Origin: Bdellovibrio sp.
GTDB taxonomy: Bacteria; Bdellovibrionota; Bdellovibrionia; Bdellovibrionales; Bdellovibrionaceae
Direction of reading: 5' to 3'
Length of the DNA: 64,000 nt
NCBI GenBank assembly: GCA_036676395.1
Contig: JAKFCY010000002.1
Location: 320,001 to 384,000, forward strand
Shown here: in pieces, positions 1 through 64,000 of the stretch
Position numbering within the stretch: the stretch's first letter is position 1
Layout: every line of letters starts with the position of its first letter
Made by a program: the position numbers and the translations under genes
The notes under the pieces: model-generated
The model's database searches: none
The model's input: only the letters and a program-made list of their open reading frames with translations
What the model was told of the DNA's origin: nothing

Positions 1-3000
1 GCAAATGAAGTGCAGCAAAAATTTGGTGAGCGCTGGTGGACAGGTTTACATCCTGAAAAATGTACCGGCTTTGATCGCGAGAAAAAATACCTGGCGGCCT
101 TGCCATTAATTAATTTAGAAATTTGCACGCGCCAAGATGTGATGGATTATTTCGACAACACTTGGACGCTGACTGAAATTTTGTTCGCTGGTCTTAAACA
201 TGAATCAACCTACATTCGTCCGCCGTATCATCAGCTGCGTCATCCGCTGATGTTTTATTACGGTCACCCGGCAGTTTTATTTTTAAATAAACTTCGTTTA
301 GCTGGGGTTGTGGATAATCCTGTGGATTTGTACCTCGAGAAAGTCCTTGAAACCGGCGTGGATGAGATGTCTTGGGATGATATGGCTAAAAATGAAATGG
401 AATGGCCAAATGTGGCAACCGTTCATGAGTATCGCCAAAAAATTTATAACTTAATTAAAAATGTAATTCAGACTCATCCAGATCTGGATTTAGCCGCACG
501 CAAAGCGAAAAATATTCAAATAGGGCCGCAACATCCGCTGTGGTCGTTATTTATGGGTTTTGAACATGAAAAAATACATTTCGAAACTAGCAGCGTGTTG
601 ATGCGCGAACTTCCGATTGAATTAGTTGAAACTCCGAAATACTGGGCGCCACTTTATGATTCTAAATCTACAAAGACGGCAAAACCAGCAGCAGGAAAAG
701 ATTTTCCAGCGAACACTTGGAGTGCGCAAAAAGGATCTCTGGTTAGTTACGGAAAATCTGAAAACGCACCAAGTTTTGGTTGGGATAACGAATACGGTTA
801 CAGAAAATCTAAAACAAAAGATTTTCAGTTAACTGAACAACTTATCAGTAATGGTGAATATTTTGATTTCGTCGCAAGTGGCGCTTATCAAGAAGATAAA
901 TACTGGCAGGCTGAAGGTTTGATGTGGCGTAAGTTTCGCAATACCAAACGCCCGACGTTTTGGGTGGCTTACGGGCCAGAAGGTTTACACGAGTATAAAT
1001 TAAGAACCATTTTTGAAATTATTGATATGCCTTGGGATTGGCCGGCAGAAGTAAATTTTCACGAAGCGCAAGCCTATTGCCGTTGGAAGCAAGAACAAGA
1101 CAAGAGCACTCTTCACTATCGGTTAATCACCGAAGCTGAATTTGTTTCGTTGAAACTGAAATTACCAACTGATGAAGTTTTGCAAAACGCCGAATATAAA
1201 AAATCTGGTACGGTACATTCTGAAAAATTTAATTTTAATTTTCATCACGCATCACCGCGTCCAGTGAATACGGGCAGCGCTGATTCGGGTATCAGAGATT
1301 TAATGGGTAATGTGTGGCAATGGGCCGAAGATCAATTTAATCCGCTTGAAGGATTTAAAATTAATAAATTATACGATGATTTTTCAACGCCGTGTTTTGA
1401 TGGTAAACATCAAATGATCTTAGGCGGAAGTTTTATCAGTTGTGGTCACGAAGCCAGCATCAATGCACGTTTTCACTTTCGCCCACATTTTTTTCAACAT
1501 GCAGGGTTTCGTATAGCGGCCACTTTAGATGGGTCGCATGACAATGCGGCCATTCGATTAAAACACGACACACAATACGTGCACACCAAACGTGAAAACG
1601 TTTTAGATCAAATGCAAAAAGAGGATTGGTGGAAGTCAGTTCAACAGCCGATGGAGTTATCTGAAGAAGAAATTCAGAAAGCTTATGAAGCTGCCGAAAA
1701 ATTTGTCAGAAATTTTGAACACAACCGTAAAGACGTGTCTCCGATGGGAACGGCTTTAGATCCATACACCAATGATATTAAAAAAGATTATCGCAGACCG
1801 TATCAGACGACAAAAAACTTTCCTGAAACTCCGGAAAGTTTTGAAAAGCTTGTGCAATTTATTGCCACTGACATTGCGCCATTAGGGCAGCAGCCTGGAC
1901 ATCCAGGTTATATGGCCTATGTGGCAGGGGCTGCCAATCCGTTAAGTGCTCCGGCGCAAGCGCTGGCGATGACGATGAATCAATTTACTGGGCATTTCAG
2001 TTTAGCACCAGGATTGGTGACTTTAGAAATGGAAGTCATTCGTTGGTTTACGACAATGATGAAATACTCTGAACAAACAGCCACTGGAATTTTAACCGGT
2101 GGTGGTAGCCAGGCAAATATGATGGCCTTAGTCGCAGCCAGAAATAAATTATTCTCGCAAAAATTAGAATTATCTAAAGCCAGATTTTATGCGTCGACAC
2201 AGGTGCATCACTGCATTGGTAAAGCCATCGCATTTTTAGGGTTTCCGAAAGAGTGCCTACGGCTTATTGCCACTGATCAAAATTATTCAATGATCGCCAG
2301 TGAATTAGAAAAATCTATCACTGAAGATTTGAAAAATGGTTTAGTGCCAGTCGCTGTTGTTGGAACAGCCGGAACGACAAATACAGGCTCAGTTGACCCA
2401 TTGGATGCGATCGCAGATATTTGTGAAAAAAATAAAATCTGGTTTCATGTCGATGGGGCCTACGGTGCTTTATTTATGTTAACCGACAAAGGGCAAAAAG
2501 TTTTATCTGGCATTGAACGATCACAGTCAGTAGCTCTTGATCCGCACAAGGCTTTGCAAATTCCGTACGGGGTAGGGTGTTTGTTAATTAAAAATAAAAG
2601 TGATCTTTCAACACAATATGCGGGCAACAGTTCTTACATGCCACCATCACCTGGGTTGCATGAAGAACAATTTAGTTTAATTGATTTTGCCGATATTTCG
2701 CCCGAGTTATCGCGTGATCCGCGCGGATTACGTGTATGGCTTCCGCTAAAAGCGTTTGGTGTTGGCCCGTTTAAATTAAATCTAGAAGAAAAAATTCAAC
2801 TTTCTGATTATTTACATAGTGAACTTAAAAAAATCTCTTTAGTTAAAGTAGTTTCAGCGCCGCATTTAACTATTCAGTCGTTTAATTTAGGTAATACCGA
2901 AAAAACAAAAAAACTTTTAGCTTGGATCAACTCGCAGAATAAAATCTTTTTAAGTGGTTGTGAAATTGGTGGCTGTTTTTCAATTCGTGTGTGTTTGTTA

Positions 3001-3069
3001 GGTTACCGATTGCATTTTACCCAGGTGCAAGAACTCATTCAGTTGATTAAAGAGGGCTTGCATGCCTGA
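1..3069 (+). CDS. Fusion of an OvoA-type non-heme iron 5-histidylcysteine sulfoxide synthase (DinB-like + FGE-sulfatase domains) with a group II PLP-dependent amino-acid decarboxylase; probably 5'-truncated by the window
   Basis: OvoA-type motifs RHPLMFYYGH, GVDEMSWDD, HEKIHFE (HxxxHxE iron site, 565-585), FGWDNEYG, LYDDFS, HFFQHAGFR. C-terminal half from ~1650 has HPGYMAY, GGGSQAN, AGTTNTGSVDPL, WFHVDGAYG and DPHK (PLP lysine, 2548-2550). The frame is open from base 1, so GTG at 10 may not be the real start. Confidence 0.9.
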   Translation, partial: ANEVQQKFGERWWTGLHPEKCTGFDREKKYLAALPLINLEICTRQDVMDYFDNTWTLTEILFAGLKHESTYIRPPYHQLRHPLMFYYGHPAVLFLNKLRLAGVVDNPVDLYLEKVLETGVDEMSWDDMAKNEMEWPNVATVHEYRQKIYNLIKNVIQTHPDLDLAARKAKNIQIGPQHPLWSLFMGFEHEKIHFETSSVLMRELPIELVETPKYWAPLYDSKSTKTAKPAAGKDFPANTWSAQKGSLVSYGKSENAPSFGWDNEYGYRKSKTKDFQLTEQLISNGEYFDFVASGAYQEDKYWQAEGLMWRKFRNTKRPTFWVAYGPEGLHEYKLRTIFEIIDMPWDWPAEVNFHEAQAYCRWKQEQDKSTLHYRLITEAEFVSLKLKLPTDEVLQNAEYKKSGTVHSEKFNFNFHHASPRPVNTGSADSGIRDLMGNVWQWAEDQFNPLEGFKINKLYDDFSTPCFDGKHQMILGGSFISCGHEASINARFHFRPHFFQHAGFRIAATLDGSHDNAAIRLKHDTQYVHTKRENVLDQMQKEDWWKSVQQPMELSEEEIQKAYEAAEKFVRNFEHNRKDVSPMGTALDPYTNDIKKDYRRPYQTTKNFPETPESFEKLVQFIATDIAPLGQQPGHPGYMAYVAGAANPLSAPAQALAMTMNQFTGHFSLAPGLVTLEMEVIRWFTTMMKYSEQTATGILTGGGSQANMMALVAARNKLFSQKLELSKARFYASTQVHHCIGKAIAFLGFPKECLRLIATDQNYSMIASELEKSITEDLKNGLVPVAVVGTAGTTNTGSVDPLDAIADICEKNKIWFHVDGAYGALFMLTDKGQKVLSGIERSQSVALDPHKALQIPYGVGCLLIKNKSDLSTQYAGNSSYMPPSPGLHEEQFSLIDFADISPELSRDPRGLRVWLPLKAFGVGPFKLNLEEKIQLSDYLHSELKKISLVKVVSAPHLTIQSFNLGNTEKTKKLLAWINSQNKIFLSGCEIGGCFSIRVCLLGYRLHFTQVQELIQLIKEGLHA

Positions 3070-4201
3070 TTTAGAGTTTTTTAAATCACAATTTAATAAA
3101 ACTGAATTAGTTCATTTAAACAATGCAGGTCTTCAGCCAATCACCCGCGCGGCACGAGAAAAAATTGATTACTGGTCGCGCCGCTTTTGGGAAGAGGGCT
3201 ATAACACAGATAAAGATTACGCAACCGATGTGACTCATGCCCGTAAAAGTTTAGCTACTATGATTGGTTGCGAAACCGGCGAAGTAGCTTTTTTTACTTC
3301 TACTGCGGGCGCGGTTAACCAAGTGGCTTTTGCTTGCGGATTAAAATCCGGTGACGAAGTGGTTATGTGGGATCAAGAGTACGGAAGCCACTTATACCCA
3401 TGGAAAGCCGCTTGTGACCAAGCCGGTGCCAAACTTGTGATCGTCGAATCAGATGAAAACTTAGCAACACCAATGCAAAGATATTTAAAAGCCATTACGC
3501 CAAAAACCAAAATCATCGCTTTTAGTTGGGTGCAGTTTACGGCGGCAAGCCAAATGGAAGACATCAAGCACGTTATTCAAACAGCAAAGCAAAAAGGAAT
3601 TTTAGTTTTCGTCGATATTATTCAGGGTTTTGGCTTACATCCTTGTGATATCTGGGCGTGGGGTGCTGATGCTGTCATGGGCGGAAGCCACAAATGGCTT
3701 TGTGCTCCGGTGGGCGTAGGTTTTTTAGCGCTACGAAAAAATTTAATTCCCCAATTTAAACCACATGTGATCGGTATGTACACTTACGGAACCTGTGATG
3801 ACCCATCTGATTTTGCCTGCGAACCAAAACGTGATGCGACGAAATTTGAACCTGGTTCAAAACAAGTTTTAGAAATCACGGCTCTTGGTGCATCACTTGA
3901 TGTGATTCAAAAAGTGGGTGTGAAGACAATCGAAACTGAAGCTTTAAGATTAGCAAAAATTTTACGTTCAGGAATTATCAATTTAGGTTATGAAGTTGTA
4001 TCTCCTTATCAAGGCGAACAAGTGCATTCAACACCGTTTATTAATTTTAAACCAAAAGGCGCGATGAGCAAAAAAGAATTGTCTGATAAATTGAACGCGC
4101 AAAAGATTTTTCACGCAGTTCGCGGCCCGGGTTTACGTTTTACACCGACGGCCTTTAATAGCGAAACTGATCTTGAAAAAGCCCTTTTAGCTTTAAAATA
4201 A
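3062..4201 (+). CDS. Aminotransferase class V PLP enzyme, EgtE/Egt2-like C-S (sulfoxide) lyase candidate
   Basis: HLNNAG, VDIIQGFG, GSHKWLCAPVGVG (PLP Lys). No C-terminal catalytic Cys loop (RxGHHC/SSGSAC) as in NifS/SufS. ATG overlaps the upstream gene's stop by 8 nt. Confidence 0.8.
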   Translation: MPDLEFFKSQFNKTELVHLNNAGLQPITRAAREKIDYWSRRFWEEGYNTDKDYATDVTHARKSLATMIGCETGEVAFFTSTAGAVNQVAFACGLKSGDEVVMWDQEYGSHLYPWKAACDQAGAKLVIVESDENLATPMQRYLKAITPKTKIIAFSWVQFTAASQMEDIKHVIQTAKQKGILVFVDIIQGFGLHPCDIWAWGADAVMGGSHKWLCAPVGVGFLALRKNLIPQFKPHVIGMYTYGTCDDPSDFACEPKRDATKFEPGSKQVLEITALGASLDVIQKVGVKTIETEALRLAKILRSGIINLGYEVVSPYQGEQVHSTPFINFKPKGAMSKKELSDKLNAQKIFHAVRGPGLRFTPTAFNSETDLEKALLALK

Positions 4202-4260
4202 TTGTTAAAACCTGCTATATCGCCTCTGCAAAAAGTCTTGTATTAAATTGAGACACTGAC

Positions 4261-4288
4261 TCAAGTCTGTATCATTTATGACCGATAA
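4261..4288 (+). promoter_or_regulatory. Putative sigma28 (FliA) promoter
   Basis: TCAA-N16-ACCGATAA, followed by SD GAGGGA (4297-4302) and ATG at 4307. Confidence 0.55.
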
Positions 4289-4306
4289 GCTCCCATGAGG
4301 GAATGC

Positions 4307-6430
4307 ATGAGCAAACTAGTTTTACTTATCAGTTTGATGATGAGCTTTATTGCCATTAAAGCTAATGCTTTATCAGGTGAGGATCAAATTAAAGCTGATT
4401 GTTATAAAAAAACAGGAAGCTACGGTGGATCTAATCCGAAGTCTCCGTACCAGTTATGTTTGCGTGCAAACGGTATTCTTAAAGTTGAAAGAAACGTCAG
4501 CGGCAGCGATGATAAATCGAAAGCAGATGCGCGTATCTGTAATGCCAGTAATCCACTTTGTAGTAAATGTATCGGTCTTTATGGTTCTGGTGATGCGAAA
4601 AGTGCCAGAACAAAAATTACAGAATGCGTTCAACGCGAAGAAAATAAACGAGCTTCAGCTGCAAAGCCAAAACCAAAAGAGCCAACCATTAATGGCGGAC
4701 GACTACAAGAAGTCACAGTTACAGCGCGGGCTCCGTGTTCAAAAACAAATCCACGTAATTGCACAACGATGACGGCATGTGAAACAAACAATGGCGTATG
4801 GAGCGACCAAGCTCAAGCCTGTGCCGCGACGCCATGCCCGACAGGAACTACGCCTGATCCTCGCGATTCAAAATATTGTGTTTGTGATAGCGAAATGACC
4901 CCGTATTCAATTGAACGTGGTTCAGCACAGCAATGTCCGGCCATGTGTAAATCCGAAGATCATAAAGAGTATAATATCGTTGTTCGCGGTTGTATTTGCG
5001 CGTCCGGTTTCGAAGACCGCACCGGGGCAGGCACATGCGTAAGTAAAGTAGCCGCTCCTGCGTCGCAAGTGGCAGCTTGTATCCAAGAGTTACAAGATAA
5101 AATTACTGCCTGTAATACGGCCTCTACAGCGGCGGTCGAAAAATGTGATCCAAAACGTGAATCACGTGAGGGAGATTCTCTTGATGCTCTTCAAGGTTTA
5201 TTCCAGGGTGCTGCCGTGGCCGGTGGTGCTGCCGGAAACTGTGGGCAGGCTGCCATTGCCGGTTCTACGGGTTATTATGCTATCGAAGAATTGCGCGGAG
5301 GCTGTGATAATGAAATTAGCGCCTGCAAAACAAGCTGCGGTGATGCTACGGCGTACATCAATGCAAATAAAGACCGTGTTTACCAAAAATGTCGTGCAAA
5401 AGCTTGGGATGATCATCAATGTTTAGCTCCTTCAGCTACGACTTATCGATCGTTTACTGAGGATGCATTCAATGTAGAATGGGACGGAGTAAATAGAGCT
5501 CCGTTCGAACAGCAAATTCAAGCCATGCAAACTAGTGTTACAGATTATAATTCAAGATGCGAAGCTGGCGGAACAGCTGACAGTAACCGTGATAAGATGA
5601 CGGGTTTCATGGATGACATGAATTCAGCGTACAAAAGTGCAAAGCAGTGTGAATGTCAGTTAGGTTCTGGCGCTAATTGTGATAGCCAATCGGGCCCGGC
5701 AGAATGTGCAGGAAACCCTTCGCTTCCTGGTTGTGCGCTAGTTGGAGTTAACTGTTTAAGTGCCACAGACAATTCGCCTAAGTGTGTTTGTTTTAAAAAT
5801 CCGAACAGTGATGAATGTAAAAACATTCAACAAACTAATAATAACTTAAAAGTAAACTCTACTGATGTAAGTGCATTTGCTGGCGTCGGCAGTGGCGTTG
5901 GTGGATCTGCTTCTGGTGGTGGCGATGTTGCTGGAAAAACCGATTCAGGTAATGTGAATGTTGGTGATTTAAGTGGTGTGGGTGCAGATGATGAAGCTAT
6001 CGGCGCTAATGCCTCAGGTACTACAACTGTCGATGCAGGATCACCTTTTGGTGCGGCTGCAGGTGGCGGTAGTGGTGCTGGCGGCAGTTCAGGTGGCGGC
6101 GCAAATGGTGCAACAGCTGCTGAAGCAGACGGTGAAGAGGAAAGCACAGGTAAAAAACTCGGTGGCCTTTTTAATGTGGCAAAGTCTGCATTAGGAAATT
6201 TATTTAAAAAAGGCAAAGACGATAAAGGCACTTATGATCCTGTGACTGGAAAATATATTAATGAAAATGGTTTAGATTCTAAAAAATGGCGTCCTCGTGG
6301 CATGGTGCGCGGGCTAGCTGGTGATACAGAAATCGCCGGCAAGTTCGAAGACATCTGGAAAGTCATGAACCGACAATACAAAATCCAAGATCAGAAAGAC
6401 ACGTTTCTTTTTGGTGGGGAGAAGAAGTAA
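4307..6430 (+). CDS. Secreted Cys-rich/Gly-rich hypothetical protein (paralogue A)
   Basis: Signal peptide MSKLVLLISLMMSFIAIKANA; many spaced Cys; Gly/Ser-rich linker; C-terminal RGLAG...DIWKVMNRQY; SD before ATG 4307. Confidence 0.85.
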   Translation: MSKLVLLISLMMSFIAIKANALSGEDQIKADCYKKTGSYGGSNPKSPYQLCLRANGILKVERNVSGSDDKSKADARICNASNPLCSKCIGLYGSGDAKSARTKITECVQREENKRASAAKPKPKEPTINGGRLQEVTVTARAPCSKTNPRNCTTMTACETNNGVWSDQAQACAATPCPTGTTPDPRDSKYCVCDSEMTPYSIERGSAQQCPAMCKSEDHKEYNIVVRGCICASGFEDRTGAGTCVSKVAAPASQVAACIQELQDKITACNTASTAAVEKCDPKRESREGDSLDALQGLFQGAAVAGGAAGNCGQAAIAGSTGYYAIEELRGGCDNEISACKTSCGDATAYINANKDRVYQKCRAKAWDDHQCLAPSATTYRSFTEDAFNVEWDGVNRAPFEQQIQAMQTSVTDYNSRCEAGGTADSNRDKMTGFMDDMNSAYKSAKQCECQLGSGANCDSQSGPAECAGNPSLPGCALVGVNCLSATDNSPKCVCFKNPNSDECKNIQQTNNNLKVNSTDVSAFAGVGSGVGGSASGGGDVAGKTDSGNVNVGDLSGVGADDEAIGANASGTTTVDAGSPFGAAAGGGSGAGGSSGGGANGATAAEADGEEESTGKKLGGLFNVAKSALGNLFKKGKDDKGTYDPVTGKYINENGLDSKKWRPRGMVRGLAGDTEIAGKFEDIWKVMNRQYKIQDQKDTFLFGGEKK

Positions 6431-6431
6431 T

Positions 6432-8345
6432 ATGAAAAATATCATGATGTACTTATTTATTGTTTTCTCTTTGTTTGGCGTAAGCACAGTATTTGCTGAA
6501 GACTGTGAAACGGCGGGAGAAGTTAAACTTTCGCAGCTGAAGTTTGTCGGTGCAGATCTAAAACCATTACTTCGAAAAAATGGTGCTTGTACTGTCGTTA
6601 AAGCATCGAATGATACTGCAGGGCGAGCTGCCTGTGGAACAAAAAGAGCGGCTCTTAATCCTGGAAATCCTCAGTACACGGGCACAGAAAAGCATGGTAG
6701 CCAGACGAATAATAACTTAGGTTATTACTTCTGTGTGGGCATGAACAAACGAGCAATGTGTAACGATCGTATCAGTGAGCTTGGCAGCACAATGGATATT
6801 GTTTGGAAGCAAACCGGTAGCAACGAGCGTAATGATGGTGATTGTCTTTGTGGAAAAAAAGGCGATGGGTCGACAAAGATGATGGCATGCCCAGTAACCA
6901 AAGCGCAGGTTGATGCCTTTAAAGACGGAAAAACAACAGGCTGTTCTGTTCAGGGCTCTGAAGATGATGGTGATGGAAATTGCCGCTGTCTCGCCGGCGA
7001 GAAAAAAGGAACGGTTGTTCAAGCGGGTGGAACTTGTCCAAAAGATCCTACGCCGCCGGTGGCAACAACAACAGTAAGTCCTGATGACTTTGACGATTGT
7101 TTGGCTGAAGTGAAAGCTGCAAAAGATGGTTGTTCTGAAGATGGAAAAAAAGCTATTGCTAGTTGCAGTAAAGAAGCGCCTGAGGTTAATAAAAATATTT
7201 CTGAAGCCCAGCGGGTGTTGTCGATCGGATTAGACGCCGTTATTGCAAAAAATGCCGGAACTGGTGCTTTAGCCAGTTGTGCAAAAATGGGTGCTGCGGG
7301 AACTTCAGTTATTGAAGCCTTAAGTTTGCTGCGTGAAAGTTGCAAAAAAGAATTAAATAATTGTAAAAAAAGTTGCGAGCAAGCCGGTGTTTTTGGAAAA
7401 AAAACAGAAGAAGAATATATTGCTGAATGTAAAGCTGTGTTTTTAAGTAAAGAAAAAGAATGGACTGAAGAACATGAAAAAGCTTTTAAGCCAATGGTTG
7501 CAGAGTATACAAAATTAGCTGATAACTCAGAAAAATTTTGTAAAGGTGATGTGCAAAAATCTGATAATCAGCTAGATGGTTTTTTGCAAGAATTAGCCAT
7601 GAGCGTACAAAAAGCTGATATCTGCAAATGTCAGCTAACAACATCAAGTGCAGGTAATGAAAATTGTGATAATGTGGCAGGTCCATTAACATGTATTCAA
7701 AATGTGAATCAACCAGGCTGTTCATTTAGTTCTGTAGGTTGTAGTCCAGGTTCAACGCTTCCGGGCTGTCGTAATCCAGTCAATATGACAAATCCAAATG
7801 GTTCAGGCATCGCGATGCCTGCTTCTGGCTTTGCAGGGCCTGGGTTTGCGTCAACAGGCGGCGGTAGCGGAAATTCTGGCAAAGTCGGATTAGGTAATGA
7901 TGATTTTGATTTCTCTGATGAGACTCGTCCCTCAGGTTCAGGCACAGCCACGGCTGATGCAGGTTCGCCATTCGGCACTGCGGCTGGCGGTGGCAGTGGC
8001 GGCGCAGCAGGCGGTGGCGGCGGAGGCGGCGGCACTGGTGATGGCGGCGGCGCGGGCGGCGAAGAAAAAGAAAAAAGCGGCCTTTCTGGATTTTTTCAAA
8101 ATGCAAAAGGTGGTATCGCAAGTTTATTTGGTGGTGGGGCTGATAACAAAAACGCAGCTGCGAAAAAACCAAATAACAAAGCTTATAAGAATGATGTTAA
8201 CGGATTCAGGCCAAAAGCCGGAGTGCGCGGCATGGCTGGATCGAATGAATTTGGCAGTAAAAACCGTGACATTTGGAAGACTATGAACGAACGTTATAAT
8301 GATCAATATCACACATTTATAACGGTGGAGAATCCACAAAAGTAA
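6432..8345 (+). CDS. Secreted Cys-rich/Gly-rich hypothetical protein (paralogue B)
   Basis: Signal peptide MKNIMMYLFIVFSLFGVSTVFA; shares CxCQL, GPxxC...PGC, DAGSPFGxAAGGGSG and RGMAG...DIWKTMNERY with the upstream gene. Confidence 0.85.
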   Translation: MKNIMMYLFIVFSLFGVSTVFAEDCETAGEVKLSQLKFVGADLKPLLRKNGACTVVKASNDTAGRAACGTKRAALNPGNPQYTGTEKHGSQTNNNLGYYFCVGMNKRAMCNDRISELGSTMDIVWKQTGSNERNDGDCLCGKKGDGSTKMMACPVTKAQVDAFKDGKTTGCSVQGSEDDGDGNCRCLAGEKKGTVVQAGGTCPKDPTPPVATTTVSPDDFDDCLAEVKAAKDGCSEDGKKAIASCSKEAPEVNKNISEAQRVLSIGLDAVIAKNAGTGALASCAKMGAAGTSVIEALSLLRESCKKELNNCKKSCEQAGVFGKKTEEEYIAECKAVFLSKEKEWTEEHEKAFKPMVAEYTKLADNSEKFCKGDVQKSDNQLDGFLQELAMSVQKADICKCQLTTSSAGNENCDNVAGPLTCIQNVNQPGCSFSSVGCSPGSTLPGCRNPVNMTNPNGSGIAMPASGFAGPGFASTGGGSGNSGKVGLGNDDFDFSDETRPSGSGTATADAGSPFGTAAGGGSGGAAGGGGGGGGTGDGGGAGGEEKEKSGLSGFFQNAKGGIASLFGGGADNKNAAAKKPNNKAYKNDVNGFRPKAGVRGMAGSNEFGSKNRDIWKTMNERYNDQYHTFITVENPQK

Positions 8346-8355
8346 GTAGTTTAAT

Positions 8356-8898
8356 ATGTTAAAAAAAATCATCTTGAGTTTGCTGCTAGTTTCAAATTTT
8401 TCTTCATGCGTGACTTACCTTAAAAATGGAAGTCACGTTAACAGTCACGAATCTAAACCCACATTAACTGGGCAATACAAATCCGAAAAACTGAAAATCT
8501 ATTTTGCGAACAACACTGAAGCCGATCTTCAAAACGTTGAGCTTTTTCGCGAGTTGATTCTTAATAAAAACATGTTCACAGAAGTTTTATTAGTTCGCAG
8601 TGAAAAGATTGAAACTTGCGAAGGCCATTGTGTTCTGTTCACTAATAAAAAAAGTGGTCTGTCAGTCGGTGAAAAGCTAAACATGGGAGCAACCTATTTA
8701 ACTTTAGGAATTATTCCATCGCGTTTTACCAATGAATATGTTTTAAAAAACAAATTTGGCCAGGTTGAAGATGTTGAAATCGTTAACTGGGTTTCTGTAT
8801 TTTTATTACTTTATGCGGGTAATGATTCTTTTGAAGAATCTGAAAAAGAACAGCTGGTTAAGTTACAAACGTTGTTAAACCAAGCCGATGCTAATTAG
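8356..8898 (+). CDS. Hypothetical lipoprotein
   Basis: N-terminal hydrophobic stretch ending FSSC (lipobox-like); 10 nt after the previous stop. Confidence 0.65.
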   Translation: MLKKIILSLLLVSNFSSCVTYLKNGSHVNSHESKPTLTGQYKSEKLKIYFANNTEADLQNVELFRELILNKNMFTEVLLVRSEKIETCEGHCVLFTNKKSGLSVGEKLNMGATYLTLGIIPSRFTNEYVLKNKFGQVEDVEIVNWVSVFLLLYAGNDSFEESEKEQLVKLQTLLNQADAN

Positions 8899-10096
8899 CA
8901 TTGATTAAGCTGTGTAAGGCCTGAATCGTTTGGTCTTTGTGATTTTGCTCAACGACATAATTTAAACTCATTGCTGACTGGATGAAATAAGCCGGTTGAA
9001 TATTGATTTCTGATAATTTCTTTGTCACAGCCACTAGAGTGTCATTTAAAGTTGAACCCGTGCAAGTTAAGCTCACTGAACATAGCTTATTGTTCACCAC
9101 CTGCAGTTGCGGGTGCTTAGTAAAGTCCATCGCTTCAATGGCTGATAAAATTTCTGGCGGGGCTGTTAGCAGCACGTGCGTTTTTTTATTTTGCACAAAC
9201 CCGTTTAAAATTTGCGGAACAGCAATATTTGATTTTTGAAAAGCTTGAAACAAAATATCAAAAGCTTGCGCCGGCGTATCTGTTTGGATAGATATTTCTA
9301 AAATTTTAGAGTGAGAATTAACGGCTAATGGTTTTGATGATTCAAACATGATATCCCCTTGAATAATAGTGCCTTCGCTGCCTTGGCCCTGTTGGTGATT
9401 ATGAGCCGGGCCGACATAGAGCTTAACGTTTTTAACCTTGGCTAATTCAACTGAGCGGTAATGCAGAACCTTAGCACCCCAGTAAGTCATTTCTAATAAA
9501 TGGTCATAATTTAATTGGGTAATTTGTTTTGCTTGCGGAACAAGTTTTGGATCAGCGGTAAAAATACTGCTGACATCTTTTAAAATTTCACAGCGATCAG
9601 CATTTAAAAATGCCGCCATCGCGACCGCTGAAGTGTCAGAGCCGCCACGCCCTAAGGTAGTGATCTCTTTAGTTACAGGTGAAACCCCTTGAAAACCCGC
9701 TAAAATCACAATTTTATTTTTTTCTAAAGCTTCTTGCACGCGGTGAGCTTTAACATCTTTAATCATCGCACCTAAGTGTGATTCATCGGTTAGAATTCCG
9801 GCTTGGCTTCCGGTAAAGCTAATCGCTTCATGACCTAAATCATTTAGCGCAATACTTACTAACGACATGCTGATGCGCTCGCCAACTGATAATAGCATGT
9901 CTAATTCACGTAGATTTGGCGAACGGCTTACATTCTGAGCCAGATCAATCAGCTGGTTGGTGGTTTGTCCCATAGCTGAAACAACGGCAACGATTTGGAT
10001 ATTTTTCTTTTTTAATTCAGAAATACGGTGGGCTGCAGATTTTATTTTCTCGGGATCAGCTAGGGTGGCGCCGCCATATTTTTGTACGATTAACAT
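8891..10096 (-). CDS. lysC: Aspartate kinase
   Basis: VQKYGG, VVSAMG, TTLGRGGSDTSA, GAKVLH motifs; C-terminal ACT-like region. Confidence 0.92.
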   Translation of the reverse strand: MLIVQKYGGATLADPEKIKSAAHRISELKKKNIQIVAVVSAMGQTTNQLIDLAQNVSRSPNLRELDMLLSVGERISMSLVSIALNDLGHEAISFTGSQAGILTDESHLGAMIKDVKAHRVQEALEKNKIVILAGFQGVSPVTKEITTLGRGGSDTSAVAMAAFLNADRCEILKDVSSIFTADPKLVPQAKQITQLNYDHLLEMTYWGAKVLHYRSVELAKVKNVKLYVGPAHNHQQGQGSEGTIIQGDIMFESSKPLAVNSHSKILEISIQTDTPAQAFDILFQAFQKSNIAVPQILNGFVQNKKTHVLLTAPPEILSAIEAMDFTKHPQLQVVNNKLCSVSLTCTGSTLNDTLVAVTKKLSEINIQPAYFIQSAMSLNYVVEQNHKDQTIQALHSLINAN

Positions 10097-10100
10097 TCTA

Positions 10101-11075
10101 TTAATCTAACGCAAATTTTTTGGTTTGATCACGAAAAAACTGTTGTGCCACGGTGAGTGAACCCACCGGCACCCGAATCCAATGCTGTTTCGATGTTTTT
10201 GGAATATAACCTAACACTAATTCAGCATTTAAATCTTTTAATGATTTACGAGTAACACTTAAATAATCGGCTAAAAGTTCAATATCAGTTCCGGCCGGTG
10301 CTTTAACAAACTCATAACTTAACGGAAATTCCGGATCTAAATTACGAAAGCCGTATAAGTTTGGGGCCTTCGCGATCATAAGGGCTGCTAAAATTTTTGG
10401 AACATAATCTTGGGTTTCCTGAGGTAGGGCCCCAAGGCGAACAAGCTCCCAGTAATCTTTGGTGCCGTATTTTTTTATTCTACTGCGCAAGCCGCCTTCA
10501 CCCATGTTGTAGCTTGCGGCCACTAAATACCATGAACCAAATTCAGCATATAAATCCTGCATGTAACGAATCGCTGCTTTTGTACTTTTTTGTAAATCAC
10601 GGCGTTCATCGATCCAGTATTGTTGCGATAAACCATATTGTTTTCCGGTTGAAGGAATAAACTGCCAAGGGCCGACCGCGCTGGCGGTGCTTACAGCCGT
10701 TGCTGAAAATCCACTTTCAATCATCACCATGTAACCTAAATCACCAGGTAATCCTGATTTTTTAAGTTCGGCTTGGATAAACGGCATGTATTTCGAAGAT
10801 TTTTCTAACCAATTACGAAAAAAGTTTTTTCCGCGTGTTTGATAGAAAGAAATCCAATAGCTTACTTTGTGATTGTAGGTCACTGGCAGGTCGAAAATAA
10901 AATGCTCGGTTTTGCCATTTTGCTTTTTCTCTAAGATTTTTAATTTATCTTTCAGAGACAAAGTTTTTAATTTTTTATCTAACGGCTTCGTTGCGACAGC
11001 AGCATAGGCAGTAGGTAAGCCCACAGCCAGATTTAAAATAACGATTGCAACGAATAGATTTCTTAAAAGCATCAT
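10101..11075 (-). CDS. Lytic transglycosylase (SLT/MltD-like)
   Basis: MIESGF, AVGPWQF, AASYNMGEG, ETQDYVPKI motifs; signal peptide. Confidence 0.9.
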   Translation of the reverse strand: MMLLRNLFVAIVILNLAVGLPTAYAAVATKPLDKKLKTLSLKDKLKILEKKQNGKTEHFIFDLPVTYNHKVSYWISFYQTRGKNFFRNWLEKSSKYMPFIQAELKKSGLPGDLGYMVMIESGFSATAVSTASAVGPWQFIPSTGKQYGLSQQYWIDERRDLQKSTKAAIRYMQDLYAEFGSWYLVAASYNMGEGGLRSRIKKYGTKDYWELVRLGALPQETQDYVPKILAALMIAKAPNLYGFRNLDPEFPLSYEFVKAPAGTDIELLADYLSVTRKSLKDLNAELVLGYIPKTSKQHWIRVPVGSLTVAQQFFRDQTKKFALD

Positions 11076-11272
11076 TTAATTATCTAGTGAACGAGCGAAA
11101 AGGTCGAGAGAGCATTTTTGACAGTCGAGGACAGTGGGGCTGACAAATTAATGACATCCTTTTCCTAGACTGGTTTTTCGTCGAGTCGAAGAACTTAGCT
11201 GTAATGTCATTGTAATGGCGCTGATAAAAGATTTTTTCGAAAGCCTAGACAAAAATATGAACAGTACCTTTT

Positions 11273-11288
11273 TGGCATTGGCGTTGCT
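11273..11288 (+). promoter_or_regulatory. sigma54 (RpoN) -24/-12 promoter of the flg operon
   Basis: TGGCATTGGCGTTGCT: GG(11274-5)-N10-GC(11286-7), upstream of SD GAAGGAG and flgF. Confidence 0.75.
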
Positions 11289-11345
11289 CTTTCTATTAAG
11301 ATGAGAATCCCTGTTAGCCGCAACTGGACTGAAGGAGCATAACAA

Positions 11346-12185
11346 ATGAGTTTAAAAGGTGTTTATACAGCCCTAAGTGGGGCCATTGCCCAGACTCTAA
11401 AAATGGATACGATCGCCAATAATATTGCGAACGTGAACACGACTGGCTTTAAAAAAGACCAGCAAACGTTTAGTGAATATTTGACGGCGATGGAAAAAGA
11501 ACAAGATGTCATGAAAGTTCCAAGAATGCCGGCGTCGATTGAAAGTTTTTATGAATTAAATGGCGGCGACAAAGCATTTGTTGATGCAGCCGGTACTTAC
11601 ACTAATTTTGAACAAGGCAGTTTAAAATCAACTGGCGGAAAACTAGACGTGGCTATTGAAGGCGCAGGTTTTTTCGAAGTTGGAACTCCAAACGGCGTAA
11701 AGTTAACTCGTGCTGGTAATTTCACAGTTGATGGCAATGGCCAATTAGTTACCAAAGATGGTTATCCTGTCTTAATGGAACCTGCTGAAGGTGCAGATGG
11801 TTTAGTTGCAGGTGAAAATTTTGAATCTCGCACAGTTCGTATCAGCGGTACAGCTGCCATTAATATTTCAGATGGTGGTGAAGTTTTCGAAGGCGAAACA
11901 AAAATTGGTAAACTTTCTGTAGTTAATGCTGCCAACACCGATGCTTTACAAAAAATCGGCAATAGCTATTACACGTTAAAAGAAAATATGAACGCCGAGA
12001 TCTCTTCGATAAAGGCTCCAAGCCTTAAACAAGGCTTTTTAGAGACAAGTAACGTCAATATCATCAATGAAATGACAGATATGATTATGGCTCAGCGGGT
12101 ATTTGAAGGTACACAAAAAGCGATCAGTGCCTATGACAACATGAGCGATAAACTAATTAATCAAGTCGGAAATACAAAAGGGTAG
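11346..12185 (+). CDS. flgF: Flagellar basal-body rod protein FlgF
   Basis: ANNIANVNTTGFK, TRAGNF, LETSNVN; precedes flgG. Confidence 0.85.
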   Translation: MSLKGVYTALSGAIAQTLKMDTIANNIANVNTTGFKKDQQTFSEYLTAMEKEQDVMKVPRMPASIESFYELNGGDKAFVDAAGTYTNFEQGSLKSTGGKLDVAIEGAGFFEVGTPNGVKLTRAGNFTVDGNGQLVTKDGYPVLMEPAEGADGLVAGENFESRTVRISGTAAINISDGGEVFEGETKIGKLSVVNAANTDALQKIGNSYYTLKENMNAEISSIKAPSLKQGFLETSNVNIINEMTDMIMAQRVFEGTQKAISAYDNMSDKLINQVGNTKG

Positions 12186-12193
12186 GATAATAT

Positions 12194-12979
12194 ATGTTTA
12201 AAAGTTTAAATACAGCAGCCACAGGAATGATCGCCCAACAAAGTAATATCGATGTTGTTGCAAATAATATTGCCAACGTTAATACCGCAGGATTTAAAAA
12301 ATCGCGCGCCGAATTTGAAGACCTTATATATAGTAACCAAAAAGATCCAGGCCAAGCGTCAGGATTAAATTCAATTACTCCAACAGGAGTACAAACTGGC
12401 CTAGGGGTGCGTACTGCTTCTATTCAAAAAGATTTTGGAACAGGCCAAACTCAGGTCACGTCTAATCCATTAGATTTTCAAATCGAAGGAAATGGTTTTT
12501 TTCAAGTACGCACGCCAGATGGCGAAATTGCTTACACACGTGATGGCGCCTTTAAAAAAGATGCAACTGGTAAAATCGTTGATAAAAATGGTAACACATT
12601 GATTCCTGAATTAGTAATTCCAGAGACAGCAATGGTTATTGAAGCAACTCCGACAGGAGAAATTCGCGTGATTCATCATGCAGGTGCAGAGCCTGAAGTG
12701 ATCGGCCAGATGGAGTTAGCTAATTTTATTAATCCAGCCGGTTTAAAAAGCATGGGTAAAAATTTATTTATGCCGACTGCGGCCAGCGGCCAACCAGCAT
12801 CAAATCGCCCGGGCACACAAGGTGTGGGCTTTTTAGCGCAAAACCAATTAGAAACAAGTAACGTAAATATTGTTGATGAAATGATTAATATGATCACCGC
12901 ACAACGTGCTTATGAAACAAATTCAAAAGTCGTGCAAACGTCTGATCAAATGCTTCAAACAGCAGTGAATGTTAAATAA
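12194..12979 (+). CDS. flgG: Flagellar distal rod protein FlgG
   Basis: ANNIANVNTAGFKKSRAEFEDL, YTRDGAF, QRAYETNSK. Confidence 0.95.
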   Translation: MFKSLNTAATGMIAQQSNIDVVANNIANVNTAGFKKSRAEFEDLIYSNQKDPGQASGLNSITPTGVQTGLGVRTASIQKDFGTGQTQVTSNPLDFQIEGNGFFQVRTPDGEIAYTRDGAFKKDATGKIVDKNGNTLIPELVIPETAMVIEATPTGEIRVIHHAGAEPEVIGQMELANFINPAGLKSMGKNLFMPTAASGQPASNRPGTQGVGFLAQNQLETSNVNIVDEMINMITAQRAYETNSKVVQTSDQMLQTAVNVK

Positions 12980-13869
12980 TGAAAAAATTAGTTCTACTTT
13001 CTTTACTAATGGTTTCGCAAATAGCATTCGCTAAAAGTGAAATCACTTTATCGTCAGCGATCGAGGTATCACCGCGTGAAGTGATCACAGCTTATGATAT
13101 CGTTGAAAGCCGCAATCTTAATGAATCAGCTTTATCTGATTTAAAAGATATCGAATTAGGTAACGCACAAACTAAAACAATCACTAAACTTGAGATCATT
13201 AAAAAATTTCGTGGTTTAGAAGCTAATTTTAGATTGCCTGCTGAAGTTAAAATTTTACGTTCAAAATCAAACGTGTCACGTTTAGAGATCGAACGCAAAA
13301 TCATGAATCACTTACTGGCAAAATGCGGAACCTGCGAATACCGTATACAAATTAATTCAGTGCCGCAAAATCTATTAACCGACTGGGAATTAGACATGAA
13401 TGTTGATTTTAATAAATCAACGGTGATGATTCCGGCATTTTCTACTTCAACACCAGATAAAAAAGGCTGGGTTGTTGTCGAGTTAAAAAAATATGCTGTT
13501 GTGCCAGTGCTAACTCGCCCGTTAAAAATCGGTGATGTTATTACAGAAGATGCAGTCACAACTGAAATGCGTTTAATGCAAAATTATCAAGACACGATGA
13601 TGGATGTTAAAGCTGTTGTCGGCATGCAAGCAGCACGCTTTTTAACTACGGGGCAAATGTTAGCTTCGCGTGATTTAAAACGCGAACAGATTTTAAAAAA
13701 AGGCCAAATGGTTAAAGCCATTTTTGGTGCAAATGCTTTAGAAATTTCAATCAGTGCGCAGGCCGAAGAAGGTGGCGCAGTGGGTGATGTGATCAAGGTT
13801 AAAAATCTTGATTCACAAAAAATGTTCGCGGCCAAAATTATTGATCGCGGCGTTGTTAAAATTGAGTAG
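12979..13869 (+). CDS. flgA: Flagellar P-ring chaperone FlgA
   Basis: Signal peptide, SAF-like domain, C-terminal GAVGDVIKVKN; position after flgG. Confidence 0.85.
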   Translation: MKKLVLLSLLMVSQIAFAKSEITLSSAIEVSPREVITAYDIVESRNLNESALSDLKDIELGNAQTKTITKLEIIKKFRGLEANFRLPAEVKILRSKSNVSRLEIERKIMNHLLAKCGTCEYRIQINSVPQNLLTDWELDMNVDFNKSTVMIPAFSTSTPDKKGWVVVELKKYAVVPVLTRPLKIGDVITEDAVTTEMRLMQNYQDTMMDVKAVVGMQAARFLTTGQMLASRDLKREQILKKGQMVKAIFGANALEISISAQAEEGGAVGDVIKVKNLDSQKMFAAKIIDRGVVKIE

Positions 13870-13906
13870 TACTTAGTTAATAGTTTTAGTTAGGGAGATT
13901 TCACGG

Positions 13907-14731
13907 ATGAAATACTTATTAGTTTTACCTTTATTCTTTACCGGTTGTGCCACAATGTACGATTTTTTTGGCTTCGATGGTCCTAAGCAAGAAGTTATCG
14001 TTAAAGAAGAAGTGGTGAAAGAGCCATTAACAAAATATTCTGATATTAATAATTTTGCGCCTGCCTCTGACCGCAACTATAAGCGCATGACCAAAGAACG
14101 TTTTGAAGAAGACGCAGAATTGCACGCAGGTGCAGGTTCATTATGGGTGATGGAAGGCCAAACAAGTTATTTATTTGCACAAAATAAAAAACGCCGTGAA
14201 GGTGACCCTTCGACATTATTAGTGCAAGGTATGGCATTAAAAGATGTGCAAATGAAAGCTTTGGCGATTAAAGATTTATTAATCGATTTAGAAAATCAGA
14301 AAAAAGAAGCTGAAGCCAAAAAGAAAAAAGAAGACGACAAAGTTCAGCGGTTAGCAGAAATCGAAAAAGAGAAAAAATCTATCTTAGCTAAAAGTGAAGC
14401 TGATAACGAAGATGCGGCAGCGGTGTTAGCTGAACAGCGTATTGATGCCAGAAAACCTGCATCAGTGGCGGTTGCTGAAGCTCCTAAAGATCCAGAATTA
14501 GAAAAAATTGATTTCAAAGAAATCGAGCAAGTGCCTATTAAAATCACTGAACGTTTACCGGATAACCAATACCGCGTGGCGGGTCAGCAATTTCTAACGA
14601 TCAGAAACCGTCCTTATAAATTAATCGTTAACGGCACAATTCGTGGTGATGATTTTTCAGATCAAAATTTCAGTTCAGACAAAATGTTTGACGGTAATTT
14701 TGAGTTAGTCCACTTAAAGAAAGCTGAGTAA
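13907..14731 (+). CDS. flgH: Flagellar L-ring protein FlgH (divergent, with charged insertion)
   Basis: Lipobox FTGC, GSLW, RREGD, ITERLPDNQYRVAG, NGTIRGDD; lies between flgA and flgI. Confidence 0.7.
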   Translation: MKYLLVLPLFFTGCATMYDFFGFDGPKQEVIVKEEVVKEPLTKYSDINNFAPASDRNYKRMTKERFEEDAELHAGAGSLWVMEGQTSYLFAQNKKRREGDPSTLLVQGMALKDVQMKALAIKDLLIDLENQKKEAEAKKKKEDDKVQRLAEIEKEKKSILAKSEADNEDAAAVLAEQRIDARKPASVAVAEAPKDPELEKIDFKEIEQVPIKITERLPDNQYRVAGQQFLTIRNRPYKLIVNGTIRGDDFSDQNFSSDKMFDGNFELVHLKKAE

Positions 14732-14736
14732 TTAGA

Positions 14737-15735
14737 ATGAAAAAATTAGCTTTAGTTATTTTATTATTATCATTAAATGCAGCCGCAGCCCGTTTAAAAG
14801 ACGTGGCCAGCATTCGTGGAGTACGTGAAAATCAACTGATCGGGTACGGTTTAGTTGTAGGTCTTAAAGGCACAGGCGACACGCAAGCTGAATTTACCAG
14901 TAAATCATTTGCACGTTTAATTGAAAAATTAGGTGTGCAATTAGATAAAAAAGATATTGTTTCTAAAAACGTAGCGGCCGTAATTATCACGGCCTCACTT
15001 CCGCCATTTGCAAAAGCGGGTAATCCATTAGATATCACGGTCAGTGCTGTGGGAGATTCAAGTTCATTAGTGGGTGGTACATTACTGCAAGCTCCGTTAC
15101 GCGCAGGCAACGACGAAATTTTTGCTGTAGCTCAGGGGGCCATCTCGGTTCTAGGTGATGGTAAAGATGTGCACACGACAGTTGGAAGAATTCCAAACGG
15201 CGCCATGATCGAACGTGATATCCAAGCAGATTTCGCTAATCGTAAAATGTATCGTATGACTTTACATAACCCTGATTTTACAACAGCTGCCCGCACTATT
15301 CTTACAATCAATAAAGAATTAGGTGGCCAATATGCTTCAGCAAAAGATGCCGGAACAATTGATATCATCACGCCATCATCTTACGAAAATAAAGGTGTTG
15401 AGCTAATGGCAACAATTGAAGCCATTGAAATTAATCCAGATCAAAAAGCACGTGTGATCATTAACGAAAAAACCGGAACAATTGTTATCGGTGAAAAAGT
15501 TAAAATTTCACGAGTAGGTTTAAGTCACGGTAATATCACTTTAAAAGTGGTTGATGAAAAAACTAAAAAATTAACTCCGATTGATGACAAGGTGGCCTTA
15601 TTAGACACTGGTGCAAACGTTGGTGATTTAGTACAAGCCTTAAATAAATTAGGTGTAACACCGAAAGATTTGATTTCGATTTTGCAGTCAATTAAGGCTG
15701 CTGGAGCCCTTCACGGAGAACTGGAGACTTTCTAA
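14737..15735 (+). CDS. flgI: Flagellar P-ring protein FlgI
   Basis: RLKDVASIRGVRENQLIGYGLVVGL, INEKTGTIVIG, LQSIKAAGAL. Confidence 0.97.
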   Translation: MKKLALVILLLSLNAAAARLKDVASIRGVRENQLIGYGLVVGLKGTGDTQAEFTSKSFARLIEKLGVQLDKKDIVSKNVAAVIITASLPPFAKAGNPLDITVSAVGDSSSLVGGTLLQAPLRAGNDEIFAVAQGAISVLGDGKDVHTTVGRIPNGAMIERDIQADFANRKMYRMTLHNPDFTTAARTILTINKELGGQYASAKDAGTIDIITPSSYENKGVELMATIEAIEINPDQKARVIINEKTGTIVIGEKVKISRVGLSHGNITLKVVDEKTKKLTPIDDKVALLDTGANVGDLVQALNKLGVTPKDLISILQSIKAAGALHGELETF

Positions 15736-16424
15736 TGTCTGATATTTCCAAATTAAGTTCAGCACGCTTAGCGGGTGCTGTGCAAAAAAATGAAGGAAAA
15801 GAAGGCGACGCGAAGATTCGCGAAGTGGCAGACATGTATGAAAAGTATTTCATGAAAGAAATGATGCGCAACATGCGTTCAACAATCCAAGAAGGTGGTT
15901 TTTTAAAAACCAACAACGCAGAAAAAATCTTTCAAGAACAATTAGACGATGAATATTCAACACAAGGAAATCAGCGCGGTGGTTTTGGTGTTTCAGATAT
16001 GATTTACCAACAATTAACCGAAAAATTCGGCGCACAATTAGGACTGCCCGGTAAGGTTGATAAACCTAACGGGCCGATTCCTATAGATAAAAAAATTAAA
16101 TTAGAAGAGTTAATGAATACGCCTCAGCAAAAAACTTACCTAATGCACCCAGAACAAGCCAGTAATGGTGCAGATAAGAATGTGAATGTGCAAACCCCAT
16201 GGGCGGGTGTTTTGCAGAATAAGAATAGACATGAAGGTGATAAAACTTCTTACGCCATTAAACACGACAATGGCCTAGAAAGTCTCATTATGACACACGG
16301 AGCTCCTTCAGCTGAAACCCGTAATTTGTCTCCCGGAGACAAATTAGAGGCGGGCCAGTCCTTAGGTCTGGCAAGTGCGGGCAGCCCTTTAGTATGGAAC
16401 GTTAAAAAATCTGTCTCAGAATGA
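15735..16424 (+). CDS. flgJ: FlgJ-like rod-binding protein with degenerate M23-like C-terminal domain
   Basis: YEKYFMKEMMRNMRSTI and GFGVSDMIYQQL rod-binding motifs; position after flgI. Confidence 0.75.
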   Translation: MSDISKLSSARLAGAVQKNEGKEGDAKIREVADMYEKYFMKEMMRNMRSTIQEGGFLKTNNAEKIFQEQLDDEYSTQGNQRGGFGVSDMIYQQLTEKFGAQLGLPGKVDKPNGPIPIDKKIKLEELMNTPQQKTYLMHPEQASNGADKNVNVQTPWAGVLQNKNRHEGDKTSYAIKHDNGLESLIMTHGAPSAETRNLSPGDKLEAGQSLGLASAGSPLVWNVKKSVSE

Positions 16425-16481
16425 TTTGGTTGAGACGTGCAATTATGATACACTATGAGAATATACCCTTGGAGGTTTTAG

Positions 16482-16835
16482 ATGAAAATTACACATAACA
16501 AAGTCGGCCAAAATCTGAATTTAACTGATTCGTCTCGTGCTGATAAATCTAAAAAATCTGAAGCAGCCAATTCATCATCAGCAACATCGCAAACTGAAAA
16601 AGCAAATGGTTTACCTTTTGCTGCAAATACAGATTCAGCAAAAGTAGATCTTTCAGCTCGCGCTAAAGATATCGCTCGTGCCAAAGAAATCGCGATGGCT
16701 TCTCCGGATATGGATCAGGCTAAAATTGAAAAATTTCAAAAATTAATTGATGAAGGTAAATACAAAGTGGATTCAAAAGCCATCGCAGAACGCATGGTCG
16801 AAGAGCACTTAATGACCGGAAAAACTTCAGAGTAA
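16482..16835 (+). CDS. flgM: Anti-sigma28 factor FlgM
   Basis: KVDLSARA, KIEKFQKLIDEGKYKVDSKAIAERM; strong SD GGAGG. Confidence 0.92.
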   Translation: MKITHNKVGQNLNLTDSSRADKSKKSEAANSSSATSQTEKANGLPFAANTDSAKVDLSARAKDIARAKEIAMASPDMDQAKIEKFQKLIDEGKYKVDSKAIAERMVEEHLMTGKTSE

Positions 16836-16862
16836 CGGATTACAAAAAGAAATAGGTAGACA

Positions 16863-17381
16863 ATGGACACTGTCTCTTTAAGAAAATTAGCTTACGAAAA
16901 AATGATCGCAAATCTTGATGATATGTTGAAAAACTATCGTCAGTTGTTAGATCTTGTTCGTAAAGAAAAAGATCTTTTGATCACTTCAAATATTGATCAG
17001 TTGAATGAAAATAATAATACCAAAGAGCAAGTGATTATTAAAATCAAAGCCCTTGATGCTACTCGTATTAATTATGCAGCTGAGCTGGCTCATTTTGCTC
17101 AGGCAGATACGGCTCAGCCAAGATTGCTTGAAATCGCCCAAAAAATGGGTGGCGCAGAAGGCGAAAAACTACGCACCATGCACGCAGCACTTGAAATGGT
17201 GATTAAACGTTTAAGCGAAATCAACAAAGGCAATGTGATCTTTGCTGAATCGGCACTTAAGACAGTGAACTCAGCTTTAGAAAATTTTAAAGAGGCTTTA
17301 ACGCCGCAAAAAACTTACCAAAAAAAGGGAAAGTACCAGCAAGGTTCTCAAACAGGACACATGGTAAAACGCGAAGCTTAG
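16863..17381 (+). CDS. flgN: Flagellar export chaperone FlgN
   Basis: Helical protein between flgM and flgK; C-terminal TYQKKG motif. Confidence 0.8.
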   Translation: MDTVSLRKLAYEKMIANLDDMLKNYRQLLDLVRKEKDLLITSNIDQLNENNNTKEQVIIKIKALDATRINYAAELAHFAQADTAQPRLLEIAQKMGGAEGEKLRTMHAALEMVIKRLSEINKGNVIFAESALKTVNSALENFKEALTPQKTYQKKGKYQQGSQTGHMVKREA

Positions 17382-17442
17382 TCATAAAGACTAAGTTAAT
17401 TAACCCAGACAACGGATTGTCAGGGTTTAAAAGGGGCAACGG

Positions 17443-18861
17443 ATGGCCAAAATTCATGGAATGATGGATATAGGACGAAGAGCGATGGCGCTGAATCAAT
17501 CAGCGATCCAAACGACTTCGCACAATATCACTAATAAATCCACTGAAGGTTATTCTCGTCAAAAAGTTGATTTCCAAACTAATCCGTCGGTTGGTGAAGG
17601 TCGTTATCAAATCGGTACCGGTGTTCGTATGGCGAATATTTCGCGTGTGAACAATCCTTGGATTGAAAAACAATTAGAAACAGAAAATTCAAATTTTAGC
17701 CGTTTAGACCAAAAAGCTCAGGCTCTTGCGCGTTTAGAATCAACGATGAACGAACAAAGCGTTAAAGGAATGAACGATTCAATCAGTAATTTCTTTAACT
17801 CGTTTCGTGAACTAGCAAATACGCCTGAATCGGCAGTTGCGCGTACGCAAGTGCGTGAAGCTGGAATGGGTTTAGTTAAACAGTTTCAAGATGCTCATCG
17901 CCAAATTGCGGATGTTAAAGTCGATATGAATAAAAATATCGAGTTTGCAATTGCGCAGGTAAATTCGCTAGCTAAAGAGATTTCTGGAACAAATGAAAAA
18001 ATCCAGCAAATTGAGATTAATGGATCAGATACGGCCAATGATGAGCGTGATCATCGTGATATGTTACTGAAAAAAATGTCAGAATTAGTTAATATTTCTT
18101 ACGCTGAAGATAAAAAAACCGGAATGGTGAATGTGACTGCCGGTAAAGCTGCGGTGTTAGTTGCGGGAACAACGCACTCACAATTAAAAACAGCTTCAGC
18201 GCCAAGTGGCCAGATGTTAATTTTACATGAGTTAAGCCCTGGTGGAAGCCAATTAGATATCACAGACCGTTTTACCCAAGGCAAAGTGGGCGCCGCACTT
18301 GAAGTTCGCGATCAAACAACTCAAGGCATGTTAGATAACTTAAATGATTTAGCTTATAATATCGCAAATGAAGTGAATCGTGCCCACCGTGAAGGTTACG
18401 ATCGTCAAAACATTGCGGGTTCAAACTTTTTTGAATTAGCTAATCCAGCAGAGCCTTTCTCTGTCGAGAATTTAAAACTCTCTTCTGAAATCGTAAAAGA
18501 TGTTAGCCGTATCGCTGCAGCTGCAAAACCAAATGCTCCGGGCGATAACACGGTAGCCAATTTGATTCATAATTTACAAGGTCGTCGCATGATGGAAGAC
18601 GGCAAATACAGTTACGATGATTTTTACAATTCAAAAGTGAGCGAAATCGGTATTTTAGCCCAACGTTCAACAAGCGAATTGGATAGCCAGCGTAATACGT
18701 TAGAGCAATTAACTAATATCCGTGAATCTATCAGTGGTGTAAGCCTTGATGAAGAAGCGGCTAAACTGATCGAATATCAAAAATCATTCGAAGCTTCAGC
18801 ACGTTTAGTGACTACAGCTGATGAGATGTTTGATACGATCCTAAACTTAAAGAGACTGTAG
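17443..18861 (+). CDS. flgK: Hook-associated protein FlgK
   Basis: HNITNKSTEGYSRQ, SGVSLDEEAAKLIEYQ. Confidence 0.95.
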   Translation: MAKIHGMMDIGRRAMALNQSAIQTTSHNITNKSTEGYSRQKVDFQTNPSVGEGRYQIGTGVRMANISRVNNPWIEKQLETENSNFSRLDQKAQALARLESTMNEQSVKGMNDSISNFFNSFRELANTPESAVARTQVREAGMGLVKQFQDAHRQIADVKVDMNKNIEFAIAQVNSLAKEISGTNEKIQQIEINGSDTANDERDHRDMLLKKMSELVNISYAEDKKTGMVNVTAGKAAVLVAGTTHSQLKTASAPSGQMLILHELSPGGSQLDITDRFTQGKVGAALEVRDQTTQGMLDNLNDLAYNIANEVNRAHREGYDRQNIAGSNFFELANPAEPFSVENLKLSSEIVKDVSRIAAAAKPNAPGDNTVANLIHNLQGRRMMEDGKYSYDDFYNSKVSEIGILAQRSTSELDSQRNTLEQLTNIRESISGVSLDEEAAKLIEYQKSFEASARLVTTADEMFDTILNLKRL

Positions 18862-18871
18862 GAGTTAAACT

Positions 18872-19951
18872 ATGAGAGTCTCTGATAAGATGCAACAAGC
18901 CCAAGTATTGAATAACTTAAATAAAAATCGTACTGAGCTGTCTAATTTACAAAACCAGGCTTCAAGCTTAAAAAAAGTGACAAAACCTTCGGATGATCCG
19001 ATAGGAGTTTCTCGCATTTTGCAAAGTCGAACTGATTCATCGAACATGACCCAGTTCGATAAGAATATTTTCTTAGGAAAATCTTTTTTAGAAACCACTG
19101 AAACTGTATTAAGCCAAATGGGTGATGTGATTGTTCGTGCCAAAGAGTTAGCTCTGCAGGCAGCCAATGACACCAATGCCGGTATGCCGCGAGAGATGAT
19201 CGCCTCTGAAGTTGAACAAATTTATAATTCGATTGTTGAATTAAGTAACCGCCGTTTCGGTGAAAGATATATCTTTGCCGGCCATAAAACGACAGAAGCT
19301 CCATTTACCAAAGAGGGTAAGTACACTGGTGATAATGGCCAAATCCAAATTCAAAATTTAGAAGGCCAATTCATGCCAATTAATCTTGTGGGTTCACAAG
19401 TGTTCTTAGGTGAAGATCTATCTTACGGCGGAAATGTATCGCGTGAACAAAATATTCCGTTAACAGTTGAAGACTTGCAAAAATTTAAAATCGATCAAAT
19501 AGAAGCTGAATTTCAAAAAGAAGAAGCGCAAGAGCACCAGTTGGAAACACGCGGGCCTGCCAATGTCGGTTCAGTGCAAAGAATCAGTGAGCGTGACCCA
19601 GTAACGAATGCTCGTGGCGTGAATGTTTTCCAGACAATCATGGGCCTGGAAGCCGCTCTACGCGCGAATGACAAGCTGGGTATCCAAGAGTCTTTAGATA
19701 CTTTAGATCAAGCCATGAATCAGGTAAATCTAGCGCGTGCCGAAGTGGGCGGGCGTACAAATCAATTAATTGCTACAAGTGAAAGCATCCAACGCGGTAT
19801 CGTCGATAATAAAGCGTATAACTCGCAAATCGAAGATGCAGATGTATTTCAGGTTATGACAGAAATCAATAAATCCAATCAGACCTTAGAGGCTACGCTC
19901 TCAACTTCACAGAAGTTCATGAGCCAAAGCTTACTTGACTTCTTACGCTAG
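18872..19951 (+). CDS. flgL: Hook-associated protein FlgL
   Basis: KPSDDP, RYIFAG, EDAD, SLLDFLR C-terminus. Confidence 0.93.
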   Translation: MRVSDKMQQAQVLNNLNKNRTELSNLQNQASSLKKVTKPSDDPIGVSRILQSRTDSSNMTQFDKNIFLGKSFLETTETVLSQMGDVIVRAKELALQAANDTNAGMPREMIASEVEQIYNSIVELSNRRFGERYIFAGHKTTEAPFTKEGKYTGDNGQIQIQNLEGQFMPINLVGSQVFLGEDLSYGGNVSREQNIPLTVEDLQKFKIDQIEAEFQKEEAQEHQLETRGPANVGSVQRISERDPVTNARGVNVFQTIMGLEAALRANDKLGIQESLDTLDQAMNQVNLARAEVGGRTNQLIATSESIQRGIVDNKAYNSQIEDADVFQVMTEINKSNQTLEATLSTSQKFMSQSLLDFLR

Positions 19952-20070
19952 TCACATTAACTAGACTTCCGCTGAGTTATGTTTACAGAGATATGAGCCG
20001 ATAGGTTCGTATCAGTATGATGTTTTGTCTATAAGAGACAATTCAGTGGAAGGAACAAGGAGTTCTATTT

Positions 20071-20301
20071 ATGCTAGTACTTACAAGGAAGTTAGGCGAG
20101 AGCATTGCGATTGATGATCACATCAAGATCCGCGTAGTTCAAATCAAAGGTAAACAAGTTCGTTTAGGTATTGAAGCTCCGAAGGACACTAAGATCCATC
20201 GCGAGGAAGTTTACTTGGCTATTCAAGATCAAAATCAACAGTCAGTTCAAGTCAGTTCAGATAGAGTTAAAAACATCTCTAAGCTACTTAAACCTGAATA
20301 G
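20071..20301 (+). CDS. csrA: Carbon storage regulator CsrA
   Basis: MLVLTRKLGESIAI...VRLGIEAPK..IHREE. Confidence 0.97.
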   Translation: MLVLTRKLGESIAIDDHIKIRVVQIKGKQVRLGIEAPKDTKIHREEVYLAIQDQNQQSVQVSSDRVKNISKLLKPE

Positions 20302-20470
20302 TTCCTTGATCGCTTTTTATTCATAGTTCTCTATTTCTCCCTTTTTAAGGAAATTTAATAACTTACGGCGTTAAACGCATAAAAAAATTGATGCCCCACG
20401 GTTTTAAGGCCAGTATTGATTAACCGGTTAAGGATGATCGAGTGTCTTAAAAATTAAGCATGGGGGGATC

Positions 20471-21004
20471 GTGATAATTAATACGACTCGTTTCGGTCAA
20501 GTGAATCTACAACAAGAAGACATTATTACCTTTCCAGAAGGTCTTCTAGGTTTTCAAGATCTAAGAAATTTTGTTTTACTCGATGATCCAAATGACGACA
20601 TTTTCGCGTGGTTACAATCATGTGAATTACCGTCAATCGCATTTCCTGTATTAGAGCCTGAAATTTTTGGCCAATACTACTCAGTTAATCTTACTAAAAA
20701 TGAATTAGAACTTTTAAAGATCAAAGGTGATCAAAAGCCGACATTCATGAACATCATCACTATTCCAGATGATCCAACACAAATGACAGCGAACGTGAAA
20801 GCGCCAATCGTTATCAATCCAGAAGCTCGTATTGCTCGTCAATGCGTTCTTCAAGATAACAACTTAGCTATCCGTGAGCCAATCTTTGTAAAGCTTCAAA
20901 GCCGTGTGGTGCAAAACCCAAACGTATCCATTAAAGCCTTATCACAAGGGCTTTCTTGCGCAGTGAAACTAAACAACAAGTCAGAGATTGACCAGTCTTT
21001 ATAA
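20471..21004 (+). CDS. fliW: Flagellar assembly factor FliW
   Basis: TTRFG, FPEGLLGF, WLQS, TANVKAPIVIN; follows csrA. Confidence 0.93.
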   Translation: MIINTTRFGQVNLQQEDIITFPEGLLGFQDLRNFVLLDDPNDDIFAWLQSCELPSIAFPVLEPEIFGQYYSVNLTKNELELLKIKGDQKPTFMNIITIPDDPTQMTANVKAPIVINPEARIARQCVLQDNNLAIREPIFVKLQSRVVQNPNVSIKALSQGLSCAVKLNNKSEIDQSL

Positions 21005-21023
21005 AAGCTGACATTCTCGTCAG

Positions 21024-24000
21024 ATGCCATTTCGAAAGCTTATATTTTCTCAAGCCTCTGGGTTAATCAACCTTGGGGCTAAACGTATTGTTGATGTTAA
21101 GGATAAGCTAGAGCTTCCTGAGCTTCTCAGCGCCTATAATCCTGATATCGACAAAGCCGATATCGATTGGTCGACAAACAAAACTCTTTATAAAAGTTTA
21201 TTTCGCAACAATAAATCTATTCTGTTTAAGTCAGTTTCGTTTCAAGTTGTTGCCAGTTTATTTTCTTTTGCGACGCCGGTTTTAATTCATAATTTCATCT
21301 CAGGTTTGCAAGTCGGCGATTGGTCGCAAGACCATGTCTTGGTATTAATGGCCTATGCGATAGGTTTTGGTTTGTGTGGTGCCGGTAATGGTATTGCGAT
21401 TCAACATTACTTTTTCCACACGCTAAACTTTTTTCAAGTCACAACCAACATTGTGAATAAAAAAATCTTTACGCATGCTTTAAAACTTTCATCGCGTGCA
21501 AAACAAAAATATCAAGTGGGCGATATCGTGAACTTTATGAGTTCAGACACTGATGCCCTTGGTGATGCAGCGATTGTAACGATCGATTTGTCGAATGCGG
21601 TTTTATTATTAGTGGGTTGTTCGGCTTTATTATTTTATTATATCGGCTGGTCAGCGATTGGCGCGGTAGCTGTGATGGCGGTCTTGATTCCGTTAACTCA
21701 GCGTTTAGCTAAAAAATTCGTCCACATGGAAGAAGAAATGATGGCTCAGCGGGATAGCCGCATGACCTTAATGACTCAGATTCTAAATTCAATCCGCGTT
21801 GTGAAGTATTTCTCTTGGGAAAAAAGCGTCCAAGACGAAGTCACCGAAGTTCGTAATAAAGAAATCAGCGCGCGTTTTAAATTAGCCAAATCTGAAATCC
21901 TTTGGGGATTAATCTACGCTTCAATTTCAACAGTGGTGTTGTTTGTCGCTTTAACAATTCATCACTTTCGCGGTCAAACTATTGATTTAGCTTTAGTGCT
22001 GACATGCATTTCTATTTTTTCATTAATGGAAGATCACTTCGGTGGATTATCTCGTTTTATCAGTCGTTTGATGAATGTGTTTGTCAGCGGCCGTCGTATT
22101 ACAGAATTTGTAAAATCAGAAACTGTAGATTCTTTTGCGCCGACTGCAGAAAACCCAGAACTAGCCGGCGAACACGTCGTGGTTAAAGATTTACATTTTG
22201 GTTATGATGTTAAAACGACATTATTTAATAATTTGTCATTCACGTTAAAACAAGGTGAATCATTAGCCATTATCGGCGCCGTAGGTTCAGGCAAATCTAC
22301 GATCTTACAATTATTTTTAAAAGAAATCGCACCCACTTCGGGAATAATTCATTTATCGAATAAATATCGCAGAGCCTATATTCCGCAAGAAGCTTACATT
22401 GTTAATTCTACCCTAAAAGAAAACCTATTTTTTGGTGAAGACCAAGATCAAGCCGTATTAGACCGTGCGATTCAATTATCGTGCTTGCGGGCTGATATCA
22501 ATTTATTACCTAAAGGCACTGATACCGAAATCGGCGAAAAGGGCGTAAATCTATCTGGCGGGCAAAAACAACGCGTAAGTCTTGCGCGCGCCGTGATTGC
22601 AAAGCCTGATGTGATTTTATTAGATGATCCATTGTCTGCCGTTGATCCACACACTGAAAAATTATTGTGTGATCAGCTTATTTTTGGCGAATGGAAAAAT
22701 AAAACTCGCATCATGGCGACTCATCGAATTTCTCAGTTAGAGCGTTTTGATAAAATTTTATTTTTGATCGATGGCCATTACCAGATCGGCACGTATCAAG
22801 AACTTATCGAAAAATCGCCAGAGTTTAAAAAATACTTAGAAATTGAAAAACAAAACCAAAAACACGAAATCGAAATTCAAAAATCAACGCAAGTTACCGA
22901 AGTGTCAGCGCCAAATGCTGATAGCGATGGTCGCATGACGGTAGATGAAGACCGAGAAATCGGTTCGGTTAAAGCTGACATTTATATGACATATATTAAG
23001 TCATTAGGTGGTGATAGCCCTCGTCGTAATATCTTTATTGGCTTATTGTTTTTAGGGGCGATCGTGCATGTGAGTGCACCGATGATGCAAAGAGCGTGGC
23101 TTACGCAAATGAGCGGCAAAGTCGACGCTTTAATGCTGGTGATGGGCTACGGAGCATTTGGATTATTCACGATGTTACTAACATTTATGAATAACTATCA
23201 ATGGACTTACCGCGGGGTTTCAGCTGGAAGACTAATGCATGATAAAATGCTTAAATCGATTTTAAAAAGTCAGATTCGCTTTTTTGATAGCACGCCGATT
23301 GGCCGCATTTTACAGCGTTTCTCGCGTGATGTTGAATCGGTCGATATCCATTTACAGTGGACTTTTGATAATGCGATTCATTCGCTTTTCAATGTGTTGT
23401 CAGCGTTCATTTTAATCGTGATCGCGCTTCCGGTAAGTCTTTTTGTTTTAACCCCGGTGTTTTTTATTTATTATTCGATTCAACATCGCTACCGCCGTGT
23501 CGCCCGCGAAGTAAAACGTTTAGATTCAACAGCCCGCTCACCACGTTACGCTCACTTTAAAGAAACCTTACAGGGTTTAACAGTGATTCGTTCGTTTAAT
23601 TCACAAGAATGGTTCACGAAAGAATTTTTACAAAAATTAAATTTCTCGACTGAAATGTTTTACACCCACTATATGGTGAATCGCTGGTTCTCATCACGCT
23701 TACCATTAATTGGTGCTACCATTTCGATGACAACGGCAATGGCCGTGATTTATGCAAGCTCTAAGGGGTGGTTAACCGCTGGCCTTGCCGGTCTTGTAAC
23801 GTTATATGCTTTAGAATTCTGGCGCCATTTGAATTGGGGAGTAAGAATTTTTTCTGATTTAGAATCACGTATGACTTCAGTTGAACGTTTAGAATTTTAC
23901 ACGAACTTGCCCGCAGAAAAAGATGAAGTGAACTTAATCGACTTTCAAAGAATTCATCCAAAGTGGCCAAGTTCAGGAACTTTAGAATTCAAAAATGTTT

Positions 24001-24656
24001 TTGTGAAATACGCAGATCATTTACCAAACGTTTTAAAAGGCGTTACCTTTACCATTCAATCAGGCGCTCGCGCTGGTGTTGTGGGTCGTACGGGTTCAGG
24101 TAAGTCGACTTTATTTCAAACGGTGTATCGCTTTGTCGGTTATTACAAAGGTGAAATTTTAATTGATGGGCTAGCGATTGATAAAGTTCCACTTGAAATG
24201 CTTCGCCAAAATTTAGCCGTGATCCCACAAGATCCATCGTTATTTATGGGAAGCCTTCGTTCAAACATTGATCGCTATAGCCAGGCAACAGATGTCGATG
24301 TCTGGGCCGTGTTAGACAAAGTGGGCTTAAAACCTTTTGTGCAAACCTTACCAGGGCAGCTGACTCACCATGTGACTGAAAATGGCTCTAATCTTTCACA
24401 AGGGCAGCGTCAGTTGACTTGTTTAGCCAGAGCGCTACTGATGAAAGTAAAAATTATTTTCTTAGATGAAGCTACAGCAAGTGTGGATTTAGAAACCGAT
24501 GCACTTATTCAGCAAGTGATTCGTACTTCATTGGATGGCATTACTCTTGTTACTATTGCCCACAGGCTTTCTACACTTAAAGATTACGATCAGATCATCG
24601 AATTACAAAACGGCCAAGTTGTTAGATCCGGCGCCATCCGTAACACGGATTTGTAA
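21024..24656 (+). CDS. ABCC/MRP-like full-length ABC exporter (TMD-NBD-TMD-NBD)
   Basis: NBD1 GAVGSGKS, EIGEKGVNLSGGQKQR, LLDDPLSAVD; FFDSTPIGRILQRFS; NBD2 VGRTGSGKS, IPQDP, NLSQGQRQL, LDEATASVD. Confidence 0.92.
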   Translation: MPFRKLIFSQASGLINLGAKRIVDVKDKLELPELLSAYNPDIDKADIDWSTNKTLYKSLFRNNKSILFKSVSFQVVASLFSFATPVLIHNFISGLQVGDWSQDHVLVLMAYAIGFGLCGAGNGIAIQHYFFHTLNFFQVTTNIVNKKIFTHALKLSSRAKQKYQVGDIVNFMSSDTDALGDAAIVTIDLSNAVLLLVGCSALLFYYIGWSAIGAVAVMAVLIPLTQRLAKKFVHMEEEMMAQRDSRMTLMTQILNSIRVVKYFSWEKSVQDEVTEVRNKEISARFKLAKSEILWGLIYASISTVVLFVALTIHHFRGQTIDLALVLTCISIFSLMEDHFGGLSRFISRLMNVFVSGRRITEFVKSETVDSFAPTAENPELAGEHVVVKDLHFGYDVKTTLFNNLSFTLKQGESLAIIGAVGSGKSTILQLFLKEIAPTSGIIHLSNKYRRAYIPQEAYIVNSTLKENLFFGEDQDQAVLDRAIQLSCLRADINLLPKGTDTEIGEKGVNLSGGQKQRVSLARAVIAKPDVILLDDPLSAVDPHTEKLLCDQLIFGEWKNKTRIMATHRISQLERFDKILFLIDGHYQIGTYQELIEKSPEFKKYLEIEKQNQKHEIEIQKSTQVTEVSAPNADSDGRMTVDEDREIGSVKADIYMTYIKSLGGDSPRRNIFIGLLFLGAIVHVSAPMMQRAWLTQMSGKVDALMLVMGYGAFGLFTMLLTFMNNYQWTYRGVSAGRLMHDKMLKSILKSQIRFFDSTPIGRILQRFSRDVESVDIHLQWTFDNAIHSLFNVLSAFILIVIALPVSLFVLTPVFFIYYSIQHRYRRVAREVKRLDSTARSPRYAHFKETLQGLTVIRSFNSQEWFTKEFLQKLNFSTEMFYTHYMVNRWFSSRLPLIGATISMTTAMAVIYASSKGWLTAGLAGLVTLYALEFWRHLNWGVRIFSDLESRMTSVERLEFYTNLPAEKDEVNLIDFQRIHPKWPSSGTLEFKNVFVKYADHLPNVLKGVTFTIQSGARAGVVGRTGSGKSTLFQTVYRFVGYYKGEILIDGLAIDKVPLEMLRQNLAVIPQDPSLFMGSLRSNIDRYSQATDVDVWAVLDKVGLKPFVQTLPGQLTHHVTENGSNLSQGQRQLTCLARALLMKVKIIFLDEATASVDLETDALIQQVIRTSLDGITLVTIAHRLSTLKDYDQIIELQNGQVVRSGAIRNTDL

Positions 24657-24732
24657 ATCATTTATATTTAGAATTATTCGCACAGCCTCTTTGCTTAGGA
24701 ACTTTCCTGAAACCAAACAAAGAGGTGAAAAA

Positions 24733-25797
24733 ATGAAACATAAAACTTGGATCAGTTATTTAGCATTAGCGGTTGTGATGACCGGCTGCCTTAAAGTGCA
24801 AAATAAAAATGAAGTCGCGGCTAAGGCTGCGCCGAAAGCCAAACAACCACTAGTGCAAGCTCAAGCACAAATCACCCGGGCCTTGCGCTTGGATGACGTA
24901 TTTGTCGAGCCAGTGGGTTTGAATCAACCAAATATCTATGATTTAAATTTTTCTTGGCCTCAAACGAAAGACCGTCTTCGTTTAACAGCGAATAGCAAAG
25001 TGTTAACGGTTATTGATACCAAAGAAACTTTTCAGTGGACGATGTCACGTTTGCAAGGTGGGGCAAAATTTGAATTGCTCATCGAAATTCTTGATGGCGA
25101 AGGTCACATTATAACTTCTGAAGTTCGTCAGATTGAAATTCCAAAAGATTATGTGTTTCCGAAATCATTACGTTTAACAAATCATATGAAAATTCAAAAC
25201 CATCGGGTTTTTATGAGTGATTCGGTGATAACGACTGAAAATTTCAATTTAGAAATCCAGTCAAGCCAATTGATTGTTTTAAACAAATCTTACATTCAAA
25301 GTTATGCAAATGAGACGAAAGCTAAAATTGGTTCTGCGGGTCGAAGTGCAGGTTCAATTCGTATCGAAGCCAACGTTGCAGAAGGTGATTTAGATATCAC
25401 CATGAATTCTGAAGCGGGCGGCGATGGCTTAAAAGGTTACGAATCTCCACAGTGTGGTTTTGATGCAGGAATTGGTTGTAACATCGGAAAAATTCATTGC
25501 CCTCAAGGTGGTCTTGGGTATCCTGCGGGCAATAACGGAAATTTATTTGTTAAAATTAAAGATATCGCAAATTTCAAATTATATTCGCAAGAACAATTAA
25601 GTTTAGGCGGTCGCAACGGCCCATCTATGGATGAAAGCACGCCTGCTGATTATCCAGTGGTGACTTCGCAATTTATCAATAAGAACACTTACACTTGCAC
25701 TCCTCGCCAAGGGGCACCACCGCGTGGGACAGATGCGGTTCCAGGAAAAATCTGTTTAATGTTTTCTGGTTCAGTGCCAGAACACGGCTGCGAATAA
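24733..25797 (+). CDS. Hypothetical lipoprotein with Gly-rich (GxxG) C-terminal region
   Basis: SD AGAGGTG then ATG 24733; lipobox VMTGC. Confidence 0.75.
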   Translation: MKHKTWISYLALAVVMTGCLKVQNKNEVAAKAAPKAKQPLVQAQAQITRALRLDDVFVEPVGLNQPNIYDLNFSWPQTKDRLRLTANSKVLTVIDTKETFQWTMSRLQGGAKFELLIEILDGEGHIITSEVRQIEIPKDYVFPKSLRLTNHMKIQNHRVFMSDSVITTENFNLEIQSSQLIVLNKSYIQSYANETKAKIGSAGRSAGSIRIEANVAEGDLDITMNSEAGGDGLKGYESPQCGFDAGIGCNIGKIHCPQGGLGYPAGNNGNLFVKIKDIANFKLYSQEQLSLGGRNGPSMDESTPADYPVVTSQFINKNTYTCTPRQGAPPRGTDAVPGKICLMFSGSVPEHGCE

Positions 25798-26979
25798 TTA
25801 ATCTAACGGAGCCGGTAATGATTTATCGGCTTTCGCGCCAAGTTCTTTTAGTTTTTCAACTTGTGAGATTAAATTTCCACGGCCTGAATTCATTTTTCCC
25901 ATAATTTCAGTGTGAATTTTTTGAGTCGAATTCAAACGCTCACCCATAGTATCTAAATCTTTTACGATCGCTGCAAATTTGTCATACAACTCGCCACCGC
26001 GTTTAGCGATTTCGAGAGCATTTCTTTGCTGTTTATCCTGTTTCCATAAAGCAGCTACTGTACGAAGTGTTGCTAACAACGTTGTAGGGCTTACGATCGC
26101 TACGTTTTTTGTCCAGGCTTGTTCGAATAATTCTGGTTTTAATTTAAACGCTAATGCAAATGCAGGTTCAAGCGGCATAAATAACATCACAAAATCTGGT
26201 GATACGATTTCGTTAGCTAAGTGATATTTTTTTTCTGATAAACCATTGATATGACGTTTTAAAGATTCAACATGCAGATCAGCGTGTTTCTGACGAATTA
26301 CTTCATCTTCAGCCGAGCTATAGCCTTCGTATGCTGAAAGCGTCACTTTAGAATCGATGATTAAGTGTTTTCCGTCGGGAAGTCTTACGATCACGTCTGG
26401 GCGCAGGATTTCGCCTTCAGAGCCGCGTACGGTTTCTTGCACAAAATACTCTTCACCTTTTCTAAGACCAGAACGCTCTAAAATATTTTCTAAAATCATC
26501 TCGCCCCAATTACCTTGGGTTTTGTTTTCACCTTTAAGGGCGGTCACAAGATTTTGCGCGTCTTTTGACATGGTCGTGTTCAATTCAATCAATTTACCGA
26601 TTTCGCCGCGTAAATGGCCGCGTTCGGCTCTTTCTTGTGAATAAGTATCTTCGACTTTTTTCTCGAAATCTTTAATGCGTTCTTTTAAGGGATCTAACAA
26701 AGTTGATAATTGTTTATGATTTTGATCAGAGAGTTTACCAGATTTATCTTCAAAGATTTTTTGCGCTAAGTTTTCAAATTGCATGGTCATGCGATTTTGC
26801 ATTTCTTGCGTCGTGGTTTTTTGTTGTTCAGTTAATGTCTTTTGTTGTTCAGAAAGGGCTTTTTCAACATCAAACTTATTGCGCCAGATTTCAGCTTGAA
26901 TGCGCATCTTTGAATACACAGCAAAACCGATAATTGCACCACCAGCGATAAATGCAGCTATTGCGATAATGTAGTTCAT
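25798..26979 (-). CDS. rmuC: DNA recombination protein RmuC
   Basis: QGNWGEMILE, RPDVIVRLP, IIDSKV, PDFVMLFMP, SPTTLLATLRT. Confidence 0.95.
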   Translation of the reverse strand: MNYIIAIAAFIAGGAIIGFAVYSKMRIQAEIWRNKFDVEKALSEQQKTLTEQQKTTTQEMQNRMTMQFENLAQKIFEDKSGKLSDQNHKQLSTLLDPLKERIKDFEKKVEDTYSQERAERGHLRGEIGKLIELNTTMSKDAQNLVTALKGENKTQGNWGEMILENILERSGLRKGEEYFVQETVRGSEGEILRPDVIVRLPDGKHLIIDSKVTLSAYEGYSSAEDEVIRQKHADLHVESLKRHINGLSEKKYHLANEIVSPDFVMLFMPLEPAFALAFKLKPELFEQAWTKNVAIVSPTTLLATLRTVAALWKQDKQQRNALEIAKRGGELYDKFAAIVKDLDTMGERLNSTQKIHTEIMGKMNSGRGNLISQVEKLKELGAKADKSLPAPLD

Positions 26980-27077
26980 TTTAACCCCTTACAAGCCTGT
27001 TGGCCCTGCTGTGACAATATAAGTTATTTCATTGATAAAAAGCTGCAATTTTCTTAAGTTTCGCTATAAGTTAAGCT

Positions 27078-27329
27078 ATGAATTTAAAAAAATTAGCTCT
27101 TGGTGTTATTGCGATCGTTGCTCTCTTAATTTTAGGGTACTTTATGCAGCAAAACAAATCAAATACGCGCAAAATTTGTACACCTGTCGCCGACAAAGTG
27201 GTCTGTCAGGAATGCTCTTGCCCGATGGGTCAACCGATTCCTTCAAACACTCCTCCTGTTCCAGGGATGAATAGCTCAGTAGCTTGTCCCGATGGCGCAA
27301 CCCCAACTTGTAAACAACTGGAGAACTAG
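27078..27329 (+). CDS. Small membrane-anchored Cys-rich hypothetical protein
   Basis: N-terminal TM helix and six Cys; stop 3 nt before menA. Confidence 0.6.
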   Translation: MNLKKLALGVIAIVALLILGYFMQQNKSNTRKICTPVADKVVCQECSCPMGQPIPSNTPPVPGMNSSVACPDGATPTCKQLEN

Positions 27330-27332
27330 GCC

Positions 27333-28217
27333 ATGGCACAATCAACTTTTCAATCTTGGGTGTTAGCAGCTCGTCCGAAAACTTTATCTGCGGCTGTGGT
27401 TCCGGTTTTAGCAACGATTGGTTTAGTGAATAGTTTAAAATTACCAATTCAATGGTGGATCATCGCCTTTGCTTTACTTTCTAGTTTCTGTATTCAAATC
27501 GGAACTAATTTTGTGAATGATGCCATGGATTTTAAAAAAGGTGCGGATAACGAAAAACGTTTAGGCCCTATGCGCGTCACGCAGCAAAAGATTTTTACAT
27601 TTAAACAAGTGATGATGATGGCCACAGGATTTTTTGTTCTTGCGATGGCCTTTGGCATACCATTAGTGATTCATGGTGGCTGGCCGATTGTAGTTATCGG
27701 ATTATTGTCAGTGTTAATGGGTTATGCCTATACTTCTGGGCCAGTGCCGTTGGCGTATTTTGGTTTAGGTGACCTGTTTGTAATTATCTTTTTTGGTTTA
27801 GTGGCTGTGGGTGGTTTGTTTTTTCTGCAAACTGGCACTTACACGTTGGATGCGTTTGTTCTTGGATTACAGATCGGCTTTTTAAGCACGATTTTAATCG
27901 CCATTAATAATTTACGCGATATTCACACAGATAAAGAAGTGAATAAAAAAACTCTGGCAGTGCGCTTAGGTGTTACTGGCGCTAAAATCTGGATCATATT
28001 TTTAGTGGTAGCTCCGTTCTTGCTGGGTTATTACTGGCTAAATCAACAAAAGTATTGGCTTTATATTTTGCCAACAATGTCGTTACCACTGGGATTATCA
28101 GTGGTGAAAAAAATTATCAGCACGGCACCTTCAGCTGAATATAATCGATTTTTAGCTAAGTCTGCAGCTTACGGGATGATCTTTAGCTTAGGCTTTATGA
28201 TTGGATCATTTGTTTAA
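27333..28217 (+). CDS. menA: 1,4-dihydroxy-2-naphthoate polyprenyltransferase MenA
   Basis: ARPKTL, NFVNDAMDFKKGAD, INNLRDIHTD..KKTLAVRLG. Confidence 0.93.
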   Translation: MAQSTFQSWVLAARPKTLSAAVVPVLATIGLVNSLKLPIQWWIIAFALLSSFCIQIGTNFVNDAMDFKKGADNEKRLGPMRVTQQKIFTFKQVMMMATGFFVLAMAFGIPLVIHGGWPIVVIGLLSVLMGYAYTSGPVPLAYFGLGDLFVIIFFGLVAVGGLFFLQTGTYTLDAFVLGLQIGFLSTILIAINNLRDIHTDKEVNKKTLAVRLGVTGAKIWIIFLVVAPFLLGYYWLNQQKYWLYILPTMSLPLGLSVVKKIISTAPSAEYNRFLAKSAAYGMIFSLGFMIGSFV

Positions 28218-30232
28218 TGAAACGCAATGACCAGAGCCTGCAGATTTGGATTCATTATTATACGCTTAAGCGTAAAATGAAACCTAATGCGGCGACTTCG
28301 GCTCTCGTTCAAGAGGGCGCATTAATTAAAATTCAAGATGAGTTTGGCAATGACGGATTTTCTGATCTTTGCCCGTGGCCAAGTTTAGGAGATGCTCCGC
28401 TTGGTGAAGAGCTGGCTTCGCAAGGACCACTTTATCAGCGGGCCATTGAATTAGCGCTTTTAGATTTACAGGCTCGCAAAGATAAAAAAGTTTTAGTGAC
28501 CAGTGATAAAGTTAAGAATAATATTTTAATTGCTGATTTTCGTGAGCTTGAAAGGGATTTTGATTTTTCTAAAGTCACAGTAAAAATCAAGGGCAGCGAG
28601 CACATTTATGAATTTGCTCAAGTATTAGTTGAAAATGTTCAGCGCTTTAAAACAATTCGTATAGATTTTAATAACTGTATCAGTGAATTTCAATTTTCAG
28701 AGTTTTTGAATTTATTAAGCAATGAAGTCTTACAAAAAATTGAATACATCGAAGATCCATTCTTTTTTCATCGTGACCAATGGAACCAATATTCAGCCAC
28801 AGTCAAACTAGCTTTAGACTGGAAACAAGCCGAAGGGCAAAGCTGGAGTCATCGTATCTGGAAGCCTTCACGCGAAGAAAAAATGAATTGTCAGGATTTT
28901 TCGATCACTTCAAGTATGGAACATCCGGTAGGAGTAGTTCACGGATTACATTTTGCCCAAAAGTACCCTGAAAAAACCCATGGATTTTTAACTTTACCGC
29001 TGTATGAAGACACTGAGTTTTCGCGGTATTTTACTATCGACCAAGATCATTTAACTTATCAAGCTGACGGTTATGGTATTGGTTTTACGACAGTATTAAA
29101 CAAACTCAATTGGATGCCAGCTTTTGACGGGGATAATTTTTTACTTTGTAATCACCGTGCCAGTGTTCAGGAAAAAAGTGATCTCTTTAAAATTAAAAAA
29201 CTTTTTAGCGAAAAAACCGCCGCTGCTGATTTTGTTTTAATTCCCAGCAGTGGTTCTACGCAAAACTCACAAGAATCAATCAAAGTTGTCGCTCTAAGTG
29301 AGCAGGCTTTGATTAATTCAGCCAAACGGGTAAATAATATTTTTAATGTGAATGAAAGTTCGATTTGGGGCTGCGTTCTGCCGATGTTTCATGTCGGTGG
29401 TTTGGGAATTTTAATGCGGGCCTATGCCGCAGGATCGATAATACGTTACACGTCCTGGGAACAGTTTAATCCAGATTGGATTAACGAAAATCGCATAACT
29501 CATATTTCGCTTGTGCCGACCCAAATTTTTGAAATCGTGCAAAAAAAATGGCGAGCTCCGGCTTTTGTGCAGACAGTTTTTGTCGGCGGTGCAGAACTTA
29601 ATTTAGATTTAGCCACACAGGCAAAAGCTTTAGGTTGGCCGATCGTGCAAACATTTGGCATGACTGAAACAGCTTCAATGATTGCCGTTAAAAAAAATAT
29701 TAATAACGAATACTTTGAAACCTTACCTAACGTTGAAATTAGTTCTGATAACGGCCGTTTAAAAATTAAATCTGATTCAAATGCCAGTTATATTTTAAAA
29801 TTAAATTTAAATACCCAGGATTTGATCTGTGAAAAAATACCTGAATGGATTACGACCCAGGATCAGGTCGAAATTTCAGGAAACAAGTTTAAATTTTTAC
29901 AGCGCGAATCTGATTTTGTTAAAATCAAAGGCGAAGGTGTCTCGTTAGCAGAACTTCGTCAAACCTTGCTCAAACTAAATATTAGTCCTAATCATGCTAC
30001 AATCTGTGATCTGCCCGATGCGCGTGATGGCGCAAGTCTGGTGTTAGTCGTGACACAAGAGCAAAACGTAAATGAAATCTTGTCAAAATATAATGCGCTA
30101 GCTCGCCCGTATGAAAAAATCTATAGCTATATCGAGGTTACTGAATTTCCTGTGACTGATTTAGGTAAAATCAAATACACTTTATTAAAAGAAGCGATAA
30201 AGGATCAACATGTTAAAAAATTACAATCCTAA
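28217..30232 (+). CDS. Fused o-succinylbenzoate synthase (MenC) / OSB-CoA ligase (MenE)
   Basis: N-half enolase-superfamily motifs PWPSLGD, KIK, RIDFN, YIEDP, LALD; C-half adenylation motifs SSGST, LPMFHVGG, TFGMTETAS; single uninterrupted ORF. Confidence 0.82.
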   Translation: MKRNDQSLQIWIHYYTLKRKMKPNAATSALVQEGALIKIQDEFGNDGFSDLCPWPSLGDAPLGEELASQGPLYQRAIELALLDLQARKDKKVLVTSDKVKNNILIADFRELERDFDFSKVTVKIKGSEHIYEFAQVLVENVQRFKTIRIDFNNCISEFQFSEFLNLLSNEVLQKIEYIEDPFFFHRDQWNQYSATVKLALDWKQAEGQSWSHRIWKPSREEKMNCQDFSITSSMEHPVGVVHGLHFAQKYPEKTHGFLTLPLYEDTEFSRYFTIDQDHLTYQADGYGIGFTTVLNKLNWMPAFDGDNFLLCNHRASVQEKSDLFKIKKLFSEKTAAADFVLIPSSGSTQNSQESIKVVALSEQALINSAKRVNNIFNVNESSIWGCVLPMFHVGGLGILMRAYAAGSIIRYTSWEQFNPDWINENRITHISLVPTQIFEIVQKKWRAPAFVQTVFVGGAELNLDLATQAKALGWPIVQTFGMTETASMIAVKKNINNEYFETLPNVEISSDNGRLKIKSDSNASYILKLNLNTQDLICEKIPEWITTQDQVEISGNKFKFLQRESDFVKIKGEGVSLAELRQTLLKLNISPNHATICDLPDARDGASLVLVVTQEQNVNEILSKYNALARPYEKIYSYIEVTEFPVTDLGKIKYTLLKEAIKDQHVKKLQS

Positions 30233-30521
30233 ATTTACCAAAGGCAGTCTGTTTATCTGTACAAAATGTGGTAAGGATTTTTCTGATCCAAAACCAGAAC
30301 GCGCTGAAAAATTAAAATCTGAATTGCGTTCTGATTTAAAAGAATTCGATGCTCACAAAAAAATTCGCGTAATGACCAGTGGTTGTTTGGGTTTGTGTGA
30401 AAAAGACGAACAAACTTTTGCGTACTATCCAAATTACGGCGAAATGGAAATGTTATCGACGTCTGACGATTTCAAAACAGCTAAGAACGATATTTTAAAT
30501 TTTATCAAAACTAAGGTTTAA
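30210..30521 (+). CDS. Thioredoxin-like [2Fe-2S] ferredoxin domain protein
   Basis: FICTKC...SGCLGLC. Confidence 0.75.
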   Translation: MLKNYNPKFTKGSLFICTKCGKDFSDPKPERAEKLKSELRSDLKEFDAHKKIRVMTSGCLGLCEKDEQTFAYYPNYGEMEMLSTSDDFKTAKNDILNFIKTKV

Positions 30522-30526
30522 GAGAT

Positions 30527-30970
30527 TTAAGTACCGAATCGTGATGCGTTTTCAGCATCTTCAGCAGCAATAGTTTCGATCTCTTCTTTGCTCCACAATT
30601 TACCCTTACCAACGCCGGGGCAGAACGAAGCCACTTCGCCTTTCCAAGCTTTTGGTGTCATTACTTCTGGCCAAAAAGGCCATGTGCGGCACTGAGTAGG
30701 GCGTGCTTCATAGGTTGAGCAGCGCTTGTTTTTTAGGAACATGCAATCGGGCTGTTTTGGGTCTTCTTTAAGATGCCAAACGCCATCTTTCATATCGCAG
30801 TACTGACGGGTAAAAGCTGCGGTAGAAATGTTCAGATGTTTTGCAAATCGTCTTCGATCTTCTAAAGTTAAAAAGACAAAACCGAATTCGCCATGGGATG
30901 TGCAGCAGTTGCCTGATCCCTGACATTCGAACTTCAAACCATCTTCATAAAAAGGGCGTTTTATTGACAT
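30527..30970 (-). CDS. YkgJ family cysteine-cluster protein
   Basis: CQGSGNCC, CMFL, CSTYEARPTQCRTWPFW. Confidence 0.88.
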   Translation of the reverse strand: MSIKRPFYEDGLKFECQGSGNCCTSHGEFGFVFLTLEDRRRFAKHLNISTAAFTRQYCDMKDGVWHLKEDPKQPDCMFLKNKRCSTYEARPTQCRTWPFWPEVMTPKAWKGEVASFCPGVGKGKLWSKEEIETIAAEDAENASRFGT

Positions 30971-31006
30971 GAATCTAGTCTATGTCTATACCGTTCATTT
31001 GAATAT

Positions 31007-31948
31007 ATGAATTTGAAAATTTTCAGTCCAAAAGACTTTCCAGCTTATTTGCCTAAATTGAACTCGCTTTACGATGACCTGTTTGCAGGTGGTAAAGGGT
31101 TTAGGTCAAAACTTGTGCAAATGGTCAGTAATCCACTGGTTCTACCTGCTGAAACACAGCAACTTTTATGTCAGACGATCGAGTTCGTTCATAATGCCTC
31201 GCTTTTGCATGATGATTTGATTGATCGCTCGCAATTACGCCGCGGAAAACCTGCCGCATGGGCTAAATACACTCCTGAATACGCTGTTCTTGCTGGCGAT
31301 TATTTATTAGCGCGCGTGATGGTGAACTTGTCTTCTTTTGGCAATATCAAGTTGGTTCAATTTACCTCTGAAACAATTTCAGATTTATTAGAAGGTGAAT
31401 GGTTACAAGATTCTGTTGTCGGAGATTTTTTTGTTTCATTAGAACAATTAGACCGTATTCATAATTTAAAAACGGCTTCGTTATTTAAGTGGTGCTTGCG
31501 GGCTCCATTTATGGCGGCGGGTAATAACGACGAAGAATTGCATCGTACCCTTGATGAAATGGGCACCATCTTGGGCCAATTGTTTCAGCGCAGTGATGAT
31601 TTATTAGATTACGATATTCGTAACGATGAAGGTAAAGCAATTTTGGGAGACCTTAAATCAGGTTACTTAAATTCATTCGGGGCTTTCGTTACGCGCGATA
31701 TGACGCGTGCACAAATTGATCAAATGGTGAAATCATCAGATCTTAATGAGTACTATCAATGTTTTGCCGGCGGCGAAAAAGAATTTCAAAGCTACGTGCA
31801 AAAATTCGATGCGGTAAATGAAAAGATGATTCAGCTTTATGATCATCATCTTATTCAATTAGAAAAGAAAATTCAAAAACCTGAACTGATTAAATCTTTA
31901 AAACCGTTAACCGAAATTTTATACTGGCGCAGAAAGCCTAAAGCGTGA
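31007..31948 (+). CDS. Polyprenyl diphosphate synthase
   Basis: GGKGFR, HNASLLHDDLID..RRG, AVLAGDYL, FQRSDDLLD. Confidence 0.92.
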   Translation: MNLKIFSPKDFPAYLPKLNSLYDDLFAGGKGFRSKLVQMVSNPLVLPAETQQLLCQTIEFVHNASLLHDDLIDRSQLRRGKPAAWAKYTPEYAVLAGDYLLARVMVNLSSFGNIKLVQFTSETISDLLEGEWLQDSVVGDFFVSLEQLDRIHNLKTASLFKWCLRAPFMAAGNNDEELHRTLDEMGTILGQLFQRSDDLLDYDIRNDEGKAILGDLKSGYLNSFGAFVTRDMTRAQIDQMVKSSDLNEYYQCFAGGEKEFQSYVQKFDAVNEKMIQLYDHHLIQLEKKIQKPELIKSLKPLTEILYWRRKPKA

Positions 31949-33033
31949 GTACGTTCATTACCTTAAAGAAAAAAGATTCTGATTTTCAAAACTATCTTTG
32001 GGGTAAGTTTTCTAAAACTCAAATAGCGCTTCCGATGGCAACGATGAATTTAGATTCACCGGAAGAAACGGTGACTTTTGAAATCGTCGATAAGTCTTTA
32101 GTTAAAAGACCCTCAGGTTTTAAAATTTTTTTAAGCCTGATTAAATTTCAAAATTTATTTTTAATTTTATTACCCCTTTTTTACGTTTTGGTTAAAAACT
32201 ATGTTGATAATCGTTTTCGTGACCCGCAAACATGTTTAATTGCCACCTTTGCGATGTTATTTATTTTTGCAGCGTTAAATATTCGTAACGATGTGAATGA
32301 TCATGTTTCGGGTTATGACCGCGTGAATATCTCACCTTCGGAAAAGCCAATTAATAAAGGCTGGATTACAGCGGCGCAGGCCTCGGCTATGAGTTGGCTG
32401 CTCACGCTCATCGCCATGATTATTTCGCTTCCGGTGATGTTGCGTCAGCCTGAAGAAGCCCGCGTGATTGCCGTTGTGATAGTATTAATTTTTGCTGGCA
32501 GATTGCTTTCAAAAAATTCTTATAAAAACCAACGCTGGGGAGAAGTGATATTTTTTATCCTTGCGGGGCCAGGAGTGGTTTCAGGATACCAAGTGGCTTT
32601 AGGAGCAGGAGTTGATACTGAAGTTTTAGCTTTTGGTATCTTATGGGCTTGGGGCATTCAATTTCTAGTTCATTTAAATAATTTCAATCACATTCTAACC
32701 AGTTCACAAGCTGGTATTAAAAACACCATGACCAATGCGGGTTTTGATAAAGCCAAAAAGATTTTAATCGGCTGGTGGTGTGCATTTATCGTTTTATGGG
32801 TGTTGTACCACTATTTTTACGCTAGCACTTTTTGGTCTTATTTAACGACTGTAGTTTTGATTTTCTGGTCGATTCCTACGTTTATTAAAGTTTCTGAAAT
32901 TCAATCACCTTTAGGTTCAGATTTGACCGATGCAAAACGCGTGGGTTATCGCAATTTTTTATTAATGTGTGTATTGATTGTCATCGAATTCTATTGGTAC
33001 CTGGGAAATAAAAACGACTGGTTTGTTGTTTAA
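31945..33033 (+). CDS. Second UbiA/MenA-family prenyltransferase-like membrane protein
   Basis: NDVNDHVSGYD motif, HLNN, multiple TM helices; overlaps the prenyl synthase stop (GTGA). Confidence 0.7.
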   Translation: MSTFITLKKKDSDFQNYLWGKFSKTQIALPMATMNLDSPEETVTFEIVDKSLVKRPSGFKIFLSLIKFQNLFLILLPLFYVLVKNYVDNRFRDPQTCLIATFAMLFIFAALNIRNDVNDHVSGYDRVNISPSEKPINKGWITAAQASAMSWLLTLIAMIISLPVMLRQPEEARVIAVVIVLIFAGRLLSKNSYKNQRWGEVIFFILAGPGVVSGYQVALGAGVDTEVLAFGILWAWGIQFLVHLNNFNHILTSSQAGIKNTMTNAGFDKAKKILIGWWCAFIVLWVLYHYFYASTFWSYLTTVVLIFWSIPTFIKVSEIQSPLGSDLTDAKRVGYRNFLLMCVLIVIEFYWYLGNKNDWFVV

Positions 33034-33729
33034 ATGGTGCAATTTGTTTTTGCCAATCAGGATTTAGAAACTAAGTTTGGTCATTGGCAGTCATTTATTG
33101 ATGAAAATTTTAAATCTGCTGAAACCTATAAAGTCCAATTCGATGGCGAAATTCCGACGATTTACGATAATGACGGCCGAAAATTCAAAATTGATTTTTT
33201 AGGTGATAATCTAAATTACAATAAAGTTAAAAGCTCGATCAATAAAGAGCCACTAGCGAAAGCGCTTGGCAGTGGTAATAAAGGTTATAGATTATTAGAT
33301 TTATCAGCAGGTCTTGGTGTGGACTCGGTATTTTTACTGCAGCTTGGTTTTAAGGTAACGGCCATTGAAAGAAACCCTTTGGTGTATATGGCTTTAAAAA
33401 TTGCCTCTGAGCATTTGCCTGAAATTGACTTTATTTATTCTGACTCACTAAAATACTTAGATATAGTGGTGCCTGATCAATTTGATGTGGCTTATTTTGA
33501 TCCGATGTTTCCAGAAAAGAAAAAATCAGCACTGCCTAAGCAAGAGATGGTGTTTTTTAAAAACCTGGTCGGGCATGATGAAGATGCTGGTCGCATTGTT
33601 AATTTAGCTGTTGAAAAAAAGTTATTTAAACGTTTTGTCGTTAAACGGCCACTTTCTGCTGAATCATTTAAAAAGCCAGCAGGCAGTATTGAAGGAAAGA
33701 TTATTCGCTATGATATCTATGGTCTTTGA
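33034..33729 (+). CDS. RsmJ-like class I SAM-dependent methyltransferase
   Basis: LDLSAGLGVDS, IERNP, YFDPMFP, KSALPK, RFVVKRP, RYDIY. Confidence 0.85.
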   Translation: MVQFVFANQDLETKFGHWQSFIDENFKSAETYKVQFDGEIPTIYDNDGRKFKIDFLGDNLNYNKVKSSINKEPLAKALGSGNKGYRLLDLSAGLGVDSVFLLQLGFKVTAIERNPLVYMALKIASEHLPEIDFIYSDSLKYLDIVVPDQFDVAYFDPMFPEKKKSALPKQEMVFFKNLVGHDEDAGRIVNLAVEKKLFKRFVVKRPLSAESFKKPAGSIEGKIIRYDIYGL

Positions 33730-34624
33730 ACAATTAAAATTAACTCTAAAAAGTTTTTCGATTTTAAAAAACCAACATCAGGCTTTAGTGACCATGGATT
33801 TTGATAAAAGCCAGCGTTGTGAAGCTTTAATGCGTTTATGTTTTTCACCACTGGCCGCGTGGCCACTGTTATTAGTGCTTTTATTTTTTATCATTAATCC
33901 CCTTCGTTATCATTTTTCTTTAAGCCAAACCCTGGGGATGGATAATATTTTCGTGCAAACCCTGTTTGGTATGGATTGGCTTTACGCGGCTATTTTGGCC
34001 ATCGTTGTTTTTGCGGTTAGCTATGTAAGCCGTAAAGAATTTATCGTTATCGCCATAGTGGGTTTTTTAATATCACAAGGGGATATGCATTTATTATTAG
34101 GCATTATTTTATTAGCCTGTATTGTTCTTGCGCGTATTTTTTTAAATTTACGCTGGGTGCGCTCATTAGAAAGTTATTCGAAAGGCACTTGGTTAGTTAC
34201 GGGTTTATTAAGTTTTGTGTCGTGGGCCTTGGCCGTGCATTTATCATTTGAGTTTTATAATTACTTATTACAAGCGGGGTATTTTACGCAGTCGATGTAT
34301 GCTAACCGCTTAGAAGTCTTTATTTTGACGGTGTGTATGTATTATGGCTTAGAGCTTGTGGTTCTGTCGGTGTGGGGGCATTTCTACACGAAAAAAAATC
34401 CCGAGCCATCAGATTTTGCAATTAAGTACTCAAGCAGCGTTCTTTTGAAAAAGCTGACACTAGGTAAAGCGTTTAAAGAGGACTTACGTGACCAAGTCAT
34501 CGTGATTAAGAATAATCAACGCGTGTATGCAAATGCCGATCTAGACCTTTTGCCTAAACGTTTAGTCGATCTGCATCGAAAAGAAGAATCTTTTTTGACT
34601 ACAGCATTATCCTCTCTAACATAG
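33710..34624 (+). CDS. Hypothetical multi-pass membrane protein
   Basis: Several hydrophobic helices; likely ATG 33710 after GAAGGA. Confidence 0.7.
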   Translation: MISMVFEQLKLTLKSFSILKNQHQALVTMDFDKSQRCEALMRLCFSPLAAWPLLLVLLFFIINPLRYHFSLSQTLGMDNIFVQTLFGMDWLYAAILAIVVFAVSYVSRKEFIVIAIVGFLISQGDMHLLLGIILLACIVLARIFLNLRWVRSLESYSKGTWLVTGLLSFVSWALAVHLSFEFYNYLLQAGYFTQSMYANRLEVFILTVCMYYGLELVVLSVWGHFYTKKNPEPSDFAIKYSSSVLLKKLTLGKAFKEDLRDQVIVIKNNQRVYANADLDLLPKRLVDLHRKEESFLTTALSSLT

Positions 34625-34628
34625 AGGA

Positions 34629-35477
34629 ATGTCTGACGAAATTGCCCGTTTAAAGGGTATCATTCACATGAAGGATCAAGAGCTTTTGTTGTATAAACAA
34701 GAGTTGTTGAAATTTTCGCATCAGTTAGACAATGTCATGATCCAGATTTCGGGTGATGTCGATTTATTAAAAAAAATCCAAAAAGTTTTAACTCCTACTG
34801 AAATTCCTAATATTCCGGGTTTTGAATTTAGTCGTAAGTTCGTCTATGGGTCACGCTACGGTGGTGATTACTTCGACATTTTTGAACATGAAGACAAATT
34901 GAAGTTCGGTATTTTATTATCGTCATCATCAGGGTATGCGATGTCGGCTTTGTTTTTATCTTTGATTCTAAAAGTAACCCATTTGATGGAAGCTAAAAAA
35001 GGTTTGGCGCCAGAGAAGGTTTTGGAACAGATTGGTGCAGAGCTTAAATCGACAGCAAAAACGACTGATGAAACTCAGGCCTTTTACGGGGTGATTGATC
35101 GTCGTGATTTAACTTTAAATTTTTGTGCAGTTGGCCGAATCAAAGGCTTTTTGCAGTCACCGGGTAAACCGTTGCAAATGATCTCGTCGGATTCGGCAGC
35201 ATTGGGTTCAATGACTTCGCCTGTTTTTAAATCAGCGAGTGTTGAATTAGAACCAAAGTCTAGAGTGGTGCTACTGAGTGATGGTATTTTAGAGGTTTTG
35301 TCGACGGATCAAATTAGTCAATGTTTGCAAGCTCTGGGTAATTCGTCACAGGTTCATGATGTGCGTAATGAAATCTTATTGAAATGCCAGCTGGTGTCTG
35401 GTCTTGATACTCCGCTACGAGATCAGACTGTCGTCGTGATCGAAGTTAAAGACAGAGTGATAAAACTAGCCAAGTAA
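34629..35477 (+). CDS. SpoIIE/PP2C (RsbU-like) phosphatase-domain protein, degenerate
   Basis: GGDYFD, LLSDG, RDQTVVVI; N-terminal coiled coil. Confidence 0.78.
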   Translation: MSDEIARLKGIIHMKDQELLLYKQELLKFSHQLDNVMIQISGDVDLLKKIQKVLTPTEIPNIPGFEFSRKFVYGSRYGGDYFDIFEHEDKLKFGILLSSSSGYAMSALFLSLILKVTHLMEAKKGLAPEKVLEQIGAELKSTAKTTDETQAFYGVIDRRDLTLNFCAVGRIKGFLQSPGKPLQMISSDSAALGSMTSPVFKSASVELEPKSRVVLLSDGILEVLSTDQISQCLQALGNSSQVHDVRNEILLKCQLVSGLDTPLRDQTVVVIEVKDRVIKLAK

Positions 35478-35532
35478 TTCGATATTTGGTAATTCTAATA
35501 CGTTACATTCAATCAATGAAGAAGAGGGCATT

Positions 35533-36669
35533 ATGGCTGATATTACTATTTACGAAGGCGCTTTAGATAAAGGTTTAGAAGGCGTTGTTGCTTGTACAAC
35601 AGCGGTTTCATTTATCGTTGGAAATACTTTAAACTATCGTGGTTACACGATTGAAGATTTATCGGCTCATTCAACTTTTGAAGAAGTGATCTATTTACTT
35701 TGGAATAATAAATTACCAAATAAATCTGAACTTGCAGCTATCTCTGAAGACTTAAATAAAAATATGACTTTAGATCCTGCCTACATTGCAGTTCTAAAAA
35801 CATTACCAACTAACGTTCACCCAATGGCGTGGTTACGTACTGCAGTTTCTTTGATGTCTCACTGGGACACTGATGCAAACGATAACTCTGTTGATGCAAA
35901 TGCGCGTAAAGCGGTTCGTTTGACAGCTAAAATGGGTTCAATCGTTGCAGCATTCGAAGCGATTCGTAACAAACGTGAAATCGTTCAGCCTAAATCAGGC
36001 AAGTCTATCGCATGGAATTTCATGTACATGTTAAAAGGTTCTGAGCCAGATGCAGAATTAGTAAAAGTAATGGATACAGCGTTGATCTTACACGCGGATC
36101 ACGAATTAAACTGTTCAGCTTTCGCCACTCGCGTAACAGCTTCTTCATTATCTGACATGCACTCAGCCATCGTTTCTGCTATTGGTGCTTTAAAAGGGCC
36201 TTTACATGGCGGCGCGAACGAACAAGTTATGGTGATGTTAGCTAAAATCGGCACCATGGAAAAAGCACAACAATTCGTGAAAGATGCGTTAGCTGCTAAA
36301 GAAAAAGTAATGGGCATCGGTCACCGTGTTTACAAAGACGGCGATCCTCGTGCCGCTATTTTGAGAAAGATCTCTCAACAGTTAACTAAAAAAATCGGCA
36401 AACCTGAATTGTACGAAATGTCGACTTTGATCGACGATACAATGAATAAAGAAAAAGGTTTAATGCCAAACGTAGATTTCTACTCGGCAACTGTTTACCA
36501 CTCAATGGGAATTCCGACAGATATCTTCACACCTATCTTCGCAGTTTCTCGCGTAGCTGGTTGGATTGCACATGCTAACGAGCAGTACGAAAAAAATCGT
36601 ATTTACCGTCCGCGTGGTAAATGGCAAGGAAAAGAAGGCTTAAGCTGGAAGCCAGTAGACGCTCGCTAA
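35533..36669 (+). CDS. Citrate synthase / 2-methylcitrate synthase
   Basis: GLEGVVA, YRGY, LHADHELN, GPLHGGAN, MGIGHRVY, PNVDFYS. Confidence 0.95.
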   Translation: MADITIYEGALDKGLEGVVACTTAVSFIVGNTLNYRGYTIEDLSAHSTFEEVIYLLWNNKLPNKSELAAISEDLNKNMTLDPAYIAVLKTLPTNVHPMAWLRTAVSLMSHWDTDANDNSVDANARKAVRLTAKMGSIVAAFEAIRNKREIVQPKSGKSIAWNFMYMLKGSEPDAELVKVMDTALILHADHELNCSAFATRVTASSLSDMHSAIVSAIGALKGPLHGGANEQVMVMLAKIGTMEKAQQFVKDALAAKEKVMGIGHRVYKDGDPRAAILRKISQQLTKKIGKPELYEMSTLIDDTMNKEKGLMPNVDFYSATVYHSMGIPTDIFTPIFAVSRVAGWIAHANEQYEKNRIYRPRGKWQGKEGLSWKPVDAR

Positions 36670-36672
36670 ATC

Positions 36673-37296
36673 ATGAACGTCTTAGCTGTCAACGTAGGTA
36701 AACCGCAAAAGTATACCTTAGATGATGTGAGCATTGTAACTTCAATGATCCGTCATCCGGTGGCGGAGATTCAAATCAACAAATTACGCGTTGAAGGGGA
36801 TGAGTTCGCAAATCCTGAACTTCACGGAACCTTCGACGCTGTTGTTTACGCCTTGTCTGCAGATCGCTACCCTGAATGGGAAAAGTTTTTAAAAAAACCA
36901 TTTTCTCTTGGTAACTTAGGCGAAAATTTATCAATCGACATTTTACGTGAAGAAGACTTTTACTTAGGTGATGAGTACCAAGTTGGTACAGCCTTACTTC
37001 GTGCCACAGGCCCTCGTTACCCCTGCAATAAATTAAACTACTCATCAGGCGATAAACGTCTACAGCGCGAGTTTGAAGCGCGTGACTGGTGTGGTATTTA
37101 TTTTGAAGTTATCACAGAGGGTAAAGTGAAAGCGGGCGATAAGCTGAAGCTTGTTAAACGTGTACAAGATAAAATAACCGTTCTAGATTTGTATCAAGCT
37201 ATGCGTGCTAAGAAAAAAGGCCAAAGAGACGATGCCAAATCAGAGCTTATCTTGGCTTGCACAGAGCTTGATGAAAAATATAGAAAAAGAATTTAG
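36673..37296 (+). CDS. MOSC domain protein (YiiM-like)
   Basis: LGENL, PRYPCNKL, GIYFEVITEG. Confidence 0.87.
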   Translation: MNVLAVNVGKPQKYTLDDVSIVTSMIRHPVAEIQINKLRVEGDEFANPELHGTFDAVVYALSADRYPEWEKFLKKPFSLGNLGENLSIDILREEDFYLGDEYQVGTALLRATGPRYPCNKLNYSSGDKRLQREFEARDWCGIYFEVITEGKVKAGDKLKLVKRVQDKITVLDLYQAMRAKKKGQRDDAKSELILACTELDEKYRKRI

Positions 37297-37305
37297 GGAG
37301 CAACT

Positions 37306-37704
37306 ATGGCTACAGTATTCACAAAAATTATTAACGGCGAATTACCTTCATATAAAATTCATGAAGATGAATTAACGTTGTCATTTTTAGCTTTAGACCA
37401 AGTTAACCCAGGCCATGTGTTAGTGATCCCGAAACAAGAAGTAAATCACTGGTTTGATGTACCTCCTGAAATCTATAATCGTGTTGGCCACAATGCCCAG
37501 ATGATTGCAAAAGCCATTAAAGTAGCTACCGGTTGTCCGCGTGTTGGTGTGATGGTGGCGGGGTTTGAAGTGCCGCACTATCATATGCATTTGATTCCAG
37601 CGAACAGCATTCCTGAATTAGATTTTAAACGCGCCCAAAAACTGCCGCCTGAACAAATGCAGGCGATTCAAAAAAAGATCATTGAAGCTTTAAATTATAA
37701 ATAA
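37306..37704 (+). CDS. HIT family protein
   Basis: FTKIINGELP, GHVLVIPK, VPHYHMHLIP. Confidence 0.93.
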   Translation: MATVFTKIINGELPSYKIHEDELTLSFLALDQVNPGHVLVIPKQEVNHWFDVPPEIYNRVGHNAQMIAKAIKVATGCPRVGVMVAGFEVPHYHMHLIPANSIPELDFKRAQKLPPEQMQAIQKKIIEALNYK

Positions 37705-37852
37705 ATTGGCAAACTACGCACCTTCGTCGGGCAAATAAATAAACAGTGAAATATTTTTCGGTTTAATTCGAGAAATTAGGTCAATAATTCTAAACTTTTT
37801 TGTCTCAGAAAGCGCATAAGTTCTTGTTATGGAACACCTAAATTTTTTGATT

Positions 37853-37881
37853 TTGTGAAATCGTTACACCTTTAGTATTCT
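37853..37881 (+). promoter_or_regulatory. Putative sigma70 promoter
   Basis: TTGTGA-N17-TATTCT; predicted start at ~37888 coincides with a 5' hairpin. Confidence 0.55.
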
Positions 37882-37920
37882 TTACTTAACCGTTCTAACG
37901 GTTCGAAGGGAGGTGGTCTT

Positions 37921-37968
37921 ATGGTTAAACAACAAGACATAACTAAGGCGGAGGTGTCGGCACCTTAG
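37921..37968 (+). CDS. Candidate small/leader peptide MVKQQDITKAEVSAP
   Basis: Very strong SD AAGGGAGGTG 5 nt before ATG; below the ORF-track size cutoff. Confidence 0.45.
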   Translation: MVKQQDITKAEVSAP

Positions 37969-38078
37969 AGAAATCTAAAGTATCGAAACTTAGTGACCTA
38001 TGGTCGCTGAGGCCTAGCGTAAGCTAAACCTCCGCCGTAGAAATTGTCATTCGAATCTTAAACAAAATTTATGATTCA

Positions 38079-38119
38079 AACGGCTGGTAAGAATAAGATC
38101 TACCAGCCGTTCCTTTTTT
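38079..38119 (+). terminator. Intrinsic terminator
   Basis: AACGGCTGGTA/TACCAGCCGTT 11-bp stem followed by CCTTTTTT. Confidence 0.65.
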
Positions 38120-38136
38120 GGGGTATCACATTAGCC

Positions 38137-39522
38137 ATGGATATTCTGAACTTTATCGATGGCGACTTCGCCAAACCTGTACAGCCCGCAACGTTCACGC
38201 AAGAGCGTCCATTTAACGATAAAACTATCTTAGTCGCCAATAGTTCAGCTCTCGATTTGGTAAAAGCCATCCAAGGCTCGCACACCGCATTTAATACCTG
38301 GAAAGAATCGACGATTGAAGACCGCGTTGTCTTAGTCGATAAAATCTTACACTACCTTCAAGACCATAAAAATCAATTTGCAGAACAGGAAGCCTGGAAT
38401 CAGGGTTTAAACTTAGCGTTTTCATTATCGGTAAATATTGATGTGGCCATAGCTAAGCTAAAAAACTTAAAAATCGAATTACACAAGGGTATTCCCGAAG
38501 GCTACGGCGTATTACCTGTGGGCGTGGTCGGCGTAGTTTTATCATGGAACTTATCAACAAGACTATTTGTTGAAAAAGTGCTTCCTGCGATTTTAGCCGG
38601 AAACTCTGTGATTGTTAAAATTTCAAGTTATTCACCAGTCACAGCCAAACTTTGGGGAGAGTTATTTCAATCAGTTGGAATGACTGCAGGTCTGGTTCAG
38701 ATGCTGCATAGCCAAGATGCTGGGTTTAAAAAATTATTCATCACGCATCCAGGAATTAAAGCCTTGTTAGTCACTGGCACTTTAGAAAATACCAGCGAAA
38801 TCATAAAAACTGTAGCGCAAATGACGACACAACAGTTTAAGAAAATTCAAATTCACTCGGGATCTAAAAATACTGCAGCAGCACTAAATGAACCTGTTGA
38901 GAAAGAAATGAATGAAATTTTAAATTCTTTTCTTTTTGGCCAAGGACAACTGGCGTGGAATTCATCAAGATTATTTATTTTAGAAAAACACGAACAGCAG
39001 TGGACTGAATTTGTAGCTCATAAGCTACATGATTTAAAGCCGAGCACTGATATTCATGATTGGTCACCGTGGACACCGCTCATGAAAATGAAATCGGTGG
39101 ATCAGTTCGCTTCGTTAGTTCAACAAGCTAAGACAGATCAGGCAAAAATTATATCGGCAGATGGGGCATTGCCCTCAAATAAATATGTAAAACCATTTTT
39201 TACTAAAGACATGTCGAACTGTTCGGTGCTGCAACAAGATCAGGTATTGGGGCCAGCATTTATTTTATCAACGGTGAAATACGCCTTCGATATTCCGAAA
39301 TATAGTAATGTTTCTTATTATGGGCATTCTGCCACAGTGTGGACAGAGGCCGGCAAAAACCAAAAGACCATCCAGCAATTGGATGTTGGTCTAGTTAGTC
39401 TTAATCGCTGGAGTATTTATCAAGATTCAGCCATTGAAGGTGTCAAACAATCATCGTTTGGAAATATGAATAGCCAGATATTTGGCGACTTTTATTGTAA
39501 CGTCAAAAAGCTGACGACTTAA
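38137..39522 (+). CDS. Aldehyde dehydrogenase-fold protein lacking catalytic residues
   Basis: ALDH landmarks SWN, AGNSVIVK, VTGT, GQxx, LGP, YGHSATVWT, GVKQS; GQLAWNSSR in place of GQxCxAxSR and IHSGSK in place of LELGGK. Start placed at 38137 because ATG 38071 would run through the terminator. Confidence 0.8.
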   Translation: MDILNFIDGDFAKPVQPATFTQERPFNDKTILVANSSALDLVKAIQGSHTAFNTWKESTIEDRVVLVDKILHYLQDHKNQFAEQEAWNQGLNLAFSLSVNIDVAIAKLKNLKIELHKGIPEGYGVLPVGVVGVVLSWNLSTRLFVEKVLPAILAGNSVIVKISSYSPVTAKLWGELFQSVGMTAGLVQMLHSQDAGFKKLFITHPGIKALLVTGTLENTSEIIKTVAQMTTQQFKKIQIHSGSKNTAAALNEPVEKEMNEILNSFLFGQGQLAWNSSRLFILEKHEQQWTEFVAHKLHDLKPSTDIHDWSPWTPLMKMKSVDQFASLVQQAKTDQAKIISADGALPSNKYVKPFFTKDMSNCSVLQQDQVLGPAFILSTVKYAFDIPKYSNVSYYGHSATVWTEAGKNQKTIQQLDVGLVSLNRWSIYQDSAIEGVKQSSFGNMNSQIFGDFYCNVKKLTT

Positions 39523-39535
39523 GTCGGGCGTATGG

Positions 39536-39772
39536 CTATTGAATCGTATGACTTTTTGAGCGCATGCGGATATTGCATTGCGGGCAGAAGGCTTCTTCTT
39601 TAATTTCGCCATTAGCTTCAGTGGTTGTTACTTTAAGTTCTAATGATGTCGCGCACAACACACAGTTGCATTGAAGGGCGATAAACGCTTTTTGAAACGT
39701 GTTTTCAGTTTTCTCGTAACGGGGAAGATCAGATAATTTTAAATGGCTGTTGGCCGTATCTTGAGATCTCAT
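39536..39772 (-). CDS. Small zinc-ribbon protein
   Basis: CVLC...CPQC; strong SD AGGAGGAG upstream. Confidence 0.75.
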   Translation of the reverse strand: MRSQDTANSHLKLSDLPRYEKTENTFQKAFIALQCNCVLCATSLELKVTTTEANGEIKEEAFCPQCNIRMRSKSHTIQ

Positions 39773-39953
39773 ATTGCTCCTCCTGAGCTAAATTCTTTAA
39801 CGTCTTTCGAGAGCCAATTCACATCCTATGAAATGACTGTCTTGTGTAAATACAATCTCACTGCAAAAACCGTTCACAGACCAACGTCAAGTCTATGAGA
39901 GTGAGATACTTATTCTTCGCTTTTTAATACGACAGAATAAATTACAATTTCGG

Positions 39954-41036
39954 TTACGATCTAAAGTCCAAATTTAAACTGTTTTCAAAATCATTTTTAT
40001 CAAACGCTAACTGAATTAATTTTGTAATCAAATCGCTGTAACCCACGCCTTTGGCTTCCCACATCATTGGGTACATCGAAATTTTAGTAAAACCCGGCAG
40101 CGTGTTAATTTCATTAACCGTTAACGAGCCATCTTTTTTCATAAAGAAATCAACGCGAGTTAATCCATCGCAGTATAAAGCTTGATATGTTTTAACAGCT
40201 AAACTTCTGATCTGTTCAGTTTGTTCAGCTGTAACTTTAGCCGGAATGATAATTTCTGCCCCATTAGGATCAAGGTATTTTGCCTCATAAGAATAAAATT
40301 CGTGTTTAACTACTAATTCACCGGGCATAGCGGCTTCTGGTTTTTGATTTAAACCCATCACTGAACATTCAACTTCTCGGCCGTCGATAAATTCTTCAGC
40401 TAATACTTTATGATCGTATTTAAAAGAATCTTTTAATTTAGCAGCAAACTCATCTTTAGATTTAATCTTATGCACGCCCACTGAAGAGCCCGCATTTGCA
40501 GGTTTAATAAAAAATGGAAGGCCCAAGTTTTTGACCAAACCGTCAAAATCCGGAGTTTCATAACTTTTTAAAACCGCATATTTAGAATTCGGAATTCCTG
40601 CAGCCGTCATGATGATTTTCATCACTTCTTTATCCATCGCAATAGCTGAAGACATCACGCCACAGCCTACAAACGGAAGGCCTAAGATTTTAAGATGTCC
40701 TTGCATAGTGCCGTCTTCGCCGTTGGTTCCATGAATGATCGCAAAAGCGCAATCTAATTCTTGGCGTTGTTGGTTTTGCAAATTAAGAGCAAAAACTTTT
40801 GATTGCGCACGAATTAAAGTGATCGTTTGTTCTTGCGCCATTTTGTTATCGTTGATGGCTTCTAAGGTTTCAAAATCTTTTTCATTGATTGCATACCAAG
40901 TTCCTTGCTTAGAAACGCCGATAAGCACCGGAGAAAACTTTGTTTTATCCATAGCTTTAAAAATATTACGAGCAGAGTTAATTGAAACTTCGTGTTCAGA
41001 AGAATGGCCACCAAAAATAACTGCAATTTTTTTCAT
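39954..41036 (-). CDS. ddl: D-alanine--D-alanine ligase
   Basis: FGGHSSEHEVS, HGTNGEDG, KPANAGSSVG, NEINTLPGFT. Confidence 0.96.
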   Translation of the reverse strand: MKKIAVIFGGHSSEHEVSINSARNIFKAMDKTKFSPVLIGVSKQGTWYAINEKDFETLEAINDNKMAQEQTITLIRAQSKVFALNLQNQQRQELDCAFAIIHGTNGEDGTMQGHLKILGLPFVGCGVMSSAIAMDKEVMKIIMTAAGIPNSKYAVLKSYETPDFDGLVKNLGLPFFIKPANAGSSVGVHKIKSKDEFAAKLKDSFKYDHKVLAEEFIDGREVECSVMGLNQKPEAAMPGELVVKHEFYSYEAKYLDPNGAEIIIPAKVTAEQTEQIRSLAVKTYQALYCDGLTRVDFFMKKDGSLTVNEINTLPGFTKISMYPMMWEAKGVGYSDLITKLIQLAFDKNDFENSLNLDFRS

Positions 41037-41056
41037 ACACAGATAGCTTATGTTAG

Positions 41057-41638
41057 CTAGGCCATCTCGACAAGTTCTTTGGTTAGGCCCCGGATGCCAG
41101 TGAACACTTGAAATGGTGTGGCATCATTCATGTAGGCCGGTGTAGTGATAACTTTTGTATCGCGACAAGTGATGTAATCATCCGACGGACATTCTTCAAC
41201 AGTCACTTTCCAACTTTCAACGATGTTTTTTTCAGAAAAATCCTCGCCTAAAGTAATGTTTGGATTGTGTTTAGCTAAAACTTTAGCCACAACGATCGGC
41301 GCCATACAAATTGCTCCGATGGGTTTGCTTTGTTCGTAAAACCGCTGAATAATTTTTTCCACCGTCGGATTGACCGTCATTTTAATTTTGTCTGTTTTCC
41401 AAGTTGAAATGTGAGTCGCATTACCAGCACCACCTGGCAAAACTAAAGCATCAAATTCATTTGGATTTAATTGCTCAAGCGGGTGTAATTCGTGGTGATT
41501 TAATGCGGTCTGAGTATCGAACGCAAAAATTTTAAATTGCGCTTTAAACTCAGAAAGTGAAATTAATAAACTAATTGTTTCAGTGATTTCAGATTGGCCG
41601 GGGCCAAAACCCACAGCCAAGATAGCGATTTTTTTCAT
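41057..41638 (-). CDS. DJ-1/PfpI family, ElbB-like protein
   Basis: SEITE, LVLPGGAG, KPIGAICMAP, TTPAYM. Confidence 0.85.
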   Translation of the reverse strand: MKKIAILAVGFGPGQSEITETISLLISLSEFKAQFKIFAFDTQTALNHHELHPLEQLNPNEFDALVLPGGAGNATHISTWKTDKIKMTVNPTVEKIIQRFYEQSKPIGAICMAPIVVAKVLAKHNPNITLGEDFSEKNIVESWKVTVEECPSDDYITCRDTKVITTPAYMNDATPFQVFTGIRGLTKELVEMA

Positions 41639-41662
41639 GCGTCTACTCTAAACTAAAAGGGC

Positions 41663-42511
41663 CTAGTCGCCTACTGAAAATCCGTTAACCCCGATGCAGT
41701 CTTCAGCTAAAACCTTGCGATTTTCCATCTGCACAAGACCGCGAACGCAATATTGCAAAACTTTTGAAAAGAAAGGCAGTGAGCTCGACATCATAAATGT
41801 GTAATGCGTGCGCGCTGGCTGACCATCAGTTTGAATATCATTGTTATCAACCAAATCGTACTCAACTTTACGAATCGGGATTTTACAATGTAGAGTGTCG
41901 CTGCAAATGCGCGGGTCGGCTAAATCAGGCGATAACGCCATTTGGCTATCGACAACGCTAAGATTATGACAAGTCACTTTGTCTTCACGGCAGGCAAAAG
42001 CTGCCATCACAATAAATGCACGGTACATAAAAAACGGCACTTTATCAGCAGCTTTAACGGATAAGTCAGAACGCGTTTTAATGCTTTGAGATTCTACTGT
42101 GTTGTTTGATATGTCGTTTGAATGGCCAAAATCTAAGTTGTAAGCAAGATTATTAAAAGATTGATTCGAATTTAAATAATCAACCTTCGAATAATCTAAA
42201 GCAAAGCGGGTCACTGTCGCCCCGCTGACTACAACATCAGTGATTGAATTTACAATGATGGCTTGGCTAAATAGTTTCACAGACTGTGAATCTTCATAAG
42301 TCGTGACCGCAGTCACGTTACTTGACTCGTTACGATTAATATCAGCAGGATCAAGTCCGCCAATACCTTCGGCCATTTTAGATTCGACCTCATCGGCGTC
42401 AACAATGGGTCCTAAATTAGCATCTTCAAGGTTTTGTTTTTTTAAGCAAGACGTTTGCGTGAATACGACGAACAAGGCCGTAAGCACGATGATTGATTGT
42501 TTTAATTTCAT
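41663..42511 (-). CDS. Hypothetical lipoprotein
   Basis: MKLKQ...TQTSC lipobox-like; start overlaps the upstream GNAT stop. Confidence 0.7.
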   Translation of the reverse strand: MKLKQSIIVLTALFVVFTQTSCLKKQNLEDANLGPIVDADEVESKMAEGIGGLDPADINRNESSNVTAVTTYEDSQSVKLFSQAIIVNSITDVVVSGATVTRFALDYSKVDYLNSNQSFNNLAYNLDFGHSNDISNNTVESQSIKTRSDLSVKAADKVPFFMYRAFIVMAAFACREDKVTCHNLSVVDSQMALSPDLADPRICSDTLHCKIPIRKVEYDLVDNNDIQTDGQPARTHYTFMMSSSLPFFSKVLQYCVRGLVQMENRKVLAEDCIGVNGFSVGD

Positions 42512-43602
42512 ATAGAATCCCAACCCCAAACCCATAGCGGAAGCGGTAATAATGTATTTAAAATTTCGCGCGTTTCCGGTTTAATAAATGTCATTTCATC
42601 GATCGTTGTCGGGCCAAATAAGATTTTTGCTAAATCAGCTTCTTCGTCTAAGGTGTAAAGATCCTGGCCGTAACCAAATACGATTTGACCGTGTTGTTTT
42701 TCTAAAACGATTTGATCAAAACCTTCAGTGCGAAAAGCTCTTTTTACTTTCATCGCCACGGCTTCAAAGTTATGAATGCGTAACATCGCCAAAAAACCGC
42801 GATGACAGTATACTTCTAAATCATCTAAGACTTTGCGCAGATTAGTCGAATGCTGCGGAACCATAAGATGATAATTTTTATTTTCAGTTTTAACCATGTG
42901 GCTAACTAGATCGATAAGTGCGTCGACGTTTCCGCCCCATTCGTGAATAAAAGTTTGCAAATCAGCACCTTTGCCATCAACAGCATAAGCTAAAAGTTGA
43001 TTGCTGCTGCTCCAAGCGGTGTAAAGATTTGCATTCGGAATTTTTAAATACTGTTGGATATCATCGATAGAACGCATCGATCCCACGCTATGTTGAGAAT
43101 AAAGTTTTAAGATAGCTTGGGGATCAACCTGAGTGCCTTTTACGATACGAATGTTTTCGCAGCGCGGGGCCAGTGGTTTATCAAATACATAGGTGTTTTC
43201 GCTGCCGGCTAATTCAAAGCCAAATTTTTGATAAAATTCTGTTTTATCAGTCCACAAAATCACTAAATCACAATCTTGCGCCGTGGCTTTTGCTAAACAA
43301 TTTTGCATATTCAAGGTGCTTAAACCCTGCTGACGATGAGATGGGTCTGTGACCACCGAGCCAATAGCGCCTATTTTGTAGATAGCATAAGGCGTTTTTG
43401 TTATAATAGGCTTAATTAGTGCGTGTGATAAAATGGAACCATCTTCTTCGGTAATAATGCTCATGTTGTGCATATTCGAAGGAGTCAATGCTGTCGGATA
43501 TTCACTGTTAATGGGCCAAGTTGATTCGGCTCTTAATTGATGATTAAGAAATTCGACAACATGATCAAATTCATGCTGTTCTGGAGATCTGGGCTTTAAC
43601 AT
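42508..43602 (-). CDS. GNAT family N-acetyltransferase (Eis-like)
   Basis: IGSVVTDPSHRQQGL, FYQKFGF. Confidence 0.85.
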   Translation of the reverse strand: MLKPRSPEQHEFDHVVEFLNHQLRAESTWPINSEYPTALTPSNMHNMSIITEEDGSILSHALIKPIITKTPYAIYKIGAIGSVVTDPSHRQQGLSTLNMQNCLAKATAQDCDLVILWTDKTEFYQKFGFELAGSENTYVFDKPLAPRCENIRIVKGTQVDPQAILKLYSQHSVGSMRSIDDIQQYLKIPNANLYTAWSSSNQLLAYAVDGKGADLQTFIHEWGGNVDALIDLVSHMVKTENKNYHLMVPQHSTNLRKVLDDLEVYCHRGFLAMLRIHNFEAVAMKVKRAFRTEGFDQIVLEKQHGQIVFGYGQDLYTLDEEADLAKILFGPTTIDEMTFIKPETREILNTLLPLPLWVWGWDSI

Positions 43603-43724
43603 AAAAATAATACTCCTATGATAGAAATATTATAGCTGTGAATGCCCTGTCTGTGATGGCCAGTTCTATGAATTTGACTTAAGCCCAGATATTCCATAGA
43701 TTGCAGTACTGTAAAGGAGCTCAA

Positions 43725-43964
43725 ATGGCTGATCTGGGTCAAAAATGGAAAGAAAATAAAGACGGCAAAATTTTCGTCGATCAATCTTGTATTGCATGTG
43801 ATGCCTGTGTTTTAACGGCTCCAAAAAACTTTACGATGCACGAAGAAGACGGTCATGCATTTGTAACTAAACAACCAGACACTCCTGAAGAAGAAGCGGC
43901 TGTTAAAGAAGCGATGGAAGGCTGTCCTGTTGAAGCCATCGGCGATTTCGGTGACCAAGGTTAA
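43725..43964 (+). CDS. Ferredoxin (single cluster)
   Basis: CIACDAC...CPVEAI; SD AAGGAG before ATG 43725. Confidence 0.9.
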   Translation: MADLGQKWKENKDGKIFVDQSCIACDACVLTAPKNFTMHEEDGHAFVTKQPDTPEEEAAVKEAMEGCPVEAIGDFGDQG

Positions 43965-44613
43965 GGTCACCAAACCAAAGTCTGGCGCACTCGACGTTAG
44001 TTGGTGCCTGAACCTTCTTAAGAAAAATTATCCTGATGCACACTGTGCACTAATTTTTTCAAATCCGTTTCAATTATTAATCGCGACTATATTATCCGCG
44101 CAATGCACTGATGAACGGGTCAATATCGTCACCAAAGATCTTTTTAAAAAATATAAAAAACCCAGTGATTTAGCAGAAGAAAACGTTGAAGTGATCGAGC
44201 AATACATTCGCTCTGCAGGTTTTTATAAAAACAAAGCTAAAAATATCAAAGCCTGCTGCCAGATTTTAAAAGATAAACATGGTAATCAGGTGCCAAAAAC
44301 TTTAGACGAATTAGTAGAGCTACCAGGGGTAGGGCGAAAAACCGCCAATGTGGTTTTAGGTAATGCTTTTGCTATCGCTACCGGCGTTGTGGTCGACACG
44401 CATGTAACTCGACTAGCGAATCGTTTTGGTTGGGTCAAAATTGTCGACGCTGTAAAGATTGAACAGAAACTTAATGTTATGTTCGAGCAATCTGAATGGA
44501 TCCTGCTTTCGCATTATTTGATTTCACATGGTCGGGCGATTTGCAAAGCTAGATCTCCGGACTGCGAGTCATGTTTTTTAGCTACCCGCTGTCCACGTAA
44601 AGGTCTAAGCTAG
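43951..44613 (+). CDS. nth: Endonuclease III
   Basis: LSAQCTD, HhH LPGVGRKTAN, VDTH, CxxxxxxCxxCxxxxxC cluster; start uncertain (43930 or 43951). Confidence 0.95.
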   Translation: MTKVKVTKPKSGALDVSWCLNLLKKNYPDAHCALIFSNPFQLLIATILSAQCTDERVNIVTKDLFKKYKKPSDLAEENVEVIEQYIRSAGFYKNKAKNIKACCQILKDKHGNQVPKTLDELVELPGVGRKTANVVLGNAFAIATGVVVDTHVTRLANRFGWVKIVDAVKIEQKLNVMFEQSEWILLSHYLISHGRAICKARSPDCESCFLATRCPRKGLS

Positions 44614-44618
44614 TACAC

Positions 44619-45101
44619 ATGCTACAAGCTTATTTTGAAAGTCTAAAATATGTGGGGCATCTGCTTCCCATTTCTTTTCTAAGAATTTTTTTAGGATATT
44701 TTTATTTGCAACAAGCCTTTAAAGATTGGCAAGTTCACGTCATAGGTAATTCGATGGTCAGTGATTTGCTTGTCGAAGCTTTAAATAAAACGCAAATGCC
44801 TTTTTGGTATCGCTTTTTTCTGACTGAGCACTTAATGAGTCACTGGCCTTTTTATGCTTTTGTTCTTGTGGGAATACAGGCCATCATCGGAATTTCATAT
44901 TTAATTGGTTACGTGGTTCGTCCCGCTTCAATTCTGGGATTAATTCTTTGTTTAAATTATTTGGCCGTGGCAAGTTCGAGCCAAGAATTTTTCTTTAAAT
45001 TAATGATCGCTTCACATGTGTTATTAGCATGGGTGGGTGCCGGCCGTTGTTTAGGATTAGATTATTATTTTTATAAACGTTATCGCGGAATTTGGTGGTA
45101 G
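44619..45101 (+). CDS. DoxX-family membrane protein
   Basis: FLRIFLG, GAGRCLGLD. Confidence 0.75.
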   Translation: MLQAYFESLKYVGHLLPISFLRIFLGYFYLQQAFKDWQVHVIGNSMVSDLLVEALNKTQMPFWYRFFLTEHLMSHWPFYAFVLVGIQAIIGISYLIGYVVRPASILGLILCLNYLAVASSSQEFFFKLMIASHVLLAWVGAGRCLGLDYYFYKRYRGIWW

Positions 45102-45107
45102 TTTTTA

Positions 45108-46139
45108 ATGAAGCATTTTTTAGCTTTTGTCGCAGTTGTTTTTTCATGTTTAACAGTTTTTTACTTTTACCGTGACGATGGGCAAAACAGCGCTGATTAC
45201 ACAAGTCTTAAAGTTTATGGTTCAGGGTCATTTATTGGTTCATGGGGGCCAGGCCCAAAACTAAAAGAAATATTCGAAAAACAAACGGGCATTAAAGTAA
45301 CCTATCTTGAAATGTCTGATCCAGCTTTAGTGTTTCAAAAAATTTCATTCGAAGGGGCGCAAGCTGTCGGTGATGTGATTTTAAGTTTAGATCAATATGA
45401 TTTAGCACGTGCCGCAGATAAATTAACTTGGAAAGCTATTGAAGCAAAGACGTCTTTTAATTTGCCTGATACTTTAAAAGAGCTTGAAAAAATGGAACAG
45501 TTTAAAGCTTATGACTGGGCACCGATTGCTTTTGTGGCTCGTGATGATTTAAAAATAACAATTGAAAAGTTAGATGATTTACTAAATCCAGAACTTAAGG
45601 GTCGCATTGCTTTAGAAGATCCAAGAACAAGTTCACCAGGTTTAAATTTTTTAGCCTGGATTTATAAAACTAAATCTGAAGCAGATGCTGATCAGTTTGT
45701 TAAACAATTAATGGCGCAGGCGCATAGCTTTTCACCTAGTTGGTCAGCGGCTTACGGATTATTTAAAAACAAACAGGCTGATATCGTTTTATCGTACGCT
45801 ACTTCTCCGGTGTATCATTTAGTCGAAGAAAAAGATTCGCACTTTACAGCTTTAGAATTCAAAGACGGTCACCCTGTTCAGGTTGAATTCGCCGGAGTTC
45901 CTGAATCTTGTATTAACTGTGATGCTGGAATTCGTTTTGTTCAGTTTTTACAAACTCCCGAAGCACAAAAAATTATTATGGAAAAGAACTATATGTTTCC
46001 GATGATTAAAGCTGTGCAAGAAGGAACAGCTTTTGATGGTGTGAAAAACTTTAAATTATTGCCATTCAAGCTTGAAGTTAAAGAGCAATTGCAAAAATGG
46101 TTAGGCACTTGGACCGAGCTAAGAAAAAATGAAGGCTAA
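45108..46139 (+). CDS. thiB: Thiamine ABC transporter substrate-binding protein
   Basis: WGPGP, DPRTSSPGL, WSAAYGLF, SYATSP, NYMFP. Confidence 0.88.
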   Translation: MKHFLAFVAVVFSCLTVFYFYRDDGQNSADYTSLKVYGSGSFIGSWGPGPKLKEIFEKQTGIKVTYLEMSDPALVFQKISFEGAQAVGDVILSLDQYDLARAADKLTWKAIEAKTSFNLPDTLKELEKMEQFKAYDWAPIAFVARDDLKITIEKLDDLLNPELKGRIALEDPRTSSPGLNFLAWIYKTKSEADADQFVKQLMAQAHSFSPSWSAAYGLFKNKQADIVLSYATSPVYHLVEEKDSHFTALEFKDGHPVQVEFAGVPESCINCDAGIRFVQFLQTPEAQKIIMEKNYMFPMIKAVQEGTAFDGVKNFKLLPFKLEVKEQLQKWLGTWTELRKNEG

Positions 46140-47571
46140 AGCTATAAAGCTGGTTTTAGCTTTATTTTTTTTATTTCCGTTTTTTATTCTTTTTTACTAT
46201 TTCAGATTAAATTTAGATTACGACATTCAAGAAATTCTCTGGGCCCTGCGAAACTCTTTAGTGCAAAGCTTATCGACGGCAGCATTGGCAGTATTTTTTG
46301 GTTTTTTCGGGGCGTTAGGGCTTATGCAGCTTTCGGGTGGTAAACAGCGCATCTTAAAGTTTTTAGCGTTAGTGCCTGTATTTATGCCGTCATTATTTTC
46401 GTTGTTAATCGGTATTTCGATCATAAATTTTTTTCCGCTAGGTTCATTGGGAGTTATTTATTTTTTAACTCTTATTTATATTGGTTTTGTTGCCTTTATT
46501 TTGTGTGAAGAGATGACATCACAGCTTGGCCAATTCGGTTTTGTCGGTGAAGTTTACGGGGTATCTAAAAAATCTTTTTTATTAAAAGTCTTATGGCCTT
46601 TGATGCAAAAATCAGTAGGCTTTGTTTTTATCACAGTTTTTGTGAATGCGATGATGGCCTTTACGATTCCGTTATTAGTAGGTGCCGGTCGTGGAACTAA
46701 TTTTGAAGTTTTAATCTATGAAAAAATTTTTATCGAACAAAATTGGTCGGTGGCGTTAGGGCTAAGTTTAATACAACTAGCGTTAGTTGCGGTCTTTGCC
46801 TTTTTATTACAGGCACGGCCTGCAGTCAGTGTCAGCGAGTTTAAAAAAAGTTCTTTGATTGGGTCACACATTGGTTTGGGCGGTTTAGTTTTATATTTAA
46901 CGCTGTATTTTTGGGGTTATATAAAACAATTCGGCAGCAGTTTGCAGGTCTATTATATCGCTGAAATTTTTAATGCTGATTTTTATGCATCGATTTCACA
47001 GTCTCTTCTGCTGTTTTTATTCTGCTTTATGATCTTTTTTATTCTATTGCTGGCAGTTTTATATTTAAAGTATTCTCAGGCTAAAATCCGATTTTTGAAC
47101 TTTTTCTTAAGCCCCTCGTCGGTGTTAGTTGGTTTTGGCTTTTACTTATTATTACCATCACATAATTTATTTTTTTCATTATTAAAACTTTCGCTCGTTA
47201 TTGCGGCTGTGGGCTTTGTTAGTTTTATGAAATCTGTTTTTGAAAATCAATTGCAACTTTTTGAAACACAAATAAAAGTGGCCAGATCATTCGGGATTGG
47301 TTTTTTTGTTTTTGTATTTAAAATTTACTTTCCACAGATTAAAAAGCGTCTGCATTTTGCGATGTCATTATTATTTATTTTTACTATTTCTGAGTTTGGC
47401 TTAGTAAAGGCTTCTGGTGCAGAAGTTAAAACTTTAGGCACCGAGATGGCCAGTTATTTAGGAAGCTATCGTATCGAAGGGGCTTTTGTGATCAGTACTG
47501 TAATTTTATCTATTTGGCTTATAACCGCACTCATTTCAGGAGCAGCACTTGGCGTACATAAAAAATCTTAA
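46129..47571 (+). CDS. thiP: Thiamine ABC transporter permease
   Basis: Two TM blocks; lies between thiB and the ATPase. Confidence 0.75.
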   Translation: MKAKAIKLVLALFFLFPFFILFYYFRLNLDYDIQEILWALRNSLVQSLSTAALAVFFGFFGALGLMQLSGGKQRILKFLALVPVFMPSLFSLLIGISIINFFPLGSLGVIYFLTLIYIGFVAFILCEEMTSQLGQFGFVGEVYGVSKKSFLLKVLWPLMQKSVGFVFITVFVNAMMAFTIPLLVGAGRGTNFEVLIYEKIFIEQNWSVALGLSLIQLALVAVFAFLLQARPAVSVSEFKKSSLIGSHIGLGGLVLYLTLYFWGYIKQFGSSLQVYYIAEIFNADFYASISQSLLLFLFCFMIFFILLLAVLYLKYSQAKIRFLNFFLSPSSVLVGFGFYLLLPSHNLFFSLLKLSLVIAAVGFVSFMKSVFENQLQLFETQIKVARSFGIGFFVFVFKIYFPQIKKRLHFAMSLLFIFTISEFGLVKASGAEVKTLGTEMASYLGSYRIEGAFVISTVILSIWLITALISGAALGVHKKS

Positions 47572-48187
47572 TTATAAATTCGATAACTTTATTTTAGATA
47601 TTCCGTCGCTTGAGATTAAAGAAAATGAAGTGACTGTGCTTATGGGGCCATCAGGTGCAGGTAAAACCACGCTCTTTAATTTAATTACAGGCTTTGTTCC
47701 CTATCAGGATTGGCAATTTGAAATCGCCGGTATTGATTTAGCAAAAAAAGAAATCTCAGAGCGTGAATTAGGTGTGGTTTTTCAAAGTTTTGAATTGTTT
47801 CCGCATTTGACAGCTAAAGAAAATATAGAATTAGTGATGCAGTCGCGCAAGAACACAAGCAGCCAGGCTTTTGCAGAATTAGAAAAATACAAAAACATTT
47901 TAAAATTAGAAAATTGCTGGAACACCAAAGCTCAAGTGTTGTCGGGCGGAGAAAAGCAACGAGTGGCGTTGCTTCGCGCGGTGATGGCAAAGCCTCGCAT
48001 GTTATTATTAGATGAGCCGTTTTCTGCGTTAGACGAAGCGACTAAAGAAGAAGCGCGTAAGCTTGTTAAAAGCGTATTGCAAGACATTAAGGTAACCACT
48101 TTGATGATCAGTCATGATTCTAAAGATGCGCAGTATTTTGGATCTAATTTAATTTTAATTGATAACGGTCAAATTAAAAAATCCTAA
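47549..48187 (+). CDS. thiQ: ABC transporter ATP-binding protein (ThiQ-like)
   Basis: GPSGAGKT, LFPHLT, LSGGEKQR, LLDEPFSALD. Confidence 0.8.
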   Translation: MAYIKNLNYKFDNFILDIPSLEIKENEVTVLMGPSGAGKTTLFNLITGFVPYQDWQFEIAGIDLAKKEISERELGVVFQSFELFPHLTAKENIELVMQSRKNTSSQAFAELEKYKNILKLENCWNTKAQVLSGGEKQRVALLRAVMAKPRMLLLDEPFSALDEATKEEARKLVKSVLQDIKVTTLMISHDSKDAQYFGSNLILIDNGQIKKS

Positions 48188-48215
48188 GCTTTTAAGGCTT
48201 AGGATTTAGTTTTTA
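48179..48215. terminator. Terminator hairpin between convergent genes
   Basis: AAATCCTAAGC/GCTTAGGATTT stem with A/T-rich flanks. Confidence 0.55.
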
Positions 48216-48229
48216 AATTGTTTTAATAA

Positions 48230-49171
48230 TTATCTTTTTTCGCAGTTTAATTCGTCGTCAACTTTGAATTTATCTTCTAAGTTGTGAATTTCGATAGTTG
48301 CAAGGCTAGGCTGAAAAGTAATTGAAGGCATTTTCGAGAAGGCTCTTAAATCGAAGTCAGCTAGCGGAAGCTGCTTGTAGATCGCGCCATCAGCTAAGTT
48401 CACACCCATGCTGTTTCCTGTCGGCTGGGTTTGGACAGTTACGTTTTTAAATGTACGATCATTCAATTTTAAAATATTAAAAAAGTATACGCCATTCGAA
48501 CCAGCGATTTCGATTTCGCTTGTAGTGCTTTTGCAAGAGTAAAACGTTCTGCCTGTTTTTACAGTTGCGGATTGTAAACATGAAGCGCTGTCAGAAAACA
48601 AACATCCTACAAGTTTGCGTGAGTTTACAGAATCAGTTACTGGCCCTAGTTGAGAAGCATTTTTACGAACCAAGAAATACCAAGCTTCGTGCATCATGCC
48701 GGCTGCGATATCTGTGTTTGATTTTAATTTATTAAAATGTTTGTCATCAATCACTAACTTTTGTTTTAAACGATCAAAGAACATCATGCCAACAAGAGTG
48801 CAGCCAGATTTTTTATAATTTGAATTGGCATCACGAGGTGGTTCTAGTTCGATTCCAGCTTTAAGTGAAATTTTTGCGTTAAAAAGTTTCAGAGCAATCG
48901 CCGTTAATTCACCAGGAAGTGAAGAATCAATCGCTGCCAGCTTATTAGCCGCATGGTTAAATTGAGTCATTACATCTGCATCTGAGCGAGTGATTGATAA
49001 ATCGTAGAGGACTTCGGCTTCCCATAGATCTAAGAGTTCGGTTTTGCCATCAGCGCATTTAAGCGCGCCGCCTCCGCCAGAGTCTACGCCGCCAGATTCG
49101 CTATCGGCAAAGCTTGCGTGAGCAGTTAATGAAATCATCAGGGCTAAGATAAGGTTTAGAGCTTTTTTCAT
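48230..49171 (-). CDS. Secreted hypothetical protein with GGxDSGGG N-terminal motif
   Basis: MKKALN signal peptide (AHA), SGGVDSGGGG..C..LLDLWE, and a MHEAWY motif. Confidence 0.78.
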   Translation of the reverse strand: MKKALNLILALMISLTAHASFADSESGGVDSGGGGALKCADGKTELLDLWEAEVLYDLSITRSDADVMTQFNHAANKLAAIDSSLPGELTAIALKLFNAKISLKAGIELEPPRDANSNYKKSGCTLVGMMFFDRLKQKLVIDDKHFNKLKSNTDIAAGMMHEAWYFLVRKNASQLGPVTDSVNSRKLVGCLFSDSASCLQSATVKTGRTFYSCKSTTSEIEIAGSNGVYFFNILKLNDRTFKNVTVQTQPTGNSMGVNLADGAIYKQLPLADFDLRAFSKMPSITFQPSLATIEIHNLEDKFKVDDELNCEKR

Positions 49172-49416
49172 ATAGGGTTCCTCATGTAAAGACTTTGCGA
49201 CATTTGCGCCAAGCCTGGGGTTAATAGTTTGGTTATGGGTTCTAAGAGACCGTCTACCGTCTTTACATGCGCGCCATGTTTGTTCAGTTAACGACTTCTC
49301 AGTGGGTTGTGAGCCCAATTTAACGCAGCAAGCCATTTAGCTCTATTGTTTAATATTTATAAATCAATGAATTTTATATACAATCAGTTATAAATATTAA
49401 CTAACTATAGGTAATT

Positions 49417-50226
49417 ATGAGAATTTTTGAATTTAACGATTATCGTGATTTTTTGAAAAAACACATTCATTCGCTGCCAAAGCAGGGGCGCGGTGAGATA
49501 TCTAAAATGGCTGAAGCTCTTCAAGTTGCACAACCCCTGATGAGTCAAATTACAACTGGAGTGAAGAACCTTAACTTGGAACAAGCTGACTTATTGTCTG
49601 AATATCTGCATTTTACCGATAAAGAAAAAGCTTATCTGTTTGTGCTCGTGCAAATTGAGCGTGCCGGAAGGCAAACTTTAAAAAAACATTTTATTACTGA
49701 ACGTGAGCGTTTAAAAAAAGACGCCTTAGACGTTCGAACTGTCATTGCTGCGGATAAAAAATTAACTGATGTAGAGAAATCGATTTTTTATTCGAGCTGG
49801 CTTTATCAAGCGGTGCGCTTGTTAACTTCAATGGAAAAACACGAATATTCTAGTGTTGAACAAATTAGTGTAAAGCTTGGTTATGATCGCACAAAGGTGA
49901 GCGAGATTATGTCTTTTTTGTTACAGACAGGTTTGTGCGTGCAAGAGAAGAATCATATTGTTATGGGGCCGTTAAGCACTCACTTAGAGCACACCTCGCC
50001 GCAGCTTGCTCGTCATCATACAAACTGGCGCCATAAAGCGATTCAAAAATTTGACCAGATTTCTGAAGCTGAATTAGTATTTACTGCGCCGATGACTGTA
50101 AGCCGGGCTGATTTTCAAAAAATTCGCGAAGAAATACTGCAGCTTATAAAATCGATGTATAGCACCGTAAAGGCCTCTCCAGGAGAAGAATTAGCCTGTC
50201 TGAATATCGATTTTTTTAAAATTTAG
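49417..50226 (+). CDS. TIGR02147/DUF4423-like HTH protein
   Basis: IFEFNDYRDFL, HTH, FYSSWLY, HHTNWR, CLNIDFF; divergent from the secreted gene. Confidence 0.8.
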   Translation: MRIFEFNDYRDFLKKHIHSLPKQGRGEISKMAEALQVAQPLMSQITTGVKNLNLEQADLLSEYLHFTDKEKAYLFVLVQIERAGRQTLKKHFITERERLKKDALDVRTVIAADKKLTDVEKSIFYSSWLYQAVRLLTSMEKHEYSSVEQISVKLGYDRTKVSEIMSFLLQTGLCVQEKNHIVMGPLSTHLEHTSPQLARHHTNWRHKAIQKFDQISEAELVFTAPMTVSRADFQKIREEILQLIKSMYSTVKASPGEELACLNIDFFKI

Positions 50227-50323
50227 CTCTATGTTTGTCCATAAATTTGACAATCAGGTAACTAGGTAAAAAAATAGCGTTAAATTCACCTTTTCAGAGA
50301 GAAATCTGCTATAAAAAGCCAGA

Positions 50324-51082
50324 ATGAAAAAGCTTATTTCGGCTCTTCTTATTATGAATATGTTGCTGCTAGTTGGCTGTGCCGGTGATGAGCCCTCATC
50401 TAGTAAAAAAACACGCACTGCGCGTAAGGCGAAAAAGGTACTGAGCGAATCTGAAAAAGCTAAATTTATTACACCAACAATTTATTACGTTGCTGATTAT
50501 TCTGCAGAAACACAATGTTCTGATACAGCTGAACTTAACTTAAGAAAATCTAAAAATAATATCGTTAAAATTTCAGTCTGTCGTAAAGTTTTAAAAGGCT
50601 GCACAACGCAGGGAAGTTGTTACATCCAGCTCAGCGGTAAAAAAACGATGCTTAACTATCATAAAAAAGTGAATGGTATGGTTCAGTTTATGTTAGTCGA
50701 TCGCTCTGTGTGTAAATATGGATTAGGGGATTCAAGTGATGCTAAGCAATCATTTAAAATAATGTGCTTAGACCCATTTTATTCAGTGGCCGCAGATACG
50801 GCGATTCATCCGCTGGGTACAGTTATTTACATACCGGCTGTGCGGGGCGCTGCTTTACCCGATGGATCAACTCATGATGGTTATTTTATTGTGCGTGATT
50901 CGGGTGGCAATATTGATGGTCGCGGGCGTTTTGACTTCTTTACAGGCGACGTTGGTCTTAACGCAAGCAACCCGTTTTCAAACCTTGGTCTGGGTGGTGA
51001 GTCGAATTTTGATTATCAAGTTGTCTCAAATAGCGATGCGCAGGGTGTGCGTGAGCGTCGAAAATTTCCGTATTTAAAGTAG
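50324..51082 (+). CDS. 3D-domain (MltA-like) peptidoglycan lipoprotein
   Basis: Lipobox LVGC; SVAAD, DSGG, RFDFFTG (three Asp). Confidence 0.82.
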   Translation: MKKLISALLIMNMLLLVGCAGDEPSSSKKTRTARKAKKVLSESEKAKFITPTIYYVADYSAETQCSDTAELNLRKSKNNIVKISVCRKVLKGCTTQGSCYIQLSGKKTMLNYHKKVNGMVQFMLVDRSVCKYGLGDSSDAKQSFKIMCLDPFYSVAADTAIHPLGTVIYIPAVRGAALPDGSTHDGYFIVRDSGGNIDGRGRFDFFTGDVGLNASNPFSNLGLGGESNFDYQVVSNSDAQGVRERRKFPYLK

Positions 51083-51209
51083 TCTTAAAAATAAATAAAA
51101 TTCTACTTAGTCCTGCTCGATATGCAGAATTCTGCATAACCCACAAGACTGGACGTCTTAGTCGCAATTACGGCTTAATATTATTTGAATTTAAGCCGAA
51201 AAAAGTAAT

Positions 51210-52073
51210 GTGCATTTAGATCCAATGTCGCAAATCTTTTTATATATTCTTGGTTTAGCCCTGTTTACTTGGGTGGCTAAGTATTTTTTCGTTCTGTATT
51301 ACTATCGTAAAAGAAAAGAAGACATCAATAAACTTGAAGCACGTACTGCGGTTTTACGTATGCTGTTAAAGGCAAAATTAAAACGTAAAGGTTCGCAAAT
51401 GCAGGATCAGTACAAAGATGAAAAAGAATTCATGGCCTCGATCATCTCTAAGCTAGATTTGTTAACTACATTTAATTTTAACCGCACTTCAGATTATGAA
51501 GATGTGTTAGAAATTTTGGGTTCGATTTCTGAGGCGATCGATATGCACACTGTGCAGAAAAATCCTGCCTTGTATGTGGCTCAGCAAGAAAAGATCGTAC
51601 AAGATCGTGAAAAGTTATTCCAGACTTCAGGGGTTGAAGTCGCTAAAAAAGATGAAAATGGTGATGCCAAATCAGCTGATGAGATTGAATCAAAAAAGAA
51701 ATCAGTCGTGAATTTACAAGTGCCACAATATGAGCGTTGGTCGCAATTACTGAAGTACGATAAAGGTAATTTATATATTATTAAAGAGATCATCGAGACG
51801 ACTGAAGATTTAAAAACTAAAGTTGATAGCTATAATATCGAGCAAAATGAAAAAGAATTACAGTTACGTGTTCCAGAATTAATTGAAATTGATAGTTTTG
51901 AAGGTTTGCGTTCAATCGTTGATCGTGATCAGGAGCAAGCCAAAGCCGGAAAAGCTGCTAAAAAACAGAATAAGCAAAAAAGCCCTCAGGAAGATCCAGA
52001 TCTATTGGCTCTTGAGGCGGCGACTAAGCCATCATCATCTGATTCGGGTGGCGGGCAAGACGACGCCGCTTAA
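51210..52073 (+). CDS. Hypothetical protein with N-terminal TM helix
   Basis: Long ORF, TM segment then charged helical region; possible sigma28 site TAAT-N15-GCCGAAAA at 51176-51202. Confidence 0.7.
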   Translation: MHLDPMSQIFLYILGLALFTWVAKYFFVLYYYRKRKEDINKLEARTAVLRMLLKAKLKRKGSQMQDQYKDEKEFMASIISKLDLLTTFNFNRTSDYEDVLEILGSISEAIDMHTVQKNPALYVAQQEKIVQDREKLFQTSGVEVAKKDENGDAKSADEIESKKKSVVNLQVPQYERWSQLLKYDKGNLYIIKEIIETTEDLKTKVDSYNIEQNEKELQLRVPELIEIDSFEGLRSIVDRDQEQAKAGKAAKKQNKQKSPQEDPDLLALEAATKPSSSDSGGGQDDAA

Positions 52074-52204
52074 TACAGATGGTTGCGGCGCCATCTAAAC
52101 AAACTCCCATGCATTTAAATACAATATAGACGTCTCAAGCTGTGACAAGTTCGCGGCTTTTTCGCGTTTTCGTCTAACTAAATACTAAAATAACCCATAT
52201 ATAT

Positions 52205-52231
52205 TAAAGTTTTAACGCAGCATGTCGATAA
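52205..52231 (+). promoter_or_regulatory. sigma28 promoter
   Basis: TAAAGTTT-N11-GTCGATAA upstream of flagellin. Confidence 0.8.
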
Positions 52232-52312
52232 TACGTGTGACTATCGAACTGGACTTAAGGCTTGTCTCGGGTTGGCCCATTGAGCAGTTCCATTTAAAAA
52301 AGGAACACACGT

Positions 52313-53140
52313 ATGTCGCTTCGGATAAACACGAACGTGGCCTCGTTCGGCGTGCAAAACGCCATGGCCAAGTCTCAAAGACAAATCGAAAGCTCAATGA
52401 AGAGCTTATCTACAGGATCGCGCTTTGCCGAGATCAGCACTGATCCCGCATCAAAAGCCATATCCGAAGACTTGAAAAGTGATATTTCAGGAATGGATGT
52501 TGCTCGAAGAAATGCCGAGCAAGCCGGAAGTTTCGCCGCTATCGCTGAAGGTGGTATGAGCGAACAGTCTAATTTAATTATTCGAATGCGCGAGCTTGCT
52601 GTGCAAGCTGCTTCAGATACTTACTCAGATAATGAACGCGCGTTTATGCAAAATGAATTTTCAAAACTTCAGGAAGAGGTTGAACGTATTGCACAAACCA
52701 GTGCCTTTGGTTCGCGAAAACTCCTCGATGGAACCTCTACAGATATCGACATTCAAGTCGGAACGAAAGGGGATGTGAATTCGCGTATCACGTTTAATGC
52801 CGACACCGACACGACTCTGTCGGGATTAGGAGTGAGTGGAATTACGGTCGATGATAAATCTGCAGCCAGAGATGCGCTTGAATCGCTGGATGGCGGCTTA
52901 GATAAAATCTCGATGCAAAGATCTAAGTACGGTGCCCTGCAATCACGATTGGAATCCGTGCAGAGTTTCTTAGCTTCTTCGATTGAAAATGTGTCGCAAG
53001 CTAACTCTAAGTTAGCAGATACAGACTTAGCGAAAGAAGTTTCAAACTTACGTAAAAATCAGATCTTGCAGCAGTATCAAAGCGCATTGCTGCAGACTGC
53101 AAATGATCAAATGAACAATGCTTTGCGCCTAATCGCGTAA
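52313..53140 (+). CDS. fliC: Flagellin (divergent copy)
   Basis: MSLRINTN, RMRELAVQAAS, GALQSRLE, DTDLAKE. Confidence 0.92.
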   Translation: MSLRINTNVASFGVQNAMAKSQRQIESSMKSLSTGSRFAEISTDPASKAISEDLKSDISGMDVARRNAEQAGSFAAIAEGGMSEQSNLIIRMRELAVQAASDTYSDNERAFMQNEFSKLQEEVERIAQTSAFGSRKLLDGTSTDIDIQVGTKGDVNSRITFNADTDTTLSGLGVSGITVDDKSAARDALESLDGGLDKISMQRSKYGALQSRLESVQSFLASSIENVSQANSKLADTDLAKEVSNLRKNQILQQYQSALLQTANDQMNNALRLIA

Positions 53141-53180
53141 GATTGTGATCGCCTTTAGCAGAGTGTTTTTAATCAAATCG

Positions 53181-53213
53181 GGCTTTGGTCTAGGCGAAAC
53201 TAGACCAAAAGCC
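53181..53213 (+). terminator. Hairpin downstream of first flagellin
   Basis: GGCTTTGGTCTAG-GCGAAA-CTAGACCAAAAGCC. Confidence 0.5.
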
Positions 53214-53300
53214 AGTCCTTCTCAAAAAAAAGTTTAATTAAATTCAGTAGTTATCTCGCTGACTTGATGTGTCGCGTCAAATAAAAGCTAGACCAAGGGC

Positions 53301-53328
53301 TAAAGTCTACTAGACCATGGTCCGAAAT
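53301..53328 (+). promoter_or_regulatory. Putative sigma28 promoter
   Basis: TAAA-N16-TCCGAAAT about 240 nt upstream of the second flagellin. Confidence 0.5.
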
Positions 53329-53568
53329 AGTTGTTGTACGGAATGGTGATCTAGAAGCGAAGCGAGAAAGTCCAGTTCGATAGTCAAAACTAACGGGCCT
53401 TTCAAAAAATCCTCTAGAGAACTTAAGAAGGAAAACCCTGGCAGTCACCATGGGCCCCTTCTTAAGTTCACAACCTAACAAATACATTTGAATAAGTTTT
53501 TTTATTTTTGGTGGGTTTAACCAAAATATTTAACAACAAACTATTTAGGGAAATAGGGGGATATCAGT

Positions 53569-54396
53569 ATGGGTTTAAGAATATCAACAAACATGGCGTC
53601 GATCTCAGCACAAAGAGCAATGGGAATGCAAACTAAGCGATTAGAAAAAGCATCTCAATCTTTAGCTTCAGGTAATCGTATTACTAAGTCCGCAGATGAT
53701 TCAGCAGGTTTAGCTATCGCAGAGAACATGAGAATGGAAATTCGCGGTACCGTGCAAGCGCGTTCGAATGCATTTAATGCCATCTCGACAATTCAAGTTG
53801 CAGAGGGTGGTTTATCGGAGCAAGCAAACTTAATCGCTCGTCTACGTGAGTTAGGTGTACAAGCTGCATCTGATACAGTGGGTGAAAAAGAGCGTTTCTA
53901 CTTACAACAAGAAGCCGTTTCGATCACAGATGAGATCGAGCGTATTTCTAAAACAACAAAATTCGGTGATAAATTTTTACTAGATGGATCAAATCCTTCA
54001 TACGATTTCCATGTAGGTTCTGATGCTGCAAAAGAAAATGTGATCACATTCACATCTGAAGCAGACGGAACAATCGATGGTTTAGGTTTAACAGGAGTGG
54101 ATATCTCTGAAAAAGATGGTGCCCGTGACATGTTAAGTACACTGGATGGCGCTCTGGAAAAAGTTTCTAGAATGCGTTCAGGATTCGGTGCTGTACAGTC
54201 TCGTTTAGAATCTACTGTTAACGGTTTAGATGTTAAACAAGAAAACTTACAGTCAGCTCGTTCACGCTTAATGGATGCGGACGTTGCCAAAGAATCTGCG
54301 GATTTAGCGTCGGCTTCAATGTTACAACAAGCTTCTATCAGCGTGTTGTCACAAGCCAACCAACAACCGTACCAAGCCATGAAATTGTTAGGTTAA
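53569..54396 (+). CDS. fliC: Flagellin
   Basis: MGLRISTN, ADDSAGLAI, RLRELGVQAAS, DADVAKE. Confidence 0.95.
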   Translation: MGLRISTNMASISAQRAMGMQTKRLEKASQSLASGNRITKSADDSAGLAIAENMRMEIRGTVQARSNAFNAISTIQVAEGGLSEQANLIARLRELGVQAASDTVGEKERFYLQQEAVSITDEIERISKTTKFGDKFLLDGSNPSYDFHVGSDAAKENVITFTSEADGTIDGLGLTGVDISEKDGARDMLSTLDGALEKVSRMRSGFGAVQSRLESTVNGLDVKQENLQSARSRLMDADVAKESADLASASMLQQASISVLSQANQQPYQAMKLLG

Positions 54397-54570
54397 TTTT
54401 AAGTTGAGAAGTGGGGCGCATGAAAGTGCGCCGCCATGAACTTAGACCATTACAGGTTTTAAGTTTTAAGGCCAGCCCGAGGGCACCGCCCCCGAGCTAG
54501 TCTTATAAGTTAAAAGTTTAAATTTAATAGAGTTTTGAGGCTATCGCCCTATTGATAGTTTCTTAAACCC

Positions 54571-54605
54571 GGGCTCTGGCGGTTGTTCGTCAGAGCTTTT
54601 TTTTT
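54571..54605 (+). terminator. Intrinsic terminator
   Basis: GGGCTCTGGCGG-TTGT-TCGTCAGAGCTT followed by a T-tract. Confidence 0.6.
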
Positions 54606-54612
54606 GCCTTTT

Positions 54613-55191
54613 TTAGAAATCTAGTTCATCTGGTGCGATCAAATATTCTCCTGGTTTCACTTCAACGACCTTCTCTTTTTTAGGTTTTTCAGCAGGTTTT
54701 GCTTCACCTTTAATATCAGCCATAGCTTCATCTTGATGTTGAACTTCTGCTTTTTTAGGCGGGGCTTTTTTAGCTTTAATTTCTACGTTTACTTCTGCTT
54801 GCGGAGTTTCGACAACTTCTGCTTCTTCTAATGGAGGCTCTTCCGCATATGCATTTTGTATTAATGGATTTTCGTTGCGGGCCGTAGGGCAAGGTTTCAC
54901 TACGCGGGCTAAAGTGTAACCGGTCATATTTTGTAAAAGGTCATAAGCACACATGCCTGGTTTCATACGGTCAGAAACTAAAACTAAAGAAGCGGTATAT
55001 CTGCGGTCGCAGGCATCAACGATTAAATCATAGCCTTGAAGAGCGGCGATATTTTTTTGGCGAAAAACACATTGATTGTTCTGTAAAATATCCGATGGGT
55101 TTTTAAGGGTGCGGCCCGGTTCAGCCTGAATTTGTGCCTGCGCCATAAAAGAAAATACCAGGGCAAAAGAGAAGAATAAAATGTTTTTCAT
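54613..55191 (-). CDS. Secreted hypothetical protein
   Basis: MKNILFF...AQA signal peptide; four Cys; Glu/Lys/Pro-rich tail. Confidence 0.7.
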   Translation of the reverse strand: MKNILFFSFALVFSFMAQAQIQAEPGRTLKNPSDILQNNQCVFRQKNIAALQGYDLIVDACDRRYTASLVLVSDRMKPGMCAYDLLQNMTGYTLARVVKPCPTARNENPLIQNAYAEEPPLEEAEVVETPQAEVNVEIKAKKAPPKKAEVQHQDEAMADIKGEAKPAEKPKKEKVVEVKPGEYLIAPDELDF

Positions 55192-55420
55192 AACACGCTC
55201 CATTGGTCAAAAGCCAAAAAGTGTAACCCTGTCGAATACACAGACACCGCCATAGCATTTTCTACCGCTATTACGTATCTGAGGGCACCGCCCGCCGACA
55301 TATCTTCTACTTGCGAAGATCCTGCCAAATACACCCTTCGGCGCCATTTCCGAGCTTCGTCATTTAAATCATTCAGGGCACCGCCCCGCAGATCACGCTT
55401 AATTGCACTCGAACGAAGCT

Positions 55421-56017
55421 ATGAATCAACTTACCTTCTTTAAAAGCAAAAATTCAAAAGCTCATGGCGGGGATCCTTCAATAGGAAGAAGACGTTCGAA
55501 GAGAGTGCTAATATTGAAGCGTCCGATGCATGTGACTTTACGTTCTGAATTCGCGTATTCGGGGCGGTGCCTGCTGCGACATCAGAAAATGATTAATAAA
55601 GTTATAAGTAGAGCGGCAAATCGGTTTCGTATTTCTGTTTATGAAAAAGCGATTTGTGGAAATCATCTTCATTTATTAGTGCGAGGTAGAACGCGCTTTG
55701 AAATTCAGAACTTTTTTCGTGTTGTCGCCGGTCATATTGCGCAGAACATTCTAGAGAGTTTTCCAATTCGGGAAAATGAAAAACCTAAGTGGGGCGGTGC
55801 CTCGCGGTTGAGAAAAAATACGTGTCAGCATCCCAAGAACCAGCGAAAGTTTTGGGATGCGCTGATTTATTCGCGAGTGCTTTCGGGATGGGGCCGTGAG
55901 TTCCGTACAGTGAAAAACTATATCGTGCAAAATACGCTGGAAGCTATGGGTGTTATTCCTTATCAGAAGCGTAAAAGTCGCTACGTAACCTATGGCGGGG
56001 CGGTGCCCTCGGGGTGA
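55421..56017 (+). mobile_element. HUH/Y1 transposase (IS200/RAYT-like)
   Basis: PMHVTLRS, GNHLHLLV (HUH), FW..YSR, VKNYIVQN (catalytic Tyr); associated with hairpin repeats. Confidence 0.8.
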
Positions 56018-56284
56018 GTAAGTTTCTCCTCTGAAATTAAATAAAATTTATTTAAATATTTTACTCGACGAATAGGCCTCAGACTAAAAGCTACAGACTA
56101 GATAGCTATTTAGTCTATGAAGACCCAAGTCTGTCATTTATTAGTCCTGCACAGACTAGCTGAGACCATCAGCGGACCAGGAAAATCCTAGACCAAGGTT
56201 GGGAAAATCGCTGGCAAGAGGTCTATTTTTCAAAACCAAAGTCCAGAACACCTCCGCCGAAGGTCTAGATTTACACGACGAGAC

Positions 56285-56311
56285 TAAAGAGCATCACAGA
56301 CTCGCCGAAAG
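56285..56311 (+). promoter_or_regulatory. sigma28 promoter (possible tandem second copy at 56237-56263)
   Basis: TAAA-N15-GCCGAAAG; also CAAA-N15-GCCGAAGG. Confidence 0.65.
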
Positions 56312-56480
56312 GTATATTAAGCAAACGACTCAGACTCGACTGGATGGGCTGGAGATACTTGGTGTTGTGACTGACAACAGGTGTTGACGAAGGACCGTAA
56401 CGGCAGGGTGTAGGTCACCAAAACGTACAAAACCGGACTATATATTGTAGTCCGGTTTAAAAAACAAAAAGAGGTCTAAC

Positions 56481-57314
56481 ATGGGATTAAGAATTTCAAC
56501 AAACGTAGCAGCGATCAATGCACAAAGAACAATGAGTACAAATACTCGTGAGATGCAAAAATCGATGGCTCAATTATCAACTGGTTCACGTATCACTAAA
56601 GCGGGCGATGATGCTGCAGGTTTAGCGATTTCTGAGAACTTAAAATCTACGATTCGTTCATACGGTCAAGCATCAAGAAATGCTAATGACGGTATCTCAA
56701 TGATTCAAACTGCTGAGCAATCAATGGGTGAAATTTCTAACGTGTTAACTCGCGTACGTGAGTTAGGTATCCAAGCTTCTTCTGATACTATCGGTGATCA
56801 AGAACGTAACTTCATCCAATCTGAGGTTAATGCTCTTAAATCTGAAGTACAACGTGTTGCTGAATCTACAACTTTCGGTTCTCGTAAATTATTAGATGGT
56901 TCTGGCGGCGTATATGACATTCACGTAGGTACTTCTGCAAATGCAGCTACTGACTGGATTGGTTATGATGCAACTTCTACTAACGTGTCTATCAGCAACT
57001 TAGGTATCGAAAATCTAGATTTTACTTCTAAAGAGGGTGCTCGTGAAGGCTTAGGCGCTTTAGATCAAGCTCAATTATCTGTGAACGGTTCTCGCGCTAA
57101 TTTAGGTGCTTTACAAAATCGTTTAACTTCAACTGTGGATGTAATCGGAACTATGTCTGAGTCGATGAGTGCAGCAAATTCACGTCTACGTGATGCTGAC
57201 ATCGCTTCAACAACTTCTGAGTTAGCTCGTAACTCTGTATTATTGCAAGGTACGACTTCTGTGTTAGCTCAAGCTAACCAATCGCCGCAAATGGCTTTAA
57301 AATTGATCGGTTAA
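56481..57314 (+). CDS. fliC: Flagellin (probably highly expressed)
   Basis: MGLRISTN, AGDDAAGLAIS, NANDGIS, LGALQNRL; strongly biased codon usage. Confidence 0.96.
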   Translation: MGLRISTNVAAINAQRTMSTNTREMQKSMAQLSTGSRITKAGDDAAGLAISENLKSTIRSYGQASRNANDGISMIQTAEQSMGEISNVLTRVRELGIQASSDTIGDQERNFIQSEVNALKSEVQRVAESTTFGSRKLLDGSGGVYDIHVGTSANAATDWIGYDATSTNVSISNLGIENLDFTSKEGAREGLGALDQAQLSVNGSRANLGALQNRLTSTVDVIGTMSESMSAANSRLRDADIASTTSELARNSVLLQGTTSVLAQANQSPQMALKLIG

Positions 57315-57523
57315 TTAGTTCATATTTGATTAAATTGTTTGGGCGGGGTGCGACCTCGCCCTGCTCAAAAATTTAAATATTGCTTAAGCGGGCTTGGGAA
57401 TCACCAAGTTCGCTTTTTTTGTTTCAAATCCCTTTCATTTACCAGTTTACAGAGGCAATACCTTGTTGCCGCAAGGCAAAAGTGGCTATGGTGGCCATTC
57501 TCTTGGAACTGAAAGGAATCATC

Positions 57524-58594
57524 ATGTTCAAAAAAAGTTTATTATTATTTGCCGTCTTAGCTACTGGCCTATCGGCTTTAGCCGCAGAAACAGCTGCCCC
57601 AAAAGCAGCAGAAACAAAGCCTACAGAAAAAGAGCTAGTTATTTACTCAGCTCGTAAAGAAGAATTGATTAAACCACTTTTAGATCAATTTACTCAAAAA
57701 ACAGGTATTCCTGTAAAAATGTTATCTGATGATGCGCCAAAATTATTGGCTCGTATCGAATCAGAAGGAGCAGCATCTCCGGCTGATGTATTAATCACTG
57801 TTGATGTGGCGAACTTAAGCATCGCTAAAGACAAAGGTTTATTTGCAAAACTAAACTCGAAAACTTTAAACAAAAATGTTCCGGCTTTATACCGTGACAA
57901 AGACAGCGAGTGGTTTGGTTTAAGCAAACGTGTGCGCGCGGTTTTCTACAATAAAGAAAAAGTTAAACCAGAAGAATTATCTACTTATGAAGATTTAGCG
58001 GATGCAAAATGGAAAGGTAACATTTTAGCACGCTCTTCGGCTCACCCATACAATCAATCATTATTTGCTCATATCATTAAAGTTCACGGTGATAAATATG
58101 CATCTGACTGGGCAAAAGGTTTTGTTACTAATTTGGCTCGTCCTCCACAGGGTGGCGATTCTGATCAATTACGTGCTGTTGCCGCTGGCGAAGCTAAATT
58201 GGCAATCTCAAACAGTTACTATTACGGTAAAATGTTAACTTCAGAACTTCCTGAAGATAAATTAGTGGCGCAAAAAGTTGGAATCTTTTTCCCGAATCAA
58301 AAATCGGCAAAAGGCCAATTAAACGGCGTGCACGTGAATATCAGTGGTGGCGCTGTTCTTAAGACAAGTAAAAATGCGAAAAACGCACAAAAGCTTTTAG
58401 AATTTTTAAGCTCTGCTGAAGCGCAAGATTTATATGCAAGCTTGAATAAAGAATTTCCGGTATTAACAACTGCTAAATCTGATTCAGTCTTAGCTTCTTG
58501 GGGGCCGTTCAAAGAAGATAAAACTTTATTGCACTCTTGGGCACCTCATTCAAAACAAGCGACGTTAATTTCTGACCAAGTGGGTTGGAAGTAA
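57524..58594 (+). CDS. Fe3+ ABC transporter substrate-binding protein (FbpA/FutA-like)
   Basis: YSAR, SPADVLITVD, YEDLAD, YNQSL, NSYYYG, GVHVNISG; SD GAAAGGA before ATG 57524. Confidence 0.9.
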   Translation: MFKKSLLLFAVLATGLSALAAETAAPKAAETKPTEKELVIYSARKEELIKPLLDQFTQKTGIPVKMLSDDAPKLLARIESEGAASPADVLITVDVANLSIAKDKGLFAKLNSKTLNKNVPALYRDKDSEWFGLSKRVRAVFYNKEKVKPEELSTYEDLADAKWKGNILARSSAHPYNQSLFAHIIKVHGDKYASDWAKGFVTNLARPPQGGDSDQLRAVAAGEAKLAISNSYYYGKMLTSELPEDKLVAQKVGIFFPNQKSAKGQLNGVHVNISGGAVLKTSKNAKNAQKLLEFLSSAEAQDLYASLNKEFPVLTTAKSDSVLASWGPFKEDKTLLHSWAPHSKQATLISDQVGWK

Positions 58595-58598
58595 TTTC

Positions 58599-60194
58599 GT
58601 GCTTCGAGGAGCAGCGTTACTTTTTGCTGCTTTATGTATAGCGCCGCTTCTGGTGATAGCTACTGCTTGGTTAATTGCAGTTTCTCCAGAAACGGCTGAA
58701 GCTTGGCAACATGTCGTTAAGTATCTTTTAACAAGTTACATTATTGATACGCTGTTGTTAGGTTTCGGAGTTGCTTTCACGGCGGTGGTCGTAGGCGTAT
58801 CAACAGCGTGGGTGAGCTCACGCTTTTCTTTTTTTGGTCAATCTATTTTACAATTCGCGATGATCTTACCGTTGGCCGTACCGGCGTATGTTTCTGCGTA
58901 TTCTTATGGTTGGCTGTTTGAATATGCGGGCCCATTGCAAACTCTGTTGCGCGACTTTACCGGCTGGGAAAAAGGCGATTATTATTTTCCGCAATTTAGA
59001 AATCTTGGTGGAGCGATTATTGTCATTGGTTTTTCGACAGTGCCATACGTTTATTTATTAGCTCGCACGGCGTTTCTAACTCAGCCTTTAGAATGGTGGC
59101 AGGCCGCAAGTTCTATGGGATCTTATCCGCGCCATTTTTTCTGGCGTGTGGCGCTGCCTGCAGCCCGCCCATTTGTTTTTGCTGGTGGGTTATTGGCTTT
59201 AATGGAAGCTTTGGCTGACATCGGTACCGTGTCTATTATGGGCGTGCAAAGTTTCGGTGCTGGCATCTATCGAAGTTGGTTTTACCTAGGTGAACCCCTA
59301 GTTGCCGCGCGATTAGCAGCAGTACTTTTAATTTTTGTTTTTCTATTAATGTCGGTTGAAGCTTTTAATCGGCGCAAACAACGCTACAGTGCAATTATTC
59401 AAAATAATGAAATTAAAAAAATACCACTTACTTTCGGCAAAAGTATTTTCGCTTTTCTATTATGTCTTTTACCCGTGCTTGTCGGGTTTGTAATTCCGAT
59501 ATTAGTATTGTTGCGCTTATTAAGTTATAACAAAGTATTTTCAATGGCACTGTTAGACGGTGAATATGTTTGGCAAACTCTGCGTTTAGGTGGTCTTAGC
59601 GGTTTATTAGTTGCTGTAGTTGCCTTGGTTATGGCTTTAGCTGAACGTTTTTATCCTAAAGGTTGGCTTCGCTATTTTACCGCTTTAGCGAATGTAGGGT
59701 ATGCGATTCCCGGTGCGATTTTAGCAGTGGGATTAATGCTATTGTTTGGCTGGACGCAAAAATACTTTTCTGCAGATAGTTTTATGACAGCGACAATTGC
59801 TGCGTTACTCATTGCCTATGTTGTTCGTTTTGTGGCGACCGCTTATCAGCCCTTACGAAGTGGATTTACGCGCATACCCCAGGAATATGATCAGGCTTCG
59901 GCAGCTTTAGGAAAAAATAAATTAGTTACTTTTTTTCGCGTGCAATTACCTTTGTTATGGCTTCCGCTATCTGTAGCTTTTTTAGTCGTGTTCTTAGATA
60001 CAGTGAAAGAACTTTCGGCGACTTTAATTTTACGTCCTTTTGATGTAAAAAACTTAGCGATCGTGGCCTTTGAGTTTGCCAGCGATGATCGTCATGTTGA
60101 AGCCTCTCCGTATGCCTTAATTTTAATTGCGTTAAGCACAGTAGCTGTAATTATTTTATTTAAATTATACGATAAACTAAAGGTGTACCGATGA
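58599..60194 (+). CDS. Fe3+ ABC transporter permease (FbpB-like)
   Basis: LPLAVPAYV, PYVYLLAR, LMEALAD, GYAIPG, KELSATLILRPF. Confidence 0.9.
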   Translation: MLRGAALLFAALCIAPLLVIATAWLIAVSPETAEAWQHVVKYLLTSYIIDTLLLGFGVAFTAVVVGVSTAWVSSRFSFFGQSILQFAMILPLAVPAYVSAYSYGWLFEYAGPLQTLLRDFTGWEKGDYYFPQFRNLGGAIIVIGFSTVPYVYLLARTAFLTQPLEWWQAASSMGSYPRHFFWRVALPAARPFVFAGGLLALMEALADIGTVSIMGVQSFGAGIYRSWFYLGEPLVAARLAAVLLIFVFLLMSVEAFNRRKQRYSAIIQNNEIKKIPLTFGKSIFAFLLCLLPVLVGFVIPILVLLRLLSYNKVFSMALLDGEYVWQTLRLGGLSGLLVAVVALVMALAERFYPKGWLRYFTALANVGYAIPGAILAVGLMLLFGWTQKYFSADSFMTATIAALLIAYVVRFVATAYQPLRSGFTRIPQEYDQASAALGKNKLVTFFRVQLPLLWLPLSVAFLVVFLDTVKELSATLILRPFDVKNLAIVAFEFASDDRHVEASPYALILIALSTVAVIILFKLYDKLKVYR

Positions 60195-60835
60195 GTGTAA
60201 GACTAACGAATGTCACTTATAATTATCCGGCCGCAAATCGCGGTGTTAAAGATGTCTCATTCATTTTAGAGAGTGGTAAGATTGCCTGCTTGCTTGGCCC
60301 ATCCGGAGCTGGCAAGTCGACGCTGTTAAAAATTATTGCAGGGTTTGTGACTCCAGATCGGGGTGATGTTTTTATCCATGAACAAAAAGTAGCTACATCC
60401 GAAAAGATTATAATTCCTATTCAGAAACGTGAAATTGGGATTGTGTTTCAGCAACATGCACTTTTTCCGCATATGACCGTAGCAGATAATATTTTATACG
60501 GCTGTCGCAGAAAAAAAGCTGAACGCACAGATTTTTTAAATCAATTACTGCAAGAATTTAAAATTGAAATACATAAAAATAAGTTTCCTCATGAAATCTC
60601 GGGCGGTGAAGCCCAGCGTGTGGCCGTAGCCCGCGCGATAGCCTCTGAACCCAGAGTGCTTTTAATGGATGAGCCTTTTTCAAGTTTAGATCAAAGTTTA
60701 CGTTCACAAGTCGAACAGCAATGTTTAGCTATTATCCGTGAACGTAATCTAACAGCGCTGATTGTTACTCATGACGAAGCCAGCGCAAAAAACATGGGTG
60801 ATTTGATTATTCGTATCGACCAAGGTAGTGAGTAA
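60191..60835 (+). CDS. Fe3+ ABC transporter ATP-binding protein (FbpC-like)
   Basis: GPSGAGKST, ALFPHMT, SGGEAQR, LMDEPFS. Confidence 0.88.
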   Translation: MSVRLTNVTYNYPAANRGVKDVSFILESGKIACLLGPSGAGKSTLLKIIAGFVTPDRGDVFIHEQKVATSEKIIIPIQKREIGIVFQQHALFPHMTVADNILYGCRRKKAERTDFLNQLLQEFKIEIHKNKFPHEISGGEAQRVAVARAIASEPRVLLMDEPFSSLDQSLRSQVEQQCLAIIRERNLTALIVTHDEASAKNMGDLIIRIDQGSE

Positions 60836-60859
60836 AGGTTTTACATATTATTCCGATAA
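60833..60859 (+). promoter_or_regulatory. sigma28 promoter
   Basis: TAAAGGTT-N11-TCCGATAA, ending 6 nt before ATG 60866. Confidence 0.7.
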
Positions 60860-60865
60860 GTAGGT

Positions 60866-61255
60866 ATGAATGTAAAAAATCTGGCGGGTAACGCCATTAT
60901 TAATTCATTACCGGCTACTAAGGGGGCGAACGCCTCTGAAAAAACTATTAAGTCAGAAATGACTCATGATCGCGATGCCAATGGCCAGGCGATGTATCAA
61001 AAAAATAAGAAAAAAGAAAAGATGAGCCGCGAACAAGCTGAAAAGGCGATCGCTACTTTAAATGCAAAAACTTTCATGACCGATATGAAATGGATTGCAG
61101 TTCTTGTTGATGATGATGGATTTTTCTATGCTGAAGTGAAAGATCAAGAAGACAGTGTCATTCGTAAAATCGCAGAATTTGATCTATGGGAAGTCTTCGA
61201 TACTCCAGCGGCGGAGCACACGCAAAAAGGTAACTTACTTAAGCGTACTGCTTAG
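60866..61255 (+). CDS. FlaG-like flagellar protein
   Basis: EVKD..VIRKI and C-terminal GNLL..A; sigma28 promoter; near fliD. Confidence 0.55.
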   Translation: MNVKNLAGNAIINSLPATKGANASEKTIKSEMTHDRDANGQAMYQKNKKKEKMSREQAEKAIATLNAKTFMTDMKWIAVLVDDDGFFYAEVKDQEDSVIRKIAEFDLWEVFDTPAAEHTQKGNLLKRTA

Positions 61256-61283
61256 GGAAAAAAGAAATAAATGGCTTTGCCAT

Positions 61284-61568
61284 TTATTTTCTACCGCGAA
61301 TTCCTAAATTAGAAATAATTAATTTTTCATACTCTTTCATCAGAAAGTTAAACAACTGACGTTCAGGAATATCATATAATTTCATAAGCTTTTTTAAGAT
61401 GTCCCATGGAGGCGAGCATTTACCACGCTCCCAGTTAGAAACGAATTGCGACTTGCACTGGCAGGCCCGGGCAACGTCAATTTGGGTGAGATTTTGACTC
61501 TCGCGTTTGTCTTTTAGGTATTCGCCTAACTTACCAAAGTGCTGTTTTAGCGCATTTTTATTTTCCAT
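61284..61568 (-). CDS. XRE-family HTH transcriptional regulator
   Basis: LKDKRESQNLTQIDVA...QFVSNWERG. Confidence 0.88.
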   Translation of the reverse strand: MENKNALKQHFGKLGEYLKDKRESQNLTQIDVARACQCKSQFVSNWERGKCSPPWDILKKLMKLYDIPERQLFNFLMKEYEKLIISNLGIRGRK

Positions 61569-61764
61569 AAGGTCTAGAGAGTACGCGCTAAACGCTTTCT
61601 TCGTCTAGCTTTGCCGCTCCAAATCCAGAGCAAAGTCTAAGGGACATTTTTGCCCACTAAACCGATGTCCAAAGTTGGTCTAAAGACAAACCTTTGACTC
61701 ACGTTGATATAAGAAAATCTGCCATACTGATTCAAGAGTTATTGTTTTTCATGGAGGAAATACA

Positions 61765-63114
61765 GTGTCTATTCGCATTAGCGGCTTATCAGGTGGAGGG
61801 TTACCCCCAAATCTGGTCGATCAAGTGATCGAAGCAGAGCGCATGCCGTTAAAAAAGATGGAAGCTGACAAAGCTAAAATCGAAGACAAAGTAAAACTTG
61901 TTACCGAATTCGAAACAAAAATTAACGAAATTTTAAAAAACTTAAATTCAATCGTTGGCGCCCGCGGCTTTAGCGATATGAAATTCATGTCGGGATTTCC
62001 TGATATTATCGACGGACAAGTGGATCCGGCGTTAGCAGAATCGGGCGATTGGACTTTCGAAGTTCTGCAATTAGCAACTAAGCCGTCTATCGCTTCAAAC
62101 GGTGCACCTGATAAAGATACCTCTTCAATCGGTGTGGGTTATATCAAATTTGATACTCCAGAAGGCACACAAGAAGTTTATATTGATGCAGAAAATTCAA
62201 CTTTAGAAAAAGTAGCGGCAAAAATTAATGAAGCCGATGTGGGCGTAAAAGCTAACGTCATTAATGATAGAAAAGATAAAGTTGATAGCTTCAGATTGCA
62301 ATTAACAGGCGCTAAAACCGGTGATGACAATGCCGTTGAATTTCCGACAGTGTATATGGTCGACGGGGATTTCGACTTTGAATTTGATCAAACCCTACAA
62401 GCTAAGAATGCTAAATATAAATTAAACGGCCAAGAATTCGAATCAGCAGAAAATAAAATCACGGATGCTATTCCGGGTGTAATTTTAGATTTAAAACAAG
62501 CACGCGAAGGCACGCCAGTTAAATTATCTGTCAGTGAAAACTATGATGCTATCGGTGAAAAGATGAAAAATTTCGTCGATGCTTACAATGGCGCTTTAGG
62601 TTTTATCCAGGGACAAAACAAATTAACGCAAACCAAAGAAGGCGCCCAGCGCCTAGGGCCTTTAGGTGGCGACAGTATGTTGCGTATGACTGAAGGTCGC
62701 TTGCGCAGAATTATTCAAGATGTGCAAGACACGAACAGTTCGTACGAGCGTATTTTAGAATTAGGTGTCGAATTTAACCGTAACGGAACTCTGGATTATA
62801 AAGCTGACACCTTTAAAAAAGCCGTCGCAGAAGATCCGCGCGATGTGATCGAGTTTTTACGCGGAAATTTACAGAACACGGGATTTGTTACGAACATGCG
62901 TACACGCATTCGTGAAATCACAGATCCAACTGTTGGTGCTGTTGGAAACCGTAAAACCAGCATGCAGCGCCAAGTAACAGGTATAGATCAAAAAATTGAT
63001 AGAAAAGAAAAATCGCTCGAAAAGCGGGAAGAGTCTTTACGTCGCCAATTCGCAAAAATGGAAGAAGCAATGTCTAAGATGAATTCGCAGGGCGCAGCAA
63101 TAGGAAAGGGGTAA
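61765..63114 (+). CDS. fliD: Flagellar filament cap FliD
   Basis: N-terminal AER, VLQLA, IPGV, FVDAYN, LRRQFAKME. Confidence 0.93.
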   Translation: MSIRISGLSGGGLPPNLVDQVIEAERMPLKKMEADKAKIEDKVKLVTEFETKINEILKNLNSIVGARGFSDMKFMSGFPDIIDGQVDPALAESGDWTFEVLQLATKPSIASNGAPDKDTSSIGVGYIKFDTPEGTQEVYIDAENSTLEKVAAKINEADVGVKANVINDRKDKVDSFRLQLTGAKTGDDNAVEFPTVYMVDGDFDFEFDQTLQAKNAKYKLNGQEFESAENKITDAIPGVILDLKQAREGTPVKLSVSENYDAIGEKMKNFVDAYNGALGFIQGQNKLTQTKEGAQRLGPLGGDSMLRMTEGRLRRIIQDVQDTNSSYERILELGVEFNRNGTLDYKADTFKKAVAEDPRDVIEFLRGNLQNTGFVTNMRTRIREITDPTVGAVGNRKTSMQRQVTGIDQKIDRKEKSLEKREESLRRQFAKMEEAMSKMNSQGAAIGKG

Positions 63115-63123
63115 TAGAAGTTT

Positions 63124-63528
63124 ATGGCAGCAAATCCATATCAAAAGTACAAACAGACATCAATAACGAGTGCTTCACGTGAGCAGATCTTATTAATGTT
63201 ATATGAGGGCGCGATCAAGTTCACAAAACTTGCCATCCAGGCCGCAGAACAAAAAAAGGTGGCAGACCGCGGAACAAATTTAATGCGCGCGTATGACATC
63301 ATCATGGAACTCCAAGTGTCGCTGGACCACAAAGTTGGGGGCGATATCGCGAAACAACTCGATCAGTTGTATACGTTTGTTTTGGACCAATACACCAAGG
63401 CTAATATTTCTGGTGAAATTGAACCATTGAAGGCCGCATTAAAAGTAATCGAAAATCTATACGAAGGCTGGAAAGTCGCCGTCGAAAAATATAAAAAAGA
63501 TATGGAAGAAAAAGGGGGAACCGCATGA
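63124..63528 (+). CDS. fliS: Flagellin chaperone FliS
   Basis: ASREQILLMLYEGAI, ELQVSLD, LDQLY. Confidence 0.95.
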   Translation: MAANPYQKYKQTSITSASREQILLMLYEGAIKFTKLAIQAAEQKKVADRGTNLMRAYDIIMELQVSLDHKVGGDIAKQLDQLYTFVLDQYTKANISGEIEPLKAALKVIENLYEGWKVAVEKYKKDMEEKGGTA

Positions 63529-63923
63529 TCCGCATAGTTCAATTAATGACAGAGAAAAATCACTTCCTTGAGAAGTTCTACACGTTGAATGAGCAGCAGA
63601 TCATTAAACTTGAGAGTGGTAACTATGAAGATATCGAACCGTTTTATAATAAACGTGAAGATATGATCAATATTTTAAAATATATTGATTCAGAAATTAA
63701 CAAAGCTCATTTGCAGCACAAAGACATCAATGGTGTATTTGCTGAAACTGATAAACGGGCTTTGCGCGAGTGCATGCGTACTAAAGAATTGTTTGTAGGT
63801 AAAATTCTTGATCAGGATATGCAAGTTCTTGCCCTGATCGATGAAGCTAAATCTAAGATCATTCGCGAGTTACAAGACGTTCGGTTAGCAAAAAAAGCTA
63901 TGCACGGGTACAAGTCAGCCTAG
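63525..63923 (+). CDS. FliT-like helical flagellar protein
   Basis: Overlaps the fliS stop (ATGA); helical; IL..D and GY C-terminal pattern. Confidence 0.55.
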   Translation: MIRIVQLMTEKNHFLEKFYTLNEQQIIKLESGNYEDIEPFYNKREDMINILKYIDSEINKAHLQHKDINGVFAETDKRALRECMRTKELFVGKILDQDMQVLALIDEAKSKIIRELQDVRLAKKAMHGYKSA

Positions 63924-63933
63924 TGGCTGATTT

Positions 63934-63968
63934 GAAGAAGTTGCACAGCAACTTCTTCCTAGCCTTTT
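63934..63968 (+). terminator. Hairpin after fliD operon
   Basis: GAAGAAGTTG-CACAG-CAACTTCTTC. Confidence 0.45.
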
Positions 63969-64000
63969 GTTGGCCAAGTCAATTTACTGACTTGGTCGTC

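Follow-up and report, generated by a model that had tools for sequence, protein, structure and literature searches.

Ovothiol A synthesis, described for Erwinia tasmaniensis and Hydrogenimonas thermophila (OvoA_Th2, 8khq), relies on a bifunctional OvoA in which an N-terminal DinB/FGE sulfoxide synthase is joined to a C-terminal SAM methyltransferase. This tail, OvoC, is the last enzyme of the pathway, and a separate PLP lyase, OvoB, is needed. Canonical OvoB is of the MalY type, and EgtE, the lyase of ergothioneine synthesis, is of the CsdA/class-V type (PMC13674229, Table 1 in section 7). According to the same section, OvoB lies near only 4.4% of the sulfoxide and selenoxide synthase (NHISS) genes surveyed. 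The locus analysed here displays the same N-terminal synthase with a different tail and a different candidate lyase.

A fused OvoA-type gene

The window, a 64,000-nt stretch of the genome of Bdellovibrio sp., opens with an OvoA-type gene that ends in a group II PLP decarboxylase-fold domain. The host is a predatory soil bacterium. The fusion gene and its N-terminal half comprise the following features:

1..3069, + strand: fusion gene, OvoA-type sulfoxide synthase plus group II PLP decarboxylase-fold domain (ORF lists, Pfam/NCBIfam, full-length homologues)
109..1515, + strand: OvoA sulfoxide synthase module, DinB_2 plus FGE-sulfatase (TIGR04344, alignment to 8khq)
238-240 and 256-258, + strand: cysteine-binding residues Arg107 and Tyr113
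265-267, 565-567 and 577-579, + strand: metal ligands His116, His216 and His220
1372-1374, + strand: catalytic Tyr485, equivalent of OvoA_Th2 Tyr406
1516..1806, + strand: inter-domain linker, the gap between the TIGR04344 and Pyridoxal_deC matches

A preliminary description of this DNA had reported a single ORF joining the two domains, and all the motifs it named are present in the translation (HxxxHxE as FEHEKIHFE, GVDEMSWDD, LYDDFS, HFFQHAGFR and DPHK). Its start coordinate does not hold, because the ORF extends past the 5' edge of the window; the full ORF encodes 1049 aa with no internal stop and begins at G000:C2:319920, 81 nt ahead of the first base of the window. The HMM search proposed there matched FGE-sulfatase (E 6e-22), Pyridoxal_deC (E 7.8e-62) and, weakly, DinB_2 on the fusion, together with Aminotran_5 on the next gene. 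The fusion is real and is not an assembly artefact, as had been allowed for. Full-length homologues fall into at least 120 protein clusters, the fusion is present in 22 of the 401 Bdellovibrionota genomes, and independent metagenome contigs span the linker (X4 record 7, 1522-3308; X6 record 15, 1392-1808).

The N-terminal half scores 579.5 bits against TIGR04344 (ovoA_Nterm, NCBIfam; cut-off 400), and its closest solved structure is OvoA_Th2 (347 bits). Residues were mapped through the 8khq alignment onto the active site given in section 7 of PMC10696552, namely His71, His162, His166, Arg62, Tyr68, Tyr406 and Phe409. Equivalents of all seven are kept in 121/121 fusion family members, and the same positions are equally conserved across the 87 other OvoA-type N-domains compared. 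Judged by this alignment, the OvoA half keeps all metal, cysteine-binding and catalytic residues reported for the solved enzyme. In a FastTree phylogeny of 113 N-domains, the main clade of fusion proteins (23 rows, support 100) is nested among methyltransferase-bearing OvoAs.

The source genome (99.3% complete) has neither a hercynine route nor an OvoA-type methylation route: the EgtD family (PF10017) gave no match in it, and no ovoA_Cterm match exceeded the cut-off of 170 bits, the best score being 42. The earlier statement that a decarboxylase takes the usual place of the methyltransferase is borne out, with Pyridoxal_deC at the C-terminus. Nine of the 401 genomes encode an OvoA-type ORF of ~700-740 aa that matches the N-domain alone. 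Three of these nine were put through Pfam; two carry methyltransferase domains and one a weak TehB match only. None of the 401 genomes holds both this form and the fusion.

The two PLP enzymes and their neighbourhood

The second half of the fusion and the gene that follows it are defined by these features:

1807..3066, + strand: group II PLP decarboxylase-fold domain (PF00282, E 7.8e-62; best solved relative 4obu, 195 bits)
2206-2208, 2452-2454 and 2548-2550, + strand: small-loop His763, Asp845 and PLP-binding Lys877
2686-2688, + strand: large-loop Phe923, aligned with the catalytic Tyr
3062..4201, + strand: class-V PLP enzyme of 379 aa, candidate C-S lyase (Aminotran_5, E 3e-44)
3692-3694, 3794-3796 and 3818-3820, + strand: PLP-binding Lys211, Cys245 and Cys253

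The PF00282 match spans profile positions 8-374 of 375, and His763, Asp845 and Lys877 are invariant in 121/121 family members. The earlier label of a complete decarboxylase stands to this extent, but requires a caveat because the large loop carries Phe at the catalytic Tyr position, the substitution that makes aldehyde synthases in plants. As described in the available text of 10.1101/404970, the large-loop Tyr (Tyr350 of PsTyDC) is the C-alpha proton donor; its change to Phe impairs C-alpha protonation, and aldehydes are formed. Of the 121 family members, 55 have Phe at position 923, 64 have Tyr and 2 have another residue, with Phe fixed in the own/Bdellovibrio clade and Tyr in the Bacteriovorax-type clade. 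Most standalone relatives of the domain, at ~40% identity, also have Phe there. Phe923 lies opposite the Tyr of 'VIDYKDW' in plant tyrosine decarboxylase 6eem, in a weak alignment of a 74-aa piece (E 0.09), and 4obu aligns with a Thr at this position.

No NCBIfam equivalog cut-off was reached by the domain; the best model, DABA decarboxylase, gave 157 bits against 900, and the histidine decarboxylase model 71 against 305. Among structures, 4obu (195 bits) precedes GADL1, GAD and CSAD (142-153; CSAD 145). The same subfamily is also fused to adenylation domains (P0334, P0368), which suggests that its substrates are diverse. The literature search found no characterised member of this bacterial subfamily.

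The class-V gene and the fusion share 8 nt at the fusion stop codon (ATGCCTGA), the overlap reported earlier. Sequence and family comparison found no cysteine after residue 253; with Cys253 as the last cysteine, the C-terminal SufS-type cysteine loop is absent, also as first described. Cys245 and Cys253 form a pair that is invariant in 24/24 class-V partners and absent from class-V genes adjoining decarboxylase-less OvoA-type genes. Against NCBIfam, the partner gave 125 bits for the SufS subfamily (cut-off 475) and 56.7 for EgtE (cut-off 400), which rules it out as an EgtE orthologue. Against structures, SufS-type desulfurases (104 bits) exceed the solved hercynylcysteine sulfoxide lyase (33.6 bits). 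By sequence, the partner is nevertheless EgtE-like in enzyme class. The suggestion of an OvoB- or EgtE-style lyase therefore survives as regards that class, but not as regards canonical MalY-type OvoB or EgtE orthology.

The proposed search for the architecture and gene pair in other genomes bore out their linkage. The class-V gene lies immediately 3' of the fusion in 36/36 loci (21/21 genomic, 15/15 metagenomic), and the two are the only genes kept in 13/13 20-kb neighbourhoods. In the same scan, a class-V partner match (E <= 1e-10) was found at 0/65 loci holding the OvoA N-domain only. Upstream of the module, a divergent glutathione peroxidase family gene occurs in the source's own genus, and Bdellovibrio loci carry MsrB, a DsbD/thioredoxin fusion and, directly upstream, HutD. 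Decarboxylase-less OvoA-type loci also adjoin GPx, thioredoxin-like, OsmC and PqiA genes.

Proposed pathway and competing readings

We tentatively propose, as a reading that could well prove wrong, that this two-gene module makes a decarboxylated, unmethylated 5-thiohistidine; the most economical product would be 5-thiohistamine. The OvoA module, by homology, would use Fe(II) and O2 to attach L-cysteine to C5 of L-histidine, yielding 5-histidylcysteine sulfoxide. The class-V enzyme, whose gene is translationally coupled to that of the fusion, would then strip the cysteinyl carbon skeleton by beta-elimination to leave 5-thiohistidine, a role suggested by the class it belongs to, the missing desulfurase cysteine loop and the strict linkage of the two genes. 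Finally, the C-terminal PLP domain, standing where OvoC sits, may remove the alpha-carboxylate of thiohistidine, as its family and position in the protein suggest; the last two steps could occur in either order. The product is probably a redox-active low-molecular-weight thiol, since genes for peroxidase, methionine sulfoxide reductase and thioredoxin-type proteins lie beside the module in different lineages. Counted against this reading are the lack of an NCBIfam substrate assignment, Phe923, and a SufS-like partner with an unexplained invariant cysteine pair.

The second of these points leads to an unlikely variant in which the first two steps are unchanged and the PLP domain of Phe-type members, that of the window included, is a decarboxylation-dependent oxidative deaminase. 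Such an aldehyde synthase would convert 5-thiohistidine to 5-thio-imidazole-4-acetaldehyde, NH3 and H2O2, and the aldehyde might cyclise via its own thiol or undergo further oxidation or reduction. Phe at the catalytic-loop position in this lineage, with Tyr in the Bacteriovorax lineage, makes this conceivable, as do the plant precedent, the 6eem alignment and the Phe of most standalone relatives. That alignment is weak, however, and the nearest solved relative, 4obu, which we take to be a tryptamine-forming decarboxylase, has Thr at the aligned position, so the bacterial branch may do without the large-loop Tyr. Moreover, Tyr- and Phe-type members share an identical two-gene module, Phe-type loci carry no extra aldehyde dehydrogenase or reductase, and H2O2 release is ill-suited to a redox-defence neighbourhood. 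A different departure, improbable in our view, would keep the decarboxylase fold without thiohistidine decarboxylation: the domain might itself cleave the sulfoxide, with decarboxylative beta-elimination of the cysteinyl moiety as one conceivable route, or take some unrelated amino acid as substrate, leaving the class-V enzyme another role such as sulfur or persulfide handling via its cysteine pair. The module does hold two PLP enzymes, one more than ovothiol synthesis requires, and the SufS-like scores of the partner, its own invariant cysteine pair and the adenylation-domain fusions all fit. Yet we know of no C-S lyase with a group II decarboxylase fold, canonical desulfurase chemistry requires the missing C-terminal loop cysteine, and the analogy with OvoA/OvoC and an EgtE-class lyase, the simplest, accounts for both PLP enzymes.

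Reversing the order of the preferred pathway has similarly poor prospects. The PLP domain would convert histidine to histamine, to which the OvoA module adds cysteine before the class-V lyase frees 5-thiohistamine; the fusion would place histamine formation beside its consumer, and HutD, a protein from the context of histidine utilisation, is encoded directly upstream in Bdellovibrio loci. An amine acceptor is not obviously barred, since section 7 of PMC10696552 has the histidine carboxylate of OvoA_Th2 bound chiefly through the co-substrate and a main-chain amide, not by side chains. Nonetheless, the OvoA module matches other OvoA-type enzymes at every reported substrate-contacting position, its Cys492 recurs in 59/87 of the other N-domains, the bacterial histidine decarboxylase model fits poorly, and the canonical OvoA tail comes into play once the lyase has acted, rather than ahead of coupling (PMC12631010, introduction). 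Fainter still is the hypotaurine route offered as an alternative in the preliminary description, in which an OvoA-like cysteine dioxygenase would feed a cysteine sulfinate decarboxylase, outside any thiohistidine pathway. The domain does match the GADL1, GAD and CSAD structures. The class-V enzyme would handle cysteine sulfinate or a related compound, and class-V enzymes that have no nucleophilic cysteine remain able to desulfinate cysteine sulfinate. Cysteine dioxygenase side activity is known in OvoA enzymes (PMC8943887, PMC10696552), but in OvoA_Th2 it is mutation of Tyr406 that produces a dioxygenase (PMC10696552), and the equivalent Tyr485 is invariant in 121/121, with the other histidine- and cysteine-site residues all canonical. 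The aromatic-type 4obu also outscores CSAD, the query 'YMAYV' is nearer its 'FFSFV' than the 'FFNQL/YFNQL' of GADL1/GAD65, and a decarboxylase and a desulfinase contending for one substrate make no coherent pathway.

Relation to described systems

The preliminary description knew of no characterised pathway with this architecture, and the literature search found nothing alike. For thiohistidine modification beyond the canonical pathways, it returned a 5-thiohistidine acetyltransferase and ATP-grasp dipeptide ligases, and no decarboxylase. If the thiohistamine reading is true, the module makes an undescribed sulfur-containing histidine derivative.

Compared with ovothiol OvoA, the metal, cysteine-binding and catalytic-Tyr residues are identical, and both proteins are bifunctional fusions dependent on a separate PLP lyase. 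The SAM methyltransferase is replaced by the PLP domain, the lyase candidate is class V and translationally coupled rather than MalY-type, and the expected product would carry neither the methyl nor the carboxyl group. The EgtB/EgtE system likewise combines an iron-dependent sulfoxide synthase and a PLP C-S lyase of the CsdA/class-V type; however, OvoA-like EgtB-IV (8vih) matches the N-half at 303 bits, below OvoA_Th2, the source genome has no EgtD/hercynine route, and EgtB-type pathways include no decarboxylase. Aromatic L-amino acid decarboxylases and aldehyde synthases (PsTyDC 6eem, 4HPAAS 6eeq, bacterial 4obu) share the fold, the Lys/Asp/small-loop-His triad and an alignable large-loop position with the same Tyr/Phe alternation, the known amine/aldehyde switch. 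They stand at only ~30-35% identity, and the module differs from them in joining the domain to an iron enzyme and in the thio-imidazole amino acid on which it presumably acts. A further parallel is 5THNAT of Proteiniphilum saccharofermentans, presented in PMC12631010 as an OvoA-linked tailoring enzyme that draws 5-thiohistidine off N-methylation, which shows the 5-thiohistidine class to be wider than ovothiol. That enzyme is an acetyl-CoA-dependent GNAT encoded by a separate gene, whereas the putative tailoring PLP domain of the Bdellovibrio module is built into OvoA itself.

Architecture and distribution of the fused gene

The OvoA-type gene at the 5' end of the window opens before it, with a start 81 nt upstream in the genome, and encodes 1049 amino acids without interruption. 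Pfam profiles for FGE-sulfatase (PF03781, E 6e-22) and Pyridoxal_deC (PF00282, E 7.8e-62) match the protein, and DinB_2 (PF12867) matches weakly. All motifs quoted for this ORF in the preliminary description occur in its translation, and the domain composition proposed there, including an Aminotran_5 enzyme in the next gene, is recovered with DinB_2 as the weak element. Homologs of the whole fusion form at least 120 full-length clusters with 54-95% identity in a search of 5.8 billion proteins, and PF00282 and PF03781 are present in every one of them. Clusters with names belong to Bdellovibrio, Pseudobdellovibrio, Bacteriovorax, or Bdellovibrionales, with Bdellovibrio sp. NC01 and B. svalbardensis among them, and carry the label '5-histidylcysteine sulfoxide synthase'. 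Clustering at 50% leaves four fused representatives, with identity as low as 43%. A search for related loci among genome contigs yielded 12 close relatives. Moreover, the linker between the two domains is spanned by contigs of other metagenome runs. An assembly artefact, one outcome that would have overturned the earlier reading, is ruled out by the full-length homologs together with these independent contigs.

Within the phylum, the fusion occurs in 22 of the 401 Bdellovibrionota genomes scanned. Nine belong to the genus of the present genome (which is counted), two to a sister genus in the same family, and 11 to one genus of another family, where three copies are fragmentary. Nine further genomes carry an OvoA-type ORF of approximately 700-740 amino acids with a match to the N-domain only, and no genome among the 401 holds both forms. 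Three of these N-domain-only loci were checked; two show clear methyltransferase domains and one a weak TehB match alone.

Two unusual arrangements were recorded. Genome G372 carries the N-terminal and the C-terminal part of the fusion (locus L025; G372:C17:46178-47191 and 49511-50824) approximately 2.3 kb apart, with one in-frame TGA each, which may reflect disruption by insertion or an assembly problem. A standalone decarboxylase of 480 amino acids on a 12-kb contig (P0121) shares 65-67% identity with its fused counterpart; it could reflect a natural split of the fused gene, or faulty gene calling.

The fusion is accompanied by a second gene:

Window 3062-4201: class-V PLP enzyme of 379 amino acids (Aminotran_5, E 3e-44), candidate C-S lyase

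The start ATG of this gene overlaps the TGA of the fusion within ATGCCTGA, in agreement with the overlap described previously. The pairing is strict. The class-V gene lies directly 3' of the fusion in all 21 genomic loci that hold the C-terminal end of the fusion (41-93% identity) and in all 15 of the additional metagenomic loci. At E ≤ 1e-10, this class-V protein matches nothing in any of the 65 loci of that metagenome scan where only the OvoA N-domain was matched. Across 13 neighborhoods of 20 kb, the fusion and the class-V gene are the only genes common to all, and no wider conserved neighbors were found. A promoter and terminator scan returned 11 promoter-like sites versus 11.5 expected in shuffled sequence and four terminator-like sites versus 6.2, with no terminator 3' of the class-V gene.

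Active-site features of the synthase, decarboxylase, and class-V enzyme

The synthase half belongs to the OvoA N-terminal module, with 579.5 bits against the NCBIfam TIGR04344 (ovoA_Nterm) cut-off of 400. Its best solved relative is OvoA_Th2 (8khq, 347 bits), followed by an OvoA-like EgtB-IV (303 bits). According to the OvoA_Th2 study (PMC10696552), that enzyme uses His71, His162, and His166 as metal ligands, Arg62 and Tyr68 for cysteine binding, and Tyr406 as the catalytic tyrosine, together with Phe409. Alignment to 8khq places His116, His216, His220, Arg107, Tyr113, Tyr485, and Phe488 of the fusion at these positions, and all seven are invariant in the 121 aligned family members. The position of Thr413 in OvoA_Th2 is Cys492 in the fusion; this residue was considered as a mark of the fused form and rejected, as cysteine is also the majority state in other OvoA-type N-domains (59 of 87).

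In a quick FastTree phylogeny of 113 N-domains, neither rooted nor tested, the principal clade of fused proteins (23 rows, support 100) groups with methyltransferase-bearing OvoAs, one of them from a Bdellovibrio genome. Pfam detects no methyltransferase domain in the fusion protein. Across the genome, which is 99.3% complete, the best ovoA_Cterm match reaches 42 bits versus a cut-off of 170, and the EgtD family has no match. Since the genome encodes neither EgtD nor an OvoC-type methyltransferase over cut-off, the product is expected to be neither hercynine-based nor methylated. C5 regioselectivity with L-histidine and L-cysteine may be expected, supported indirectly by the placement among methyltransferase-bearing OvoAs and the lack of EgtD.

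The decarboxylase half spans positions 8-374 of the 375 in the PF00282 profile, and its PLP lysine (Lys877), pyridine-nitrogen aspartate (Asp845), and small-loop histidine (His763) are invariant in 121 of 121 members. Among solved relatives, the highest score is that of 4obu (195 bits), the Ruminococcus gnavus tryptophan decarboxylase. GADL1 (153), GAD65 (152), CSAD (142-145), DOPA decarboxylase (139), and histidine decarboxylase (115) follow. No NCBIfam equivalog cut-off of a substrate-specific decarboxylase, whether for histidine, DABA, aspartate, tyrosine, or glutamate, is reached: the scores are 157 of 900 for DABA, 126 of 606 for PanP, 109 of 299 for MfnA, and 71 of 305 for histidine decarboxylase. 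Where GADL1 and GAD65 display 'FFNQL/YFNQL', a motif that takes part in acid group binding, the fusion has 'YMAYV'. The domain thus shows neither closest similarity to CSAD/GAD nor their N-terminal substrate motif.

The description of this half as a complete group II decarboxylase holds for the full profile and the three invariant residues, but not for the large loop, where the catalytic tyrosine is replaced by Phe923. In a short and weak alignment (E 0.09), Phe923 matches the tyrosine of 'VIDYKDW' in plant tyrosine decarboxylase 6eem. Tyr350 of PsTyDC is the large-loop C-alpha proton donor, and phenylalanine at this position is the origin of aldehyde synthases, according to the plant enzyme study (10.1101/404970). 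Within the family, position 923 is tyrosine in 64 members, phenylalanine in 55, and another residue in two. Phenylalanine characterizes the clade of the present genome and Bdellovibrio, and tyrosine the Bacteriovorax-type clade. The aligned residue in 4obu is threonine. Standalone relatives with approximately 40% identity (P0130-P0240) constitute a large bacterial subfamily, uncharacterised and with annotations as aromatic amino acid decarboxylases; they share the loop motif [VI]DF[CAN]E.SPELSRDFRGLRVW, with mostly phenylalanine where plant enzymes have the catalytic tyrosine. Given phenylalanine in the Phe-type members and most standalone relatives, and threonine in 4obu, either this branch of bacterial enzymes may do without the tyrosine or its Phe-type members may form aldehydes.

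Two proteins of the same decarboxylase subfamily, P0334 (1301 amino acids) and P0368 (1012 amino acids), are fused N-terminally to AMP-binding (adenylation) domains, an arrangement in which they may elsewhere provide amines or aldehydes for NRPS-like chemistry. Standalone decarboxylases were also sought beside OvoA-type genes that lack the decarboxylase domain. The candidate neighbors at loci L067 and L068 (478 and 485 amino acids) instead encode a thioredoxin-like protein and a photolyase.

The partner protein has the class-V fold with its PLP lysine, Lys211 of an SHKW motif, kept in 24 of 24 orthologs. Its closest kin among solved structures are SufS/NFS2-type desulfurases (104 bits), and the SufS model scores 125 bits versus a cut-off of 475. 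SufS carries its nucleophilic cysteine near the C-terminus. Alignments of the partner to solved SufS/NFS2 proteins stop short of that cysteine loop, and beyond Cys253 its 379 residues include no further cysteine; the C-terminal nucleophile loop is therefore missing, as had been noted from the sequence. The EgtE model TIGR04343 gives 56.7 bits versus a cut-off of 400, the hercynylcysteine sulfoxide lyase 8irk 33.6 bits, and PF00155 a weak 29 bits, which places the protein outside the OvoB type (MalY, class I/II fold). Cys245 (window 3794-3796) and Cys253 (window 3818-3820), within the motif GTCDDPSDFACEP, form an invariant pair in 24 of 24 orthologs and are absent from the class-V genes beside OvoA-type genes that lack the decarboxylase domain. 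When sulfoxide cleavage leaves a sulfenic acid, the two cysteines might reduce it; alternatively, they might carry sulfur.

Proposed pathway and alternative readings

By analogy with ovothiol synthesis, the OvoA module would form 5-histidylcysteine sulfoxide, the class-V enzyme would release 5-thiohistidine, and the fused PLP domain would remove the carboxylate to yield 5-thiohistamine. Decarboxylation is placed last because the PLP domain occupies the position of the last-acting methyltransferase. That these three activities act in turn to give 5-thiohistamine is a credible proposal, though we stop short of calling it probable. Decarboxylation before cysteine coupling we consider improbable. 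An aldehyde-forming PLP domain would suit Phe923 and the plant precedent; this variant appears rather unlikely.

The preliminary description had also offered a route in which cysteine dioxygenase activity and a CSAD-like decarboxylase lead to hypotaurine. CSAD is indeed among the solved relatives, but the invariance of Tyr485 in all 121 members and the PLP domain's closer affinity to aromatic-type enzymes (195 bits for 4obu versus 142-145 for CSAD) disfavor this route, which we hold to be very improbable. Some other function of the module's two PLP enzymes is about as improbable as decarboxylation before coupling. The sequential route to 5-thiohistamine is the reading carried forward here.

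Redox setting and relation to known thio-imidazole systems

The surroundings of the module were considered with locus L002, which extends upstream of the window:

L002:9249-9776, minus strand: glutathione peroxidase family gene, divergent, immediately before the window
L002:6821-8716, upstream of the window: cysteine-rich protein
Window 4295-6430: cysteine-rich protein, paralogous to the preceding
Window 6411-8345: cysteine-rich protein, third paralog

The peroxidase gene adjoins the module in the genus of the present genome. The three paralogs (approximately 630-710 amino acids) flank the module; all begin with a hydrophobic, signal-like N-terminal stretch, are rich in Gly/Ala towards the C-terminus, and have one C-terminal motif in common. 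They have no Pfam match, and relatives were seen only in loci of that genus (the window's own locus, L033, and L043). In Bdellovibrio loci L034 (12162-15241) and L035, genes for MsrB, a 580-amino-acid DsbD/thioredoxin fusion, and then HutD precede the fusion on the same strand, with HutD, which belongs to a histidine-utilisation context, directly upstream. OvoA-type loci of the phylum that lack the decarboxylase domain adjoin class-V, thioredoxin-like, OsmC, PqiA/MlaD, and glutathione peroxidase genes. In the present genome (99.3% complete), PF04262 and PF04107 (glutamate-cysteine ligase) and PF02955 (glutathione synthetase) all returned no match. PF02955 matches in 338 of the 401 genomes, many of these matches probably being other ATP-grasp enzymes, so no correlation between glutathione and the fusion was drawn. 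These neighborhoods and the lack of matches to glutathione synthesis families are circumstantial evidence that fits a redox-thiol role.

Tentatively, several predatory lineages of Bdellovibrionota may make a decarboxylated 5-thiohistidine, a new class of thio-imidazole. The product would be 5-thiohistamine in Tyr-type members and possibly an aldehyde in Phe-type members such as the present one, where it might self-cyclise to a thieno-imidazole. It could serve as their own low-molecular-weight redox thiol where genomes, as here, show no genes for glutathione synthesis, and the lyase's cysteine pair could take the place of an external reductant for the sulfenic acid intermediate. If this holds, a decarboxylase within OvoA and a dedicated lyase, kept across two predatory families, would define a new scaffold, an amine thiol rather than an amino acid, along with a new enzymatic activity. 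The catalytic loop, with tyrosine or phenylalanine in natural members, would offer a ready-made comparison of amine versus aldehyde chemistry. The module may also reveal a small redox thiol of bacteria without glutathione synthesis, and a pathway of only two genes would be open to reconstitution in E. coli.

Known thio- and seleno-imidazoles comprise ergothioneine, ovothiol, selenoneine, and ovoselenol. Full-text searches of main texts outside subscription journals returned nothing relevant on thiohistamine, OvoA in Bdellovibrio, or OvoA/OvoB with a decarboxylase. By term search, a 2021 survey of bacterial OvoA (PMC8433421) mentions neither a decarboxylase nor Bdellovibrio, and the 2025 5THNAT paper (PMC12631010) states that enzymes for other 5-thiohistidine derivatives are not known. 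The 2026 thiohistidine dipeptide paper (PMC13674229), in the sections covered, lists no decarboxylase among the genes co-occurring with these synthases; since it counted neighboring genes, it would miss a tailoring domain that forms part of the synthase gene.

In G182, a GNAT acetyltransferase gene stands between an OvoA-type gene that lacks the decarboxylase domain and, after it, a class-V PLP gene (L068:3324-7044), an order that recalls the OvoA-linked 5-thiohistidine N-acetyltransferases of Bacteroidota, the likeness being one of gene arrangement. Table 1 of PMC13674229 assigns OvoB to the MalY type and EgtE to the CsdA type. With these assignments and scores below the cut-offs, the partner of the fusion is EgtE-like in class and falls within neither the EgtE nor the OvoB family. 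Canonical OvoA, in turn, ends in an N-pi methyltransferase (OvoC), whereas the fusion carries none.
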